From contig CAWCNJ010000008.1 in NCBI GenBank assembly GCA_963796955.1, positions 384,001 to 448,000 on the forward strand: a DNA stretch of 64,000 bases, given 5' to 3'. This DNA comes from Endomicrobiales bacterium. GTDB taxonomy: Bacteria; Elusimicrobiota; Endomicrobiia; Endomicrobiales; JALOBY01. Positions 1 through 64,000 of this stretch are shown one piece after another (the first letter of the stretch is position 1; every line of letters begins with the position of its first letter). The position numbers and the translations under genes are program-made. Below the pieces are notes generated by a model. That model had not been told where the DNA came from. It saw nothing but the letters and a program-made list of their open reading frames with translations, and did not search any database.

Positions 1-318
1 GGGGTCTTTCTTGCGACTTCGAAATTGATAACACTGTTCCCGTCGCTGATACTCTTTTTAACACAGATGATAGCCAGATGGCTCAATTCATCGGCGACGA
101 CCGCGGTAACGGCCCTTACCGTGACCGCCATGCTGTTCCTGGTTCCCGACTATGATAACAGCCCGCTGTTCGCGCGCACCAAGCTTTTACAGGCGATGAT
201 CATTGCGGTGCTGATGCTGGCTCTGGGATCGTGGACACCCCTTGCGGCCCCGCTGCTTATTGCCATGCTTATCGCCTCACTTTTAACGCCTGTGCTGGAT
301 CGTATACATGCAAAATAA
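1..318 (+). CDS. C-terminal part of a hydrophobic membrane protein (runs off the window's 5' edge)
   Basis: Frame is open from position 1 to the stop at 316-318, has several hydrophobic stretches and overlaps the next gene's start. Confidence 0.55.
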   Translation, partial: GVFLATSKLITLFPSLILFLTQMIARWLNSSATTAVTALTVTAMLFLVPDYDNSPLFARTKLLQAMIIAVLMLALGSWTPLAAPLLIAMLIASLLTPVLDRIHAK

Positions 319-970
319 ATCCGGTTTACTTATTTTCGATCTGGACGGTACGCTGATTGATTCTGTCGTTGACCTGACCAGTACGCTGAATTTCGCGCTT
401 GGCCGGCAAAAAATAGGATCACTCGGCGTCGATAACGTCAAATTACTGATCGGCGACGGGATAGACGACCTGCTGATAAAAGCGGTTTCAACCATAAAAC
501 ATGCCGATGTTGTCAAACTAAAAGGAGATTTCACGTACTACTACATGGACCACCTGACCGACAAGACACGGCTGTACCCGAATATTGTTGATATACTTGA
601 GAATGTCACGTTTGATAAAGCCATCTTGACCAACAAAAGGATCGGCCCCACTGAAAAGATATGTTCGATGCTTGCTATAACAAAATATTTCAAGACCATC
701 ATCGGCGGGGCGGAAGGCATTAAGCTTAAACCGGATCCGGAACAAATTTTAAAACTTACCGCCGGCTATGATCGTGAGAAATGCTACATGATCGGCGACG
801 GCATAAACGACATCCTGGCGGCCCGCGCGGCGGGGATACGCTCTATTTCGGCCGGCTACGGCTACACCAATAAAGAAAGATTACTGGAACTGAAACCCGA
901 TATATTCGTTGAAGATACGGCTTCGCTGAAAACATTCTTATCAGGATTAAAGGGAGAGGCTTATGCTTGA
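308..970 (+). CDS. gph: HAD-family hydrolase, phosphoglycolate phosphatase-like
   Basis: HAD motifs FDLDGTLIDS, TNK, KPDP and MIGDGINDI. Confidence 0.85.
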   Translation: MQNKSGLLIFDLDGTLIDSVVDLTSTLNFALGRQKIGSLGVDNVKLLIGDGIDDLLIKAVSTIKHADVVKLKGDFTYYYMDHLTDKTRLYPNIVDILENVTFDKAILTNKRIGPTEKICSMLAITKYFKTIIGGAEGIKLKPDPEQILKLTAGYDREKCYMIGDGINDILAARAAGIRSISAGYGYTNKERLLELKPDIFVEDTASLKTFLSGLKGEAYA

Positions 971-1521
971 AAAACTAAAGCAGGTAGCGGAAAGGATCAG
1001 ATCATTAAGAGAGATAACCGGTTTATCGGTCGCGACAATAGCTGGAAAACTAAAGATCAATAAGGCTCTGCTTGAGGGCTATGAAAAGCGGCGCCAGCGA
1101 CATACCGGTCAGCATTCTCTATGAGCTTGCCGGCATATATAACGTTGAATTGACCGCGCTGCTCACGGGCGAAGAACCCAGGATGCACGAATACTCGTTG
1201 GTACGCAAAGGCAAGGGGGCGCGCGTGGAACGGCGCAAGGAATATGACTACCAGGACCTGGCCTATAATTTTAAGGGCAAGAAAGCGGAGATTTTTTATA
1301 TTACCGTAAACCCGAGGGATGCCTCCCACAAACACGCACCCTACGCGCACGAGGGTCAGGAGTTCGCCTACATGCTCGAAGGTTCCATGAAGGTGCTGCT
1401 GGACAACCACGAGCTTGAACTGAACCCCGGCGATTCATTCTATTTTGACCCGCGGCATGCGCACGCCATGGCCGCGCTGCATAATAAGCCCGCGACGTTT
1501 CTGGCGGTTATCATAAAATAA
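963..1521 (+). pseudogene. XRE-family HTH + cupin transcriptional regulator with a +1 frameshift at 1084-1087
   Basis: ATG 963 gives MLEKLKQVAERIRSLRE...YE (HTH). Removing one A from the A4 run at 1084-1087 joins it to SGASDIPVS...HEGQEFAY (cupin). This regulator commonly precedes acyl-CoA synthetases. Confidence 0.85.
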
Positions 1522-1533
1522 CCCGGAGGGAAT

Positions 1534-3198
1534 ATGGCCGCGATATTGGACAAGTATCTTAAGAAAACAACATTCGGTTCCTATGAGCAGTTCATTCAAG
1601 ATTTTAAGATAGAAGTGCCGCCGTCATTTAACTTCGCCTTTGATATTGTCGATGAGATCGCTAAAAGATCGCCGGAAAAGACCGCGCTGGTCTGGTGCGA
1701 CGAAACGGGAGCCGAAGAAAAATTCACGTTCGCACAAATGAAGGAATACAGCGACAAGGCCGCCAACTTTCTAGTCTCCATCGGCATCAGGAAAGGCGAC
1801 CCGGTCATGCTGATCCTGAAGCGCAGATATGAGTTCTGGTTCGCAAGCCTTGCGCTCCACAAGATCGGTGCGATATGCATCCCCGCCACGCACCTGCTGA
1901 CGGTTAAAGACATTGTGTACCGCAACAACGCGGCAAAGATCAAAATGATAATCTCCGTCGCGGACCAGGAAGTGATCAACCGCGTTGACGAAGCCGCAGC
2001 GCATTCCCCGACACTGCAGCACAAAGCCACCCTGGGAGACTTTAACGGGTGGCTTAACTTCAACACACGCTCCGCTGCCGCATCGGGAAAATTTGAAAGG
2101 CCGACGGGGAAACTTGCATCTAAGAACAGCGATATATTCCTGTTGTATTTCACCTCCGGCACTACCGCGATGCCGAAAATGGTGCGTCATGATTTCACCT
2201 ATCCGTTAGGACACATTATTACCGCGAAATACTGGCAGAATGTCACCACGGACGGTCTGCACCTTACGGTCGCCGATACCGGCTGGGCGAAATCGGCATG
2301 GGGGAAGATCTACGGCCAGTGGATAGCCGAAACGGCGATCTTCGTGTATGACTACAACAGATTCGTTCCGAAGGATATGCTGAACGTGATCACGAAGCAC
2401 GGCGTAACCACTTTTTGTGCGCCCCCCACCATATTCCGCTATTTGATAAAAGAAGATCTTTCGAAATTCGATTTCTCAAAATTAAGCTATTGCATGGTCG
2501 CAGGAGAGCCGCTTAACCCCGAAGTCTACAACCAGTTCCTGAAGGCGACCGGCATAAAACTGATGGAAGGGTACGGCCAGACAGAAACAGTAGTACTGGT
2601 AGCCACCTACCCATGGATGGAACCTAAACCAGGATCCATGGGCAAACCTTCACCGGGTTTTGACGTGGATATCGTCGATGAAAATTATAAATCCTGTGAA
2701 GCAGGCGAAGAAGGCCAGGTTATAATTCGCACCGGCAAAAAACCGCCGGTGGGCATGTTCGGTGGTTATTACGGTGATGACGCGCTTACCGGCAAGGTCT
2801 GGCACGACGGCATGTATTTCACGGGAGATATGGCTTACCGCGACGAAGACGGCTATTTCTGGTACGTGGGCCGCGCCGATGACGTCTTCAAAAGTTCCGG
2901 CTACCGCATAGGGCCCTTTGAGGTAGAAAGCGCCCTGCTTGAACACAAAGCCGTTCTTGAATGCGCCATAACCGCTGTCCCCGACCCGGACCGCGGCCAG
3001 ATAATCAAAGCCACGATCGTTCTTGCCAAAGGCTACACAGGCAGTGACGAACTGGCGAAAGAACTCCAGGAACACGTAAAGAAAGTAACCGCCCCGTATA
3101 AGTACCCGAGGATCGTGGAATTCGTGACCGAACTCCCCAAAACCATCAGCGGCAAGATCCGCAGGGTGGAAATACGAAACAACGACAAGAAAAAGTAG
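1534..3198 (+). CDS. Acyl-/acetyl-CoA synthetase (AMP-forming)
   Basis: [21 protein letters not shown] and [11 protein letters not shown] adenylation motifs. Confidence 0.93.
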
Positions 3199-3206
3199 CC
3201 TCTATA

Positions 3207-3235
3207 TTGAATTATTAACATAAATATGTTATATT
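3207..3235 (+). promoter_or_regulatory. sigma70-type promoter of the rpsB operon
   Basis: TTGAAT-17 nt-TATATT with an extended -10 TG. Confidence 0.6.
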
Positions 3236-3242
3236 CTTTCAA

Positions 3243-3385
3243 CTAAGCGGCCGAAAGGCCGCGATCTCGCACGCTTCCGGATTGCTCTTGGTCCCCGCCT
3301 CGGCGGGGTAAGAGATAAGTAAGGAAGCGGAGGTCCGCCGTAGCTTTAGCGAAGGCGGAAAAAAACCAAAAGGAGTCGTAACCAC
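3243..3385 (+). promoter_or_regulatory. Structured rpsB 5' leader (probable S2 autoregulatory RNA)
   Basis: GCGGCC-GAAA-GGCCGC hairpin (3247-3262) and CGCTTCC/GGAAGCG stem (3272-3329) followed by GAGG, directly upstream of rpsB. Confidence 0.55.
3334..3359. repeat. REP-like short palindrome TCCGCCGTAGCTTTAGCGAAGGCGGA
   Basis: Imperfect hairpin sharing the AGCTTTAGCG core with the copy at 14519-14548. Confidence 0.6.
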
Positions 3386-4195
3386 ATGGCAAACATTTCC
3401 ATGAAGGCGTTGTTGGAAGCCGGCGTTCATTTCGGTCATCAGACCAGGCGCTGGAACCCCAAGATGGCGAAGTACATTTTCGGCACCCGTAACAAGATCC
3501 ACATTATCGACCTGCAGAAAACCGTCAAAGAACTGAAAAAATGCTACAAAGTCGTTCGCGATGCCGTCACCGAGAACCGCACGATCCTTTTCGTCGGCAC
3601 CAAGAAACAGGCTCAGACCCCCGTTAAGGAAGAAGCGATACGCTGCGGAGCATTCTTCGTCAGCGACAGATGGCTCGGCGGAACGCTCACCAACTTCGAA
3701 ACCCTGAAAAAATCAATCGCCCGCCTGAATGAACTTGAAAGAATGAAGGCTGACGGCATATTCGGCGTACTCTCCAAAAAAGAAGTTTCCATGAAAGAAA
3801 GAGAACGCGCGCGTCTGGTGAAATCCCTTGAAGGCATCAAGGACATGAAGAACCTGCCGGGCATGCTCTTCATCGTAGATCCTACCGAAGAAGCGACAGC
3901 GGTAGCAGAAGCACGCAAACTTAACATTCCTATAGTCGCCATTTGCGATACCAACTGTGACCCCGACCTTATAGACCATCCGATCCCGGGTAACGACGAC
4001 GCCATCCGTGCGGTAAAGCTGTTCTGCTCGCTGATCGCCGACGCGGTGCTTGAAGGAAAGGGCATGAGCCAGAAATCAGCCGAAGGTGAGGCAGCGGCAG
4101 CCGCTGCAGCGCCGAACGCCACCATAGAACAAGTTGTTGCCGCCGCTGAAATGAACACACCAGCAGCAACCAAAGAAAGCGAGGTACTTAAATAA
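3386..4195 (+). CDS. rpsB: 30S ribosomal protein S2
   Basis: [19 protein letters not shown] and [10 protein letters not shown] motifs. Confidence 0.99.
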
Positions 4196-4800
4196 TGCCT
4201 ACCATGGAACTTATTTCTAAACTGCGCGGGATGACCGGTGCAGGAATAGCTGATTGTAAAGTTGCGCTTGTTGAATCAAAAGATGATATAGACCTTGCGA
4301 TCAAATGGCTTCGCGAAAAAGGCATTTCCTCTGCCGTAAAACGCGCCGAGAGAAAGGCCAATCAGGGCCTGGTGCACTCCTACATCCACGCCGGCGGAAA
4401 ACTTGGCGTGCTGGTGGAAGTTAACTGCGAAACGGACTTCGTAGCCCGCACGGATGATTTCCAGAACCTTGTTAAAGAGATCGCCATGCAGGTAGCGGCC
4501 GCCAACCCGTTGTATGTGCGCCGTGAAGACGTGCCGGGCGAAGTTATCGAAAAAGAAAAAGAGATCTATAAGAACCAGCTGAAGGAAGAGGGCAAACCCA
4601 AACCCGAAGCGGTAATGGAAAAAATAATAGTCGGTAAACTTGAAAAATTCTACAGCGAAGTCTGCCTGCTGGAACAGCCGTCCATACGAGACACATCCGG
4701 CAAAGAAAAAATCAAAGATAACGTCGCAGCGGCTATCGGCAAGATCGGCGAGAACATAGTAGTGCGCCGCTTCGCCCGCTTCCGTCTAGGGGAAGAATGA
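4195..4800 (+). CDS. tsf: Elongation factor Ts (short form)
   Basis: LRGMTGAGIADCK and EVNCETDFVAR motifs; follows rpsB. Confidence 0.98.
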   Translation: MPTMELISKLRGMTGAGIADCKVALVESKDDIDLAIKWLREKGISSAVKRAERKANQGLVHSYIHAGGKLGVLVEVNCETDFVARTDDFQNLVKEIAMQVAAANPLYVRREDVPGEVIEKEKEIYKNQLKEEGKPKPEAVMEKIIVGKLEKFYSEVCLLEQPSIRDTSGKEKIKDNVAAAIGKIGENIVVRRFARFRLGEE

Positions 4801-5507
4801 CCTACAAAAGGGTTTTGCTTAAACTTTCAGGCGAATCATTATCCGGCGGGAACAGCGCCGGAGGGATAACGCCTGAAGGTTTGTCTAAGGTAACAACAGA
4901 GATCAAGGAAGCCGCAAAAAACGGCGTCCAGATGGCTATAGTTATCGGCGGCGGCAACTTCTGGCGCGGCGCTACAAAAGATATGGACAGGGTCACCGCC
5001 GACTATATCGGTATGCTTGCGACGGTAATGAACGCCCTTGCATTGGCGGACGCGCTGTCCGCTAAAGGCATACCTGCTGTGGCACTCAGCGCGTTTAACG
5101 TATCGAAGATCGCGCAGCTCTATACCAGGGAAAAAGCGGTCGCCTATCTTAATGAAGGCAGCGTCGTTATATTATGCGGCGGTACCGGCAATCCCTTCTT
5201 CACCACGGACACCACCTCAGCGCTGCGCGCGCTTGAAATAAGCGCTGAAGTCGTTTTAAAAGCGACCCAGGTAGACGGTGTTTACGACGCGGACCCTAAA
5301 AAGAACCCGTCGGCCAAACGATACGATACGCTGAGTTTCAGTGAAGCAATAGAAAAGAACCTTAAGATAATGGATCTGGCCGCGTTCTCTCTCTGTCGCG
5401 AGAACGAACTTCCCGTGATGGTCTTTGATTTTCATAAGACCGGCAATCTGGCCAAAGCCGTTGCCGGCGAAAAGATCGGAACTATAGTTAATGGAGGGAA
5501 CGCTTGA
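4797..5507 (+). CDS. pyrH: Uridylate kinase
   Basis: RVLLKLSGE, GGGNFWRG and GNPFFTTD motifs. Confidence 0.98.
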   Translation: MTYKRVLLKLSGESLSGGNSAGGITPEGLSKVTTEIKEAAKNGVQMAIVIGGGNFWRGATKDMDRVTADYIGMLATVMNALALADALSAKGIPAVALSAFNVSKIAQLYTREKAVAYLNEGSVVILCGGTGNPFFTTDTTSALRALEISAEVVLKATQVDGVYDADPKKNPSAKRYDTLSFSEAIEKNLKIMDLAAFSLCRENELPVMVFDFHKTGNLAKAVAGEKIGTIVNGGNA

Positions 5508-6064
5508 GTTACGCACAGATGATAAAGAACGGCGAAGAACCGATGAAAAAAGTTATAGACCGAATGCAGACGGAATTCTCATCTCTGCGTACCGGCAGGG
5601 CGAATGTGGCTCTGCTCGCTAATGTCAAAGTTGAAAGCTATGGATCCATGATGGCCCTTAATCAGGTCGCCGGTCTCTCTGTCCCGGACGGCCGCACCAT
5701 AGAGATACGCCCCTGGGACGCCTCACAGCTGTCGGCTATCGAAAAAGCGTTGCAGAAAGCGGATCTGGGCATGGCACCGATCAACGACGGCAAACTTATA
5801 CGGCTTGCGGTGCCCATGATGACCGAAGAACGCCGCAAAGAAATGGTTAAATCCATTCACAAAATGGCCGAAGAATTCCGTATCTCCATACGCAATGAAA
5901 GGCGCAAGATAAATGATGAGATCAAACAGGCCGAAAAAGACAAAAAGCTTACCGAAGACGAACGCAAAAAAGGCGAGCAGGAGCTGAACAAATTCACGGA
6001 CGCCTACATACATAAGATAGACGAACTGATAAAAACAAAAGAAAAAGACATAATGGAAGTATAG
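5504..6064 (+). CDS. frr: Ribosome recycling factor (TTG start)
   Basis: LRTGRAN and TEERRKE motifs; conserved position after pyrH. Confidence 0.97.
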   Translation: MSYAQMIKNGEEPMKKVIDRMQTEFSSLRTGRANVALLANVKVESYGSMMALNQVAGLSVPDGRTIEIRPWDASQLSAIEKALQKADLGMAPINDGKLIRLAVPMMTEERRKEMVKSIHKMAEEFRISIRNERRKINDEIKQAEKDKKLTEDERKKGEQELNKFTDAYIHKIDELIKTKEKDIMEV

Positions 6065-6085
6065 TTCATAACAGGAGAGAACAAA

Positions 6086-6262
6086 ATGGCATTCAAGATC
6101 GATTCAGATGCGTGTGCGCAGTGCGGAGTATGCGAAGGGACGTGCGGAGTTCAGGCTATAGCACAAATTGACGGCAAATATACGATCGATGCTGAAAAGT
6201 GCGTGGATTGCGGCGCGTGCGCCGAAGCCTGCCCGGTGAACGCGATCAGCGCGGTAAAATAA
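6086..6262 (+). CDS. 2[4Fe-4S] ferredoxin, 58 aa (missing from the ORF track)
   Basis: MAFKIDSDACAQCGVCEGTCGVQAIAQIDGKYTIDAEKCVDCGACAEACPVNAISAVK has two CxxCxxCxxxC motifs; AGGAG RBS upstream. Confidence 0.93.
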   Translation: MAFKIDSDACAQCGVCEGTCGVQAIAQIDGKYTIDAEKCVDCGACAEACPVNAISAVK

Positions 6263-6287
6263 GAATTCTTTTTTTAACACCTCCCCT

Positions 6288-6992
6288 GTGATAAAAGAAC
6301 TTGAAGGTCAGCGGCTGCCGCGCCACATAGCTATCATTATGGATGGCAACGGTCGTTGGGCGAAAAAACGCGGGCTGCCCAGGATAATGGGCCACAGGGA
6401 AGGCGCTAAAACAGTTAAGGAAATAGTTACGGCCTGCGCGGAACTTGGCATAGAGGTGCTTACGCTCTATGCCTTTTCTACGGAAAACTGGTCCCGGCCG
6501 AAAACCGAGATCGCGGGCCTGATGAAGATCCTTGAGACGTACCTTAAATGCGAGCTCAGAACTTTCCAGGACAATAATGTGCGCCTTGCAGTTATTGGCG
6601 ATATGAACGCCCTGCCTGAAAGTTCGGTGAATGCTTTGCGCAAAGTTACCGCGGCCACGGATAAGAACACCGGCATGGTGCTTAACCTGGCCCTTAATTA
6701 CGGCGGTCGTCAGGACATAGTGAACGCGGTCAACCAGGCGCTGAAGAACGGCGCTACAAAGATCACAGAAGAACTAATTACGGGAAACCTTTATACGGCC
6801 GGTCAGCCGGATCCCGATCTCCTTATCAGAACATCGGGCGAAATGCGGATATCGAATTTCCTTTTGTGGCAGACAGCGTACAGTGAATTTTTTGTTACCC
6901 AAGTCCTTTGGCCGGATTTTAAAAAGAAACATCTGTATAGCGCACTTGAAGAATATCAAAATCGTGAACGCCGTTTCGGGGGCCTGAAATAA
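6288..6992 (+). CDS. uppS: Undecaprenyl diphosphate synthase
   Basis: HIAIIMDGNGRWA, AFSTENW and RTSGEMRISNFLLWQ motifs. Confidence 0.98.
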   Translation: MIKELEGQRLPRHIAIIMDGNGRWAKKRGLPRIMGHREGAKTVKEIVTACAELGIEVLTLYAFSTENWSRPKTEIAGLMKILETYLKCELRTFQDNNVRLAVIGDMNALPESSVNALRKVTAATDKNTGMVLNLALNYGGRQDIVNAVNQALKNGATKITEELITGNLYTAGQPDPDLLIRTSGEMRISNFLLWQTAYSEFFVTQVLWPDFKKKHLYSALEEYQNRERRFGGLK

Positions 6993-7816
6993 TGCTGCTA
7001 CCACGTTTAATTACCGCGATCATCGGCATACCGTTAATACTCCTTTCGGTGTTCTGGGGGGGCATACCCTTCTTTCTTCTCATCATGGTAGTAATGCTGT
7101 TCTCTCTATGGGAATTTTTGCTTATGGCGGAGGCAGCGGGGTATCAGACACTGAAAGTGACCGGCATGGCAACCGGCTTCGTGCTTTTTGTGTCTATATT
7201 CCTGAACAGCGCCATGTCCTGGTCTGTCGCCGACAATCAGGGAACACCCGCGATACTATCCATTTTGTTGATCCCTTTTTTCGCAGTTGAATTTTTCCGC
7301 AGAAAACCTGAAAGGGCGATAGAACGGGTCGCTATAACGTTCTTCGGCGCATTTCTTATTCCCTGGTCGCTGGGACACCTGCTGTTGATCCGAGACCTCC
7401 GCCCGGCGGGCATGGGCTATGTGTACCTGTTATTCATCACCACCTGGTTCCTGGACACCGGCGCCTACGCCGTGGGCCGCAAATGGGGGCGTATACCGTT
7501 ATTGCCTGCGGTCAGCCCCAAGAAAACGGTGGAAGGTTTCGTCGGCGGCCTGGTTACGGGCTGTCTTACGGCAATACTTTGTAAATATGTTTTCTTGAAG
7601 GATTCCTTAACAGTAAGCGAAGCTGCCTTTATAGGTATACTGCTTGCATTGGTGGGTCAGTTCTCAGATCTCGCCGAGTCGCTGCTAAAACGCGACGCGG
7701 GCATAAAAGATTCCGCGAACCTTCTGCCCGGGCACGGCGGCATGCTGGACCGTTTCGACTCTTACCTTTTTGCCGCCCCGGTCCTGTACTACTTCCTTAC
7801 CATCCTGCATAAATAA
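6992..7816 (+). CDS. cdsA: Phosphatidate cytidylyltransferase
   Basis: SPKKTVEG and KRDAGIKDS...PGHGGMLDRFDS motifs. Confidence 0.97.
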   Translation: MLLPRLITAIIGIPLILLSVFWGGIPFFLLIMVVMLFSLWEFLLMAEAAGYQTLKVTGMATGFVLFVSIFLNSAMSWSVADNQGTPAILSILLIPFFAVEFFRRKPERAIERVAITFFGAFLIPWSLGHLLLIRDLRPAGMGYVYLLFITTWFLDTGAYAVGRKWGRIPLLPAVSPKKTVEGFVGGLVTGCLTAILCKYVFLKDSLTVSEAAFIGILLALVGQFSDLAESLLKRDAGIKDSANLLPGHGGMLDRFDSYLFAAPVLYYFLTILHK

Positions 7817-7827
7817 CCAAGGTCATC

Positions 7828-8985
7828 ATGAAAAAAATAGCAATTCTGGGTTCTACCGGCTCTATTGGCAAACAAGCTCTGGAAGTCGTGCGGGCAATGC
7901 CCGGCAGCTTTAAAGTAGCGGCGCTTACCGGCCATTCAAATCTCAGCGAATTAAAACGCCAGGCATCCGAATTCCGCCCTTCCTGCGTCGCGGTTAATGA
8001 CGAACATTCTGCCTTAGATCTCAGGGTTTGGTGCAAAGAGAACAGCTTAAAGATAGATATCGTCTCAGGAATAGAAGGGATCATTCACGCGGCTACCCTG
8101 CCTGACGTGGACCTGGTACTGTCCTCTGTTGTGGGTGCCGTTGGTCTGAGGCCGCTTTCCGCCGCCATAAAGGCGAGAAAGACGATAGCGCTGGCAAACA
8201 AGGAAGCACTGGTTGTGGCCGGCTCTATTATAATGAAGCTTGCCGCAGAATACGGCGTGAACATTCTGCCTGTCGATTCGGAGCATTCGGCGATCTTCCA
8301 GTGCCTGAAAGGGGAGAACGTAAAGCAGGTAAACCGTATATTTCTAACCGCTTCAGGCGGACCCTTCTACCGTTGCGAAGACCTTTCACGCATTACCGTA
8401 GCGCAGGCGCTGGCCCACCCGACATGGAAGATGGGCAAAAAGATAACTATTGATTCGGCTACCCTGATGAACAAAGGCCTTGAGGCGATAGAAGCGCACC
8501 ACCTATTCGCCGTACCGATAGAGAAAATAGAGATCGTGATACACCCCCAATCCATAGTTCATTCCATGGTAGAATACATAGACGGCTCAACGATAGCCCA
8601 GCTCTCCAACCCGGATATGAAACTGCCGATACAGTACGCTCTTACCTGGCCGGACCGCGCGGCAGCGCCCGGCATAAAGCTGCTGGATTTCTCAAAAACA
8701 ACGCAACTTAATTTCGACACGCCGGATTTTAATAAGTTTTCCTGCCTGCGACTGGCCCTGGAGGCTGCAAGGATCGGCGGCACCATGCCAGCCGTCATGA
8801 ACGCGGCGAATGAAGCGGCGGTTGAATTATTCCTTAAAGAAAAGATACAATTTACTGACATAGCTAAAATAGTAGAGGAAGCTATGTCCGCTCATCACAG
8901 CATACAGGCGCCTGGGATCGAAGATATAATCGAAGTTGACGCCGCCACAAGAGCACGGGTACATGAGCACTGGAGAACAAAATGA
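7828..8985 (+). CDS. dxr: 1-deoxy-D-xylulose-5-phosphate reductoisomerase
   Basis: ILGSTGSIG, LANKE, PVDSEH and HPTWKMG motifs. Confidence 0.98.
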   Translation: MKKIAILGSTGSIGKQALEVVRAMPGSFKVAALTGHSNLSELKRQASEFRPSCVAVNDEHSALDLRVWCKENSLKIDIVSGIEGIIHAATLPDVDLVLSSVVGAVGLRPLSAAIKARKTIALANKEALVVAGSIIMKLAAEYGVNILPVDSEHSAIFQCLKGENVKQVNRIFLTASGGPFYRCEDLSRITVAQALAHPTWKMGKKITIDSATLMNKGLEAIEAHHLFAVPIEKIEIVIHPQSIVHSMVEYIDGSTIAQLSNPDMKLPIQYALTWPDRAAAPGIKLLDFSKTTQLNFDTPDFNKFSCLRLALEAARIGGTMPAVMNAANEAAVELFLKEKIQFTDIAKIVEEAMSAHHSIQAPGIEDIIEVDAATRARVHEHWRTK

Positions 8986-10058
8986 CCATGCATATGTTCG
9001 GTTTTGAAATAACAATCGTACAGATACTTTCGACGGTTATCGGCATAGGGATGCTGGTGTTCGTTCACGAACTGGGCCATTTCACTATGGCAAAACTTTT
9101 CAAGATCAAGGTGGAGCTGTTCGCCCTTGGTTTCGGCCCCGAACTGTTCGGCTTCACTATCGGTGAAACCCGTTACTCTATTTGCGCCATTCCTCTCGGC
9201 GGCATGGTAAAAATGCCGGGAGAAGACATAAACTCGGCCTCCGGATCAAAAGATGAGTTCCTGTCGCAGCCCTGGTATAAAAGACTGCTCGTCGCGATCT
9301 GCGGGCCGCTTATGAATTACGCTTTGGCGGTCCTGATATTCACGGTCATCATTTTTCACTGGGGCCTTTCCAATCCCTCTGATAAACCGGTTATCGGTGA
9401 AGTGGTGCCGGGAATGCCTGCGCAGACAGCCGGCCTTATACCGGGCGACAAGGTAATGAAGGTCGACCAGGCGACAGTCTCCACCTGGGAAGATCTGGCA
9501 AAATATATCCACAGCAAAGCGAACGTCATCAATCTTGTGATAGAACGCGCCGGTAAACAGTTGAACGTCGCGGTCACCCCGAAGTTCGACGCGGCATCCG
9601 GCATGAACCTGGTGGGCATAGCGCCGGAATTTGTTATGGAGAAAGCCAGCCTTTTCAAGTCCGTTGACCTGAGCGTTAGATACGCGGTCTTCCAATCGGT
9701 GTTCACGCTGCGGTATCTGGGAGAAAAGATAACCCGCTTTGAAAAGCCCGAACTATCGGGACCTATCGGCGTCGTGCAGTATCTCGCCAAGGCCGCGAAA
9801 ACCGGCCCTGAGCAGTTATTGCACCTGCTCGGTGTCATCTCCGTAGCGCTGGGCCTGTTCAACCTGCTACCCATACCTATACTGGACGGCGGCCTGATAT
9901 TTTTCTCGCTCATAGAGGGCATAATCCGCAAACCACTCAACAAAAAAATAGTCGCGACAGCTAACCTGGTCGGGCTCTGCATAATCATCGGCATATTTCT
10001 TTTCGCGACATACAGCGATATCGCACGGATCAGTTCAGGGTTCGATAAAATAAAATAA
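8982..10058 (+). CDS. rseP: Site-2 (RIP) metalloprotease RseP with PDZ domain
   Basis: HELGH and NLLPIPILDGG motifs. Confidence 0.96.
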   Translation: MTMHMFGFEITIVQILSTVIGIGMLVFVHELGHFTMAKLFKIKVELFALGFGPELFGFTIGETRYSICAIPLGGMVKMPGEDINSASGSKDEFLSQPWYKRLLVAICGPLMNYALAVLIFTVIIFHWGLSNPSDKPVIGEVVPGMPAQTAGLIPGDKVMKVDQATVSTWEDLAKYIHSKANVINLVIERAGKQLNVAVTPKFDAASGMNLVGIAPEFVMEKASLFKSVDLSVRYAVFQSVFTLRYLGEKITRFEKPELSGPIGVVQYLAKAAKTGPEQLLHLLGVISVALGLFNLLPIPILDGGLIFFSLIEGIIRKPLNKKIVATANLVGLCIIIGIFLFATYSDIARISSGFDKIK

Positions 10059-11155
10059 TGCATACCAAAAGAAATTCCACTAAAAAGATAACGATCGGAT
10101 CATTGACGATAGGAGGCGGTACTCCTATCGCTGTGCAGTCCATGTGCAACAGCGATACGCGCGATGTTAAAGCGACCGTCAGGCAAATAAGAACCTTGCA
10201 GGATGTCGGCTGCGAGATAATACGGGTCGGCGTTCTGGATATGGAAGCGGCCCGGGCGCTGGGCAGGATAAAAAAACAGATAACCATTCCTTTAGTGGCA
10301 GATATTCATTTTGACCATCAGCTGGCGCTTGAAGCGATACGGCAGGGCGTTGATAAACTACGCCTCAATCCCGGCAACATCGCCGACAAGTCTAAGGTTG
10401 AGGCCGTGGTAAAAGCTGCAAAAGAACGCCGGATACCGATACGCATAGGCGTTAATGCCGGTTCTTTAAAAGCCGTAAGGGCGGTGCATACCGCAAAAGA
10501 TAAAGCCTCGGCCCTGGTGAAAGGGGCTCTGTCGCATATAAAGATACTGGAAGAACTTAATTTCGCAGACATCGTTATTTCGCTGAAAGCCTCGGATGTG
10601 GAGACGACAACGCTGGCCTATGCACTGATGGCCGGCAAAAGAGATTATCCACTGCACCTCGGCATAACGGAAGCAGGCTCCACTTTTCGCGGCACCATAA
10701 AGTCTTCAGTCGGCCTTGGCATTATGCTGGCCCAGGGGCTTGGCGATACCGTACGGGTCTCTCTTACTGCCGACCCCGTGGAAGAAGTTGCCGTTGCCTA
10801 CCAGATATTGCAGGCGTTGCGCCTGAGATCCACCGGGATAGAAGTGATATCATGCCCGACCTGCACACGCACTGAAGTTGATCTGATAGGCATAGCGAAC
10901 AAGCTTGAAACAGAATTATCTAAAATACAGAATTTAACTAAAGTTGCCTTTGCGAAAAAACCGCTTAAGATAGCCGTTATGGGCTGCGTGGTGAACGGCC
11001 CGGGCGAAGCCGCTGAAGCCGATTTTGGCATCGCCGGCGGAAAAGGAACAGGATTACTTTTCAAGAACGGCAAGGTGATCGGTAAAGTGGCACCTTCAAA
11101 ATGGGTAAAGACTTTAATAGCTATGGTGCGTGCAGAAATTAAAATACAGGGGTAA
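10058..11155 (+). CDS. ispG: HMBPP synthase IspG
   Basis: VQSM, ADIHF, NPGNI, SCPTCTR and MGCVVNGPGE motifs. Confidence 0.98.
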   Translation: MHTKRNSTKKITIGSLTIGGGTPIAVQSMCNSDTRDVKATVRQIRTLQDVGCEIIRVGVLDMEAARALGRIKKQITIPLVADIHFDHQLALEAIRQGVDKLRLNPGNIADKSKVEAVVKAAKERRIPIRIGVNAGSLKAVRAVHTAKDKASALVKGALSHIKILEELNFADIVISLKASDVETTTLAYALMAGKRDYPLHLGITEAGSTFRGTIKSSVGLGIMLAQGLGDTVRVSLTADPVEEVAVAYQILQALRLRSTGIEVISCPTCTRTEVDLIGIANKLETELSKIQNLTKVAFAKKPLKIAVMGCVVNGPGEAAEADFGIAGGKGTGLLFKNGKVIGKVAPSKWVKTLIAMVRAEIKIQG

Positions 11156-11158
11156 TGT

Positions 11159-11629
11159 ATGGCAGAAGTGATCTATTTGACCCGCGAGGGCCGGCAGAAA
11201 ATGCTCGACGAGCTTGAAAACCTCAAGACCGTTCGCAAACCCGAAACAACTAACGAACTGGTACGTGCCAGAGAACACGGCGACCTGAAAGAAAATTTTG
11301 AGTATCACGCCGCCAAGGAAGCGCTTGGCAATATTATGCGCCGCATCGGCGAATTGGAATCGAAGCTGAGCCGGGTGCAGCTGATAGAAGACCAGGGCCT
11401 GGATGTGAACACAATTTTCATCGGCGCCAAGGTAACTGTTAAAGATGAGGACGGCGACACATCTCAATACACGATAGTCGATACCGAGGAGTCAGATCCC
11501 ACCGTCGGCAAGATTTCGGTGCAATCGCCGCTCGCGCAGGGCCTTATGGGACACAAAGCTGGAGAAACGGTAAAGATAACCCTGCCCACAGCCAAGATCG
11601 AACTAAAAATAATTAAAATAGAGAGATAA
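11159..11629 (+). CDS. greA: Transcription elongation factor GreA
   Basis: HGDLKENFEYHAAKE and ISVQSPLA motifs. Confidence 0.96.
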   Translation: MAEVIYLTREGRQKMLDELENLKTVRKPETTNELVRAREHGDLKENFEYHAAKEALGNIMRRIGELESKLSRVQLIEDQGLDVNTIFIGAKVTVKDEDGDTSQYTIVDTEESDPTVGKISVQSPLAQGLMGHKAGETVKITLPTAKIELKIIKIER

Positions 11630-11630
11630 C

Positions 11631-13355
11631 ATGCGCTATTCAAAATTCTTTGTACCCACGCTCCGCGAAGCACCGTCTGACGCCGACATTATTTCAGCCA
11701 AGCTTATGTTGAGAGCCGGAATGATACGCAAAGTCGCCTCAGGCCTGTATGAATGGCTGCCACTCGGCCTTCGGGTACTAAAGAATGTTGAACAAATTAT
11801 CCGTGAAGAGATGAACAGTATAGACGGTCAGGAAATTTGGATGCCAATAGTGCAGCCCAAAGAACTGTGGGAAGAGACCGGCAGGTGGGGATTTTACGGC
11901 AAAGAACTGTGCCGGCTCAAAGACCGCAAAGGCGCCGAGTACTGCCTTGGACCCACTCACGAGGAAGTCGTGACAGATCTTGTACGCCGCGAAGTTAGAA
12001 GCTACCGCCAGCTGCCGTTAATGCTCTACCAGTTCGGCACAAAGTTCCGCGACGAGATCCGCCCGAGGTTCGGCGTAATGCGCGCCAGAGAATTTTTGAT
12101 GAAGGACGCCTATTCTTTCCACGCCGATGAAGCTGACGCCGAAACATACTACAAACGCGCCTATGATGCTTACAACAAAATATGTACCCGCTGCGGCTTT
12201 AAGTTCCGTGCCGTTGAAGCAACCACCGGCGCGATAGGCGGCTCGTTCTCTCACGAATTCATGGTACTTGCCGACACCGGCGAAGAAACCATAGCCAACT
12301 GCGAATGCGGATACGGCGCCAACCTTGAAAAAGCAGAGTGCAAACTACCTGAACCCTGGCCATCCAAGCAGGAACCGCTTCCTATGGAAGAAGTTCACAC
12401 ACCCAACCTGAAGAGCGTTGAGGAAGTTGGAAAGTTCATGAAAGCAAAACCTAATAAATTTATTAAAACACTTGTTTATGTTGCCGACGGCATACCCGTT
12501 ATAGCCCTTGTAAGAGGCGACTACGAAGTAAATGAACATAAACTAAAAAACATACTGGACGCTAAAGAGCTGAACCTGGCCGACGAAACCGTGATAACAA
12601 AAGTCACCGGCGCCCCCTGCGGCTTTGCAGGCCCGCACAGCCTGGTTGATCAAACTGTAAAAATAGTTGCCGACCATTCCGTAACCGACATGGTTAACGC
12701 CGTCGTTGGCGCCAACAAGCATGATTACCACTGCAAGAACATAAACATAAACCGTGACTACAAACCCACCGTTGTCGCCGACATCCGTAACGTGGTAGAA
12801 GGCGACCTGTGCAAAGTCTGCGGCAAAAAAATAAACTTCTGCCGCGGCATTGAAGTTGGCCATACTTTCAAACTTGGCACCAAATACTCCAAATCTATGA
12901 ACGCCGTATACCTGAACCCCGAAGGCAAAGAAAACCTTATGATCATGGGCTGCTACGGCATAGGCGTTTCCCGTATTCTTGCCGCGACAATTGAACAATC
13001 CCACGACGACAACGGCATAATATGGCCCCTGGCCCTTGCACCCTTTAAGGTAAGCATAGTAGCCGTAGACCTCAACCACGCCCCAACAAAAGAAGCCGCT
13101 GAAAAACTGTATTCAGAACTTTCCACTCTCGGCATTGAAGTGCTGCTGGATGACCGGGATGAGCGCGCCGGCGTAAAATTTAAAGATGCCGACCTGATGG
13201 GCATACCCCTGCGCGTAACCATAAGCGAAAAGACCCTGGCGCAAAACAGCGTAGAATTCAAACTCCGCCACGAAGATTTCAAAAGCGCCAAACTTATCGC
13301 CCTCGACAAGATAATCGAAGAGATCAATACTCGCTGTAAAACCTTTGGATTGTAA
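11631..13355 (+). CDS. proS: Proline--tRNA ligase (with editing domain)
   Basis: LGPTHEE, KFRDEIRPRFG, IEVGHTF and MGCYGIG motifs. Confidence 0.98.
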   Translation: MRYSKFFVPTLREAPSDADIISAKLMLRAGMIRKVASGLYEWLPLGLRVLKNVEQIIREEMNSIDGQEIWMPIVQPKELWEETGRWGFYGKELCRLKDRKGAEYCLGPTHEEVVTDLVRREVRSYRQLPLMLYQFGTKFRDEIRPRFGVMRAREFLMKDAYSFHADEADAETYYKRAYDAYNKICTRCGFKFRAVEATTGAIGGSFSHEFMVLADTGEETIANCECGYGANLEKAECKLPEPWPSKQEPLPMEEVHTPNLKSVEEVGKFMKAKPNKFIKTLVYVADGIPVIALVRGDYEVNEHKLKNILDAKELNLADETVITKVTGAPCGFAGPHSLVDQTVKIVADHSVTDMVNAVVGANKHDYHCKNININRDYKPTVVADIRNVVEGDLCKVCGKKINFCRGIEVGHTFKLGTKYSKSMNAVYLNPEGKENLMIMGCYGIGVSRILAATIEQSHDDNGIIWPLALAPFKVSIVAVDLNHAPTKEAAEKLYSELSTLGIEVLLDDRDERAGVKFKDADLMGIPLRVTISEKTLAQNSVEFKLRHEDFKSAKLIALDKIIEEINTRCKTFGL

Positions 13356-13365
13356 GGAACTGGAC

Positions 13366-13707
13366 ATGAAGATAGTAACCGATTCAATCTCTCTCGAAGA
13401 ACTTAAACAAATGGCCGCAGGCTTATTCGGTGACATGGTAAAAGCCGTCGTTGATATTGAACGCAGCGTTATTGCAGTTGACGCCGAACTGCATTCTGAC
13501 CTTGAGGCATTGCTATTAGAAAATGGTTCAAAACAGAAAGATGTGTGGGGTATTAACCTCTATCCTGAACTAAATGGAGAGGATTTTGTTGAATTTTCCT
13601 CTATGATAAATATGCGCCCATCGCAAGACAATATGAGCCGTGGCGTTGATGATGAGAAAACCCGTAAACGCATTGTCGACGTCGTTACAAAAAGGGTGAC
13701 AAAGTGA
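13366..13707 (+). CDS. Conserved hypothetical protein (DUF5674-like)
   Basis: MVKAVVDIER...AELHSDLE...LLENGS...WGINLYP...MINMRP pattern; ATG 13366 follows AAGGAA. Confidence 0.7.
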   Translation: MKIVTDSISLEELKQMAAGLFGDMVKAVVDIERSVIAVDAELHSDLEALLLENGSKQKDVWGINLYPELNGEDFVEFSSMINMRPSQDNMSRGVDDEKTRKRIVDVVTKRVTK

Positions 13708-14036
13708 CAACCCAACACGCCCAGCTAGCCGAAGGGCGCTGGTTCCAGATGTCATTTTTAGACCAGATGGCGAACATCGGCAGCGAAGTTGAACGCGCCC
13801 TGAACTGGAAAACCAGGAACAACGCTGCATACACGCAAAAAGCCTTTATACGCACACTTGAACTACTAGACCTTACGTTAGAAGATGCAAGAAATAATCG
13901 ACGATTAAAAGAACTTGCCCGCGTCCGAGAAGCCATAGTAGATTATTTCAGCGGTTCCAATGAGTTCGCCTCAACAGAAGTATCATGGAAAAAATACTTC
14001 CTAAACTTCGCCTACGCTGCACGTAAGAACCACTAA
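13704..14036 (+). CDS. Conserved hypothetical helical protein coupled to the DUF5674-like gene
   Basis: GTGA start/stop overlap; QMANIGSEVERA motif. Confidence 0.7.
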   Translation: MTTQHAQLAEGRWFQMSFLDQMANIGSEVERALNWKTRNNAAYTQKAFIRTLELLDLTLEDARNNRRLKELARVREAIVDYFSGSNEFASTEVSWKKYFLNFAYAARKNH

Positions 14037-14309
14037 GCCATAATTGCTCAACTACCGGCTTCAAGCTCCGATGAAATAGCTAAACTCTTACTGTATAATG
14101 AAATCATGCTAGCACTGAACAGTCCACTTGCTGACAATAGCGATGTTGCGTCTGTTCATTTGATTCATTATCACGATAAGCATTATTATGATAACATGCC
14201 TTGTATTGATATAAATGGAAATATTTATGAGTGGGAATCGATGCTTCCAGTTGGGATCAAAATTATTAAGTGGGAGAATACAACCAATGGACCGCAGAAC
14301 GTACGTTAG
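14037..14309 (+). pseudogene. AT-rich ORF remnant, probably lacking its N-terminus
   Basis: Frame is open from directly after the 14036 stop to 14309; no RBS; lower GC than the flanks. Confidence 0.3.
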
Positions 14310-14428
14310 GGAAAGGCGTCCGGGGCATCCTTGAAAAGTGACGTGAAACATATGACGCAGATGGTTTGTGATGCCGTTATTCTGGGATATTCGCTGTTAG
14401 AAGAAAAATGAGACAGGTATCATTTTTC

Positions 14429-14457
14429 TTGACACTGAAAACATAATGTACTAGAAT
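14429..14457 (+). promoter_or_regulatory. sigma70 promoter of the cobalamin operon
   Basis: TTGACA-17 nt-TAGAAT. Confidence 0.75.
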
Positions 14458-14488
14458 TCGGTTAGTTAATTGCTCTTTCGTTAGATAT

Positions 14489-14548
14489 TTGCCGCTCGAA
14501 ACTTCAGCACAGGAGGGCTTGCCCTCCGAAGCTTTAGCGTAGGAGGGG
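14489..14548. repeat. Two tandem ~30-bp REP-like palindromic units
   Basis: TTGCCGCTCGAAACTTCAGCACAGGAGGGC (degenerate) followed by TTGCCCTCCGAAGCTTTAGCGTAGGAGGGG. Confidence 0.6.
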
Positions 14549-14551
14549 CCC

Positions 14552-14662
14552 CGCATCGTGAGGAAGTCCCGTGAAATCCGGGCACTGCCCCGCAACGGTA
14601 ATAGTCGCCAAGGCGACTTAGTCCGGTCTATACGATGCGACGGAATAACTTTCGCGGGAAAG
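14552..14662 (+). ncRNA. Cobalamin riboswitch (compact aptamer + kissing-loop hairpin)
   Basis: Outer stem CGCATCGTG/TACGATGCG; core AGGAAGTCCCGTGAAATCCGGGCACTGCCCCGCAACGGTAA...AGTCCGG; downstream CTTTC-GCGG-GAAAG loop complementary to CCCGC (14589-14593); lies upstream of cob/btu genes. Confidence 0.9.
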
Positions 14663-14686
14663 ATGAGGTATCCACTATTATTTTTC

Positions 14687-14723
14687 AACCCTTGCTTTCT
14701 TCGAAAGCAGGGGTTTTTCTTTT
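14687..14723 (+). terminator. Intrinsic terminator (riboswitch expression platform)
   Basis: AACCCTTGCTTTC-TTC-GAAAGCAGGGGTT followed by TTTCTTTT, immediately before the cobO RBS. Confidence 0.85.
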
Positions 14724-14732
14724 GGAGGTAAA

Positions 14733-15251
14733 ATGCTTTACATCAACACAGGGAACGGGAAGGGGAAGAGTACCGCGGCTATGGGGCAGATGTTGCGCTC
14801 TATCGGGCAGGGGTGGAAGGTTTGCCTGGTGCAGCTTTTTAAGGGGAAGAGCTTTTACGGGGAGCAAAAAACCTTTGGGAAGTTCAAAAAACAGCTTGAT
14901 TTTTACTCTTTTGCCCCCAAACACCCGGGGTGTTTTCCAAAAACTGATAGAAAATTGGTGCGGAAACAGTGTTTGGAGGCTCTTTCGTTTATCCACAAGT
15001 TACTCACAGGCAGAAAACGATACCAATTATTAGTGATGGAAGAGTTCAATATAGCCATCCGGGATGGCTATATGACCACTAAAGAAGTACTTGAAGTAGT
15101 CAACGATTTTTACAGTATATCGGACATTGTAATAACAGGCAGAGGCGCGCCAAAGGCTTTGATCGAACGGGCTGACCTTGTTACCGAGATGAAGGAAATA
15201 AAGCACCCCTTCCGTAAAGGCATAAAATCTCGCAGAGGGATAGAATTTTAA
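14733..15251 (+). CDS. cobO: Corrinoid adenosyltransferase (CobA/CobO/BtuR family)
   Basis: TGNGKGKSTAA, QLFKG, ITGR, ADLVTEMKEIKHPF and GIEF motifs. Confidence 0.93.
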   Translation: MLYINTGNGKGKSTAAMGQMLRSIGQGWKVCLVQLFKGKSFYGEQKTFGKFKKQLDFYSFAPKHPGCFPKTDRKLVRKQCLEALSFIHKLLTGRKRYQLLVMEEFNIAIRDGYMTTKEVLEVVNDFYSISDIVITGRGAPKALIERADLVTEMKEIKHPFRKGIKSRRGIEF

Positions 15252-15252
15252 C

Positions 15253-15771
15253 ATGGGAACCCTTATTTTCATAACCGGTGGAGCTCGTTCCGGCAAAAGC
15301 AGACTGGCGACAGACCTGGCGGGGCAGGCTGGTAAGCACGTGGCCTTTATTGCCACCGGGCAGGCCCTGGACAAGGAGATGGCGGAGCGCATAAAGAAGC
15401 ACCAAAGCGACCGGCCTGCCGGTTGGAAAACCGTTGAGGAACCCTTAAATATTGCATCGGCTATAGCGAAACTACCGAAAAATACACAGGCAGTGATCAT
15501 CGATTGCCTTACCTTATTGGTAACGAACCTGATGCTTTCAGGAAAAACCGATAAGCAAATTAAAGATGCGATTAAAAACGTTATAACGACAGCGAAGAGT
15601 ATCAAAGCTACCGTGATCGTGGTTTCTAACGAAGTTGGGGCAGGAATTGTGCCAGAGAACAAAATGGCACGGGATTTCAGGGATATAGCAGGGATAGCAA
15701 ATCAAATAGTTGCAAAAGCAAGCGACAAAGCCTACGCAATGTTTGCCGGTTATCCGGTGAAGTTAAAATAA
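15253..15771 (+). CDS. cobU: Adenosylcobinamide kinase / adenosylcobinamide-phosphate guanylyltransferase
   Basis: ITGGARSGKS, IDCLT and VSNEVG motifs. Confidence 0.96.
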   Translation: MGTLIFITGGARSGKSRLATDLAGQAGKHVAFIATGQALDKEMAERIKKHQSDRPAGWKTVEEPLNIASAIAKLPKNTQAVIIDCLTLLVTNLMLSGKTDKQIKDAIKNVITTAKSIKATVIVVSNEVGAGIVPENKMARDFRDIAGIANQIVAKASDKAYAMFAGYPVKLK

Positions 15772-15784
15772 AGGAGCAACGACC

Positions 15785-16855
15785 ATGACACTTAAAGAAG
15801 CGATCTCAAAGATCACCGACCTGGATGTGACGCTGATGAACAAAGCGCAGGAGAAACTGGATAGCTTAACAAAACCTCAGGGCAGCCTTGGGCGCCTGGA
15901 AGAACTGGCCAAACAGATCGTCGCTATCAGCGGCAATATAAAACCTGAGATAACCAACAAATATATCGTCACAGTTGCTGGCGACCATGGCGTAGCAAAG
16001 GAAGGCGTCAGCGCATTCCCGCAGGAAGTTACACCGCAGATGGTACATAACTTCCTTACCGGCGGGGCCGCTATCAATGTTCTCGCCCGCAACATCGGAG
16101 CGAAAGTTATGGTCGTGGATGCAGGCGTTGCATCAGACATTCCGGCTCACCCCGACCTCCTGATCAGGAAGATCGGTTATGGGACAGCAAACATAGCCAA
16201 AGGTCCCGCGATGAGCAGGGAAGACGCTATTAAGGCTCTTGAAACCGGCATAGAATTAGTCGCCCAGCTTAAGAGCAAAGGTGCGCACATAATAGGAACC
16301 GGTGATATGGGGATAGCCAACACCACTCCCTCCAGCGCGATAGTTGCTGCGATAACGGGCGCGGCAGTGGAGAGCCTTACGGGCAGGGGCACCGGCATTG
16401 ACGATAAGGGCCTTGATTTGAAGATAAGCGTGATAAAAAAAGCTCTCTCGCTTAATGCTCCCGACAAAAACGATGGGATCGATGTGCTCAGCAAAGTCGG
16501 CGGCTTTGAGATCGGCGTTATTGCCGGTATATTTATAGGCGGCGCCGCGAACCGCATTCCCGTAGTTATCGACGGTTTCATTTCCGGCGCAGGCGCGCTC
16601 ATCGCCTCAATTATCGCCCCAAAAGCAAAACAATATATGATCCCTTCGCACTGTTCAGTAGAGGCAGGCCACGCCGTAACACTTACTTTCATGGGTTTAA
16701 AACCTCTATTCAATATGAATATGCGCCTTGGCGAAGGAACCGGTGCCGCTCTTGGGATCCAGTTCGTTGAGGCCTCAGTAAAAATACTGAACGAAATGGC
16801 AACGTTCGCTCAGGCAGGAGTTTCTGAAAAATCGGAAGAATCGAAGGTCAACTAA
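15785..16855 (+). CDS. cobT: Nicotinate-nucleotide--dimethylbenzimidazole phosphoribosyltransferase
   Basis: LTKPQGSLGRLE, GDMGIANTT and MRLGEGTGA motifs. Confidence 0.97.
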   Translation: MTLKEAISKITDLDVTLMNKAQEKLDSLTKPQGSLGRLEELAKQIVAISGNIKPEITNKYIVTVAGDHGVAKEGVSAFPQEVTPQMVHNFLTGGAAINVLARNIGAKVMVVDAGVASDIPAHPDLLIRKIGYGTANIAKGPAMSREDAIKALETGIELVAQLKSKGAHIIGTGDMGIANTTPSSAIVAAITGAAVESLTGRGTGIDDKGLDLKISVIKKALSLNAPDKNDGIDVLSKVGGFEIGVIAGIFIGGAANRIPVVIDGFISGAGALIASIIAPKAKQYMIPSHCSVEAGHAVTLTFMGLKPLFNMNMRLGEGTGAALGIQFVEASVKILNEMATFAQAGVSEKSEESKVN

Positions 16856-17602
16856 ATGCTCGGATTCCTTACTGCTCTGCAGTTCCTAACGATCATCCCT
16901 TTACGATTATCTCGCGTTCCTGCAAAGCGTGATTTTGCGACTGCTATTGCGACATTTCCTTTAGCGGGAATTTGCATAGGACTGATCGTGCTGTTATCCA
17001 GGGCTGTATTTTCGTACGTACTTTCCGGGACTGCGCTCAGTGTGGTTATGGTGATAACTCTTATGGTAATCACCGGCGGGCTGCATTTGGACGGGCTTGC
17101 AGATACTGCCGACGGGATCGGAGCCCGCGCAGACCGTGAAAGGACGCTTGAGATAATGCGTGACAGCAGGATCGGTACCATGGGCGTTTTGGCGCTGATT
17201 TCTGTCATATTACTGAAGGTCTATCTGTTCGCGTATCTACCGACGCATAGAATGTTTGCGGCTATTGTTTGCACTATGGCGGTAAGCCGCGCATGCCAAC
17301 TGATACCAATGTATTTTTTTCCGTATGCCAGAAGCAGTGGGAAAGCTTCTTCCTTCATTGAAGCGCTTTCAAAACCGGCGGTCTTTGCGGCACTGTGCAT
17401 TTCAGCTATTCTGGCAGGCAGCTTGCTGCATTACGCAGGTATTATCGCACTGTTGGTTACCGGAATCACGGCTTATATAATCAGCCGGGCAGTAAGCAAT
17501 AAACTGGGAGGTATCACCGGTGATGTTATTGGCGCTGTCAGCGAAATATCCGAAATAGTTTTTTTGGTAACGATAATTGCCTTGCAAGGGGTGCCTCTGT
17601 GA
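16856..17602 (+). CDS. cobS: Cobalamin synthase
   Basis: TGGLHLDGLADTADG, IMRDSRIG and GGITGDV motifs. Confidence 0.97.
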   Translation: MLGFLTALQFLTIIPLRLSRVPAKRDFATAIATFPLAGICIGLIVLLSRAVFSYVLSGTALSVVMVITLMVITGGLHLDGLADTADGIGARADRERTLEIMRDSRIGTMGVLALISVILLKVYLFAYLPTHRMFAAIVCTMAVSRACQLIPMYFFPYARSSGKASSFIEALSKPAVFAALCISAILAGSLLHYAGIIALLVTGITAYIISRAVSNKLGGITGDVIGAVSEISEIVFLVTIIALQGVPL

Positions 17603-18051
17603 ACAAACCCGGTGTATTAAAACAGCTAAAGCCTTTCGGTGTCACGCTTGATGTGCTGGTCGCAACGGGCATGATGATGTACATTTATGACCCGGCGATA
17701 GGCAAGCCGGCCTCTGTCAGAAAGACAGTTGAGAAAGAAACGATAAAAGCGCTTAACGATATTAATATCGCGGCGCTCATAACCGCCGGCGTCGAGCTGG
17801 AAAGGCTTGGCCTGGAAGGCAGGCTGCCAAACATTTCGAAAAAGAAGTTCGAGACCGATCCCGTTGACCTTATCGCTGATGAGATACTCGGGCAGGGCAT
17901 CGCGATGTATCTGGCAGGAACACGGGCGCTCTTTGAGTTCGAACGCCTGGATAAAAAGAAGCCTGGAATAATCGCGAAGCTGCCTCCATTCATGGACGAT
18001 ATTGTGGCAGGATTAATAGCCGGGGTAATGGTAAAAGTATGCTCAAATTGA
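17599..18051 (+). CDS. cobZ: Alpha-ribazole-5'-phosphate phosphatase, CobZ/PgpA-like type
   Basis: DPVDLIADE...FERLDKKKPGII..LPPFMDD..AGLIAG pattern; coupled to cobS. Confidence 0.75.
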   Translation: MNKPGVLKQLKPFGVTLDVLVATGMMMYIYDPAIGKPASVRKTVEKETIKALNDINIAALITAGVELERLGLEGRLPNISKKKFETDPVDLIADEILGQGIAMYLAGTRALFEFERLDKKKPGIIAKLPPFMDDIVAGLIAGVMVKVCSN

Positions 18052-18887
18052 CAACGTCCGGCGTTCAGCGTTTAGCGTATAGTGTAACTGCCCTACTGCT
18101 GATAATTTCAGGAACTGCATTTGCGTATGAACGGATCATTTCGCTTGCACCGTCTTTGACGCGCGACGTGTATCTGCTTGGGATACAGGACAAACTGGTT
18201 GGCGTCACCATGTATTGCCCGGATTTCGCGAAAGGAAAAGAGAATGTCGGTTCCGTTCAAGCTCCGAATCTGGAACGTATCGCTGCGCTTAAACCCGACG
18301 TTGTGCTTGCCACCAAAGACGGCAACGATCGCCGGACGGTAGACAAGCTGCGGTCGATGGGCATAAACGTGTATGTTTTAGGTTCGCCATCGACGATTGA
18401 TACTATTTGTTCTGAATTCATTGAACTCGGCAAATATCTTGGAGTTGAGGCAACGGCGAAAACGATAGTTAAGCAGGCTCGGGAAAAGATACAGACCGTC
18501 CGTACGCATATACCGGCAAACGGGCAGAAAAAAGTATTCTGGCAGGTAGGCGCTCACCCGATATTCACGGTCAGCAAGAACAGCTTCGTAAATGAATTCA
18601 TGGCGTTGAGCGGGGTCAAAAATGTATTCCAAGATCTGAAAGCCCGTTACCCGCAGATCACCAGGGAAGCCGTTATAGCCGCTGATCCGGACATAATAAT
18701 AATCGTTACCATGGACGGCGAAATGTCCACCGAAAAAGCTAACTGGGCACAGTTCGCTCAGTTAAGCGCCGTAAAGAACAACCGTGTGTTTTTCATACGC
18801 GATATGATGTTCGACAACCCGACACCCCTTGCCCTAGCCGAGGGAATAGAGAAACTCCAAACGATCTTTTATCCGACGACAAAATGA
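18039..18887 (+). CDS. btuF: Corrinoid ABC transporter substrate-binding protein
   Basis: Signal peptide; RIISLAPS, LERIAALKPDVV and LSAVKNNRV motifs. Confidence 0.85.
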   Translation: MLKLTTSGVQRLAYSVTALLLIISGTAFAYERIISLAPSLTRDVYLLGIQDKLVGVTMYCPDFAKGKENVGSVQAPNLERIAALKPDVVLATKDGNDRRTVDKLRSMGINVYVLGSPSTIDTICSEFIELGKYLGVEATAKTIVKQAREKIQTVRTHIPANGQKKVFWQVGAHPIFTVSKNSFVNEFMALSGVKNVFQDLKARYPQITREAVIAADPDIIIIVTMDGEMSTEKANWAQFAQLSAVKNNRVFFIRDMMFDNPTPLALAEGIEKLQTIFYPTTK

Positions 18888-19879
18888 AACGTAATGTACC
18901 AACCTTCCTGATACTTATATTTGCGCTGCTTTGCAGCGCCATGGCATCGCTGCTTGTAGGGGCGGCGGACATAACGCCCGCGCAGCTTTTTAACGCCCTG
19001 CTGCACCCGCATGCCGGCGGTACCGTTTCAACTATAGTCTGGCACCTGCGTATGACCCGCACCGCAATGGCCATAATAACCGGCATGGGTCTTGCCGGCT
19101 GCGGCTGCGTCTTTCAGGGAGTGCTGCGAAACCCGCTTGCAGACCCGTACACGCTTGGTGTTTCGGGCGGCGCCGCTTTCGGCGCTACCCTGGCTATCGC
19201 TTCCGGTATTGCTGCCATGGGAATGTTTTTCCTGCCTATCGCCGCTTTTGCAGGCGCTCTGTTTTGCGTCAGCCTGGTATATGCCGCGGCATCACGGCGC
19301 GGTTTTTCGCAAAGCTCTTTGATACTCGGGGGTGTAGTGCTTGGCTTTGTGTTTTCCTCCATGGTGCTGCTGGTAATAGCTCTGGCAGACGCGCAAAAAG
19401 TGCAGTCAACGGTTTTGTGGCTTATGGGCGATCTTGCAACGGCGAGCGGTACGATGGTAATGCTAACCGGACTGTGCGTATTTTTCGGAATAGCGGCCTT
19501 ATCATTTTTTGCCAGCGATCTGAACATTCTGACCCTCGGTGAGGAAAAGGCGATGCACCTGGGCCTTGAACCGATGAAACTCAAAAAAGTGCTTTTCGCC
19601 ATAGCTTCGCTGGTGACCGGTGCGGTTGTCGCGGCGACCGGCATAATCGGGTTCGTGGGGCTGATAATACCTCACGCCGTGCGGCGTTTCACCGGTCCTG
19701 ACCACAGGGTATTGATCCCGGCATCTGCACTTGCCGGCGCGGCATTCCTGCTGGTTTGCGACACGATAGCCCGCACTATCATCGCACCTACGGAATTGCC
19801 CGTGGGCGTAATAACAGGGCTTACCGGCGGCATATTCTTTCTGGGATATTTAATGACCTCCCGCAATAAGGTGTTTTAA
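18884..19879 (+). CDS. btuC: Corrinoid ABC transporter permease (FecCD/BtuC)
   Basis: LRNPLADPY, LGEEKA..LG, IGFVGL and ELPVG motifs. Confidence 0.88.
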   Translation: MKRNVPTFLILIFALLCSAMASLLVGAADITPAQLFNALLHPHAGGTVSTIVWHLRMTRTAMAIITGMGLAGCGCVFQGVLRNPLADPYTLGVSGGAAFGATLAIASGIAAMGMFFLPIAAFAGALFCVSLVYAAASRRGFSQSSLILGGVVLGFVFSSMVLLVIALADAQKVQSTVLWLMGDLATASGTMVMLTGLCVFFGIAALSFFASDLNILTLGEEKAMHLGLEPMKLKKVLFAIASLVTGAVVAATGIIGFVGLIIPHAVRRFTGPDHRVLIPASALAGAAFLLVCDTIARTIIAPTELPVGVITGLTGGIFFLGYLMTSRNKVF

Positions 19880-19882
19880 CGA

Positions 19883-20695
19883 ATGATACTGGAACTGCGT
19901 AACATAACAGCAGGCTACGGCGGAATAACTGCGCTTAACAATATTAACTGCTCCATAGCAGAGGGTGAGATAACCGGTATTATCGGGCCCAACGGCGCCG
20001 GCAAAACGACCTTGTTCCGCGCTATTACAGGCACGCTCCGCCCGCGCTCGGGAAACGTATATTTTAACGGCATAGACATTCACAGCATCCCGCGCAGGGA
20101 GTTCGCCAGGCAGGTCGCCGCCATGCCGCAGATGCTTGAATCCTTCTTTCCATTTTCTGTTGAAGATTTTGTGGCTATGGGCAGGTTCCCGCACCACTCC
20201 CGTTTTGAGGGAACGACGGCCCAGGACGAACAGGCCACGGAACAAGCCCTTACCGATACCGAAACCGCTTCCTTCAGAACGCGTCAGATGAATGAGCTTT
20301 CCGGCGGGGAACGTCAGCGCGTGATGCTGGCGCAGGCACTGGCTCAATCGCCGAAATTGCTGCTGCTTGACGAACCTACCGCCCACCTGGACATAGGCCA
20401 CCAGGTGCAGATGCTTGAGCTTATCCGTTCGCTTAACCGTGAAAAGGGCATAACCGTCGTGACCGTACTGCATGACCTCACCCTGGCCGGAGAATACTGC
20501 GACCAGCTACTAATGCTGAAGAAAGGCGCTGTGCACGCCCTTGGCATACCAGCCGACGTTCTCACCTATCAAAACATTGAATCCGTCTATAATACTGTCG
20601 TGGTAGTCAAAGAAAATCCGTTCTCGCACAAGCCGTATATTATCGCCGTGCCCGAAGAATACCGGAGCAAAAGGTATAACAATGAAACCCGGTAA
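19883..20695 (+). CDS. btuD: Corrinoid ABC transporter ATPase
   Basis: GPNGAGKT, LSGGERQR and LLLDEPTAHLD motifs. Confidence 0.88.
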   Translation: MILELRNITAGYGGITALNNINCSIAEGEITGIIGPNGAGKTTLFRAITGTLRPRSGNVYFNGIDIHSIPRREFARQVAAMPQMLESFFPFSVEDFVAMGRFPHHSRFEGTTAQDEQATEQALTDTETASFRTRQMNELSGGERQRVMLAQALAQSPKLLLLDEPTAHLDIGHQVQMLELIRSLNREKGITVVTVLHDLTLAGEYCDQLLMLKKGAVHALGIPADVLTYQNIESVYNTVVVVKENPFSHKPYIIAVPEEYRSKRYNNETR

Positions 20696-22220
20696 AACGA
20701 TTATGATCCAGGGGACCGGCTCCGGCGTCGGCAAAAGTGTGATCACTTCCGCCCTGTGCCGGATATTCAGACAGGACGGCCATTCGGTCGCGCCTTTTAA
20801 GGCCCAAAACATGGCCTTAAATTCCTTCGTGACCGAGACCGGCGGGGAAATAGGCAGGGCCCAGGCAGTACAGGCGCAGGCCGCAAAAGTTAAGCCTACC
20901 GTTGATATGAACCCTGTTTTAATAAAACCTTCCTCCGACATGATGGCGCAAATAATAGTGCTTGGCAAACCGCTCGGCAACAAATCGGCGGCCGGCTACA
21001 CGAACTACAAAGGCAGGCTTTTTGGTACGGTCAAGAATTCGCTCCGCAATTTACGCAAAGAACACGATATAGTCGTTTTGGAAGGCGCGGGCAGCCCGGC
21101 CGAAGTGAACCTGCGCAAGAACGACATCGTGAACATGAGCATAGCACTGGCCAGCAAAACGCCCGTGATACTTGTAGGCGACATCGACAAGGGCGGCGTG
21201 CTCGCGTCAATAGTCGGCACATTGGACCTGATAAACAAAAAAGAATGCGCTCTTATAAAAGGCTTTATCATCAACAAATTTCGAGGCGATATCAAATTGT
21301 TCAGGGACGGCGTAAGGTTCCTTGAACGGCGTACGGGCAAAAAGGTGCTGGGCGTGATACCGTACTACCGCGAGATAGATATCCCGGAAGAAGATGCCAT
21401 ACCGTGGGAAAAGAAAAACGCCGCAAAAGACGGCAGGCGCGTTGTGAAGATCGCGGTGATCTGCCTTCCGCATTTGTCGAATTTTACGGACTTCGATGTT
21501 CTGGAGCAGGAGCCGGATGTTGAGCTTACCTATGTCAGAAAAGCAGCTGAACTCGGACAACCTGATGCGGTAATAATACCCGGCACAAAAAGTACGATCG
21601 CCGACCTTATGTGGTTGAAGCGGGAAGGCCTGGCCGAAAAAATACAAGTTCTTGCGCAAAACCGCGCCACGGAGGTTATCGGTATCTGCGGCGGTTTTCA
21701 GATGCTGGGGGATGAAATTATCGACAGCAACCGTCTTGAATCTAAGACCGGATCCGCACAAGGGCTTGGTCTTTTACCGGTAAAAACAAAGTTGGAACCC
21801 GCAAAGACATTACGGCAGGTCACGGGCCTGCACATTCCGACAAATACTAAAGTCACAGGATATGAGATCCACCACGGCCTGACAACACGGCACCATGGCT
21901 GCAAACCAGCCTTCAGGCTATCCGGGATACAAACCCTTGACGGCGCGATCAACAAAAACGGTTCTGTATGGGGAACCTACATCCACGGGGTTTTTGATAA
22001 TTTTGCTATGCGCAATTCATTTATCAATACTCTTCGAAAGAAGAGGGGACTCGCACCGCGCTCTGTAAAGGAACGCGACACTGATATTGAATTCGATAAA
22101 CTCGCGGACCATGTGCGGGGGAATATTGATATGAAAGCTTTATATAAGATCGCAGGAGCAGCAATGCCTGCTGGTGTCGGGAAGCTCGTGAGAATAAAAT
22201 CAAGGAGAAATTTAAAATGA
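20682..22220 (+). CDS. cobQ: Cobyric acid synthase
   Basis: QGTGSGVGKS, PFKAQNM, EGAGSPAE, GICGGFQMLG and GTYIHG motifs. Confidence 0.96.
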   Translation: MKPGKTIMIQGTGSGVGKSVITSALCRIFRQDGHSVAPFKAQNMALNSFVTETGGEIGRAQAVQAQAAKVKPTVDMNPVLIKPSSDMMAQIIVLGKPLGNKSAAGYTNYKGRLFGTVKNSLRNLRKEHDIVVLEGAGSPAEVNLRKNDIVNMSIALASKTPVILVGDIDKGGVLASIVGTLDLINKKECALIKGFIINKFRGDIKLFRDGVRFLERRTGKKVLGVIPYYREIDIPEEDAIPWEKKNAAKDGRRVVKIAVICLPHLSNFTDFDVLEQEPDVELTYVRKAAELGQPDAVIIPGTKSTIADLMWLKREGLAEKIQVLAQNRATEVIGICGGFQMLGDEIIDSNRLESKTGSAQGLGLLPVKTKLEPAKTLRQVTGLHIPTNTKVTGYEIHHGLTTRHHGCKPAFRLSGIQTLDGAINKNGSVWGTYIHGVFDNFAMRNSFINTLRKKRGLAPRSVKERDTDIEFDKLADHVRGNIDMKALYKIAGAAMPAGVGKLVRIKSRRNLK

Positions 22221-24052
22221 AATTTTTTGCATACATAATGACCGCCTTTGCATTTACCGTATCGGCCTTTGCCGCTGATAGCGGTGTATTCCTCTCGCTA
22301 ACCAGGAAAGCTGAAGATATCGCAAGCCTGCCCACCAATGTTTCAACTATTTCAGGCAGCGATATCGCTGAAAAACACGCCCGAAACCTTGGGGAGGCCC
22401 TTCAGTCTGAATTGGGGTTTAACATCAATCAATATGGCACGCTTGGCTCAAATAGCAATATTACGATAAGGGGATCTAAAACCGAGCAGGTATTGGTGCT
22501 CATTGACGGCCGCCGTATAAATGACATAGCACTTGGCCTTGTGGACCTGAGTTCTATCCCGACAGATAACATTAAGCGCATTGAAGTGATCCGCGGAGCG
22601 GCTTCGGCGATCTACGGAGCCAATGCCTTTGGCGGTGTCATTAACGTAATAACGGAAAAGGCTGATGAGGCAGCGCCGGTCGCAACTCTCGCAGCGCGAT
22701 CAGGATCGTTTGGTGAACAGACATACAGCTCGAAGCTCAATCTGAATAAAAATGAAAGATCGTTACTTGTCACTCTGGAGAAACAGCATCTTGACGGCTG
22801 GAGACAAAACAGCGACTACAATAATATCAATAGTTCGCTACGGCTTGGCCTGAACACATCGCGCTACGGTAATTTCGACTTTTCCAGCCAGATCCTTAAT
22901 AGCGAGCTTGGAATACCGGGCGGAAATTTTTCGGCAGACCCCAATACTTTTACCGACCCGACCGCCGCTTCATCACCCCGGGCTCGCCAGAAAGAGAATA
23001 ACAGATATGCCCGTATGGAAAATACATTTAACACTGGTGAGCACTCCCTGAAAACGTCGATATACGGATCCAATGACTCAAGGGATTACAGCGATCCAGA
23101 CTCTGTATTGGACGCCCGTTACGGCACGATGGTTTTCGGCGGACAGGAGCAATATACAGGACCTTACAACATTACCGCGGGGACCGAATGGTGGGAGGAA
23201 CAATATAAACAGACAGATCTGGAGCTTTCAGAGGTTGTCCTTAATAAGAGCCGCGTGAACACCGACATATTCCTGCAACGGCAAACCTTTGTCGGTAAAT
23301 TCATGTTTTTGCCCGGTCTCCGCTTTGACTCCAACTCGTCATTTGGATCGGAAGCGTGCCCCAGCCTGAGCGTGGTTTATAAACAAAGTGATTCTTTCAA
23401 AATCTCTGCCAATACCGGTAAAGCGTGGCGAGCCCCGACATTCAGCGACCTGTATTTCCCTATGGACGCCTACGGAGACGTTGGCAACCCCGCGCTAAAA
23501 CCGGAGGAAGGTATTTCCAGCGACCTTGGTGTTGAGGTCAAGTCGGGCAAAACCTCTGTTTCCGTAACGGGATTTCGTACCGACAATAGAAATCTTATAA
23601 GCTGGGTGCCGAATTCTACGGGCATGCTTTTCTCTCCGCAAAATATCAATACGAGCCGCAGCTCCGGCATAGAAGCCGGTTTCGATCAAACACTGGCCGC
23701 CGGCCTTGCCCACTCAATTAACTACACATACCTGTGGGCTGAAGACACAGACACAAAACAAGTGCTGATATATTCGCCGTGCAACACGCTTAACTACCAG
23801 ATCAACTGGCTGATGCCGTGCGGCACTCTCCTGGGTATTTCTGCCAAATACGTAAGCCAGCAGATGGCAACCGCGACAACAACCCTGAACGATTACACGA
23901 CCATTGGCGCACAACTTTCGCATAATTTCGAGAATATTGACATTTGGGTCAAGGGGTCGAATTTAACCGACAGAAAATATGTTACCCGCCAATACTACCC
24001 GCTCCCGGGCGCAACCTGGCAGGCAGGAGTCACTTACAAGTTCTGGAACTGA
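22217..24052 (+). CDS. btuB: TonB-dependent outer membrane receptor, BtuB-like
   Basis: Signal peptide; plug motif IEVIRGAASAIYGANAFGGVINVIT; RAPTFSDLY, GNPALKPE and NLTD motifs; aromatic C-terminus; in the cobalamin operon. Confidence 0.85.
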   Translation: MKFFAYIMTAFAFTVSAFAADSGVFLSLTRKAEDIASLPTNVSTISGSDIAEKHARNLGEALQSELGFNINQYGTLGSNSNITIRGSKTEQVLVLIDGRRINDIALGLVDLSSIPTDNIKRIEVIRGAASAIYGANAFGGVINVITEKADEAAPVATLAARSGSFGEQTYSSKLNLNKNERSLLVTLEKQHLDGWRQNSDYNNINSSLRLGLNTSRYGNFDFSSQILNSELGIPGGNFSADPNTFTDPTAASSPRARQKENNRYARMENTFNTGEHSLKTSIYGSNDSRDYSDPDSVLDARYGTMVFGGQEQYTGPYNITAGTEWWEEQYKQTDLELSEVVLNKSRVNTDIFLQRQTFVGKFMFLPGLRFDSNSSFGSEACPSLSVVYKQSDSFKISANTGKAWRAPTFSDLYFPMDAYGDVGNPALKPEEGISSDLGVEVKSGKTSVSVTGFRTDNRNLISWVPNSTGMLFSPQNINTSRSSGIEAGFDQTLAAGLAHSINYTYLWAEDTDTKQVLIYSPCNTLNYQINWLMPCGTLLGISAKYVSQQMATATTTLNDYTTIGAQLSHNFENIDIWVKGSNLTDRKYVTRQYYPLPGATWQAGVTYKFWN

Positions 24053-24068
24053 CAAGGAGGTGGAAATA

Positions 24069-24176
24069 ATGAAAAAAAGTAAAAGTAGCCCTAAGAAAGA
24101 CGTGATTGCATCAAGGAAGAAATGCGTAGCCAAAGGCACCGGACTTTCGCATTACGTTCTTTTGGACAAGAAATAA
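24069..24176 (+). CDS. cbpA: 35-aa RiPP precursor-like peptide (CbpA-like)
   Basis: AAGGAGGT RBS then MKKSKSSPKKDVIASRKKCVAKGTGLSHYVLLDKK; directly upstream of an rSAM/SPASM gene; the DVIA.R..C...GTGLSHY pattern matches my recollection of the CbpA family. Confidence 0.82.
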   Translation: MKKSKSSPKKDVIASRKKCVAKGTGLSHYVLLDKK

Positions 24177-24196
24177 TCAACAGAAAAACCTCAATC

Positions 24197-24235
24197 AGCG
24201 GAGAAAGCTATTCTTACAACGGCTTTCTCCGCTTT
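24197..24235 (+). terminator. Stem-loop between precursor and maturase genes
   Basis: AGCGGAGAAAGCT-11 nt-GGCTTTCTCCGCT then TT; the U-tract is short, so probably leaky. Confidence 0.6.
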
Positions 24236-24256
24236 AGAAAACACAACAAGGAAACA

Positions 24257-25654
24257 ATGAAAAACATTAATAAATTCGCCAACAACGCCTCCTCCAGCGG
24301 CAAATACTTGAACACCGGCAACGGTTCTTCCCTGCAAATAATCGACATAAAACACAAAGAATATATCGGAGTGGTAGCACCTGACACCGCCTTCTGGGCC
24401 CTTGTCAAGAAAGATCAGCTGCACAAAGTATTTGACGATCCCAAATATATTTCCAGCTATTTAAAGAAAAGCGGACAATTCAAAAAGGAAATAGACGATC
24501 TCAGGTTCAACCTGAAACCGTCGGCTGTCTACTTTAACCCGACCGACCGCTGCAACTTGAACTGTTCTTACTGTTATATCCCTGAAAAGCTAAGAAAGAA
24601 TGGCGACAACATGACACCGAAAAGGCTTTTACAGGCACTGGAAATATTGAAAAGATATTTTACCGAAAGCCTCGGAAAAGAACACAGGCCGCAGATAGTC
24701 TTCCATGGCGCGGAACCGATGGTCAACCACGAGGCAATGTTCCCTGCGATCGACAAGTTCGGAGATTATTTCCGTTTCGGCATACAGTCTAATGGTACTC
24801 TGCTTGACGATACTGCGCTGAAATTCCTTACTTCGCGCGGGATCAGCATCGGCCTTTCGCTTGATGGACCCACAGCAGGTATAGCAGACAAGACCCGCAA
24901 AACGTGGGCAGGAAAAGGTGTATCGCACACAACGATCGATCTGATAAAACGTTTAAAAGGCTACCGCAATTATTCAGTTATCTGCACGGTAACCAAAGAA
25001 AATATGCGTTCGCTCAATGAGACGGTTGAATTACTGCATAAATTGGAAGTGCCCACCTGCATGCTTAATCAGGTCCGGTGCACTCTACCCGGCGGGCAAA
25101 AGGCAAAACCCGCGGACGCCGACATGGCAGCCTACTACATGAAGGCGCTTGATCATGCGCATTCACTTTACAAAAAGACGGGAAGAAAAATAGTGGTGGC
25201 TAATTTTGCAAACATCCTGCTTAGCATTCTTGCGCCGAGCGGGCGCAAGCTGATGTGCGACATATCACCTTGCGGCGGCGGGCGCTGTTTTTTTGCTGTT
25301 TCCGCTCAGGGGAATATGTTCCCTTGCAGCGAATTTATAGGCCTGAAAAAATTTCAGGGCGGGAATCTCTTCAAAGATAACATACAAGATGTGCTGAGAT
25401 CAGAACCATTCAAGCTGGTGACCAGACGGAAGGTTGAAGACATTGAACCCTGCGCACATTGTGCTATACGCCATTTTTGCGGCTCACCCTGCCCGGCAGA
25501 GGCCCATGAGATTCATGGATCTATGCAAAAACCAGGAGCCTTCTGCGAACTTTATGAAGAACAGGCACGTTATGCATTCCGCGTTATCGCAGACGGCAAA
25601 GAAGACGCCTACTTATGGGACAACTGGAAAAGCGGCATGACAGAAGCCCTTTAG
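24257..25654 (+). CDS. cbpB: Peptide-modifying radical SAM/SPASM enzyme (CbpB-like)
   Basis: CNLNCSYC rSAM motif, FHGAEP, SLDG and SPASM cysteines CGGGRC...PC...CAHC...CGSPC...C. Start ATG 24257 after AAGGAA is preferred over 24122. Confidence 0.88.
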   Translation: MKNINKFANNASSSGKYLNTGNGSSLQIIDIKHKEYIGVVAPDTAFWALVKKDQLHKVFDDPKYISSYLKKSGQFKKEIDDLRFNLKPSAVYFNPTDRCNLNCSYCYIPEKLRKNGDNMTPKRLLQALEILKRYFTESLGKEHRPQIVFHGAEPMVNHEAMFPAIDKFGDYFRFGIQSNGTLLDDTALKFLTSRGISIGLSLDGPTAGIADKTRKTWAGKGVSHTTIDLIKRLKGYRNYSVICTVTKENMRSLNETVELLHKLEVPTCMLNQVRCTLPGGQKAKPADADMAAYYMKALDHAHSLYKKTGRKIVVANFANILLSILAPSGRKLMCDISPCGGGRCFFAVSAQGNMFPCSEFIGLKKFQGGNLFKDNIQDVLRSEPFKLVTRRKVEDIEPCAHCAIRHFCGSPCPAEAHEIHGSMQKPGAFCELYEEQARYAFRVIADGKEDAYLWDNWKSGMTEAL

Positions 25655-25681
25655 GATACATGACCAACTAGTGTATTCTCA

Positions 25682-25742
25682 TTGACATTTAAACGATAAC
25701 CCGTTAGACTTGTAACGTCGCTATGTTTTCTGTCTAACGGGT
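25682..25742 (+). promoter_or_regulatory. sigma70 promoter overlapped by an 11-bp inverted repeat
   Basis: TTGACA-17 nt-TAGACT; ACCCGTTAGAC (25699-25709) / GTCTAACGGGT (25732-25742). Confidence 0.5.
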
Positions 25743-25750
25743 ATTTAAGT

Positions 25751-28700
25751 ATGCGCGTTGATAAATTATTGAAATGTTCGATCGCGTCTCTGACACTCTC
25801 TCTTTTTTCACTGTGTTCAGCCGTGTACGCGGCGCTACCGGTGCCGGAGATAACCGGTGTAGCCCTTTCCACGACTTCTATTCAATGGAATTGGACTGAT
25901 GAATCTGCCGCCTTGGTTGATGGTTACCATCTCTATTCAACGACCGCCCCTACCTTTATAATAATCAATGCAACCTATTACATCGAGACCGGGCTTCGTC
26001 CGAACCAGCAGGTAGACCGTTATGTAACAACATATCTCGGCCCGCAGGAAAGCAATGCCTCTGAGGACGATGCAGTATACAGTTATGCCTTTCCACCAGA
26101 CGGCTTTACAACCGTCTCAACGGTCACGGTTTCGTCGGCATACATAGAATTCAGGTTCTCAAGCGCGACCTCATATGCTCTTGAGATCTCCACTGACAAC
26201 GGAAACACCTACAACTTCTTCCGTCAGATATTTGTACCGTGGCAGACCCTTGCGCCATTGGAATGTAATAAACAATATATGATACGACTTGGCGCCGTTA
26301 ACGGCGACGATGAACAAACGCCTGGAATTTACAGCTCAACATCAGTTTTTATTACACCTCCGCCTGACCCGGTGTTTTTTGCGACCGCGGTCTCTTCCTG
26401 TTCCCTGTGCTGGCAATGGACATCCACCTCGGCCTTTGCCGCCGCCGGGGTTACAGGATATAACCTTTATCATTCTACTACGACCATTGACGGCACTATA
26501 CCTAACGATGGACTGGACGGACAACTTGTTGGCTCGGTGCCGGATGTTTCCATCAGCTCTTATACCATGGTATTTACAGACAGCGTTACGTTCATAAGCG
26601 CCAATTCGCCGCATACTTTCTGGCTTAGAGCTGCAGGCCTTATAGAAAGCGTCGGCAAGAAAGCCGTGACCAGATTCACGTATGCCACCGCTCCCTCTAC
26701 GTGCACGCTTACCGAATATGATTTCCTGCATGTATTTGAAACCGGCATGGACCTGTCTTTTGCGGAAAATGGGCACGCCAGCTCCTACATAGTTGAATAC
26801 TCCACCACCGGCGGTTTTTCCTCCGCGGTTAACAAAAAACCGGCAGGAGGACCGTCCAGTTCGCTATCCCAGCTTACGAATGACACTAAATACGATATCA
26901 GAATAGGGGCTGTCAACGGTGACAACATACAAACCCCGCTTAATGCTGAAAACCCTATGGCATATAGTGCGACTTACAAGGTAGCCACACGGCTGCCCGT
27001 TCCTGATAATCTTCATGCTTCACCCGTGACAGATACCATTATAGACTGGTCCTGGTCTACCGGTACGTATACGAACACCGCCAGCGCGACAGGGTACACT
27101 ATCTATATCTCGTCTTTCTGGGTGCAAATAAACCAAACGGTGCTGCTGCCCGTTGCCCACATCGCCGGTAAAGAGAATAGTTCTTATCAGTTCGGCGCCG
27201 GTCCGGAAGGCCCGCTTATGACCAACAGCGTACATACCAGATATGTAGGCGCGACCCAGTTTTATGCAGGCTACGCATGTTACGGCAGCCTTGCCCCGGC
27301 GACGACAGGATGCACGTTTGCGACCCCGCCTAACGATGTGTTTTTTGATACGGTCACTGCCCGTACCATAAGCTTATGGTGGAAAGAACCGGAGATTCCT
27401 GCGACGATGTACCGCATAGAACGGTCAACGGTCATCGCCGAGTCCGGTCCATGGCTATTTGTTTCGTCCGTCACAGGAACGCGATTCATCGATACCGGAC
27501 TTCAACCGATGACCACATACGCTTATCGCCTTGGAGCCTATAACCAGCTGGGGCAGTTAACAAATGGACTTGCAGCGGCAACAAACAATAATAGAAGGGA
27601 TTACAGCTTTGTAAGCGGAACTGAAACGATTCACGTCGGGCCGCAGTTCTACGGCGTGGCGGTGGGGACATCCAGCATCTGCTGGAACTGGGTTGAAGTA
27701 GTGCCGGGAGTTTTGCGCTACAATATACTTTCTTCAACCAACACCATGTTAAATCCCGGGCTTAGTGTACCAGCTACTTCCTGGATAGAGACGGGTCTCA
27801 ATGGAGCGGATACAGGATTCTCCCGTCGGATACAATCACAAACCGCCTTTGGCTGGGGCGATTATACGGATGCGACCTGCTATACTTTGGCCAATGCACC
27901 GTCAAACCCTGCCACCAGTTCTGTCGGTACCCACTCGCTCACGCTCTCGTGGAACGCCAACGGCAGCACCAGGTTCCTTGTACAACGGTCAACAGATAAT
28001 GCGACATGGGCAATGATCCTTGCCCCAACAGTACTTACGATAGTACCTACGCTAAACGACATTCATTTACACTATCTTACGACGTACTACTATATGATAT
28101 ATGCCTACAATCAGAACTCGATCATGTCACCGGCATCTGTTCTTACTCAAACGATAACTACCGACGTGCCCTCATATGCAACTATTGTGAAACCAGGCTA
28201 TTCAAATGCAATTGACTTGACCGCCTCCCTAACCGGTTTTGGACAAGTGCGCGTTACCATACCTGCAGGGGCAGCGCCTGTTGACGGCTATATTTTCGCG
28301 AATACCGCCGCAGGAACAAATCCAACTGACACTACAACGGGAAATATCAGCATCGCCACAAACAAGCTTAAACCCTCGATCTTATTAGAAAGTTCTATCA
28401 TGGAACTTCACTATTACGATGCCTACGGGTCGACCGTAACGCAAACTTTTAACTCGCCCGTCAGACTATACATGCCGTACCCAGACGTAAACGGCGATGA
28501 TCTGGTCGACAATGTCTTAACCAAAATGCACGCGCATACGCTGCGCATATATACTATGGACACTTTAAACATAACCTGGTCGCTTATGCCGACATCGGTG
28601 GTTGACGTTGCCTCGACAAGGGTCTATGCCGATCTCAATCATTTTTCAATGTACGCACTTGGAAGTCTGATTGCAATGAATTCGAGCGTAAAAGATGCGC

Positions 28701-28990
28701 TGGCCTTCCCAAACCCCTATAAACCGGGGAGTGGCACGCAATTTGACAGTTCAGCCCTCGGCGAAGGTATAGTTTTTCAAGGTCTGACACCGCGCGCCCA
28801 TATCAGGATCTTCAGTATCGCCGGTGATCTAGTCGCTGACTCTCTTATCGAGAGCGACGATGGCCGTTATCTTTGGGACATTCGCAACACACAGGGCGAT
28901 AAAGTCGCATCAGGACTCTATATTTACCTTATTAACAATGCTGACGATCCTTCTGACAAACTGAGCGGCAAACTGGCGGTCATAAAATGA
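25751..28990 (+). CDS. Large secreted fibronectin type III repeat protein with T9SS-type/FlgD-Ig-like C-terminal domain
   Basis: Signal peptide; repeated SxxSIxWxW and LGAxN motifs; Ser/Thr-rich; C-terminal AFPNPY...IRIFSIAGDLV...WDIRN..GDKVASGLYIY. Confidence 0.8.
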   Translation: MRVDKLLKCSIASLTLSLFSLCSAVYAALPVPEITGVALSTTSIQWNWTDESAALVDGYHLYSTTAPTFIIINATYYIETGLRPNQQVDRYVTTYLGPQESNASEDDAVYSYAFPPDGFTTVSTVTVSSAYIEFRFSSATSYALEISTDNGNTYNFFRQIFVPWQTLAPLECNKQYMIRLGAVNGDDEQTPGIYSSTSVFITPPPDPVFFATAVSSCSLCWQWTSTSAFAAAGVTGYNLYHSTTTIDGTIPNDGLDGQLVGSVPDVSISSYTMVFTDSVTFISANSPHTFWLRAAGLIESVGKKAVTRFTYATAPSTCTLTEYDFLHVFETGMDLSFAENGHASSYIVEYSTTGGFSSAVNKKPAGGPSSSLSQLTNDTKYDIRIGAVNGDNIQTPLNAENPMAYSATYKVATRLPVPDNLHASPVTDTIIDWSWSTGTYTNTASATGYTIYISSFWVQINQTVLLPVAHIAGKENSSYQFGAGPEGPLMTNSVHTRYVGATQFYAGYACYGSLAPATTGCTFATPPNDVFFDTVTARTISLWWKEPEIPATMYRIERSTVIAESGPWLFVSSVTGTRFIDTGLQPMTTYAYRLGAYNQLGQLTNGLAAATNNNRRDYSFVSGTETIHVGPQFYGVAVGTSSICWNWVEVVPGVLRYNILSSTNTMLNPGLSVPATSWIETGLNGADTGFSRRIQSQTAFGWGDYTDATCYTLANAPSNPATSSVGTHSLTLSWNANGSTRFLVQRSTDNATWAMILAPTVLTIVPTLNDIHLHYLTTYYYMIYAYNQNSIMSPASVLTQTITTDVPSYATIVKPGYSNAIDLTASLTGFGQVRVTIPAGAAPVDGYIFANTAAGTNPTDTTTGNISIATNKLKPSILLESSIMELHYYDAYGSTVTQTFNSPVRLYMPYPDVNGDDLVDNVLTKMHAHTLRIYTMDTLNITWSLMPTSVVDVASTRVYADLNHFSMYALGSLIAMNSSVKDALAFPNPYKPGSGTQFDSSALGEGIVFQGLTPRAHIRIFSIAGDLVADSLIESDDGRYLWDIRNTQGDKVASGLYIYLINNADDPSDKLSGKLAVIK

Positions 28991-29991
28991 AAAAAACCAG
29001 AACGGCGCTTATTATCTGCTTCACTCTTGTTACGGTGCGCAGCGCTTATTGCGTGACAGCGGGGACTTCAGGAGCGGACTTCCTGCGCATAGGTGTCAGC
29101 GCCCGGCCCTCAGCCATGGGGGAAACAGCCGCAACCCTTGACGGCGCAAGCGCCCTGTTCTATAATCCTGCCGGACTTTCAACCGTTGACAACGCCGAAT
29201 TCACGGCGGCTCAGGTTAACTGGATAGAGAACATCAGTTACTCAAATTTCGGGGCCGCTAAAACATTTTCGTTCGGCACGCTGGCCCTGGGCGCGAATTA
29301 CCTCAGTGTCCCGCCGATACAGATGGTGGACAATACCGGTACAAAATTGAACGATAACTACACGGTTAATAATATGTGTCTTACGCTTGGATATGCCAGA
29401 ACGCTGGCGGCCGGTTTACGGGCCGGCGTCACGGCAAGCCGTATAAACAGCTCTATTGCGGATTATTCGGCGACCGCTTTTGCGGCAAGCGCCGGCATGC
29501 AGTATGAGATCTCCAGACCGCTCACCTTGGGCGTTGCGATCCAGAATCTCGGCAGTACCATGAAGTTTAACCAGGAAGGTGACCCGCTACCAACGAATTA
29601 CAAGGCAGGCGCAGCCTATACGATATCTTTTGAAAATGAAGGTGATACCAGGGAAACATCCTTAGCGAATGAGCGCACGCTGACGATAGCCGGCGATGCG
29701 AATATGTCCCGGGAGGTCGGATTGTACGGGAACGCAGGGCTTGAATATTCCATGGTATTCAACGAAGCCATGAAACTGAGCTTACGCGGTGGTTACCGCT
29801 CGGACCTTAACGAAAAAGTGAACGGCTTCTCGCTGGGGCTCGGCACAAACCTCGGCGCTTTCACCGTAGATTATGCTTACTCCGGCCTTGGCGATCTTGG
29901 CATGGCACACCGCCTCACCGTCTCCTATCGAATAGCAACACCCGCCCAGAAAAGCAGGCGTTCCGCCCGGAAAAATAACTACCTGAATTAA
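28987..29991 (+). CDS. PorV/PorQ-family outer membrane beta-barrel
   Basis: FLRIGVSARPSAMG, LFYNPAGL, NLG, LRGGY and DYAY..GDLG.AHR motifs; ATGA overlap with the FN3 gene. Confidence 0.82.
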   Translation: MKKTRTALIICFTLVTVRSAYCVTAGTSGADFLRIGVSARPSAMGETAATLDGASALFYNPAGLSTVDNAEFTAAQVNWIENISYSNFGAAKTFSFGTLALGANYLSVPPIQMVDNTGTKLNDNYTVNNMCLTLGYARTLAAGLRAGVTASRINSSIADYSATAFAASAGMQYEISRPLTLGVAIQNLGSTMKFNQEGDPLPTNYKAGAAYTISFENEGDTRETSLANERTLTIAGDANMSREVGLYGNAGLEYSMVFNEAMKLSLRGGYRSDLNEKVNGFSLGLGTNLGAFTVDYAYSGLGDLGMAHRLTVSYRIATPAQKSRRSARKNNYLN

Positions 29992-30007
29992 AAGATTCGT
30001 GAAGTGA

Positions 30008-32125
30008 TCAGTGCGCTTTAGCGGACTGACGCAGCAGGAAGGAATTGTACTTAATGCAGGCTACCGCGACAGCGCTGCCTATAATGGCGCCGGCAACGAC
30101 ATCCACCGGAAAATGCGCACCGACATAAATCCGCGACACACCCATCAGCGCGGCAATAATGAAATACGCGTACCAAAACCTTTTGAACCGGTAGGCCATG
30201 TAAACAGCCGACCCAAAAGCCGTCTGGGTGTGGCCGGAAGGGAAAGAGGCGTTGTAGAACATAAGCCCGAGCGTGTGCACACTGGGGCCGAATAACATCG
30301 GCGGGCGCAGACGTCCGAACATACGCTTAAGTATCTGGACCAGAATACCGCCTATCAAAAGTATAAGCACCAGTAGCAGTAATTCCCGCCAGAAAACATC
30401 CCTGCGTTTAAACCACAACAAGATACCTATCAAAACAACCAGCGGCGGCCCGGTGGCTATCCAGGTAAGCGTGCCGAAAAAAATGTCGCTCACCGGGTTG
30501 CATTTTGCCAGATTGCATTGCCTGAAAAGTTTCCAATCAAGCTTCCGCAGGGCCCAGGTCATATCTAAATGCTTCCCAAGCGCCGCGTCGGTATAGGCAG
30601 GGGCAAGTTTGGAGAGGTCGAACCGGTGGCATACGGTAATCTGGAATACCCTGATCTTACGACCGTTGCGGTATATCTCCAGTGGTATCGACGCGTCACA
30701 TTTGCTGAAGGGATAATCAGCCGCGGGATCGGTCACGAAACGGTTGTCCGTCACAAAGACCGCATCTTTTCCGTCAAGAGCCGACAGATCCCTTTGCCAA
30801 AAGTCGTAGGCATCGGTTCGCTCGCTCAGGCAATAGATAGGCAGATCGCCGGGCACGTAAAAGCTGAGCTGGCTTGCGATATAGTGGCGATGCGCCAGCA
30901 CGAATGTGCCGGGTTTCTGTTGCCCAACGATCTCAGCCACTTTCATACCGACGGTCTTCCAACCGTACAACTCATTCGTTACATCCACTTTTTCCGGCTT
31001 GCCGACACCGTCTTCTACTTTAGCCGCATCGGCGGCGCTTAAAAATGCCTCCGGCGGCAGTATTTTATAAACGGCCTGCAGCGGGACCAGAACGGTCAGG
31101 AACAAACCAAAACCCCATGCGAGATACGTGCTCCACTTACGCCAGGGCCGGTCTATCCACGATAGTGTGTAATGCGCGAGCAATGGTACCAGCATAAGAT
31201 AACCCATGGCGGGCCAGTGAGGAAGGATCTCATTGAAGCTCGCTATGCCGTTAAAAAGCAGCAGCGTGGGTAGCGCGAAAGAAAGAGCAAATAGTTTATC
31301 GAATGAACGTGTGCTCAGCCAATTACGCAGTCCCGTTATCAAGGCAGCCCAATAAAAAAAGAACAGGAAGGGGGAAATATACCCGGCCTGGGCCCCCAGG
31401 CAGCGACCCAGCAATTCCGGTTTGAACTTAGGCAGACCGCCGCCTGAACCGAAGCCATGATGCAGCTGAAAACCGAACGAGGCCCAGCCGTTCTCCATGT
31501 TCCACAAGATCACCGGCGTGAACAACACAAAAGCCGTTAAAAGCATCGCGTACGGTTCTACCCGTGAAAGCCATTTTCGGTCTTTCGGCGAAAATGCGAG
31601 CACAGCGAAAACACCGGGCACCAGCAATATCGCGTTGTATTTGCTGAGAAGACCCAGACCGAGGATCAATCCTGAGGCATACCACCAGAAGGGTTTTTCC
31701 GTCGTCAGAGCGCGCTCGAAAGTCGAAAGGAAGGCCATCCAGAAAAAAGCAAGCAGCGCGTCGGGCACCGTAAGCACCGCCCCAAGGAAGGAGAAAACGG
31801 GGGTAACGTTCAGCAGCACGACCGACCAAAAGGCTGTCTTTTCGCCGTAGAACCTGCGGGCCAGTTGCCACAGGAGCAGGCTTGTTCCGACGAACAACAA
31901 CACTGTCGGCAGCCTGACCGCGAACTCGCTATGGCCGAATAGTGAAACGAAAAGTTTGATAATATAACCGACCGCAGGGGGGTGGTCGAAGTAAGAAAGG
32001 TCGGGATGCAGGCTGTACGCGAAATAATGCGCTTCATCGTCGCCAAGTCCGATAGAGCCGATAACCAGCAGGCGCAGTATAGCGGATACGGCCACGATCA
32101 GCATTGAGAGCAAAGAGACACTCAA
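30008..32125 (-). CDS. ArnT/PMT-type (GT-C) glycosyltransferase fused to a C-terminal PAP2 phosphatase
   Basis: N-terminal DDEAHY...YFDHPP and LSKY motifs; C-terminal KRMFGRLRP, SFPSGH and SRIYVGAHFPVDV motifs. Confidence 0.85.
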   Translation of the reverse strand: MSVSLLSMLIVAVSAILRLLVIGSIGLGDDEAHYFAYSLHPDLSYFDHPPAVGYIIKLFVSLFGHSEFAVRLPTVLLFVGTSLLLWQLARRFYGEKTAFWSVVLLNVTPVFSFLGAVLTVPDALLAFFWMAFLSTFERALTTEKPFWWYASGLILGLGLLSKYNAILLVPGVFAVLAFSPKDRKWLSRVEPYAMLLTAFVLFTPVILWNMENGWASFGFQLHHGFGSGGGLPKFKPELLGRCLGAQAGYISPFLFFFYWAALITGLRNWLSTRSFDKLFALSFALPTLLLFNGIASFNEILPHWPAMGYLMLVPLLAHYTLSWIDRPWRKWSTYLAWGFGLFLTVLVPLQAVYKILPPEAFLSAADAAKVEDGVGKPEKVDVTNELYGWKTVGMKVAEIVGQQKPGTFVLAHRHYIASQLSFYVPGDLPIYCLSERTDAYDFWQRDLSALDGKDAVFVTDNRFVTDPAADYPFSKCDASIPLEIYRNGRKIRVFQITVCHRFDLSKLAPAYTDAALGKHLDMTWALRKLDWKLFRQCNLAKCNPVSDIFFGTLTWIATGPPLVVLIGILLWFKRRDVFWRELLLLVLILLIGGILVQILKRMFGRLRPPMLFGPSVHTLGLMFYNASFPSGHTQTAFGSAVYMAYRFKRFWYAYFIIAALMGVSRIYVGAHFPVDVVAGAIIGSAVAVACIKYNSFLLRQSAKAH

Positions 32126-32832
32126 GCGTTCTTTCCCGTTAGCCTTAATTTCAGTACGCGCAGTAAATATTTTATGAGCGTCGCGGGTTTAAGTTTAGAT
32201 TCACCGGTCCCTCTCGGCATAAATTCAATGGGGACTTCGATTATCTTCATGCCGGTCTTTTTCAGGAAATATAGCACTTCGCTGACAATGAATGGATCGC
32301 GGGCAGTTAAGTGAGGCAAGATGTTTTCCATGGCACTTCGCGAAAACATGCGATAACCTGAGGTTGGGTCTTTTATATTTACCCCAAGGACAAGGGCAAG
32401 ATATACCCTGGCAAAATTGCTGATCAGCTGGCGCAGTAATGTGCGCTGCTCATCCCTGCCGCCGGGAACGTAACGGGAACCTATAGCGACATCAAAACCG
32501 GGGGCCTTTAACGATTCCCGCAACACAAAAATATATTTCGGAGCGTGCGACATATCGCCGTCCATCTCGACGATATATCGAGCGCCCATCTCGAGCGCTT
32601 TTTGGAAACCGTCAATGCCCGCCCAGCCGCGGCCTCTGCGTTCAGTGCGGTTAAGCAGGTGAACCCGGTCATTGGTCTGTGCGATATTCTCAACGATCCT
32701 GCAGGTGCCGTCGGGGGAATTATCATCTACGATCAATACGTGCAGATCCAGCGGCAAGGCGCAAAGCTCTGTTATCAAAGCGCTTACATTACCAGCCTCA
32801 TTGTAGGTCGGCACCATCACCACAATATCCAT
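32122..32832 (-). CDS. Polyprenol-phosphate mannose synthase-like GT2
   Basis: PTYNEAGN, VDDNSPDGT, EMDGDMSH, GSRYV.GG and DPTSGYR motifs. Confidence 0.9.
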   Translation of the reverse strand: MDIVVMVPTYNEAGNVSALITELCALPLDLHVLIVDDNSPDGTCRIVENIAQTNDRVHLLNRTERRGRGWAGIDGFQKALEMGARYIVEMDGDMSHAPKYIFVLRESLKAPGFDVAIGSRYVPGGRDEQRTLLRQLISNFARVYLALVLGVNIKDPTSGYRMFSRSAMENILPHLTARDPFIVSEVLYFLKKTGMKIIEVPIEFMPRGTGESKLKPATLIKYLLRVLKLRLTGKNA

Positions 32833-32840
32833 AGGTATCC

Positions 32841-33971
32841 TTATAAAAGCTCCTGCAACGCTGACCAGACGAGTTCCGGTTTAAGCGTGTCCATGCAGGT
32901 CGGCTTATTTTCACAGGAGGGTTTGTAGCAGCACACACAAGGCATATCGGGCACCACTTTCAGGCCCTGCCCGTACATTTCCAGTTCGGCTGCAGAAGTG
33001 GGTCCCACCAGCGCCAGAACCTTCTTCTTCAGCCCAAGCGCCGCATGCAGCGCCATGGTATCACCACAAACGATCACATCGCACAGATCAAGCTTGGCGA
33101 AGAAATCAGGGAGGGCGTTATCTGTCCCGCTGCCGACCGCTTTACCGCGGCAGCGCTTAAGCAACAGTTTGATCAATGTGCTTTCTTCCGGCCCGCCCAG
33201 CAGCAACACCTTATAGCCCGCCTTGTAAAGCGCATTTATAATGTATACATACCCTTTGACCGTCCAACGTTTTAGCCTCCAACGTCCGCCGGCGCCGGGA
33301 TTAATGCCTACTATCTTTTGATCACTGAGTCCATGCTTCTTTGAGAAGGCCTGCGCAACGGCCTGAGCCTCGCGCGAGACCGGCACATAGATCGGATGAT
33401 CCGGACGTTTTAACCCTGCGATCTGAGACATCCACCATTGATATGTTTTTGTATTGGCTTTCTTCAGTCCGTCAAAAGCACTCATCTGAAGCCATTGGAG
33501 GGCGCGGTTATTGGAACTATGTATCCTGCGTTTCCCATCCAACCAATAACCTATTTTAGTATTCGCGCAGGCCATAGTCGCAAGGGTCAGGCTGAGCGGC
33601 GAGAGATCCAGGTTTATAACGACATCGAACTTTTCACCAGCTATTATCTGCCCGAAAACCTCTTTGCCAAACGGCCAGATCCGGTCGATCAGCGGATTGC
33701 TTTTCAACACATCAACAGAAACGGGCGCGACCACCCATGTTACATGGATAGAGCCGTATTTTTCTTTCAGTCCTGGGAGCAGGAAAGTCGTGCGCAAAAC
33801 ATCGCCCATGGCATCCAGCTTTATGATCAATATTTTCTTTGTTTTGGAAGGTTTGACAGAAGGCAGAGCCACGTAATGCCCGCACCGGCAGACAACGCCG
33901 GACTTCTTATGAAATTGGCATGGCCGGTCCAGGGGAAAATGGATACAATCAGTCAGAACGTTTGGTTTCAT
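32841..33971 (-). CDS. GT9 (ADP-heptose:LPS heptosyltransferase-like) glycosyltransferase
   Basis: IIKLDAMGDVL, GINPGAG...KRW, GDTMALHAA and GPT motifs. Confidence 0.88.
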   Translation of the reverse strand: MKPNVLTDCIHFPLDRPCQFHKKSGVVCRCGHYVALPSVKPSKTKKILIIKLDAMGDVLRTTFLLPGLKEKYGSIHVTWVVAPVSVDVLKSNPLIDRIWPFGKEVFGQIIAGEKFDVVINLDLSPLSLTLATMACANTKIGYWLDGKRRIHSSNNRALQWLQMSAFDGLKKANTKTYQWWMSQIAGLKRPDHPIYVPVSREAQAVAQAFSKKHGLSDQKIVGINPGAGGRWRLKRWTVKGYVYIINALYKAGYKVLLLGGPEESTLIKLLLKRCRGKAVGSGTDNALPDFFAKLDLCDVIVCGDTMALHAALGLKKKVLALVGPTSAAELEMYGQGLKVVPDMPCVCCYKPSCENKPTCMDTLKPELVWSALQELL

Positions 33972-34027
33972 AACCGATATAGAATACCAGATTTTTATTT
34001 CGAGGTCAATTTTGATATAATCCCCTT

Positions 34028-34816
34028 ATGAATGCACTATCAAAACTGGACTTATTACTGGCGGACTACGGCAAGGTTCTTATTGCCTATTCCGGAGGGG
34101 TAGATTCCACTTTTTTGCTGGCACGGGCGGTAAAAGTGCTTGGGAAGGCTAACGTGCTAGCAGTAACCGCTGTAAGCGAGACTTATCCTGCTTCTGAGAT
34201 GGCGCAGGCAAGAAAGATGGTAAAGCTTATCGGGGCCCGCCATAAGTTTATTCACACCGAAGAACTTTCAAATAAGAACTTCTCTAAAAACCCTGTGCGG
34301 CGCTGCTTTTATTGCAAGGACGAACTTTTCCGTAAACTGAGCGGGCTTGCAAAACAGAATAAGATGACCCTGATCGATGCGACAAATTTTTCGGACCTCG
34401 GCGATTACCGCCCGGGGCGCGATGCCGCGAAGAAATGGATGGTGCGCTCTCCGCTTATCGAGGCCGGCATTACCAAAGACATGCTACGTACATTCAGCCG
34501 GGAAATGCATCTGCCCATCTGGAACGCGCCGGCCCAGGCGTGCCTTGCTTCCCGTTTCCCTTACGGCACACAGATCACCGCAGGCGGACTGAAAAAAGTC
34601 GAAGCCGCTGAAACGTACTTGAAAAAGCTTGGGCTGCGCACGGTACGGGTGCGCAATCACGGCGATATAGCGCGCATAGAAACAGACTCCTCAGAGATAA
34701 CCAAACTCTTCAGCAAAACCAACCCTGAAAAGATCACGGCTGCCCTTAACAAACTCGGCTGGAAACATATCGCGGTGGAACTGCAGGGCTACAAAACCGG
34801 GAGTTTAAACCCATGA
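34028..34816 (+). CDS. larE: ATP-dependent sacrificial sulfur transferase LarE-like
   Basis: PP-loop AYSGGVDS; RCFYCK, DYRPG, ACLASRFPYG and RVRNHG motifs. Confidence 0.9.
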   Translation: MNALSKLDLLLADYGKVLIAYSGGVDSTFLLARAVKVLGKANVLAVTAVSETYPASEMAQARKMVKLIGARHKFIHTEELSNKNFSKNPVRRCFYCKDELFRKLSGLAKQNKMTLIDATNFSDLGDYRPGRDAAKKWMVRSPLIEAGITKDMLRTFSREMHLPIWNAPAQACLASRFPYGTQITAGGLKKVEAAETYLKKLGLRTVRVRNHGDIARIETDSSEITKLFSKTNPEKITAALNKLGWKHIAVELQGYKTGSLNP

Positions 34817-35524
34817 ACGTTATTATTGAAGAAGTACGGCGGCAATTAAAAGCGAACGCCGATGAAAAGACCAGGCTGAGCGGCGAGCGTTTTTTTAAAC
34901 ATACGATAAGATCCTACGGTGTAAAAAGCGCCACGGTCGGCAAGATCGCAGGGCAAATATATAAGTCTTCGGTCAAAGATAAAAGCAAGAAAGATATTTT
35001 CGATCTGTGCCTGGAACTGTGGCGGTCCGGCTACATGGAAGAAGGATTTGTTGCCTGTGAATGGTCATACAACCTGCGCAAGAATTATCAACCGGAAGAT
35101 TTTTTGATATTCGATAATATCGTGAGCAGCCATATCCGCAACTGGGCCTCCTGCGATACCTTTTGCAACCATACCGTTCGGCGCATTCATCGAAATGTAT
35201 CCGGCCTTCCTTTCGAAGCTGAAGAAATGGGCCGTTTCAGACAACCTGTGGATGCGGCGTGCCTCGGCCGTGTCTTTGATAGTACCCGCAAGAAACGGAA
35301 AATTCCTGAAAGATGTTTTTGAGATAGCGGATATTCTGCTGATGGATAGTGAAGACATGGTGCAAAAAGGCTATGGCTGGCTGCTGAAAGTGGCAAGCCA
35401 GGTTCATCAGAAAGAAGTTTTTAAGTATGTTATGGAACATAAAGATGTCATGCCCAGGACCGCGCTTCGCTACGCGATAGAAAAAATGCCTAAAGAACTT
35501 AAGCTCAAAGCCATGCAAAAGTAG
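34813..35524 (+). pseudogene. DNA alkylation repair protein (AlkD-like) with a +1 frameshift at 35177-35179
   Basis: NWASCDTFCNHTV in one frame continues as GAFIEMYP...W.RRAS...DMVQKGYGW.LK...RYAIEK in another. Confidence 0.85.
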
Positions 35525-35621
35525 CCCCTCCGCTCCCACCCGAAACCTTACGAACCCTAAAGTCAGTTAAATCAGCAAACCGGCAATATTCATAGAGAGT
35601 GCGATATGGAATAATATCATT

Positions 35622-36731
35622 ATGGATATATTCTCGAAATACGCTCTCGGAGATTTTGTGCTCGCCAACCGCATGATCATGGCGCCCATGACGCGCAGCC
35701 GGGCGGTAGACGGAGATGTGCCTAATCCTTTAGCAGCGGTTTATTACGCGCAACGGGCGTGTGCCGGATTGATAATTTCAGAAGGTTCGCAGGTAAGCTC
35801 CATGGGGAAAGGGTACGTGCGCACTCCGGGTATCTATTCCACCGCGCAGGTGGAAGGATGGAAGCGCGTGACCGAGGCGGTGCACAAGGCAGGCGGTAAG
35901 ATCTTTTTACAACTATGGCATGTGGGACGGGTCTCGCATCCGGATTTCCACAACGGCGCTTTGCCGGTCGCGCCTTCGGCCCTGCCTGTTGACGGATACA
36001 TTTTAACGCCCGGAGGACAAAAAAAGATAGTTACGCCCAGGGCGCTGGAGTTAAGCGAACTCCCCGGGATCGTTGAACAGTTCGCCGAGGGCGCTGAAAA
36101 CGCGATGGAAGCCGGCTTTGACGGCGTTGAGATACACGGCGCTAACGGTTATTTACTTGATCAATTTCTCAGAGCGGGCTCAAATATGCGCACTGATGAG
36201 TATGGCGGAAGCATAGAGAACCGCACACGCCTGGCCGTTGAAGTAACAAAGGCGGTGATCGGTGTGTGGGGTAAAGGACGTGTCGGATACCGGATATCAC
36301 CGCACAATCTGCTGCGTTCAATGTATGATCCCAACCCTAAGCAGACCTTCCCATATCTGGCTGCGCGATTAAGAAGCCTGGGTATCGGTTATCTGCACAT
36401 GATCGAATCGCTTGGCGGCGGCAGAACACCGAAGGTACCCGATGAAGAAAGGATGGCACCGCATATACGGGAAATATTCAAACATACGCTGATCCTGAAC
36501 GGCGGATACCTCTCAGAAAGCGCGAACCGTGCTATCAGGACAGATTACGCGGATCTGATATCTTTCGGTGAACCGTTCCTGGCGAACCCGGATCTGCCGT
36601 ATAGATTTAAGGCTAAACTGGCTTTGAACATACCAAACCCGGCAACATACTATACCGGCGAAGCGACCGGCTACACGGATTATCCCGTATCGGGTAAGCA
36701 GGCTGCTGAAAAACAATGTGTGCCGGGATAA
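35622..36731 (+). CDS. Old Yellow Enzyme family alkene reductase (NemA-like)
   Basis: MAPMTRSRA, QLWHVGR, EIHGANGYLLDQF and NPDLP motifs. Confidence 0.93.
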   Translation: MDIFSKYALGDFVLANRMIMAPMTRSRAVDGDVPNPLAAVYYAQRACAGLIISEGSQVSSMGKGYVRTPGIYSTAQVEGWKRVTEAVHKAGGKIFLQLWHVGRVSHPDFHNGALPVAPSALPVDGYILTPGGQKKIVTPRALELSELPGIVEQFAEGAENAMEAGFDGVEIHGANGYLLDQFLRAGSNMRTDEYGGSIENRTRLAVEVTKAVIGVWGKGRVGYRISPHNLLRSMYDPNPKQTFPYLAARLRSLGIGYLHMIESLGGGRTPKVPDEERMAPHIREIFKHTLILNGGYLSESANRAIRTDYADLISFGEPFLANPDLPYRFKAKLALNIPNPATYYTGEATGYTDYPVSGKQAAEKQCVPG

Positions 36732-36752
36732 TTTCAGAAATAAGGGGGCTTA

Positions 36753-37652
36753 ATGAATAATAAAATACTGGTAACTGGCGCGACCGGCAATATCGGCAAT
36801 TTTCTCGTGCAGCGGCTTAAGGAAAAAGGGGCCGATTTCGTTGCCGGCGTTCCCGGACCGGAGATGGGAAAACTCGACAGTTTAGGAATAAATGCCGTCG
36901 AGCTGGATTTCAATGATGATAAGACACTGGACAAGGCCATGAAGGGTATGGATACGCTGTTCATGCTGCTGCCTTTGGAAGAGCAAATGAGCGAATGGGG
37001 AAGGAATCTGGTGTACGCCGCCAAACGCAACAGGATAAAATTCGTGCTGCGCTCTTCCGTGATAGATTCAAACCCGGAATCGAAACACTTGCTTTTTAAG
37101 ATACACGGGCAGATCGATCACATTCTGCGGGCCAGCGGCATACCTTTTTGTATAGTGCACCCCAACTCGTTCATGCAAAATTTCGTCGTGTACCTGGGCG
37201 AGATGATAAACAATACCGGAACATTTTCGTTCGCCCACGGGAATGCGCGGATCAGTTACAACGATGTACGCGATGTTGCCGCCGTTGACGCCGAAATAAT
37301 AACCAACCCCGATCTTCATCGCGGCAGGGAATACATCGTGACGGGGCCCAGAGCGGTTACCGATCACGAGATAGCAGAAATGCTCTCGAAAGCGGCCGGT
37401 CGGGAAATAAAATATGTTCCCTTGAGCGAAGAACAATATACCGAAGAACTGGTGAAGGAACGGCTCTCTGAATGGCAGGTTAAAGTAAATCTCAGCCTTG
37501 AACACAATGCGTTGGAAGACAAACAGTCGGTGCTTTCGGGCATCGTACGCAAGATAACCGGGAAAAACCCGATATCATTCGATCAATTCGCGATGGATTA
37601 CGCTGCAACATGGAAAAAAGTAAAAGCAGGCGCCTCAGCCGGGGGACGTTAA
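36753..37652 (+). CDS. NmrA-like atypical SDR NAD(P)-binding protein
   Basis: ILVTGATGNIG, FMQN, DVRDVA and TGP motifs. Confidence 0.85.
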   Translation: MNNKILVTGATGNIGNFLVQRLKEKGADFVAGVPGPEMGKLDSLGINAVELDFNDDKTLDKAMKGMDTLFMLLPLEEQMSEWGRNLVYAAKRNRIKFVLRSSVIDSNPESKHLLFKIHGQIDHILRASGIPFCIVHPNSFMQNFVVYLGEMINNTGTFSFAHGNARISYNDVRDVAAVDAEIITNPDLHRGREYIVTGPRAVTDHEIAEMLSKAAGREIKYVPLSEEQYTEELVKERLSEWQVKVNLSLEHNALEDKQSVLSGIVRKITGKNPISFDQFAMDYAATWKKVKAGASAGGR

Positions 37653-37675
37653 AATATATAAACACGGGGGATAAC

Positions 37676-37828
37676 ATGCTTTGGACTATCGCGGTAATAC
37701 TTCTCGTTTTGTGGTTGCTTGGTCTCGTAAGTTCTTACACAATGGGCGGCTTTATACATGTGTTACTGGTCATCGCCATTGTATTAGTGCTTATCCGTGT
37801 GATCCAGGGAAAAAATCCGTTAAAATAA
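37676..37828 (+). CDS. Small membrane protein, lmo0937/DUF5670-like (50 aa)
   Basis: MLWTIAVILLVLWLLG...GGFIHVLLVIA; GGGGG RBS. Confidence 0.82.
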   Translation: MLWTIAVILLVLWLLGLVSSYTMGGFIHVLLVIAIVLVLIRVIQGKNPLK

Positions 37829-37879
37829 TTATATCAGGTGTATAGTGCCTTATTCGCTTCAATTTACGCTAACCTCTAG

Positions 37880-40800
37880 ATGATGACAAAAAAAGCTGCG
37901 TTGCGCAGCCTCCATCCATTATATGTAGCGGGAATCGGCGCCTCGGCCGGCGGGCTGGAGGCGCTTATCCAGCTGGTACAAACCTTCCGAGCGATATCAA
38001 TATCGCTATCGTAGTGGTACAGCATCTTATACCTGAACATAAAAGCCTTCTGGTAGAAATACTCTCCCGGCATTCCGCCCAGAAGATCGTCGAGATTGAA
38101 AATAATATGCTTATTAAACCGAATCATATTTATATAATCCCGCCGAACGCGAACATCACCATTTCCGGCAACAGACTGAAAACAAAAGAACGCCACAAAG
38201 AATTTGACGAGCGGCACATGCCGATAAATGAATTCCTATTGTCACTGGCCAAAGAGCGGAAAAGACGGTCCATCGGCGTAGTCCTTTCCGGCACAGGGTT
38301 TGACGGGACTGACGGCATACAAGCGGTCAAGGCGGAAGGCGGTATCACGTTCGCGCAAAATGAGAGCACTGCCGCCTACTTTTCAATGCCGGTCAGCGCG
38401 ATAAAGACCGGCTGCATCGATTTTGTTCTCTCGCCAAAAGAGATCGCCAAAAAGCTGACGAAGATCGGCAGGAAGGGCACTGCGGCGCCCGCCCAGGCGC
38501 ATCACCAGACGTGCTGTAACAGCGCCGAAGAAATAAACCCGATACTACAGCTGCTGAAAAGCCGCGTCGGCGTTGATTTCACGAACTACCGTCGCACCAC
38601 CATCCTGCGGCGGCTGAACCGCAGGCTCGCTATTTATAAGATCAAAAATTACCGGTCTTACTACAATAAACTTAAAGATGATCCTGCCGAAGCGGAGGCG
38701 CTTTACAAAGACCTGCTCATATCGGTAACATCCTTTTTCCGTGATCCGGCTTCTTTCGCAGCCCTTAAAAAGAAGGTGTTGCCGGAGCTCATAAAAAACA
38801 GAGCCTCCACGGCGCCCCTGCGGGTATGGGTCTGCGGCTGCTCTACCGGCCAGGAGGTTTATTCTCTTGCCATGATCATCGATGATTATATCGAAAAAAA
38901 GAAATTGCATGTAGCCTTACAAATGTTCGGCACGGACCTGAATGATGCATTGATCAGCAAAGCCCGCTCGGCCGTTTATGAAAAGAAACAGATACTTGGC
39001 ATACCGCGATATTTCCTTGAAAAATATTTCATCAAAACAGACGACGGCAGATATCGGGTTCACAAAAGCCTGCGGGAGCTTTGCGTGTTCGCAAAACACA
39101 ATATCATTAAAGATCCGCCGTTAAGCAAAATGGACATCGTCAGTTTCAGGAATGTGATGATCTACCTGGAGCCGGTGCTGCAAAAAAAAGTCGTCAATAT
39201 GCTGCTGTACGCGCTTAAAAAAGGCGGGTATATCCTGCTTGGCTCATCGGAATCTTTTTCAGCCTATCCCGATCTGTTCCGGCTTGTTGACGAACGCAAC
39301 AAAATATTCTCAAAATCCCTATCGGCTCCCCAGGGCAGGCTTAACCTTGGAACGTCCGAGTACGCGGAAGCCGGACCGAAGGGATCAAAGGACGCGACCA
39401 TGAAAATACCGGATATAACCGCGGCTAAAAAGGGCCGTCTGGTAGGGGAAGAAGAGATGAAGTCGGCGCTTGCCGAGATACAATCGAGCAATGAAGAACT
39501 TCAAACCCTGAACGAAGAGATACTGACGGGCAAAGAAGAACTGGAATCCAGCAACGAAGAGCTGGTGACCCTTAACGACGAACTGCAGCACAGGAATAAC
39601 GACCTCACGCAGATCAACTCTGATCTAAAAAATTTACTTTTTAATATCAATATTCCGGTGATCATACTTGACAAACAACTGAAAATACGACGACTGACCC
39701 CTCAGATAGAAGACGTTATGTATGTAGTGCACACGGACATCGGCAGGCCCATTTCCCAGATAAAGATGAGGATAGAGGTGCCTGGCCTGGAGCGGATCGT
39801 CCGGCGTGTTATCAGCGGTCTTAAAATATCTGAAACCGAGGTATCCAACTTAAAAGGCAAATGGTATTCGGTAAGAATAAGCCCGTATTATAATACAAAA
39901 GAGCAGGTTGACGGCGCCGTAGTCGCCTTTATCGATGTTACGTCCACCAGAGAGGCCCAGGCGGCATTGCGGGATTCACTGACGCTTTCAAAGAATATCA
40001 TTGAAACCATAAACGAACCGCTGGTCGTTTTAGACGACAACATGCGCGTTATTTCCGCGAACGCTAATTTCTATAAGACCTTTAAAGTTAAAGCCGCGCA
40101 AACCGAACAGGAAAGCATCTACAAGATCGGTGACGGCCAATGGAACATACCCGAACTGAAAAAGCAGCTTGAGGACGTATTGCCTGAAAAAACTGCTTTT
40201 AACAATTTCGAAGTAACGCACAAGTTCCCCACGATCGGAGAAAGGAATATTTCATTGAACGCAAGGCAAATAGTGAGCGAATCAAGGAAAACTAAGCTTA
40301 TCCTGCTTTCAATGTTTGATATAACGGAACTTAAGGCGGCTGAAAAGGTGCTTATAAATGCCAAGGAAAAAGTCGAGGAACTGGTAAAAGAGAAAACCGA
40401 AGAGCTCATGGATTCTCACCGGGAAGTAGACAGCCTGAAACGGCTTTCTGACCTGGGGGAACTGGCCGCGACCGTAGCCCACGAACTGCGCAATCCGCTG
40501 GCAGGGATAAATGCCGCTACGTACAACCTTAAACGCAAAACCATGGACCGGCCGGAACTGGCGCATCATCTTGACAATATCACAAAGAAGATAGCTGACA
40601 GCTCGACGATCATTGACAATCTGCTCAGGTTCTCTACGGCAAAGACACCAAGCTATGAGACCGTGAAGATCTACGACATTTTGAGCGATTGCATAGAAAT
40701 AGTGCACAATAAACACTTGTCTAAAAAAATTAAAGTGGTAAATTCTTTTAAAAAGTTAAAACCCGTTACGTTGGAGGCCGATCCTCTGCAATTAAGAGAA

Positions 40801-41124
40801 CTATTAAGCAACGTTCTGGACAACGCGCACGATGCAGTTGCTGAAAAAGGTAAAATACAGGTCATTGGTACTCACAACCACAGAAGCTTAAAGATCCAGA
40901 TCAAAGACAATGGATCCGGCATCAGCGGGGAAAATCTAAAGAACATATTCAAACCCTTCTTTTCAACGAAGGCGAAGGGCACGGGGCTTGGCCTTGCGGT
41001 AAGCCTGCAAATAGCGCACGTACACAAGGGAACCCTTGAGATAGAAAGTAAAAAAGGCGCTGGAACAACAGTTACCATCACTCTGCCCCTGAAAAAACCG
41101 ATAGCCGCCGCTCTACCTTCATAA
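37880..41124 (+). CDS. CheB-CheR-PAS-histidine kinase hybrid with a -1 frameshift at 37980-37982
   Basis: GIGASAGG (CheB) in the upstream frame; QH, SGTGFDG, VTSFFRD, GCSTGQE, RNVMIY, PAS, HELRNPL, DNGSG and GTGLGL downstream. Adding one A restores QNLPSDINIAIVVVQHL. Confidence 0.85.
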
Positions 41125-41156
41125 CGCCGCACCCGGTCAGCAATAGATGGAACCAG

Positions 41157-42650
41157 GTGATTCCACCTGTATTTCGTCTTTGCGACAATATGGTCACCAT
41201 GGGCAACGGCAGATCAATATCACTTAAATACGTCCTACTATCCCTATCCGTCCTTATCGGGCTGATGGCCGCGTTGTCGGTCGCCCTGTTACTATATTCT
41301 AATAACTACTTTTACCGGTCACAATTCGAGAAAGCGGCCTCGGTGGCGCTGGGGATGGATGTGCGGTTGAACGGCAAAATGAGGGTTTCCGTATTTCCGG
41401 ACGTGCACATCGTATTGAAGGATGTAAGTCTCGTATTTCAAGGACAGGAAGCGGCTCATATTAAGGAGGCAGGCCTTCACGTGGCTATCGCGCCTCTTTT
41501 GCATAGAAACATACTCATTAACAGTGTCAAGCTGATCAAACCGGATGTGTATATCAGGCGTGATGCTTCGGGAGAGATAAATTTCGAGCACTGGACAAAG
41601 AGCAAGAGCAGTGTATCAGCAGTACAGCTGAACGAACTGAGCGTCGTCAACGGAAATCTCATCGATTATACGGGTGATCGGGCGGCCGAAACGACGGTGC
41701 TGAACAATTTCAACCTTACTATACAGGGTCTTCGCATAACTCCCGGCAGCGCGGGAAATTCTAACGACGTGTCATTTAAAACACAATTTGACGTCGGCAG
41801 TTTCCGGCTTAAAAACCTTCTCTTTTCAGATATAAACGTGACCGCAAGCACCGGTGGTGGGATCGTTACCGTAAAGAAAGCCGAGTTTAAATTATTTAAA
41901 GGAAAAGGCAAGGCGGTTATCGTCGCATATCTCTCGGGTAAAATGCCGAGATACACGGTTTATTGTGTTTTAACAAAGTTCCGGCTTGAGGAATACCTGA
42001 AAGCGCAGCACTCGAACATGGCGGTGAAGGGACCTATGGACCTTATGGCGAGCCTTAAAGTACATGGTGACGACAGCGCTGAACTGCTCAAGACGGCTTC
42101 AGGGGTAATAGCGCTTTCCGGTGAAGGGCTTACCTATTACGGCATAGAGCTGGATAAGGAATTCGCGCGCTTCAAATCCAGCCAGAACTTCAATCTGGTG
42201 GATGCGGGTGCGTATTTTTTTCTGGGTCCGGTGGGTGTTGCGGTCACCAAAGGGTTAAATTTCGCGAATGTGGCCCGGGGCACGGGAGGATCTAGCGAGA
42301 TAGTAAAATTTTATTCCAGCTGGAAGATAGACAACGGCATAGCACAGGCGGAAGACGTGGCGCTGTCCACAAAGCAAAACCGGGTGGCAATGAAAGGCTC
42401 TCTGGACTTTGTGAAAGAACGCTACAATGACGTAACGTTCGCACTGATAGACAGCGAAGGCCGCGCTCTGGTAAAGCAGCAGATCAGCGGTCCTTTCGAC
42501 CATCCCGCGGTCAAGAAACCCGACATCCTTATGTCCCTGGCGGGACCTGCTTTGAACATCTTTAAAAAAGGAGTCAGTTTGGTCACCGGGTCGAAGGGAG
42601 AAAAATTTTATACCGGGTCGGTGCCGGCGCCAGCAAAACAAGCGAAGTAG
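41157..42650 (+). CDS. AsmA family protein (start uncertain, possibly ~41199)
   Basis: N-terminal TM anchor; L...P.V.I.RD..GE.NF motif; beta-rich C-terminus ending ISGPFDHP. Confidence 0.75.
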   Translation: MIPPVFRLCDNMVTMGNGRSISLKYVLLSLSVLIGLMAALSVALLLYSNNYFYRSQFEKAASVALGMDVRLNGKMRVSVFPDVHIVLKDVSLVFQGQEAAHIKEAGLHVAIAPLLHRNILINSVKLIKPDVYIRRDASGEINFEHWTKSKSSVSAVQLNELSVVNGNLIDYTGDRAAETTVLNNFNLTIQGLRITPGSAGNSNDVSFKTQFDVGSFRLKNLLFSDINVTASTGGGIVTVKKAEFKLFKGKGKAVIVAYLSGKMPRYTVYCVLTKFRLEEYLKAQHSNMAVKGPMDLMASLKVHGDDSAELLKTASGVIALSGEGLTYYGIELDKEFARFKSSQNFNLVDAGAYFFLGPVGVAVTKGLNFANVARGTGGSSEIVKFYSSWKIDNGIAQAEDVALSTKQNRVAMKGSLDFVKERYNDVTFALIDSEGRALVKQQISGPFDHPAVKKPDILMSLAGPALNIFKKGVSLVTGSKGEKFYTGSVPAPAKQAK

Positions 42651-42656
42651 CTGCTG

Positions 42657-43964
42657 TTAAAAGGCGATACCGGCAGTGAGTTGAATATCGTATTTGTAAC
42701 CGGGGAACGTATATTCGCTGTTATCGGGGCCGACGGTAGTATTTACCAGCAAGCCGGCGGAAAGATCGTAAATATTCGTATACAGCACGCCGCTGGATAT
42801 CACGCCGGAGCCGTCGTTAAAGTTACGGATGTAGTTGGCGCTAAAGGTCATATCTGTGATAATGAATCTGGTTATCGTAGTGAACAGCGCCCCGTAGTAA
42901 CGGGACAGATAGTTAGGGTCGTACAAGTTGTTCGCCAGCAAAAAATCCTTTTTTGAAGCGCTGTTTATCGTCGTAACACCGCCCAGGCCGTTCGGTGCGA
43001 TGATAGGCGTTTTAAGTGCATAGGCCGTCTTGTCGCTGAACAGATTTTCGTCGTATCCCAGGCTGTTATAGAAGAACTCCGTTGAAACGGTCAGCCGGTC
43101 GTTAAAATTGCCCAGGCGAAAACCCTTGGAAAAATTGATACTGGCCCTGGGATCCCAATCACTATTATTCCGGTAGATATCAAGCAGTCCCTGGTCCAGC
43201 CGGATTTTATTTACGTTCTCGCCTTTCGATATACTAGCTTCGCCGAGTATGTCCACGTACCCCACCCTGGTAGAAAAATCGTAACCCAGCATCGGATTAT
43301 AGCTGTTCTTAGACCAGCCGGAGAATGCCATCTCGGTATCACCGGCCATGAATTCATATTTCATTGCGCCGCCCAGGTTATCGGAGGTCTGGGCATTACC
43401 GGTATCTAAAAAACCGTAAAGATTCTTTTTGGCTCCGAAGGGGGCGGTCAGCTTCAAGCCATAGGCGCCTTCGCGGTAGCCGATCTTGCGCACGAAAGGC
43501 TTCTTTTCCACGTTGATAAGATCCGTCGGGTTCCACAGAGTGCAGCGGCCCCATTGAAGCACCTGCTTACCGGTCCTCAGATATACCCGCCTATCAAGGT
43601 TGAAATCGAAAAACAATTCGCGCAGGACGAACGTAGTGGTTTTTGTCTGCGACTGATAGGTGGTTTCAACGTTAGCGAAGGCCTTGATATCATTCTTCAT
43701 ACGCACATCAAAAAAAGAATTGCTGACTATGTACGATTGCAAACCGTTCTCGGCAGCAGTGCTTATCCCGACGCCTTCCATGACACTGGTGATCTGACCG
43801 GAGAAAGCGATCGTTTTCTGCGCTTCTACCTGCTTGGCCGTGCTGACAGGCGCGGTAACCACGTCCGAGCTTGAGAACATCTCACTTTCGGACATTTCGC
43901 TCCCAAGACAGGGCGCAGTTCCCGCGCAGACAATTAAGGCGAGCACACAAAAATATTTGCTCAT
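42657..43964 (-). CDS. Putative outer membrane beta-barrel protein
   Basis: Signal peptide; LRELFFD, GKQ..QWG...WNPTDLIN motifs; C-terminal Phe. Confidence 0.65.
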   Translation of the reverse strand: MSKYFCVLALIVCAGTAPCLGSEMSESEMFSSSDVVTAPVSTAKQVEAQKTIAFSGQITSVMEGVGISTAAENGLQSYIVSNSFFDVRMKNDIKAFANVETTYQSQTKTTTFVLRELFFDFNLDRRVYLRTGKQVLQWGRCTLWNPTDLINVEKKPFVRKIGYREGAYGLKLTAPFGAKKNLYGFLDTGNAQTSDNLGGAMKYEFMAGDTEMAFSGWSKNSYNPMLGYDFSTRVGYVDILGEASISKGENVNKIRLDQGLLDIYRNNSDWDPRASINFSKGFRLGNFNDRLTVSTEFFYNSLGYDENLFSDKTAYALKTPIIAPNGLGGVTTINSASKKDFLLANNLYDPNYLSRYYGALFTTITRFIITDMTFSANYIRNFNDGSGVISSGVLYTNIYDLSAGLLVNTTVGPDNSEYTFPGYKYDIQLTAGIAF

Positions 43965-44735
43965 TTGCTGAGATTCTCCAGGTAAGCTTTGGTGAAGACG
44001 CTGTTGTTTATTTGGCCGGTCATAATATCCGAGATATCCACCACGGTTTTGTTGCCTTTCTCGAACTCGTCGATAAATATTTGTTTCACCGGCACGTATC
44101 TGCCGTCGATAACGGTGAATTTAATAAAATACGCTGTTTGCATAAGCGTGCCGGAAAGCGAGTACGATTCTTCTTTCAGCACCAGGGAATTGTCACGGCG
44201 CGTCCAGTAGATCTTCTTAGGGTAGTCAACATCGTTAACTTTAGCCTTTATCTCAAATTTATAAACCGATACCTTGCCGAGCATCTCTTCGGTAATCTTT
44301 TCTTTGCCCTGCGCGTCCAGGGCCGGGCCGTAAAGTTCCACCATCTTGCGGGTTTCAAAGTCCGAGCTGTGCGCGTCTGTGCCGCCGATGCTCTCATCGC
44401 GGTTCACATGCTGGAAGGTGCGGGTGTTTATGCGGTACATCCAGAAATTATCACCCACGCGCAGGTAGCCGTTGCCCTTCTCGTTTTCCGGCGCGTTCAT
44501 GACGATAAGGAAAGCATCATCAGAATCCCGGCGGTAATAGCTTCATCTCAATAATTTTGGTGCCCTGATCCGGTTTTTGCTGTGTCAAAAGAACATTGGC
44601 CTTGATGTCCTTCTTCATCTTATAGTTCTCATCGATGAACTGCAGGATGGGAACGATACGGCTTTCGCCAAAACAAAGGGACGGCAGCAGCATAAGCGCG
44701 ATAATAACTAATGATTTGAATTTCAATGTATACAC
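43961..44735 (-). pseudogene. LolA-like outer membrane lipoprotein-sorting protein with a +1 frameshift at 44542-44543
   Basis: Removing one base restores EMSYYRRDSDDAFLIVMNAPENEKGNGYL...GTD...DF...FTKAYL; signal peptide in the upstream fragment. Confidence 0.8.
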
Positions 44736-44767
44736 TCCGTTCGTTCGATCTTGATCTTAACCCGCAT

Positions 44768-46528
44768 TTATTCGAAATGCCCCAATGCTTTTGCGGGTGA
44801 CAGGTTCGCCGCCCGCCGCGAGGGGAAATATGCCGTCGCCAGCGCTATGCCCAGTATCAGTACCACATTGCCGCAAATACCCCAGAAGCTGGGCAGAAAG
44901 TACAGACGGCTGTTCACCAACAGCATGCCCATGGGGTTATCCGACATATCGAACGTGATCCTTGAAAGCAGCCACATGCCCGCAAAGGCCGCTATGACAC
45001 CGGCGATGGAAGCGAACAGGGCCAGGAAGAACGTTTCGAACATGAACGTATTCCTGACATCAGTCTTCTGCATACCGATGGCGCGGATGGTGCCGATCTC
45101 CCTGGTGCGCTCGCGTATCGTCATGCGCAGCGTATTAACGACGCCGAGCAGGATAATGAAGAACAGCACCAGGACGGCTGAAAGCGTGATCAGGTTCAGC
45201 ACGCCTTCGAGCTTCAAAATATCGCTGGCGGTCTCATACATGGTGGAGACATCCACCACCGTGCCCTTCCACTTCTTTTTGCCGAGCTCCAGATATTTTT
45301 TCTTCGCATCATCCGTGTTGGCGGTTCTCTTAAGCAATATCCATTCGGGAGCCAGATACTGGTACAAAGGGGCTTTTGTTCCGGCAATAAAGGATGATAG
45401 GGGGACCGTATTTTTAGGCAGATGAGGATAGTAGGTATCGTAGAACTTTTCGTCGTTAAGCAGCACCGTGTTAATGCCGGGCGCGCTTTCATCACTGCAG
45501 ATAGCGCTTACGGTATAGGTAAGCTCGGCCTTGCCTGTTTCGAATTTCTGATCATATGAGAATGAGAACGTATCGCCGGGCTCAACACCCAGGGCTTTGG
45601 CAAGCGAATGCGGCAGTATAACGCCGTCCTTGGACATAGCTTTTTCATGAGAGCCTTTTTCCAGTTTCAGCACTTTTGAGACCTTTTCTTTAGAATCGTC
45701 ATCACTTTTATAGCCGAGCGCCGAGACACCGGTCTGTCTGGCGCCGCGGCGGGCGATGCCGGAAATATAGGCGAGGCCCGGGTTTAAACGGGAATGTATG
45801 TCATCAGCGATCCGTTTCGCGTTCTTCTGCGGATCCTTGATAACCAGATGTATGCTTGCCGTCTCCCAGGGCCGATACCCGAGGATCTCCCTGGTCTTTG
45901 CCGATTCCAGGAAAATGACCGGCTGCATAAAGATGTTATCGTTCTTCATTATCCCGACAACGGTAAGCCGTTCGGCCTGATCCTGGCCAAACATGTTGCG
46001 AAAACGCAGGCGGATGACATCGTTTTTTTGAACATTGAGATAGCGGGCTTTTTCCTGTGAGACTATGACAGGGTTTTCAACGTCCGTCCTCTCCAGGTCT
46101 TTCCAGCTCCCTTCCACTAGTCTGAAAGATGCTTCCAGTTCCTTAAGCCCTTCCTTGCTCATGCCGCGCGTGGTATCGGCGCCGACCAGGATCACATTGT
46201 CGGATTTGCCGTTGCCGATGGCCCGGCAGAACATGCTCATCGCTTCATCGGCGCGTTCAACACCCGGCTCGCCTTTTAACGCATTCATCAGGCGTTCTTT
46301 ATCGCGGAACAGTTCCCTTGTGAGTTTGCCTTTTTCGTTGACGCGCACCGTTACCTGCCCGGTAACGTAACGCATGATCTTATTGAACATATTGTCGGAA
46401 ATACCGTGGGAGAAGGAATTCGCTATAACCAGGATCATGATGCCCAGGGCTATGGCGATACCGAGCAATATATTCCTTCTTTTCTGGCGGAACAAATTCC
46501 TGAGGCTTAACATTATCAATAATTTCAT
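44768..46528 (-). CDS. ABC transporter permease (LolE/FtsX/MacB family)
   Basis: RNLFRQKRR and ERTREIGTIRAIG motifs; C-terminal P.RRAA.L.P. Confidence 0.88.
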   Translation of the reverse strand: MKLLIMLSLRNLFRQKRRNILLGIAIALGIMILVIANSFSHGISDNMFNKIMRYVTGQVTVRVNEKGKLTRELFRDKERLMNALKGEPGVERADEAMSMFCRAIGNGKSDNVILVGADTTRGMSKEGLKELEASFRLVEGSWKDLERTDVENPVIVSQEKARYLNVQKNDVIRLRFRNMFGQDQAERLTVVGIMKNDNIFMQPVIFLESAKTREILGYRPWETASIHLVIKDPQKNAKRIADDIHSRLNPGLAYISGIARRGARQTGVSALGYKSDDDSKEKVSKVLKLEKGSHEKAMSKDGVILPHSLAKALGVEPGDTFSFSYDQKFETGKAELTYTVSAICSDESAPGINTVLLNDEKFYDTYYPHLPKNTVPLSSFIAGTKAPLYQYLAPEWILLKRTANTDDAKKKYLELGKKKWKGTVVDVSTMYETASDILKLEGVLNLITLSAVLVLFFIILLGVVNTLRMTIRERTREIGTIRAIGMQKTDVRNTFMFETFFLALFASIAGVIAAFAGMWLLSRITFDMSDNPMGMLLVNSRLYFLPSFWGICGNVVLILGIALATAYFPSRRAANLSPAKALGHFE

Positions 46529-46531
46529 ATA

Positions 46532-48061
46532 TTAATCCCTTTGGATGGCGTCAAGCGGCGTGATATTGCGGGCTACGCCCACCGGGTAGAGAGAGGCGAC
46601 AACGGTTACCAGCACAAGCTGGAAGACCGTCAGAGCGATGTCCGGCGCGGTCAGCAGCGGGTTGAAAATATCGCCGCCGTAGAGCAGCTGGACCATATCA
46701 TTAGAAGTGGTGATCTTGAACAACGGTATCAGCTTGACCAATATAATGCCGGCCGCGATCCCGGCGCCGCCGAATACCGCGGAGAGCAGTCCTGTCTCGG
46801 CAAAGAACATTCCGCCAATGAACATTTTTCTGGCACCCACGGCGCGCATCATTCCAATTTCCGAGGTGCGCTCCAGGGCGGCCATGGTCAATGTGTTTAT
46901 GATTATGATAACCGCAACAATGAAGAGCAGGGTTACGAACAGGAACAGCGCGCTTTTTATGATCAGCGTCATACTGCCTATCGGGCCCGAAGCCTTATTC
47001 CACGTGATCGCCCTGACACCGGTACCTTTATCTTTCAGGGCCTTATTGAGCTTAGTCAAAGCGCTATTATAGGAAATACCATCTTTCAGTTTTACATAAA
47101 TAACATTATAAGTGCCAAACTCACTGCCGGCATTAACATCCGTTGCCGCGGATGTTTGTTTAAGCTTCGCCGGCGTCTTCCCTGTCTTATTGTTTACTAT
47201 CAGGGGTTCCGAGCCGAACAGAGAATCCATATCGGTATTTTCCATTCCCAGCAGCTTCTTTTCTTCTTTCGGGACCTCGACCGCGTTTTCCGACGCCGAG
47301 AAATAACCCATGCATTCGCGGTACGATTCTATATCGGTAATGCAAAAATGGCCGAAGATGGTGTTCAGCGCCCCGTACTTGATGATGCCCTTGACGCCGA
47401 AACGGATGTCGGTAGAAGAATTTACGCCGCTGGCCGTGCCCATCAACACTATGTTGGAGGAGACAACAATGTTCTTCAGGTCTTCACGTGCTTCTTTTGT
47501 TAAATTGGCCTCTATCAGCTTGCCGCCTTCCGGAATGATCCAGATATTCAGCGCGGTATAAATATGAGAATCGCGAATATGGGTCGGCATCAATAGACCT
47601 TTTTCGCCCGGGTTTAAAACGCGGCCTTCCAGCACCGTGAAGTTGTTCGGGAACATCTTCTGATATGCGGCGAAATCCACACCCATCAGGTAGGTGGCAG
47701 AGGGGGCATTCTCATCTTCTTTTAATATCATAGCCAGATTATTACCGACCGGAAGGAAACGTTCAACATAATCCTGTGACTGCAGCACGGCCTTAATGTC
47801 CTTATAGGTCGTGACCGGCTCAATAGCCGTACCCATCATGTTAATAAGGATGTTATCAGATTTCTGCTTATCGGAGATCAAGACTATATCGCCCATGAAG
47901 GAATTGACGATGTTCTTTTTAATACCCACATCCATACCGGAAATAACACCATTACCCAGCGTCATCAGCAGGGCACCGATAAACAGTATCACACCGATCA
48001 CCAGGCTCTTGCCTTTATGCCTGAGGATATTACGCCACGCGATCTTAAGCATCAATTTCAT
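46532..48061 (-). CDS. ABC transporter permease (LolE/FtsX/MacB family)
   Basis: AWRNILRH and ERTSEIGMMRAVG motifs. Confidence 0.88.
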   Translation of the reverse strand: MKLMLKIAWRNILRHKGKSLVIGVILFIGALLMTLGNGVISGMDVGIKKNIVNSFMGDIVLISDKQKSDNILINMMGTAIEPVTTYKDIKAVLQSQDYVERFLPVGNNLAMILKEDENAPSATYLMGVDFAAYQKMFPNNFTVLEGRVLNPGEKGLLMPTHIRDSHIYTALNIWIIPEGGKLIEANLTKEAREDLKNIVVSSNIVLMGTASGVNSSTDIRFGVKGIIKYGALNTIFGHFCITDIESYRECMGYFSASENAVEVPKEEKKLLGMENTDMDSLFGSEPLIVNNKTGKTPAKLKQTSAATDVNAGSEFGTYNVIYVKLKDGISYNSALTKLNKALKDKGTGVRAITWNKASGPIGSMTLIIKSALFLFVTLLFIVAVIIIINTLTMAALERTSEIGMMRAVGARKMFIGGMFFAETGLLSAVFGGAGIAAGIILVKLIPLFKITTSNDMVQLLYGGDIFNPLLTAPDIALTVFQLVLVTVVASLYPVGVARNITPLDAIQRD

Positions 48062-48063
48062 GA

Positions 48064-48738
48064 TTAATTTTCCAGGAGGCCGTCTTTAATTTTAACGATG
48101 TTTTTTGCGTATTTAAGGACGTTTGCGTCATGGGTAGAGAATATGAACGTTGTTTTTTCTATCTCGTTCATCTTCTTCATCAGCTCAAGTATCTGGGCGC
48201 CGGTAACAGAATCCAGATTCGCGGTAGGCTCGTCTGCCAGCACGATGTCAGGATTGGTGACCAGTGCGCGCGCGATAGCCACGCGCTGGCGCTGCCCGCC
48301 GGAAAGTTCCGCGGGGCGGTGTTTAGCGTATTCGCCGAGACCCACTTCCTCGATCAACTTTTCCGCGCGCTTGCGTATCTCATAGGCAGACTGGTTCCTC
48401 ATCAGAAGCAGGGGGAATTCAACGTTCTCTATAACATCCAGCACCGGGATAAGGTTGAAGGTCTGGAATATGAAGCCGATCTTATTAAGACGGATGTCCG
48501 TTATCTGCCGGTCGTTAAGCGCGGTTATCTCGCTGCCCCCCACCTTAACGCTGCCCGTGGTGGCGAAATCGATACACCCGATCACGTTCAGCAGCGTGGT
48601 CTTCCCGCTGCCGGAAGGGCCGATGATGCTCATAAAATCGCCTTCCGCCACCGCCATGTAAACACCCCGAAGGGCGTGCACGGTAGTAGTGCCGAGCGGA
48701 TAATCTTTTGTAAGTCCGTTGATCTCGATGATATTCAT
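48064..48738 (-). CDS. ABC transporter ATPase (LolD/MacB-like)
   Basis: GPSGSGKT, LSGGQRQRVAIARAL and ADEPTANLD motifs. Confidence 0.93.
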   Translation of the reverse strand: MNIIEINGLTKDYPLGTTTVHALRGVYMAVAEGDFMSIIGPSGSGKTTLLNVIGCIDFATTGSVKVGGSEITALNDRQITDIRLNKIGFIFQTFNLIPVLDVIENVEFPLLLMRNQSAYEIRKRAEKLIEEVGLGEYAKHRPAELSGGQRQRVAIARALVTNPDIVLADEPTANLDSVTGAQILELMKKMNEIEKTTFIFSTHDANVLKYAKNIVKIKDGLLEN

Positions 48739-48946
48739 TGATTTTCTCCGTCCTGATAACTTGTTTCGCTACAGAAACTGTAATATAGCATTTCCATATT
48801 TCATATTCAACGTATGCTTTAAAAAAAGTTCACGAGAAGAAGTCAGCAATAATGGGATACTAATGATTCAGCACGGAGTTTTGATTTGCGAAAATACCGG
48901 TACACTCGTAACACATTTCACGTGCCCGATAAGGAGGCCAATTCAT

Positions 48947-49537
48947 ATGAGGAATTTTTCACTGCTGTTCATCGCCGTATCATTGTTACTGAGCATAACC
49001 CGCCCTTTGTATTCAGAAGACCTTAAAGAGAGCAGCTACTCGCCCGCGATGCAGACAAAGATCGCCGAAATGCAGAAAGAACTGGAAGCCCATTCCACCG
49101 AACGGCTGCGCGTATTGAGTAATCTGGATACATTTGATAAACTTGACTTCGAAGTATTCAGCAATCAGGAATGGACGAAACTGCACGAGAGCCATGCCAA
49201 CGATGTGGTGGTAAACTGGCCGGACGGCCGCCGCGTCACCGGCCTTCAACAACACATAGAAGATCTGAAGGCGATGTTCGTTTACGCGCCCGATACTAAA
49301 ATAAAAGTGCACCCGGTGAAATTCGGTTCAGATGATTTCACCTGCGTTATAGGGGTCATGACCGGCACTTTCACAAAACCGATGCCTGCCGGCAACGGGA
49401 AGGTGATTCAACCGACCGGAAAGCAATTTTCAATTACTATGTGTACTGTCGGCCGTTGGAAAAACGGCGTTATGATAGAAGAGTGGCTGTTCTGGGACAA
49501 CGCGGCATTCATGAGGCAGATCGGCATAGGGCGGTAA
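48947..49537 (+). CDS. Secreted SnoaL-like (ester cyclase/NTF2-like) protein
   Basis: AAGGAGG RBS; signal peptide; FDKLDF.VFS.Q.W and GTFTKPM...IQPTGK.F motifs. Confidence 0.8.
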   Translation: MRNFSLLFIAVSLLLSITRPLYSEDLKESSYSPAMQTKIAEMQKELEAHSTERLRVLSNLDTFDKLDFEVFSNQEWTKLHESHANDVVVNWPDGRRVTGLQQHIEDLKAMFVYAPDTKIKVHPVKFGSDDFTCVIGVMTGTFTKPMPAGNGKVIQPTGKQFSITMCTVGRWKNGVMIEEWLFWDNAAFMRQIGIGR

Positions 49538-49542
49538 AACAA

Positions 49543-50499
49543 ATGAACAGGCTGAAACCAAAAGTCGCTGTCATCGGTGCAGGCAGCGTGGGCAGCACCT
49601 TTGCGTTCGCGCTGATGACCAGCGGCCTGGCCAGGGAGATCGCACTGGTGGATGTCGATCAGAAACGCGCTTACGGCGAAAGCCTGGACCTGAGCCACGG
49701 GCTGATGTTCATTAAACCGGTGAATATCCATTCCGGCGGTTATGAGGCTTGCGACGACGCGGACCTGGTGGTAGTTACCGCCGGTGCGCGGCAAAAACCG
49801 GGGCAATCAAGGCTGGACCTTGCGGCCGTTAACACTGAGATCTTCAGAACCATGATCCCGGAGATCGCCGCTAGAGCAAAAAACGCGATAATCCTTATAG
49901 TCACCAACCCCGTTGACGTGCTGACCTATGCCGCTATAAAATTTTCCCGATTGCCCCCGGGCCGGGTTTTCGGTTCCGGAACGGTGCTGGACACCGGCCG
50001 CTTGCGCTACGCCATCAGCGGCCATTGCGGCGTAGACGCCAGGAACATTCACGCCTACATCATCGGCGAGCACGGCGATAGCGAACTGCCGGTGTGGAGC
50101 GGCGCCAACATCGGCGGCGTGCCGCTCACGAACTATTGCGCCCAATGCGGCAGCGGCAACAGTTGCAACGGCGACAACGCGCTGAAGCAAATATTCACCG
50201 ATGTCAAAGACGCCGCGGCCCAGATAATAGCAGCAAAAGGCGCCACCAATTTCGCCGTAGCAAGGGCGCTGGTAACCATAACCGAAGCGATCCTGCGCAA
50301 CGAGAACTCCATCCTTACGGTTTCTGCCCCGGTAGAGAATTACCTGGGCATCAGCGGCGTATGCCTGAGCCTCCCCTGCATCGTAAACCAGGACGGCGTC
50401 AACAGATTCTTAAAGCTAGATCTCTCACCGCTGGAACAGGAACAGCTGGTAAATTCAGCAACCGCAATTAATAAGGTAATCAAATCGCTTAACATTTAA
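49543..50499 (+). CDS. ldh: L-lactate dehydrogenase
   Basis: VIGAGSVG, GARQKPGQSRLDL (Gln specificity residue), NPVD, SGTVLDTGR and GEHGDS motifs. Confidence 0.93.
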   Translation: MNRLKPKVAVIGAGSVGSTFAFALMTSGLAREIALVDVDQKRAYGESLDLSHGLMFIKPVNIHSGGYEACDDADLVVVTAGARQKPGQSRLDLAAVNTEIFRTMIPEIAARAKNAIILIVTNPVDVLTYAAIKFSRLPPGRVFGSGTVLDTGRLRYAISGHCGVDARNIHAYIIGEHGDSELPVWSGANIGGVPLTNYCAQCGSGNSCNGDNALKQIFTDVKDAAAQIIAAKGATNFAVARALVTITEAILRNENSILTVSAPVENYLGISGVCLSLPCIVNQDGVNRFLKLDLSPLEQEQLVNSATAINKVIKSLNI

Positions 50500-50531
50500 T
50501 CCTCTCCATTACACTCAAAACCAAAAATTTT

Positions 50532-50540
50532 TGATATAAT
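50532..50540 (+). promoter_or_regulatory. Extended -10 promoter upstream of the R-M locus
   Basis: TGaTATAAT preceded by an AT-rich tract. Confidence 0.55.
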
Positions 50541-50614
50541 ATAAATGTCGCTGCCAAAGCTTACATATGATGACAGGGGAATTCATGAGGGCATTGACGC
50601 TGAATATTTAAAAC

Positions 50615-50651
50615 AAACACCTTGAGCACTTAACTGTGCTGGGTGTTTTTT
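50615..50651 (+). terminator. Intrinsic terminator-like hairpin just upstream of hsdM
   Basis: AAACACC-ttg-AGCAC-ttaact-GTGCT-g-GGTGTTT then TTT. Confidence 0.6.
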
Positions 50652-50669
50652 GCTGTAAAAGGATAACGA

Positions 50670-52123
50670 ATGTTCGAACAGGTATTTAAGAACATAGATG
50701 ATATACTGCATAAAGATGCCGGTTGTTCAAGTGAGCTGGATTATGTAGAGCAGACGTCGTGGATATTGTTCCTGAAATATCTTGATGATCTTGAAAGAGA
50801 CAGGAAGACCGCCGCCGAGCTTTCCGGCAAAACCTGCTCGAATATAATCAAGCCGGAATACCAATGGAATGCCTGGGCGTTTCCCAGGGGGAAAGACGGC
50901 AAGCTGGATCACCATAAAGCCCTTAATGGCCCCGACCTTACAGAGTTTGTTGATACCAGGTTATTTCCGTACCTGAAAAAGTTTAAAACCGAAGCCGAAA
51001 GCGCCGATACCATTGAGTACAAGATCGGCGAAATATTCAGCGAGCTGAAAAACAAGATACAAAGCGGTTACATCCTGCGCGAGGTGGTTAACCGTATAGA
51101 AGAGCTAAGGTTCAGATCCAGCGCAGAAAAGCACGAGATGTCCCACCTGTACGAAGATAAGATCAAAAACATGGGCAACGCCGGCCGCAACGGCGGGGAA
51201 TACTATACTCCCGGGCCCTTATTAAAACAATCGTTAAGGTTACCGCGCCGGAGATAGGCGACAAAATATACGACGGCGCCGCCGGTTCCGCGGGCTTTTT
51301 ATGTGAGGCCTTTGAGTATCTGAAAGAAAGCAGAAAGCTTACTACTAAAGACCTGGACACCCTGCAAAAGAAAAGTTTTTACGGCAGGGAAAAGAAATCG
51401 CTTGCCTACATAATCGGCATAATGAACATGATATTACACGGCATAGAAGCGCCAAACATTGTGCACACCAACACCCTTTCCATAAACCTTGCCGACATAC
51501 AGGAAAAAGACCGTTACAAAATTATCCTTGCCAACCCGCCCTTCGGCGGTAAGGAGCGCACCGAGGTGCAACAGAATTTCCCGATTAAAACCGGCGAAAC
51601 CGCCTTTTTGTTCCTTCAGCACTTCATAAAAATCCTAAAAGCCGGCGGCAAGGCAGGCATAGTAATTAAAAACACCTTCCTTTCAAACACCGATAACGCC
51701 TCTGTTTCCCTGCGCAGGCATTTGCTTGAAAGCTGCAACCTGCACACCGTTTTAGACCTCCCCGGCGGCGCCTTCACCGGCGCGGGAGTGAAAACGGTAG
51801 TCCTCTTCTTCGAAAAAGGCGCCCCGACAAGAAAGACCTGGTTTTACCAGTTAAACCTCTCCCGAAACCTCGGCAAAACTAATCCGCTAAACGAGACCGA
51901 CCTCACCGACTTCATTAAACTGCAAAAAACTAAAGCCGAATCCGCCAATTCCTGGACGATGAACATCGCAGATATCAATAAAGAAACTTATGACCTTTCT
52001 GTAAAAAACCCAAACAAAAAAGACGAAGTGGCCCTGCGCGATCCGAAAGAGATTTTAAAGGAGATCAAGCATCTGGACGAAGAGAGCGTTGCAATTTTAA
52101 AGATAATAGAAAGGGGATTGTAA
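50670..52123 (+). pseudogene. hsdM: Type I R-M methyltransferase HsdM with a -1 frameshift at 51210-51212
   Basis: GEYYTP joins RALIKTIV...YDGAAGSAGFL...ANPPFGG when one C is added. Confidence 0.9.
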
Positions 52124-52572
52124 TGCCTGAAATCAATTTGAGTCAGTCTGAAGCCCAAGCACTGATAGATATGGAAAAAGTGAAGATTGATGACCAGACT
52201 ACAAAATATCCTATACTCGGTGGTAGCATCACGATACCGCTTGTTTCTAGAAATAAACGTGAAAGCTTTTTACTGGATGTCAGCAGAGGGAAGATTGATT
52301 TATCAAAAGGCACGCATCAGAACAGGGCATTGCAGATAGTTATTCTGGTAAGACTGGATTTTGGCGGCAGGCCGCACAGAAATCCTGATAATCAGGAAAT
52401 ACCGGCACCCCATTTGCATGTTTATCGTGAAGGCTTTGGAGATAAGTGGGCTGTTCCACTCCCTGCTGCTCACTTCCCGAACATAAATGACCCGTGGCAA
52501 ACATTGCATGACTTTATGAAATACTGTAACATTGTTGAGCCACCCAATATCGAACGGGAGTTATTTCAATGA
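52123..52572 (+). CDS. Hypothetical protein (DUF6978-like)
   Basis: LVRLD.GG.PHRNPD...[13 protein letters not shown] pattern; coupled to the hsdM stop. Confidence 0.65.
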
Positions 52573-53333
52573 TAAATGAAATTCAGAATTTGCTTGATAA
52601 ATACTTGTTGTGGCTGAAAGACAGAACAGCCCTTCGCCAGGTACAGGACTGGATTGAAATAACTACGCCGTATCTTGACAGACATAATGACTATATGCAG
52701 ATTTATGTTAAACGAGAAAATGGCGGGTACATTCTCACTGATGATGGATATACGGTAGGTGATTTACGGCAATCAGGCTGCGAGCTGGAAAGCAGAAAAA
52801 GGAAGGATTTACTTGCGCTTACCTTGAATGGCTTTTGTGTTGCATTGAAAGATGATGCGATTACCACACACGCTTCATCTGAGAACTTTGCATTGAAAAA
52901 ACACAATCTGGTGCAGGCGATGCTCGCGGTAAACGACCTTTTCTATCTTGCAGCGCCGATGGTTTCAAGCCTGTTCCTTGAGGACGTTACCTCATGGCTA
53001 AACACATATGAGGTGCGTTATACACCGCGCGTAAAATTCTCCGGTAAGTCCGGCTATGACCATATGTTTGATTTTGTTATCCCTGCCTCCAAGAACTACC
53101 CAGAGCGCATTTTGCAGGTAGTAAACCGCCCCAATCGGGATACGGTACAGTCATTTGCTTTTTCCTGGATAGACACAAAAGAAGTCCGCCCCGACAACTC
53201 GCTGGCTTACGCCGTGTTAAATGACACCGATCACGCACCAACCTCAACAGTTCTTGATGCTCTTAAAAATTATTGTGTTAAGCCCATTTTATGGAGCCAG
53301 AGAGAAGATATAAAACTGGAATTGATTAACTGA
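52569..53333 (+). CDS. DUF1828/DUF1829-like protein
   Basis: [11 protein letters not shown] and LTDDGYT (N-terminal); GKSG.DH.FDFVIP and LND (C-terminal). Confidence 0.72.
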
Positions 53334-53441
53334 GTGGCAATAAGCATCAGATGGAAAACAGGGGAATCTTAAGTATAAAAATAAAACTAAAATGAATATC
53401 GAATTATTTAACTCAGTGTTATTCACACATAAAATTTTTAA

Positions 53442-54170
53442 ATGAAGAAAGTTATACTTGAGGCTATCATTTCGGCGTTTTCGTTAACTGCTTTCGTCTT
53501 AGGGCTGCTTAGAAGTTTACAAGCACTGTCTACGCTTAAAATTCCGACTTATCCAATCACATATTTTATAATTCTATTTTTAGTATTGCTTATATCTTGG
53601 CTAGTGTACTATTTCAAGAAATTGCACACAGTAAATCTTCCTTTAAGAAGCATCAAACTACCGTCAACTAATAATGAAAATTCAAATACCAATACTATCG
53701 AAATCGTAAACATGTGGAATTCGTTATTATTGAGGTTGATTGACCAAATGATAAAAACAAAAACATGGATAGACAGTGGCAATACACCTGCAAAGGTAAT
53801 TGAAATCCGAAACCAAAATTCAGAACTAGTCTTTGTGGTTCAGCAGGGCAGCTTGAATGGCATGCAATCAGATTTGGAATGCAGTTTTTATATCGAAGAA
53901 GAGCGATTATGCCATGAGATGGCCTCACTCACTATTTTCAATGTTCAGGATTCAATTTCCTCTGCTAGGGTTGCCGAAATTAAAGATGAGCAATCAATTA
54001 ATGCTATAAAACAACAAATAATATCGTCAGGAATACCATTCATGAATAGTGGGATGTTTATCAAACCCATTCTTTCTAGGGATATCAATGATTATACAAC
54101 AACTGAACTTGAGAGAATTAAGAAACTAATGTTGTACTTTTACTTACGTTATAATAAGCTGGTAAACTAA
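53442..54170 (+). CDS. Hypothetical AT-rich protein with 2 N-terminal TM helices and a beta-barrel-like domain
   Basis: Two hydrophobic segments, then AKVIEI...VVQQGSLNGM...LTIFNVQ. Confidence 0.65.
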   Translation: MKKVILEAIISAFSLTAFVLGLLRSLQALSTLKIPTYPITYFIILFLVLLISWLVYYFKKLHTVNLPLRSIKLPSTNNENSNTNTIEIVNMWNSLLLRLIDQMIKTKTWIDSGNTPAKVIEIRNQNSELVFVVQQGSLNGMQSDLECSFYIEEERLCHEMASLTIFNVQDSISSARVAEIKDEQSINAIKQQIISSGIPFMNSGMFIKPILSRDINDYTTTELERIKKLMLYFYLRYNKLVN

Positions 54171-54180
54171 AGGAGGATTT

Positions 54181-54576
54181 ATGCCAAAAATTGAAGGAAA
54201 AATAATTCGTATTCTAAGTAATCAACGGGTCATCATAGATGTTGGGATCGAGCAAGGGGTCAAAAGTGGGATGATATTTAAAATTGCCAGCGAAGCTGAA
54301 ATGATCAAGGATCCTGTTACAGGAAAAGATATTGAGAAACTCGAAATAATTAAAGGTGAAGTGATCGCGCAACATGTTCAAAATAAATTCACCATTTGTG
54401 AAACTCCACTGATAAATGACTACGCTGTTACTTTAGCTGCTTTATTTGGATATTCGAGTTCAACCAAACGCGCTTCGTTAATCGTAGACCAAAAAGAGAT
54501 CACGCCATTGTCTGACTCTGCTGTTGTCAAAGTCGGAGATATTGTAATTTGCCAGGTTGCCGATGTAATAAAATAA
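54181..54576 (+). CDS. Small beta-barrel protein resembling the FlgT C-terminal domain
   Basis: AAGGAGG RBS; GKIIRI...VIIDVG.EQGVK.GM.F.I...DPVTG...VKVGD pattern. Confidence 0.65.
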   Translation: MPKIEGKIIRILSNQRVIIDVGIEQGVKSGMIFKIASEAEMIKDPVTGKDIEKLEIIKGEVIAQHVQNKFTICETPLINDYAVTLAALFGYSSSTKRASLIVDQKEITPLSDSAVVKVGDIVICQVADVIK

Positions 54577-54587
54577 TATTTAATAAA

Positions 54588-55790
54588 ATGAAAAATACCT
54601 GGCAATCAAAAAATCTTGGTGACGTTTGCGATGTTATAGGTGGTGGTACTCCATCAAAGGCGGTGGATAGTTTTTTCGGTGGGCACATTCCGTGGGCTAC
54701 TGTTCGGGATATGAGAAGCGATATTATTGAAGATACAGAATGTAAGATTACGGATAAGGCTGTAAAAAGTAGCTCAACAAATATTATTCCCAAAGGGAAT
54801 GTGGTTATTGCAACCCGGGTGGGGCTTGGCAAGGTGTGTTTGTTAAAGCATGACACCGCGATCAACCAGGATTTGCGCGGAATTCTACCAAAAAACGCGA
54901 AAGAACTTTCAGTAGCCTACTTGTTTCGGTGGTTACACAGCATTGCCCATGTTATTGTTGCCGAAGGAACTGGCGCAACTGTACAGGGTGTAAAACTTCC
55001 ATTTATAAAAGCCCTGAAAATCCCGCTGCCGCCGCTTGCCGAGCAAAAGCGCATCGTAAAGATTTTGGATAAAGCCTTTGCTTCGATTGTGAAAGCAAAG
55101 GCGAACGCCGAAAAGAACCTGGCCAATTCCCTCGAGCTGTTTGAATCGTATTTACAGGATGTCTTCGGAATGTCGACCCTTGGATGGAAAGAAAGGGCTA
55201 TTGAGGAAATTGCCATGGTCATTAATGGCTATAGTTTCACGAGCCACGACTTTTCGTCAAAAAATCATGTCAAATCAATTAAAATTACTAATGTAGGAGT
55301 CAATCAATTTGTTGAAGATCCTGAGAATCTTTTGCCGAAGGGCTTTGCTGACAAACATATGGAATATAAAGTCAAAAAGGGTGATATAGTATTGGCATTG
55401 ACCAGAACACTTATCTCGTCAGGTTTAAAAGTGGCCATAGTGCCTGAAAGTTATGATGGCGCTTTGCTGAATCAGCGAGTTGCCGCGATAATAGTCAATG
55501 AAGATGTTGTCAATAAGAAATATCTGTACTCATTTTTAGGCGGCAATTTCACAAAAAAATATGTTTTGTCGCATGTGAATACCTTAATGCAGCCAAATCT
55601 GTCAATTATTGATTTGAAAAGATTACCTGTTCCTGTTCCTTCAATTAAGCAACAACACCAAATAGTCGCAAAACTGGACGCGCTTTCGGGTGAGACTAAG
55701 AGGCTGGAAGAGATTTACCGGAAAAAGATAGCGAACCTGTATGAGCTGAAGAAGGCCCTGCTCCAAAAGGCTTTTAAGGGGGAGTTGTAA
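54588..55790 (+). CDS. hsdS: Type I R-M specificity subunit HsdS (two TRDs)
   Basis: GGGTPS, IPLPPLAEQKRIV, LNQRV, QPNL and LLQKAFKGEL motifs. Confidence 0.93.
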   Translation: MKNTWQSKNLGDVCDVIGGGTPSKAVDSFFGGHIPWATVRDMRSDIIEDTECKITDKAVKSSSTNIIPKGNVVIATRVGLGKVCLLKHDTAINQDLRGILPKNAKELSVAYLFRWLHSIAHVIVAEGTGATVQGVKLPFIKALKIPLPPLAEQKRIVKILDKAFASIVKAKANAEKNLANSLELFESYLQDVFGMSTLGWKERAIEEIAMVINGYSFTSHDFSSKNHVKSIKITNVGVNQFVEDPENLLPKGFADKHMEYKVKKGDIVLALTRTLISSGLKVAIVPESYDGALLNQRVAAIIVNEDVVNKKYLYSFLGGNFTKKYVLSHVNTLMQPNLSIIDLKRLPVPVPSIKQQHQIVAKLDALSGETKRLEEIYRKKIANLYELKKALLQKAFKGEL

Positions 55791-55793
55791 CCA

Positions 55794-56822
55794 ATGAAGA
55801 TAAATCAACAGCCGGCCAAACAAAATAGTTTCACGGAGTTCATCCTTTACACCACGCCAAACGGCAAGGTGAAGGTTGAGATATTCCTTAAGGACGAAAA
55901 CATTTGGCTTACCCAGAAAAGAATGGCTGATCTTTTTGGCGTCGGTGTTCCTGCCATTAATAAACACCTCACAAATATCTTTAAAACGGGTGAACTACTG
56001 GAAGATTCAGTTATTTCCAAAATGGAAATAACTGCTAATGACGGGAAATCATACTCAAACTTATTTTATAACCTTGATGCGATTATTTCCGTGGGCTATC
56101 GTGTCAATTCTCGACAAGCTACTTTATTCCGAATTTGGGCTACAGAACGGCTAAAAGAGTATATCATCAAGGGTTTTACCATGGATGATGAACGACTTAA
56201 GAACCCCAACAATATTTTCGGTAAAGACTATTTCGAAGAACAGCTTGCCCGTATTCGTGACATTCGCAGTAGCGAACGTAGGTTTTATCAGAAGATTACA
56301 GATATTTATGCGCAATGCAGCGCAGACTACAGTCCTGATGAAAAGATTACCAAACAGTTTTTCGCTACGGTGCAAAACAAACTGCATTGGGCAATTAGCG
56401 GCCAGACTGCTGCGGAAATCATTCACGCCAGAGTTGATAGTGGAAAGCCCAATATGGGGTTAACCAGTTGGAAGAATGCGCCCAAAGGCGCTATTAGCAA
56501 AACAGATGTGAGCATTGCGAAGAACTATTTAAATGAAAAAGAGCTTAACGGTCTAAATAGAATTGTTTCTATGTACCTTGACTATGCCGAAATGCAGGCA
56601 TCCCGAGGCAAAGTGATGTACATGAAAGATTGGGTAATCAAGCTTGATGCATTTCTACGTTTTAATGAAAGAGAAGTACTGCTGGATAGTGGAAAGGTTA
56701 ACCACAATGTTGCTGTGGCTTTAGCAGAGAATGAGTACGAAAAGTATAGGATTATTCAATCGAACACCTTAGAATCAGATTTTGACAGAGTTGTTAAACA
56801 GATTGAAAAGGGCAAGAAATGA
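55794..56822 (+). CDS. RhuM-family protein
   Basis: IWLTQKRMA.LF, YNLDAIISVGYRVNS and IRDIRSSERRFYQK motifs. Confidence 0.9.
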   Translation: MKINQQPAKQNSFTEFILYTTPNGKVKVEIFLKDENIWLTQKRMADLFGVGVPAINKHLTNIFKTGELLEDSVISKMEITANDGKSYSNLFYNLDAIISVGYRVNSRQATLFRIWATERLKEYIIKGFTMDDERLKNPNNIFGKDYFEEQLARIRDIRSSERRFYQKITDIYAQCSADYSPDEKITKQFFATVQNKLHWAISGQTAAEIIHARVDSGKPNMGLTSWKNAPKGAISKTDVSIAKNYLNEKELNGLNRIVSMYLDYAEMQASRGKVMYMKDWVIKLDAFLRFNEREVLLDSGKVNHNVAVALAENEYEKYRIIQSNTLESDFDRVVKQIEKGKK

Positions 56823-59119
56823 ACGAAGCGGATACCCGGGCGGAACTAATTGAACCTCAGCTGAAGGCGAGCGGGTGGGGCATTGTTGAGGGTTCAAAAA
56901 TATTGCGGGAATATTATATTACTGCCGGAAAAATTCAGGCCGGCGGGGGGCGGATGGAGAAACTCAAGGCTGATTATGTGCTTTCCTATAAAGGCCGTAA
57001 GCTTGCCGCCGTTGAAGCCAAAAGCGATGAAGAGGAAGTAGGCGAAGGCGTGGCGCAGGCAAAGAACTACGCGCAAAAGCTGTGCCTGAATACCGCCATA
57101 GCCTGCAACGGGAAGGTTATCTATCAAATAAACGTGACCACTGGCCGGGAAGGTGCCGTCGCCGCTTTTCCATCGCCTGTCGAATTGTGGAATACAGCTT
57201 TTGAGAAACAGAATATGTGGCTGGATAAATTTAATACCGTGCCGTTTGAGGATATCGGCGGAACAAAAGAATTGCGCTTTTATCAGGAGATTGCCGTTAA
57301 TAAGACCATGGCGGCTATAGCGGAAGGCAAACAGCGCGTTCTGCTAACCCTTGCCACCGGTACGGGAAAAACGTTTATCGCATTTCAGATAGCATGGAAG
57401 CTGTTTCAAACCCGCTGGAATCTGAGCCGCGACGGCGCACGCAGGCCGCGCGTGTTGTTTTTGGCGGACAGGAACATATTAGCCAACCAGGCCTTTAACG
57501 ATTTTTCAGCCTTTCCCGAAGACGCGTTGGTGCGTATAAGCCCCGAAGAGATAAACAGGCGCGGCGGTGTACCCACCAACGGCAGCGTATTCTTTACCAT
57601 CTTTCAGACCTTTATGAGCGGACCGGAGAACACACCTTATTTCGGTGAATACCCCAAAGATTATTTTGATTTTATCGTTATAGACGAATGCCATCGCGGT
57701 GGGGCCAATGATGAAGGCAGCTGGCGGGCTATCCTGGAATATTTCTCGCCTGCGGTGCAGTTGGGCTTAACGGCTACGCCGAAACGTGAAAACAACGTGG
57801 ATACGTACCGGTATTTCGGCGAGCCGGTATATGTGTATTCGCTTAAAGAAGGCATTAACGACGGCTTCTTAACCCCGTTCAAAGTAAAGCGCATTAAAAC
57901 TACTCTGGACGATTATGTCTATACCTCAGATGACAGCGTTTTGGAAGGCGAGATAGAGCAGGGGAAAGTATATACCGAAACCGATTTTAACAGGATAATT
58001 GAGATAAAGGAACGCGAGGCCAAAAGAGTTAAGGTGTTTTTATCGGAAATTAACCAGAAAGAAAAATCTATAGTATTTTGCGCCACGCAGGACCATGCGC
58101 TGGCTGTGCGGGAGCTGGTAAACCAGTATAAAGAGAGCAAGGATCCTTTTTATTGCGTGCGCGTTACGGCCAACGACGGCGCCATGGGCGACCAGTATTT
58201 AAGCGATTTCAAGGATAACGAAAAAAGTATACCTACCATACTTACCACCTCACGCAAACTTTCAACCGGCGTGGATGCCCGCAACATCCGCAACATAATA
58301 CTGATGAGGCCGATTAACAACATCATCGAATTCAAGCAGATAATCGGACGCGGCACACGGCTGTTTGACGGCAAGGATTATTTTACCATTTACGACTTTG
58401 TGGACGCCTACCGGCATTTCCTCGACCCTGAGTGGGACGGCGAACCGCTGGATGCGCCCGATGACGTTGAGCCAAAAGAACCAAAAAAACTTTCCGAGGT
58501 AAAGGAACCGAAACCGGTAAGCGATCCTACCGGGCCGGTGCAGAAGATTAAAGTTAAGCTTGCGGATGGAAAAGAACGCGAGATACAGCACATGGTTTCA
58601 ACCTCTTTCTGGGGCGCTGACGGCAAGCCGGTTTCCGCTGAAGAGTTTATGCGTAATTTGTACGGTGCCCTGCCGGAATTCTTCAAAAATGAAAAAGAGT
58701 TGCGGCGGCTATGGTCTGATCCGGTGACACGCAAGGCGCTTTTGGATAAACTATCTTCTGCCGGCTATGACATGGATGTGCTGGCCAGCCTGCAAAAGCT
58801 GATCGACGCCGAAAAGAGCGACCTGTTTGACGTGCTTGAGTATATCTCCTTTGCAGTAAGCCCGATTACCAGGGAAAAACGCGTCGCGATAGCACAGGAA
58901 AAAATATTTGAGGGCCTTGATAACACGCAGAAAGAGTTTCTGGATTTTGTACTGGACAAGTATGTTGAAGACGGCGTAGAAGAATTGGGCCAGGAAAACC
59001 TACCCGACCTGCTTACGCTTAAATATCGCGCGCTTGAAGATGCCACCGCTATCCTTGGCGGAGTTCAGAATATCCGTTCAACGTTTATGGGGTTTCAAAA
59101 GTATTTGTATGAGCGCTAA
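56819..59119 (+). CDS. hsdR: Type I R-M restriction subunit HsdR (EcoAI/EcoEI-like)
   Basis: ADY...VEAK nuclease motif; ATGTGKT, DECHRG, TATP, LSTGVD and QIIGRGTR motifs. Confidence 0.95.
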   Translation: MNEADTRAELIEPQLKASGWGIVEGSKILREYYITAGKIQAGGGRMEKLKADYVLSYKGRKLAAVEAKSDEEEVGEGVAQAKNYAQKLCLNTAIACNGKVIYQINVTTGREGAVAAFPSPVELWNTAFEKQNMWLDKFNTVPFEDIGGTKELRFYQEIAVNKTMAAIAEGKQRVLLTLATGTGKTFIAFQIAWKLFQTRWNLSRDGARRPRVLFLADRNILANQAFNDFSAFPEDALVRISPEEINRRGGVPTNGSVFFTIFQTFMSGPENTPYFGEYPKDYFDFIVIDECHRGGANDEGSWRAILEYFSPAVQLGLTATPKRENNVDTYRYFGEPVYVYSLKEGINDGFLTPFKVKRIKTTLDDYVYTSDDSVLEGEIEQGKVYTETDFNRIIEIKEREAKRVKVFLSEINQKEKSIVFCATQDHALAVRELVNQYKESKDPFYCVRVTANDGAMGDQYLSDFKDNEKSIPTILTTSRKLSTGVDARNIRNIILMRPINNIIEFKQIIGRGTRLFDGKDYFTIYDFVDAYRHFLDPEWDGEPLDAPDDVEPKEPKKLSEVKEPKPVSDPTGPVQKIKVKLADGKEREIQHMVSTSFWGADGKPVSAEEFMRNLYGALPEFFKNEKELRRLWSDPVTRKALLDKLSSAGYDMDVLASLQKLIDAEKSDLFDVLEYISFAVSPITREKRVAIAQEKIFEGLDNTQKEFLDFVLDKYVEDGVEELGQENLPDLLTLKYRALEDATAILGGVQNIRSTFMGFQKYLYER

Positions 59120-59171
59120 TGTCGTTCCGTAAGTATGGGAAGTTGTATATTTAAACACCGAAAGTTTTTTC

Positions 59172-59200
59172 TTGACAGCAGGGAACAAAAATTATATAAA
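59172..59200 (+). promoter_or_regulatory. sigma70 promoter of the decarboxylase gene
   Basis: TTGACA-17 nt-TATAAA. Confidence 0.55.
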
Positions 59201-59211
59201 TGCGTACTTAA

Positions 59212-60666
59212 ATGAACAAACAAAATAAAGCGCCCCTTTTTGACACCCTGCTGGCACATGCCAAACGAAATGTGACATCCTTCCACACGCCCGGCCATAA
59301 GAATGGCCGCGGCATAGACGCGAAACTCAAAACATTCACCGGGCCGAACCTCTACAAATTCGATGTCACCGTTTTTCCGGAAGTTGATTCCCTGCACGAT
59401 CCGACGGGACCTATCAAAAAAGCACAAGACCTGATGGCGGACCTGTACGGCGTACAGCATTCGTTCTTTCTGGTGAACGGCTCCAGCTCCGGTAATACCG
59501 CTATGTTCCTTGCCGCCTGTAAACCGGGCGATTCCGTTATCGTTTCCCGCAACGCGCACAAATCAATCTTGTCCGGTCTTATAATGTCGGGCGTATGGCC
59601 TATCTGGATACAGCCGAAGATAGACCAGAACCTGGACCTGATATTTGATTCTTCGCCAGAACAGGTGTTGGCGACCCTTAACAAATTTCCGGAAGCCAAA
59701 GCGGTTTTCATAACCAGCCCCACGTACTCCGGCATCGCGACCGATCTTAAAAAGATCGCCGAGATCTGCCACGAACGCGGAAAGATACTGCTGGTAGACG
59801 AAGCCCATGGGCCCCATCTGAAATTCCATCCCGACCTGCCGATGTCAGCCGTCGAAGCGGGCGCAGATATGTGCGTGCAGTCTACCCACAAGATCCTCTC
59901 GGCGCTGTCACAGGGTTCGGTCCTGCACTTTAACTCCAAACTGGTGGACATCAGCAGGGTCAAACGGGTCGTCTCCATGCTGCAGACGACCAGCCCCAAT
60001 TACCTGATACTGGCGAGTATGGATCTGGCGCGCCAGCAGGCTTATTTACATGGTGAAGAGATGCTCGGCGAAGTCATCAAAGCCGCCGAATGGGGCCGGG
60101 CCCAGATGTCGAAACTGAAAGGCTTCCGCCCCCTGTCCCGCTCGGACATTCAGGCCCATGGCTATGACCTGGACCTCACAAAGCTCACCATCAACGTTAC
60201 CCGCTCAGGCTTCGATGGATACCACATTGAAAATATCCTTGCAAAAGAGTATAATATCCAGATCGATTGCGCCGACATATTCAATTTGATCGCCATTATG
60301 GGGATCGGTTCGAACAAGGCGGACGTTCAGGCGCTGGTCGCGGCCCTGACCGATATCGAGAAGAAATATAAGGGCACGCAGCAGAACTGGTACCTACAGA
60401 TACCGTCGCTTTCGACCGAGATGGTCATGATACCGAGGGATGTATTCCTCTTATCAAAGACCAAACGCGTTCCGTTAAAAAAAGCCGCCGGACACATCGC
60501 GGCACAGGCGCTTACACCGTACCCCCCGGGCATACCGGTACTTATCCCAGGGGAGCGCATAACACAGGAGATCTGCGATTACCTGCTTGATATTTCCGGA
60601 AAAGATATCCGGGTCAGCGGACAGGAGACAGAAGAGCTTCGTACCATCAAAGTCGTAGCGAGCTAA
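59212..60666 (+). CDS. PLP-dependent Arg/Lys/Orn decarboxylase
   Basis: FHTPGHK, LVNGSS, RNAHKS, DEAHG, QSTHK, TTSP.Y and PYPPGIP motifs. Confidence 0.92.
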   Translation: MNKQNKAPLFDTLLAHAKRNVTSFHTPGHKNGRGIDAKLKTFTGPNLYKFDVTVFPEVDSLHDPTGPIKKAQDLMADLYGVQHSFFLVNGSSSGNTAMFLAACKPGDSVIVSRNAHKSILSGLIMSGVWPIWIQPKIDQNLDLIFDSSPEQVLATLNKFPEAKAVFITSPTYSGIATDLKKIAEICHERGKILLVDEAHGPHLKFHPDLPMSAVEAGADMCVQSTHKILSALSQGSVLHFNSKLVDISRVKRVVSMLQTTSPNYLILASMDLARQQAYLHGEEMLGEVIKAAEWGRAQMSKLKGFRPLSRSDIQAHGYDLDLTKLTINVTRSGFDGYHIENILAKEYNIQIDCADIFNLIAIMGIGSNKADVQALVAALTDIEKKYKGTQQNWYLQIPSLSTEMVMIPRDVFLLSKTKRVPLKKAAGHIAAQALTPYPPGIPVLIPGERITQEICDYLLDISGKDIRVSGQETEELRTIKVVAS

Positions 60667-60702
60667 AATGCACCTTCACACTAACATAACGCGGGAGTTA
60701 CC

Positions 60703-61047
60703 ATGAACAAAAAAGACATGAGCAAATTCAAAAAGACCCTTGAAGACAAACGTAATGACCTTGTAGAGGTCGTTAAAACAAAAAAAGAACGCGATCTTAT
60801 AGATAACGAGATAGGCGATGAAATAGACAGCGCCGCCCAAAATTCCGAAAAAGAGATGATGTTCGAACTTACCGACAATGAAAAAGTGATGCTTGACGCC
60901 ATAGAAGCAGCCCTGCGCCGCATTGAAAAAGGCACGTTCGGCACCTGCGAATCATGCGGCGGCAAAATAACCGAACAGCGTATTAACGCTCTTCCCTGGG
61001 TGCGCTACTGCATCAGCTGCCAATCAAAGGCCGAAAAACCCCGCTAA
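60703..61047 (+). CDS. dksA: DksA/TraR family C4 zinc-finger regulator
   Basis: Coiled-coil tip DEID; CESC...CISC zinc finger. Confidence 0.82.
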   Translation: MNKKDMSKFKKTLEDKRNDLVEVVKTKKERDLIDNEIGDEIDSAAQNSEKEMMFELTDNEKVMLDAIEAALRRIEKGTFGTCESCGGKITEQRINALPWVRYCISCQSKAEKPR

Positions 61048-61087
61048 ACCCGGTTTGACAGTCTACGCTTAAAAGCACTACTGCAGC

Positions 61088-61117
61088 AAATAAGGCCCTG
61101 CCACACGGCCTTATTTT
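61088..61117 (+). terminator. Intrinsic terminator after dksA
   Basis: AAATAAGGCC-9 nt-GGCCTTATTT then T/AT-rich sequence. Confidence 0.55.
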
Positions 61118-61130
61118 AATTTAATTTATT

Positions 61131-62480
61131 ATGAAAACACTCAACACTCGATTCGACGTCATGGTGATCGGCGGAGGGCCGGCGGGGTATTCCGCTGCCA
61201 TTCGTGCCGCCCAGAAAGGCGCAAACGCCGCCCTGATAGAAGCCGACGCGATCGGCGGAACCTGCCTTAACCGCGGCTGCATACCCACCAAATTCCTCTG
61301 GGAAGCACTGCATCTGAAAAAAAAGATATCCAGCAGAGCCTCAGGTTACGGGATAATCGCGACGGCTAACCCCATTAACTTCACTGACGCAAAGAAGAAA
61401 AAAGACAAAACCGTTTCACAACTGGTAAAAGGCGTAGAGGGTCTTTGTGCGAGCCACGGTGTTACGGTTATCAGCGGCGGCGCCAGGTTCGTTGACGAAC
61501 AAACAATTGAGGTTGCCGGAACAACGTACACCGCCTCAAAGTTCATAATCGCCGCCGGTTCAAGCCCCAGAGCGTTGCCGGGCGTTACGATAGACCATAT
61601 CTCGGTCCTTGATTCCACGGATGTGCTGGCCCTTGAAACCCTTCCGTCTTCAATACTCATAGTAGGTGGGGGCGCGATCGGCATAGAGCTCGCAGGGATC
61701 ATGGCCGGTTTCGGCTGTACGGTAAAACTTATTGAAAAAGAGAACCAGCTGCTGCCGAATGCCGACCGGACCGCTGCCGATGAATGTAAAAAGATCCTGG
61801 AGCGGGCCGGTGTCACGGTAGCGCTGGGCGTTAACTCAATAGATGAACACAAAGCCGGCTATGAAAAAATATTGATCGCGGCGGGCCGCCAGCCGAATGT
61901 GGAAACGCTGGATCTCTCCGCTGCAGGAATAGGCCACACCGCCAGAGGAATAACCGTTAACGCATACCTTGAAACGAACGTAGCTGGCATTTACGCCGCC
62001 GGTGATGTTACCGGGAAAAATTATTTTGCGTACACAGCTCAGAACGAAGGTGTTATCGCAGCGGAAAACGCCCTCGGCTCGAAACGGTCCGCGGCGCAGA
62101 CCTTTGTGCCCTGGGCAGTATTTACAGACCCGCCGATCGCCTCTGTGGGCCTTCGCACTCAGGATATTCAGGCCGGAATGAAAGAGGGCTTCTTCCCTAT
62201 AGCTGCCAACAGCAAAGCCAGTATCGAAGGTGAACGCACCGGCTGGGTGAAGGTTATAAGCTCCTCAGACGATACAATACTCGGCGGCGTGATAGCAGGC
62301 CCCGGCGCGCCGGAGCTTATTACCATTCTATCGCTTGCTGTTGAGAAGAAAATGAATATACAAGATCTTGTCAGAACTCATTTCTTCCACCCATCCATAG
62401 CCGAATCCATCTTTTGCGCGCTGGAAGACACCGTATCTGAATGTGTTGAATTACCCGGAAAAACCAAGAAAAATTTATAA
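61131..62480 (+). CDS. lpdA: Dihydrolipoamide dehydrogenase (glycine cleavage L protein)
   Basis: IGGGPAG, GGTCLNRGCIPTK and FHPSIAE motifs; adjacent to gcvT. Confidence 0.88.
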   Translation: MKTLNTRFDVMVIGGGPAGYSAAIRAAQKGANAALIEADAIGGTCLNRGCIPTKFLWEALHLKKKISSRASGYGIIATANPINFTDAKKKKDKTVSQLVKGVEGLCASHGVTVISGGARFVDEQTIEVAGTTYTASKFIIAAGSSPRALPGVTIDHISVLDSTDVLALETLPSSILIVGGGAIGIELAGIMAGFGCTVKLIEKENQLLPNADRTAADECKKILERAGVTVALGVNSIDEHKAGYEKILIAAGRQPNVETLDLSAAGIGHTARGITVNAYLETNVAGIYAAGDVTGKNYFAYTAQNEGVIAAENALGSKRSAAQTFVPWAVFTDPPIASVGLRTQDIQAGMKEGFFPIAANSKASIEGERTGWVKVISSSDDTILGGVIAGPGAPELITILSLAVEKKMNIQDLVRTHFFHPSIAESIFCALEDTVSECVELPGKTKKNL

Positions 62481-62501
62481 TATAAAAAAAAGGACCAGAC
62501 C

Positions 62502-63590
62502 ATGACCATGCGCACGCCATTGTACGAAGAACATGTTAAACTGAAGGCGCGTTTTACCGAGTTCGGGGGATGGGAAATGCCGGTGATGTATTCCACGATC
62601 ATGTCCGAGCACAACGCGGTCCGCACAAAATGCGGCATGTTCGACGCATCGCATATGGGAGAATTCGTTGTGTCCGGCACGGGCTGCAAAGCATTCCTTG
62701 ACCTTATGGTGGTCGGCAACATGTCGACCCTGCTGCCCGGGCAGGCCCGCTATACCCTGCTGCTAAACGATAAAGGCGGCATCATCGACGACCTGATCGT
62801 TTACCGGCGTGAAAACGACTTCTTTCTGGTCGTGAATGCCGGCAATATAGACAAGGATCTTGCCTGGCTGATTCAGCATAAGCCGGCAGACGTTACCATT
62901 GACAACATCAGCAGCAGCCTGTGCCTGCTGGCTTTGCAGGGCCCGAATTCCCAGGGAATACTGCAGCACCTGATCAAAGACCGTCTCGACAAACTTAACT
63001 ACTTCAACTTTTTTAAACCTACTTTCACGAACCTTAAACCCGCGTTTTGCCTGCTGGCCCGCACCGGCTATACCGGGGAGGACGGTTTTGAAATCTTCAT
63101 TTCAAACGCCGAAGCCACAGCCCTGTGGCAAACACTGCTGGCGGCCGGTGTAAAACCCTGCGGCCTTGGCGCCAGGGACACGCTGCGGCTGGAAGCCTGC
63201 ATGCCGCTGCACGGCCATGAAATAGATGACGACATCACACCTCTTGAATCTTCATTAGGCTGGACGCTGTTCTGGGACAAACGGTTCATCGGGCGGGAGG
63301 CGCTCTGGCACCAGAAGATACACGGCGTCGGCACATACCTGACCGCTCTTTCCGTAGAATCTGGCGTTCCCCGTCAGGGTTATGATATAATCATGCAGGG
63401 CAAGATCATAGGCACCGTTACCAGCGGTACTTTTTCACCGACGCTTAAGAAAGGCATCGCGCTGGGCCATACGAACGTTAAGCTGACGCCAGGAACGGCC
63501 GTGCAGGTGATGATAAACGACAATTTAAAAGATGCCGCTGTAGTTACGCGCCCTTTTTATAAAAGAGCGCCAATAAGGGAGGCTGTATGA
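62502..63590 (+). CDS. gcvT: Glycine cleavage system T protein
   Basis: FGGWEMP, FDASHMG, RTGYTGEDGFE and GLGARDTLRLEA motifs. Confidence 0.97.
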   Translation: MTMRTPLYEEHVKLKARFTEFGGWEMPVMYSTIMSEHNAVRTKCGMFDASHMGEFVVSGTGCKAFLDLMVVGNMSTLLPGQARYTLLLNDKGGIIDDLIVYRRENDFFLVVNAGNIDKDLAWLIQHKPADVTIDNISSSLCLLALQGPNSQGILQHLIKDRLDKLNYFNFFKPTFTNLKPAFCLLARTGYTGEDGFEIFISNAEATALWQTLLAAGVKPCGLGARDTLRLEACMPLHGHEIDDDITPLESSLGWTLFWDKRFIGREALWHQKIHGVGTYLTALSVESGVPRQGYDIIMQGKIIGTVTSGTFSPTLKKGIALGHTNVKLTPGTAVQVMINDNLKDAAVVTRPFYKRAPIREAV

Positions 63591-63967
63591 ATATTCCTCA
63601 AGATCTTAAGTATGCGCCCACGCACGAGTGGGCAAAGGCTGAGGGCACAAAAGTAAGGGTCGGCATTACTGACCACGCCCAGCATGAGATAACCGACGTT
63701 GTGCATGTGGAGCTTCCCGCGGTTGGGAAAAAAGTAACCAAAGGCCAGCCCTGCGCCGTGGTAGAATCCGTAAAAGCGGCCTTCGATATATACGCCCCGG
63801 TCAGCGGCACTGTCACGGAGATCAACATAAACCTGGAAAACAAACCGGAACTGGTGAACGAGGCCAGCTACACCGACGGTTTCTTTTTTGTGATCGAAGC
63901 CGCTGATAACGCAGAACTCGACACATTGTTATCGCCGGCTGATTACGCAAAAACACTACAGGCATAG
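63587..63967 (+). CDS. gcvH: Glycine cleavage system H protein
   Basis: HEW, GITDHAQ and VESVKAA (lipoyl-Lys) motifs. Confidence 0.97.
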   Translation: MNIPQDLKYAPTHEWAKAEGTKVRVGITDHAQHEITDVVHVELPAVGKKVTKGQPCAVVESVKAAFDIYAPVSGTVTEININLENKPELVNEASYTDGFFFVIEAADNAELDTLLSPADYAKTLQA

Positions 63968-63971
63968 AACT

Positions 63972-64000
63972 ATGAACTATCTTCCCATAACCGCAAACGA
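63972..64000 (+). CDS. gcvPA: Start of probable glycine dehydrogenase subunit 1 (truncated by the window)
   Basis: MNYLPITAN directly after gcvH; only 9 codons visible. Confidence 0.55.

Follow-up and report, generated by a model that had tools for sequence, protein, structure and literature searches.

A CbpA/CbpB peptide-maturase pair at the end of a cobamide salvage operon, with a possible role in finishing cobamides

Introduction

CbpA (TIGR04164, cobo_pep) and CbpB (TIGR04163, rSAM_cobopep) are a precursor peptide and a radical SAM enzyme whose models were reportedly defined by Haft and Basu in 2011. The family is already named and catalogued, and the locus described here is in itself no discovery. 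No study of the system was found in the literature searched, which left most subscription papers outside its coverage, nor was a characterised product, in line with a preliminary description of this DNA. The known enzymes that come closest to CbpB are CteB (PDB 5WGG/5WHY) and PapB, both thioether-forming RRE-radical SAM-SPASM maturases, together with anSME (PDB 4K36-4K39) and ChlB (9GM3/9GMC).

We analysed a window of 64,000 nt from an Endomicrobiales bacterium (contig CAWCNJ010000008.1, positions 384,001 to 448,000). No difference from CbpA/CbpB was seen at the family level. Gene order and cobalamin context are the same, the precursor gene lies directly upstream within a cob/btu operon headed by a riboswitch, and both model cut-offs are passed; CbpB scores 696.3 bits against a cut-off of 375, with all 428 model positions covered. 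Membership of the family, which the preliminary description had proposed, is virtually certain.

Results

The operon and its leader

In the window, a cobamide salvage operon of 12 genes lies downstream of a cobalamin riboswitch whose layout is repressing; cbpA and cbpB are the last two genes of the operon (Table 1). The ten genes from cobA/O (14733) through the receptor are separated by gaps of -14 to +13 nt, which bears out the tight coupling noted in the preliminary description. Weaker sigma-70 sites occur inside the operon (10/12 at 16506; 9/12 at 22211 and 25167). These are not clearly above chance, because 20 sites were observed against 14.0 ± 4.1 in shuffled sequence, and an internal promoter serving cbpAB was rejected on this basis; the preliminary description had seen none either. 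The receptor scores below the BtuB cut-offs (226 vs 599.7 for TIGR01779; 173 vs 836 for NF007926), which are still its best matches; its putative identity as BtuB-like comes solely from the best hit and the gene context.

Table 1. Features of the operon, in window coordinates
Feature	Position	Strand	Basis
Sigma-70-type promoter of operon (predicted)	14429..14457	+	11/12 consensus match, best of region
Cobalamin riboswitch aptamer, short form	14552..14639	+	Rfam RF01482 (AdoCbl) 50.9 bits, cut-off 50
P13 hairpin	14649..14662	+	-4.2 kcal/mol; loop complementary to L5 (kissing loop)
Intrinsic terminator of riboswitch	14687..14715	+	13-bp stem and U-tract, -18.9 kcal/mol, z -5.1
cobA/cobO-like corrinoid adenosyltransferase	14733..15251	+	NF004637 162.9 bits, under cut-off 185
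cobU, cobinamide kinase/guanylyltransferase	15253..15771	+	NF004469 203 bits, over cut-off 161
cobT, lower-base phosphoribosyltransferase	15785..16855	+	TIGR03160 454 bits, over cut-off 319
cobS, cobamide synthase	16856..17602	+	TIGR00317 164 bits, over cut-off 110
cobZ-like alpha-ribazole phosphatase	17599..18051	+	TIGR03161 142.7 bits, just under cut-off 152.5
btuF-, btuC-, btuD-like ABC importer, three genes	18039..20695	+	best matches B12/corrinoid ABC models, each under cut-off
cobQ, cobyric acid synthase	20682..22220	+	TIGR00313 537 bits, over cut-off 310
TonB-dependent receptor, BtuB-like	22217..24052	+	best hit and context; Pfam plug and barrel
RBS of cbpA, AAGGAGGT	24054..24061	+	read from sequence
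cbpA, 35-aa precursor peptide	24069..24176	+	TIGR04164 48.3 bits, over cut-off 35
13-bp hairpin, cbpA-cbpB spacer	24197..24233	+	-21.3 kcal/mol, z -5.4
cbpB, radical SAM/SPASM maturase, N-terminal RRE-like domain, 465 aa	24257..25654	+	TIGR04163

The RF01482 match is partial (model positions 18-103 of 149), and the broader cobalamin model, RF00174, had no match anywhere in this genome. By computation, L5 and L13 form a 5-bp kissing duplex (-11.3), the terminator is separate from P13, and the 3′ arm of P13 can pair instead with the 5′ arm of the terminator to give an antiterminator (duplex -11.0) more stable than P13 itself. This computed layout is that of a repressing switch and matches the model of the P. 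megaterium metE switch in PMC10653944, in which the same two arms pair.

Elsewhere in the family, most cbpA-proximal switches examined look activating. P13 overlaps the terminator in 17/25 of them, compared with 0/7 other switches, activation and repression both being read from layout and the kissing loop of the activating set being just 3-4 bp. Such an overlap, with P13 and the terminator sharing a 3′ arm, characterises the switch ahead of A. halodurans cobT, for which activation by cobinamide was shown (PMC10653944); here too the likeness to the metE and cobT switches is one of layout alone. Expression of the pair under B12 limitation, as proposed in the preliminary description, is thus predicted for the window and does not hold as a general rule.

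The precursor peptide

Re-reading of the sequence confirmed the ribosome-binding site, the ATG at 24069, 16 nt past the receptor stop codon (24050-24052), and the frame of 35 codons with its stop codon at 24174-24176. The core of the peptide is Cys19-x5-Gly-Leu-Ser-His28-Tyr29, and 11/35 residues are Lys or Arg. At the five GLSHY codons, comparison of relatives with the window gave 209 synonymous, 1 non-synonymous and 160 identical codons, of which only the synonymous figure is informative, the peptides having been selected by the GLSHY motif itself. CbpA is under protein-level selection, as the synonymous changes at these codons show, and the conservation that the preliminary description had made a condition of its proposal is seen.

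Gly, Leu and His of the Gly-Leu-x-His motif were invariant in 150/150 profile hits, a set biased to the consensus. The Cys occasionally varies. Two genomes have Ser at this position, and the distance from the Cys to the conserved motif differs among precursors, with a longer linker in 6/150 and no Cys in 1/150. In two precursors (P0121 and P0122) the entire conserved unit is repeated in tandem.

The maturase

The start of cbpB was set to 24257 because homologues begin there; the ATG at 24122 of the mechanical ORF list is not the real start. The CxxxCxxC motif (C99/C103/C106) and the seven SPASM cysteines (C339, C357, C399, C402, C408, C412 and C430), both recognised earlier, were invariant in 133 aligned sequences, as was an eighth Cys, C334, beside the SPASM set. 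Pfam matches were PF04055 and PF13186. In the predicted structure (pLDDT 91), residues 27-84 form three strands and two helices, read as an N-terminal RiPP recognition element (RRE). A search of the ESM Atlas returned unnamed clusters only.

CteB was the closest PDB sequence match (E 5e-23), and its fold is shared including the N-terminal domain (Z 34.5, model residues 24-448 on chain residues 1-450). PapB was the second NCBIfam match. Identity to CteB and PapB is nevertheless about 20%, and CbpB scores far under the cut-offs for PapB (138 vs 340 bits) and SCIFF (105.6 vs 425), and under that for anSME (109 vs 349). The substrates differ too, since CbpA has one Cys rather than six, has no CxxxD motif, and tolerates the Ser replacement described above. 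anSME and ChlB tied for the top fold scores (Z 34-35), but their alignments begin at model residue 84-88, past the N-terminal domain.

C334 aligns near a SPASM cysteine of anSME that precedes the hairpin, and the anSME clusters are described as fully ligated in PMC6231123. An upstream Cys is no proof of full ligation, however: that of SkfB is 12 Å away, and the corresponding linker of CteB also contains one. C334 was accordingly not taken as proof of non-thioether chemistry, nor as a sign for or against an open AuxI site that would bind the substrate Cys as in ranthipeptide and sactipeptide maturases, since an upstream Cys may not be a ligand.

The spacer hairpin

The cbpA-cbpB spacer of the window is 80 nt long and contains a strong hairpin, a feature absent from the earlier sequence-only description. 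Across the family, a strong hairpin followed cbpA in 26/26 long spacers, compared with 15/59 control gaps. It is likely to stabilise the transcript or to attenuate it. Together with the tandem precursors, these hairpins fit a stoichiometric demand for peptide.

Family distribution and gene neighbourhoods

The CbpB family numbers 2,446 proteins at E ≤ 1e-80 and spans several mostly uncultured phyla, with homologues labelled Chloroflexi and Dehalococcoidia among the matches. A CbpA-type peptide lay directly upstream of cbpB in 80/91 loci (76 by pattern, 4 variants; one of the 91 is a duplicate) and in 21/22 further loci, including a clade at ~41% identity. A contig search with a single CbpB protein as query gave 2 loci. 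One 98%-complete genome has an intact cbpB and only a degenerate remnant of the peptide.

Both cobT and cobS were present in 31/31 cbpB genomes from two phyla, including those in which cbpAB lies by itself on a different contig. For cobS this was 22/22 against a background of 82/251, and 9/9 against 44/401 in a second set; these counts include related genomes, which do not count as independent, and mostly incomplete assemblies. In 26/41 loci cobT/cobS lay in the same stretch as cbpAB, and in two (L129 and L130) the pair sits between cobU and cobT; 13/41 had no B12 gene within the fetched stretch. CobD (22/41) and CbiB (20/41) occur beside cbpAB, and a role as replacement for either was ruled out.

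The pair is dispensable, because 60/82 cobS genomes have no cbpB, and the 20 of these 60 that were examined had the same genes in their cobS regions, where nothing was seen that could stand in for the pair. Leader-removal and export genes, classical companions of RiPP precursors, were not found: no peptidase, exporter or tailoring enzyme was conserved among neighbour clusters present in at least 3 loci, which, for peptidase and exporter, extends the observation made earlier for this locus. The preliminary description had suggested a survey of homologue neighbourhoods for cobalamin riboswitches and btuB; 25 cbpA-proximal switches were examined, and a TonB receptor was nearby in only 8/41 loci at the threshold used.

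Discussion

A proposed model for CbpA and CbpB

Without cobamide, the antiterminator would form and a single transcript of ~11 kb would reach cbpAB, the hairpin after cbpA favouring peptide over enzyme in amount. CbpB very probably modifies CbpA. Its RRE-like domain would hold the basic VIAxRK stretch of the peptide, and its 5′-deoxyadenosyl radical would oxidise the Cys-x5-GLSH(Y/F) core by two electrons (-2 Da), the product most likely being one cross-link. The odds that this is a Cys thioether are about even; a cross-link to the His or Tyr ring is a lesser though substantial candidate, and a modification of another type is unlikely. The thioether is a plausible candidate rather than a firm assignment, because in two genomes a Ser takes the place of the Cys, whose spacing is also not constant. 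A fixed PapB-type Cys-to-Gly(+4) link was weakened by the precursors with a longer linker or no Cys.

Modified CbpA would be neither cleaved nor exported, and would serve as an optional cytoplasmic helper of the CobU/CobT/CobS stage. That it helps late in the pathway is probable. Its likeliest job would be to chaperone or buffer base-less cobinamide, with the invariant His serving to bind corrinoid intermediates, although specific corrinoid binding falls somewhat short of even odds, and invariance of the His would be expected of a cross-link site no less than of a cobalt ligand. We give a probability of roughly 0.4 to the reading in which an uncleaved cytoplasmic peptide aids the finishing of cobinamide to cobamide, most likely via corrinoid binding. 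Its more specific form is a little more tentative: the whole peptide may bind base-less corrinoids by its His and hand them to CobU, CobT and CobS. With similar reserve, CbpA may be a RiPP chaperone of a cofactor pathway, whose expression a widespread type of corrinoid-activated riboswitch turns on or which, as here, is co-repressed with the salvage genes. The corrinoid chaperone, one of several options in the preliminary description, is now the lead hypothesis.

Alternative roles

Modified CbpA could instead associate with CobU, CobT or CobS to activate, scaffold or inhibit them while itself binding no corrinoid, perhaps held at the membrane by its Lys-rich termini. The same co-occurrence and placement data would agree with this, as would the high Lys/Arg content, and dispensability suits a modulator. 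A regulator would, however, be needed in smaller amounts than those to which the hairpins and tandem copies point, and we consider this role unlikely. Somewhat less likely again is that CbpA is consumed as substrate, the logic of PQQ or mycofactocin, to yield a small molecule of the nucleotide loop such as an imidazole-type lower base from the invariant His. The strict dependence on cobT and an activating switch like that of cobT would be explained. BzaB was above cut-off in 0/80 cobS genomes, 22 of which carry cbpB (the search covered all but the two weakest cbpB-negative genomes among the 82), and bluB, cbiZ and a second ThiC-like gene were not found in this 81%-complete genome. Yet bluB is found in 4/31 cbpB genomes, and no conserved peptidase or tailoring enzyme accompanies the pair. 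Anti-correlation with bza genes was uninformative, as cbpB-negative cobS genomes lack them equally.

A chelator of cobalt or another metal supplying ring metallation, as the preliminary description entertained, is improbable. Cys and His are metal ligands, and CbiX-like chelatases (10/41 loci) and cbiM (7/41) do occur near cbpAB. But cbiD was found in just 9/31 cbpB genomes, and neither CbiX nor cbiD in 5/5 tested salvagers including this one, all incomplete genomes; a salvager imports corrinoid that is already metallated, and the corrinoid-activated layouts have the wrong sign for scavenging. Least credible by far is the other early proposal, an exported ligand of the adjacent receptor. The two adjoin in the window and in two other loci (L012 and L093), but 18 loci with cobT/S/U have no TonB receptor nearby, and no conserved exporter or peptidase offers a route out. 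Homologues also carry the labels Chloroflexi and Dehalococcoidia, groups that are not known to have a typical outer membrane.

Implications

The new elements here are the presence of cobT/cobS in 31/31 cbpB genomes, with cbiD in just 9 and bluB in just 4 of them, the receptor in only 8/41 loci against cobT/cobS in 26/41, the activating layouts of 17/25 switches and the hairpins in 26/26 long spacers. On these data the role of CbpAB narrows to the final stage at which cobamides are assembled, and both the scavenging of cobalt and binding to the receptor become less likely. The cbpA leaders also provide many natural candidate activating B12 riboswitches, of which PMC10653944 described one. CbpAB matters because the family is large, spans mostly uncultured phyla, and had no study in the literature searched; with only two genes, the system is small enough for direct tests. 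Should the chaperone or base-supply reading be true, CbpAB would be an unrecognised component of B12 metabolism, and CbpA a RiPP with a housekeeping job.

The cbpA-cbpB pair and its operon

The preliminary description had placed a 35-residue precursor gene (cbpA) and a radical SAM/SPASM gene (cbpB) after the receptor gene and named them as the CbpA/CbpB families; both lie there in the sequence, and both exceed the corresponding NCBIfam cut-offs (Table). The start of cbpB was set at the listed position because homologues begin there, giving a spacer of 80 nt. The nearest relative found is 78% identical. Upstream of cbpA lie cobA/O-like, cobU, cobT, cobS, cobZ-like, btuFCD-like, cobQ and BtuB-like receptor genes, separated by gaps of -14 to +13 nt. 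Promoter-like sites numbered 20 against 14.0 ± 4.1 in shuffled sequence, so the internal ones do not clearly exceed chance.

Features of the window, in order of position
Feature	Position	Basis or remark
DUF5674 gene and unassigned 110-aa ORF	13345-14036	between proS and the operon promoter
Promoter	14429-14457 (predicted)	flanks aptamer
REP-like stretch	14512-14549	palindromic, in leader between promoter and aptamer; 21-nt core has 5 genome matches allowing up to 3 mismatches
AdoCbl aptamer	14552-14639	Rfam, barely above cut-off
P13 hairpin	14649-14662	loop pairs with L5 over 5 bp
13-bp terminator	14687-14715	flanks aptamer
CobZ-like phosphatase	17599-18051	occupies the position of the relatives' cobC (cobZ 1/41, cobC 20/41 cbpB loci)
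cobQ	20682-22220	
Receptor gene stop	24052	read from sequence
Ribosome-binding site AAGGAGGT	24054-24061	upstream of 35-codon ORF
cbpA, 35-codon ORF	24069-24176	TIGR04164 CbpA, 48.3 bits (cut-off 35)
cbpB, radical SAM gene	24257 to 25654	TIGR04163 CbpB, 696 bits (cut-off 375)
Sigma-70 site	within 25682-25742	10/12 match, overlapped by the inverted repeat
11-bp inverted repeat	25699-25742	possible operator or terminator before a 1079-aa fibronectin-III protein and a PorV-like gene

The spacer forms a 13-bp hairpin (z -5.4). Across 74 loci with distinct peptides, spacers measured at most 36 nt in 44 and at least 45 nt in 26, and no start was called in 4. All 26 longer spacers had z below -2, compared with 0/26 coding controls and 15/59 other intergenic gaps. 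Most spacer hairpins lack a U-tract. We infer that they raise peptide relative to enzyme.

Conservation of CbpA and features of CbpB

A pattern search found a CbpA-type ORF directly before cbpB in 76 of 91 loci. Nine of the 15 misses were at or close to a contig edge, and two had Ala in place of the core Ser. Two more (loci L097 and L099; genomes G200 and G112) carried a Cys-to-Ser and a Ser-to-Thr replacement, and so offer a natural way to test whether the Cys is required; both genomes carry cbiD and bluB, and cytochrome oxidase genes lie near L097. The last two (L098 and L014, apparently one organism, G105) had a degenerate cbpA remnant just upstream of cbpB; the G105 genome gave no CbpA family match, and its intact cbpB stands behind thiamine genes.

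A second clade, with an identity of about 41%, retains the pattern R-x-K-C-x5-GLSH(Y/F). Of 257 profile hits, the best 150 were compared: the Gly, Leu and His were invariant, and Ser occurred in 149 and Tyr in 146. The Cys kept its usual spacing in 143 of these, lay at a shifted position in 6 and was missing from 1. Two precursors, P0121 and P0122, carry a tandem duplicate of the whole conserved unit. Cleavage or export genes do not recur around cbpB loci, matching their reported absence from this one.

The CbpB structure model (pLDDT 91) matched anSME, ChlB and CteB equally well (Z 34-35). Only CteB covered the N-terminal domain, and this model-based match therefore supports an RRE. An eighth invariant Cys, C334, could by analogy close AuxI as in anSME; a comparable Cys need not ligate in CteB, nor in SkfB according to PMC6231123. 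CbpB exceeded no NCBIfam cut-off of a characterised maturase, and for its predicted chemistry, thioether formation at Cys and cross-linking at His/Tyr are plausible alternatives.

Riboswitches upstream of cbpA

RF00174 gave no match for the window's riboswitch. The 3′ arm of P13 can alternatively pair with the terminator 5′ arm (-11.0 versus -4.2 kcal/mol for P13), and this antiterminator is the predicted fold for transcript prefixes ending at 14700-14709. The computed layout matches the repressing model of PMC10653944. Expression under B12 limitation, as first suggested, is thus a fair prediction at this locus; it depends on one transcript reaching cbpAB, 9.5 kb downstream.

A survey of homologous loci for such switches had also been proposed. 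Rfam analysis of 40 of about 100 loci, selected for small size, found a cobalamin riboswitch immediately upstream of cbpA in 25. In 17 of these, a 9-nt loop closes the P13 stem, whose 3′ arm doubles as the terminator 5′ arm; this shared stem varies in sequence between loci with pairing kept. Another two, judged by eye, differ from this layout by a single loop base. In three more the loop sits on a weak stem, and the remaining three have no such loop. None of seven other switches, the window's among them, has this layout, which is that of the cobinamide-activated cobT switch in PMC10653944. By sequence, most cbpA-proximal switches look activating in layout, with a predicted kissing loop (L5:L13) of only 3-4 bp.

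Distribution and proposed function

cbpB occurred in 9/401 genomes of the host phylum and 22/251 of a second phylum, entered via an Omnitrophota record (one of the 22 a truncated match). With the caveat that related genomes are not independent and most are incomplete, cobS was present in 9/9 and 22/22 of these, against 44/401 and 82/251 overall, cobT in 31/31, cbiD in 9/31 and cobQ in 13/22 of the second phylum. Among 41 loci flanked on both sides by 5 kb or more, cobT and cobS were present in 26, cbiB in 20, DUF71 in 11, CbiX-like genes in 10 and no B12 gene in 13. DUF71 proteins are tied to B12 salvage in PMC3541065. In two loci cbpAB is inserted between cobU and cobT. What counts against a core role is that cbpB is absent from 60/82 cobS genomes, and that 20 cobS regions inspected in such genomes had the same gene set and no substitute gene. 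An asparagine-synthase-like gene recurs 3′ of cbiB-cobD (L013, L131, L133, L135, L138, L148, L151, L157); cobQ was mostly not found in these operons, and the gene is a candidate non-orthologous amidase in its place.

In the host assembly (81% complete), no cbiB, CbiX, cbiD, cbiZ or bluB was found, and the single ThiC-like gene scores as ThiC. Searches with neighbour proteins did not find cobB, cobC or DUF71, and CobD-like aminotransferase matches were weak. There were eight B12-binding-domain matches, one within a MetH-like protein. The host reads as a cobinamide salvager. Its cobQ, with no cbiB, cobB or ring-synthesis genes found in this assembly, may serve to repair salvaged corrinoids or to amidate them; alternatively, its partners may be unassembled.

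In cobalamin proteins, the cobalt can be ligated by histidine. We propose, with a probability of about 0.4, that CbpB oxidatively cross-links CbpA and that the uncleaved product would aid the cobinamide-to-cobamide stage in the cytoplasm, likeliest by binding corrinoid through the invariant His28. The modified peptide might instead be a partner of CobU/T/S, a reading that seems unlikely to us.

That CbpA is the source of the lower base is a more doubtful proposal; bluB was found in 4/31 cbpB genomes. A cobalt chelator is improbable: the occurrence of cbpAB under both regulatory signs, as for cobT, would suit a finishing function more than scavenging. A receptor ligand, the reading suggested by the neighbouring gene, is very improbable. 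The survey for btuB beside homologues found a receptor in 8/41 loci and none in the others, where divergent receptors may have escaped detection.

The family is already catalogued; no study of CbpA/CbpB was found in the main texts searched, and supplementary material could list it. The pair in the window joins a known, uncharacterised family, for which several of the functional constraints described here are new.
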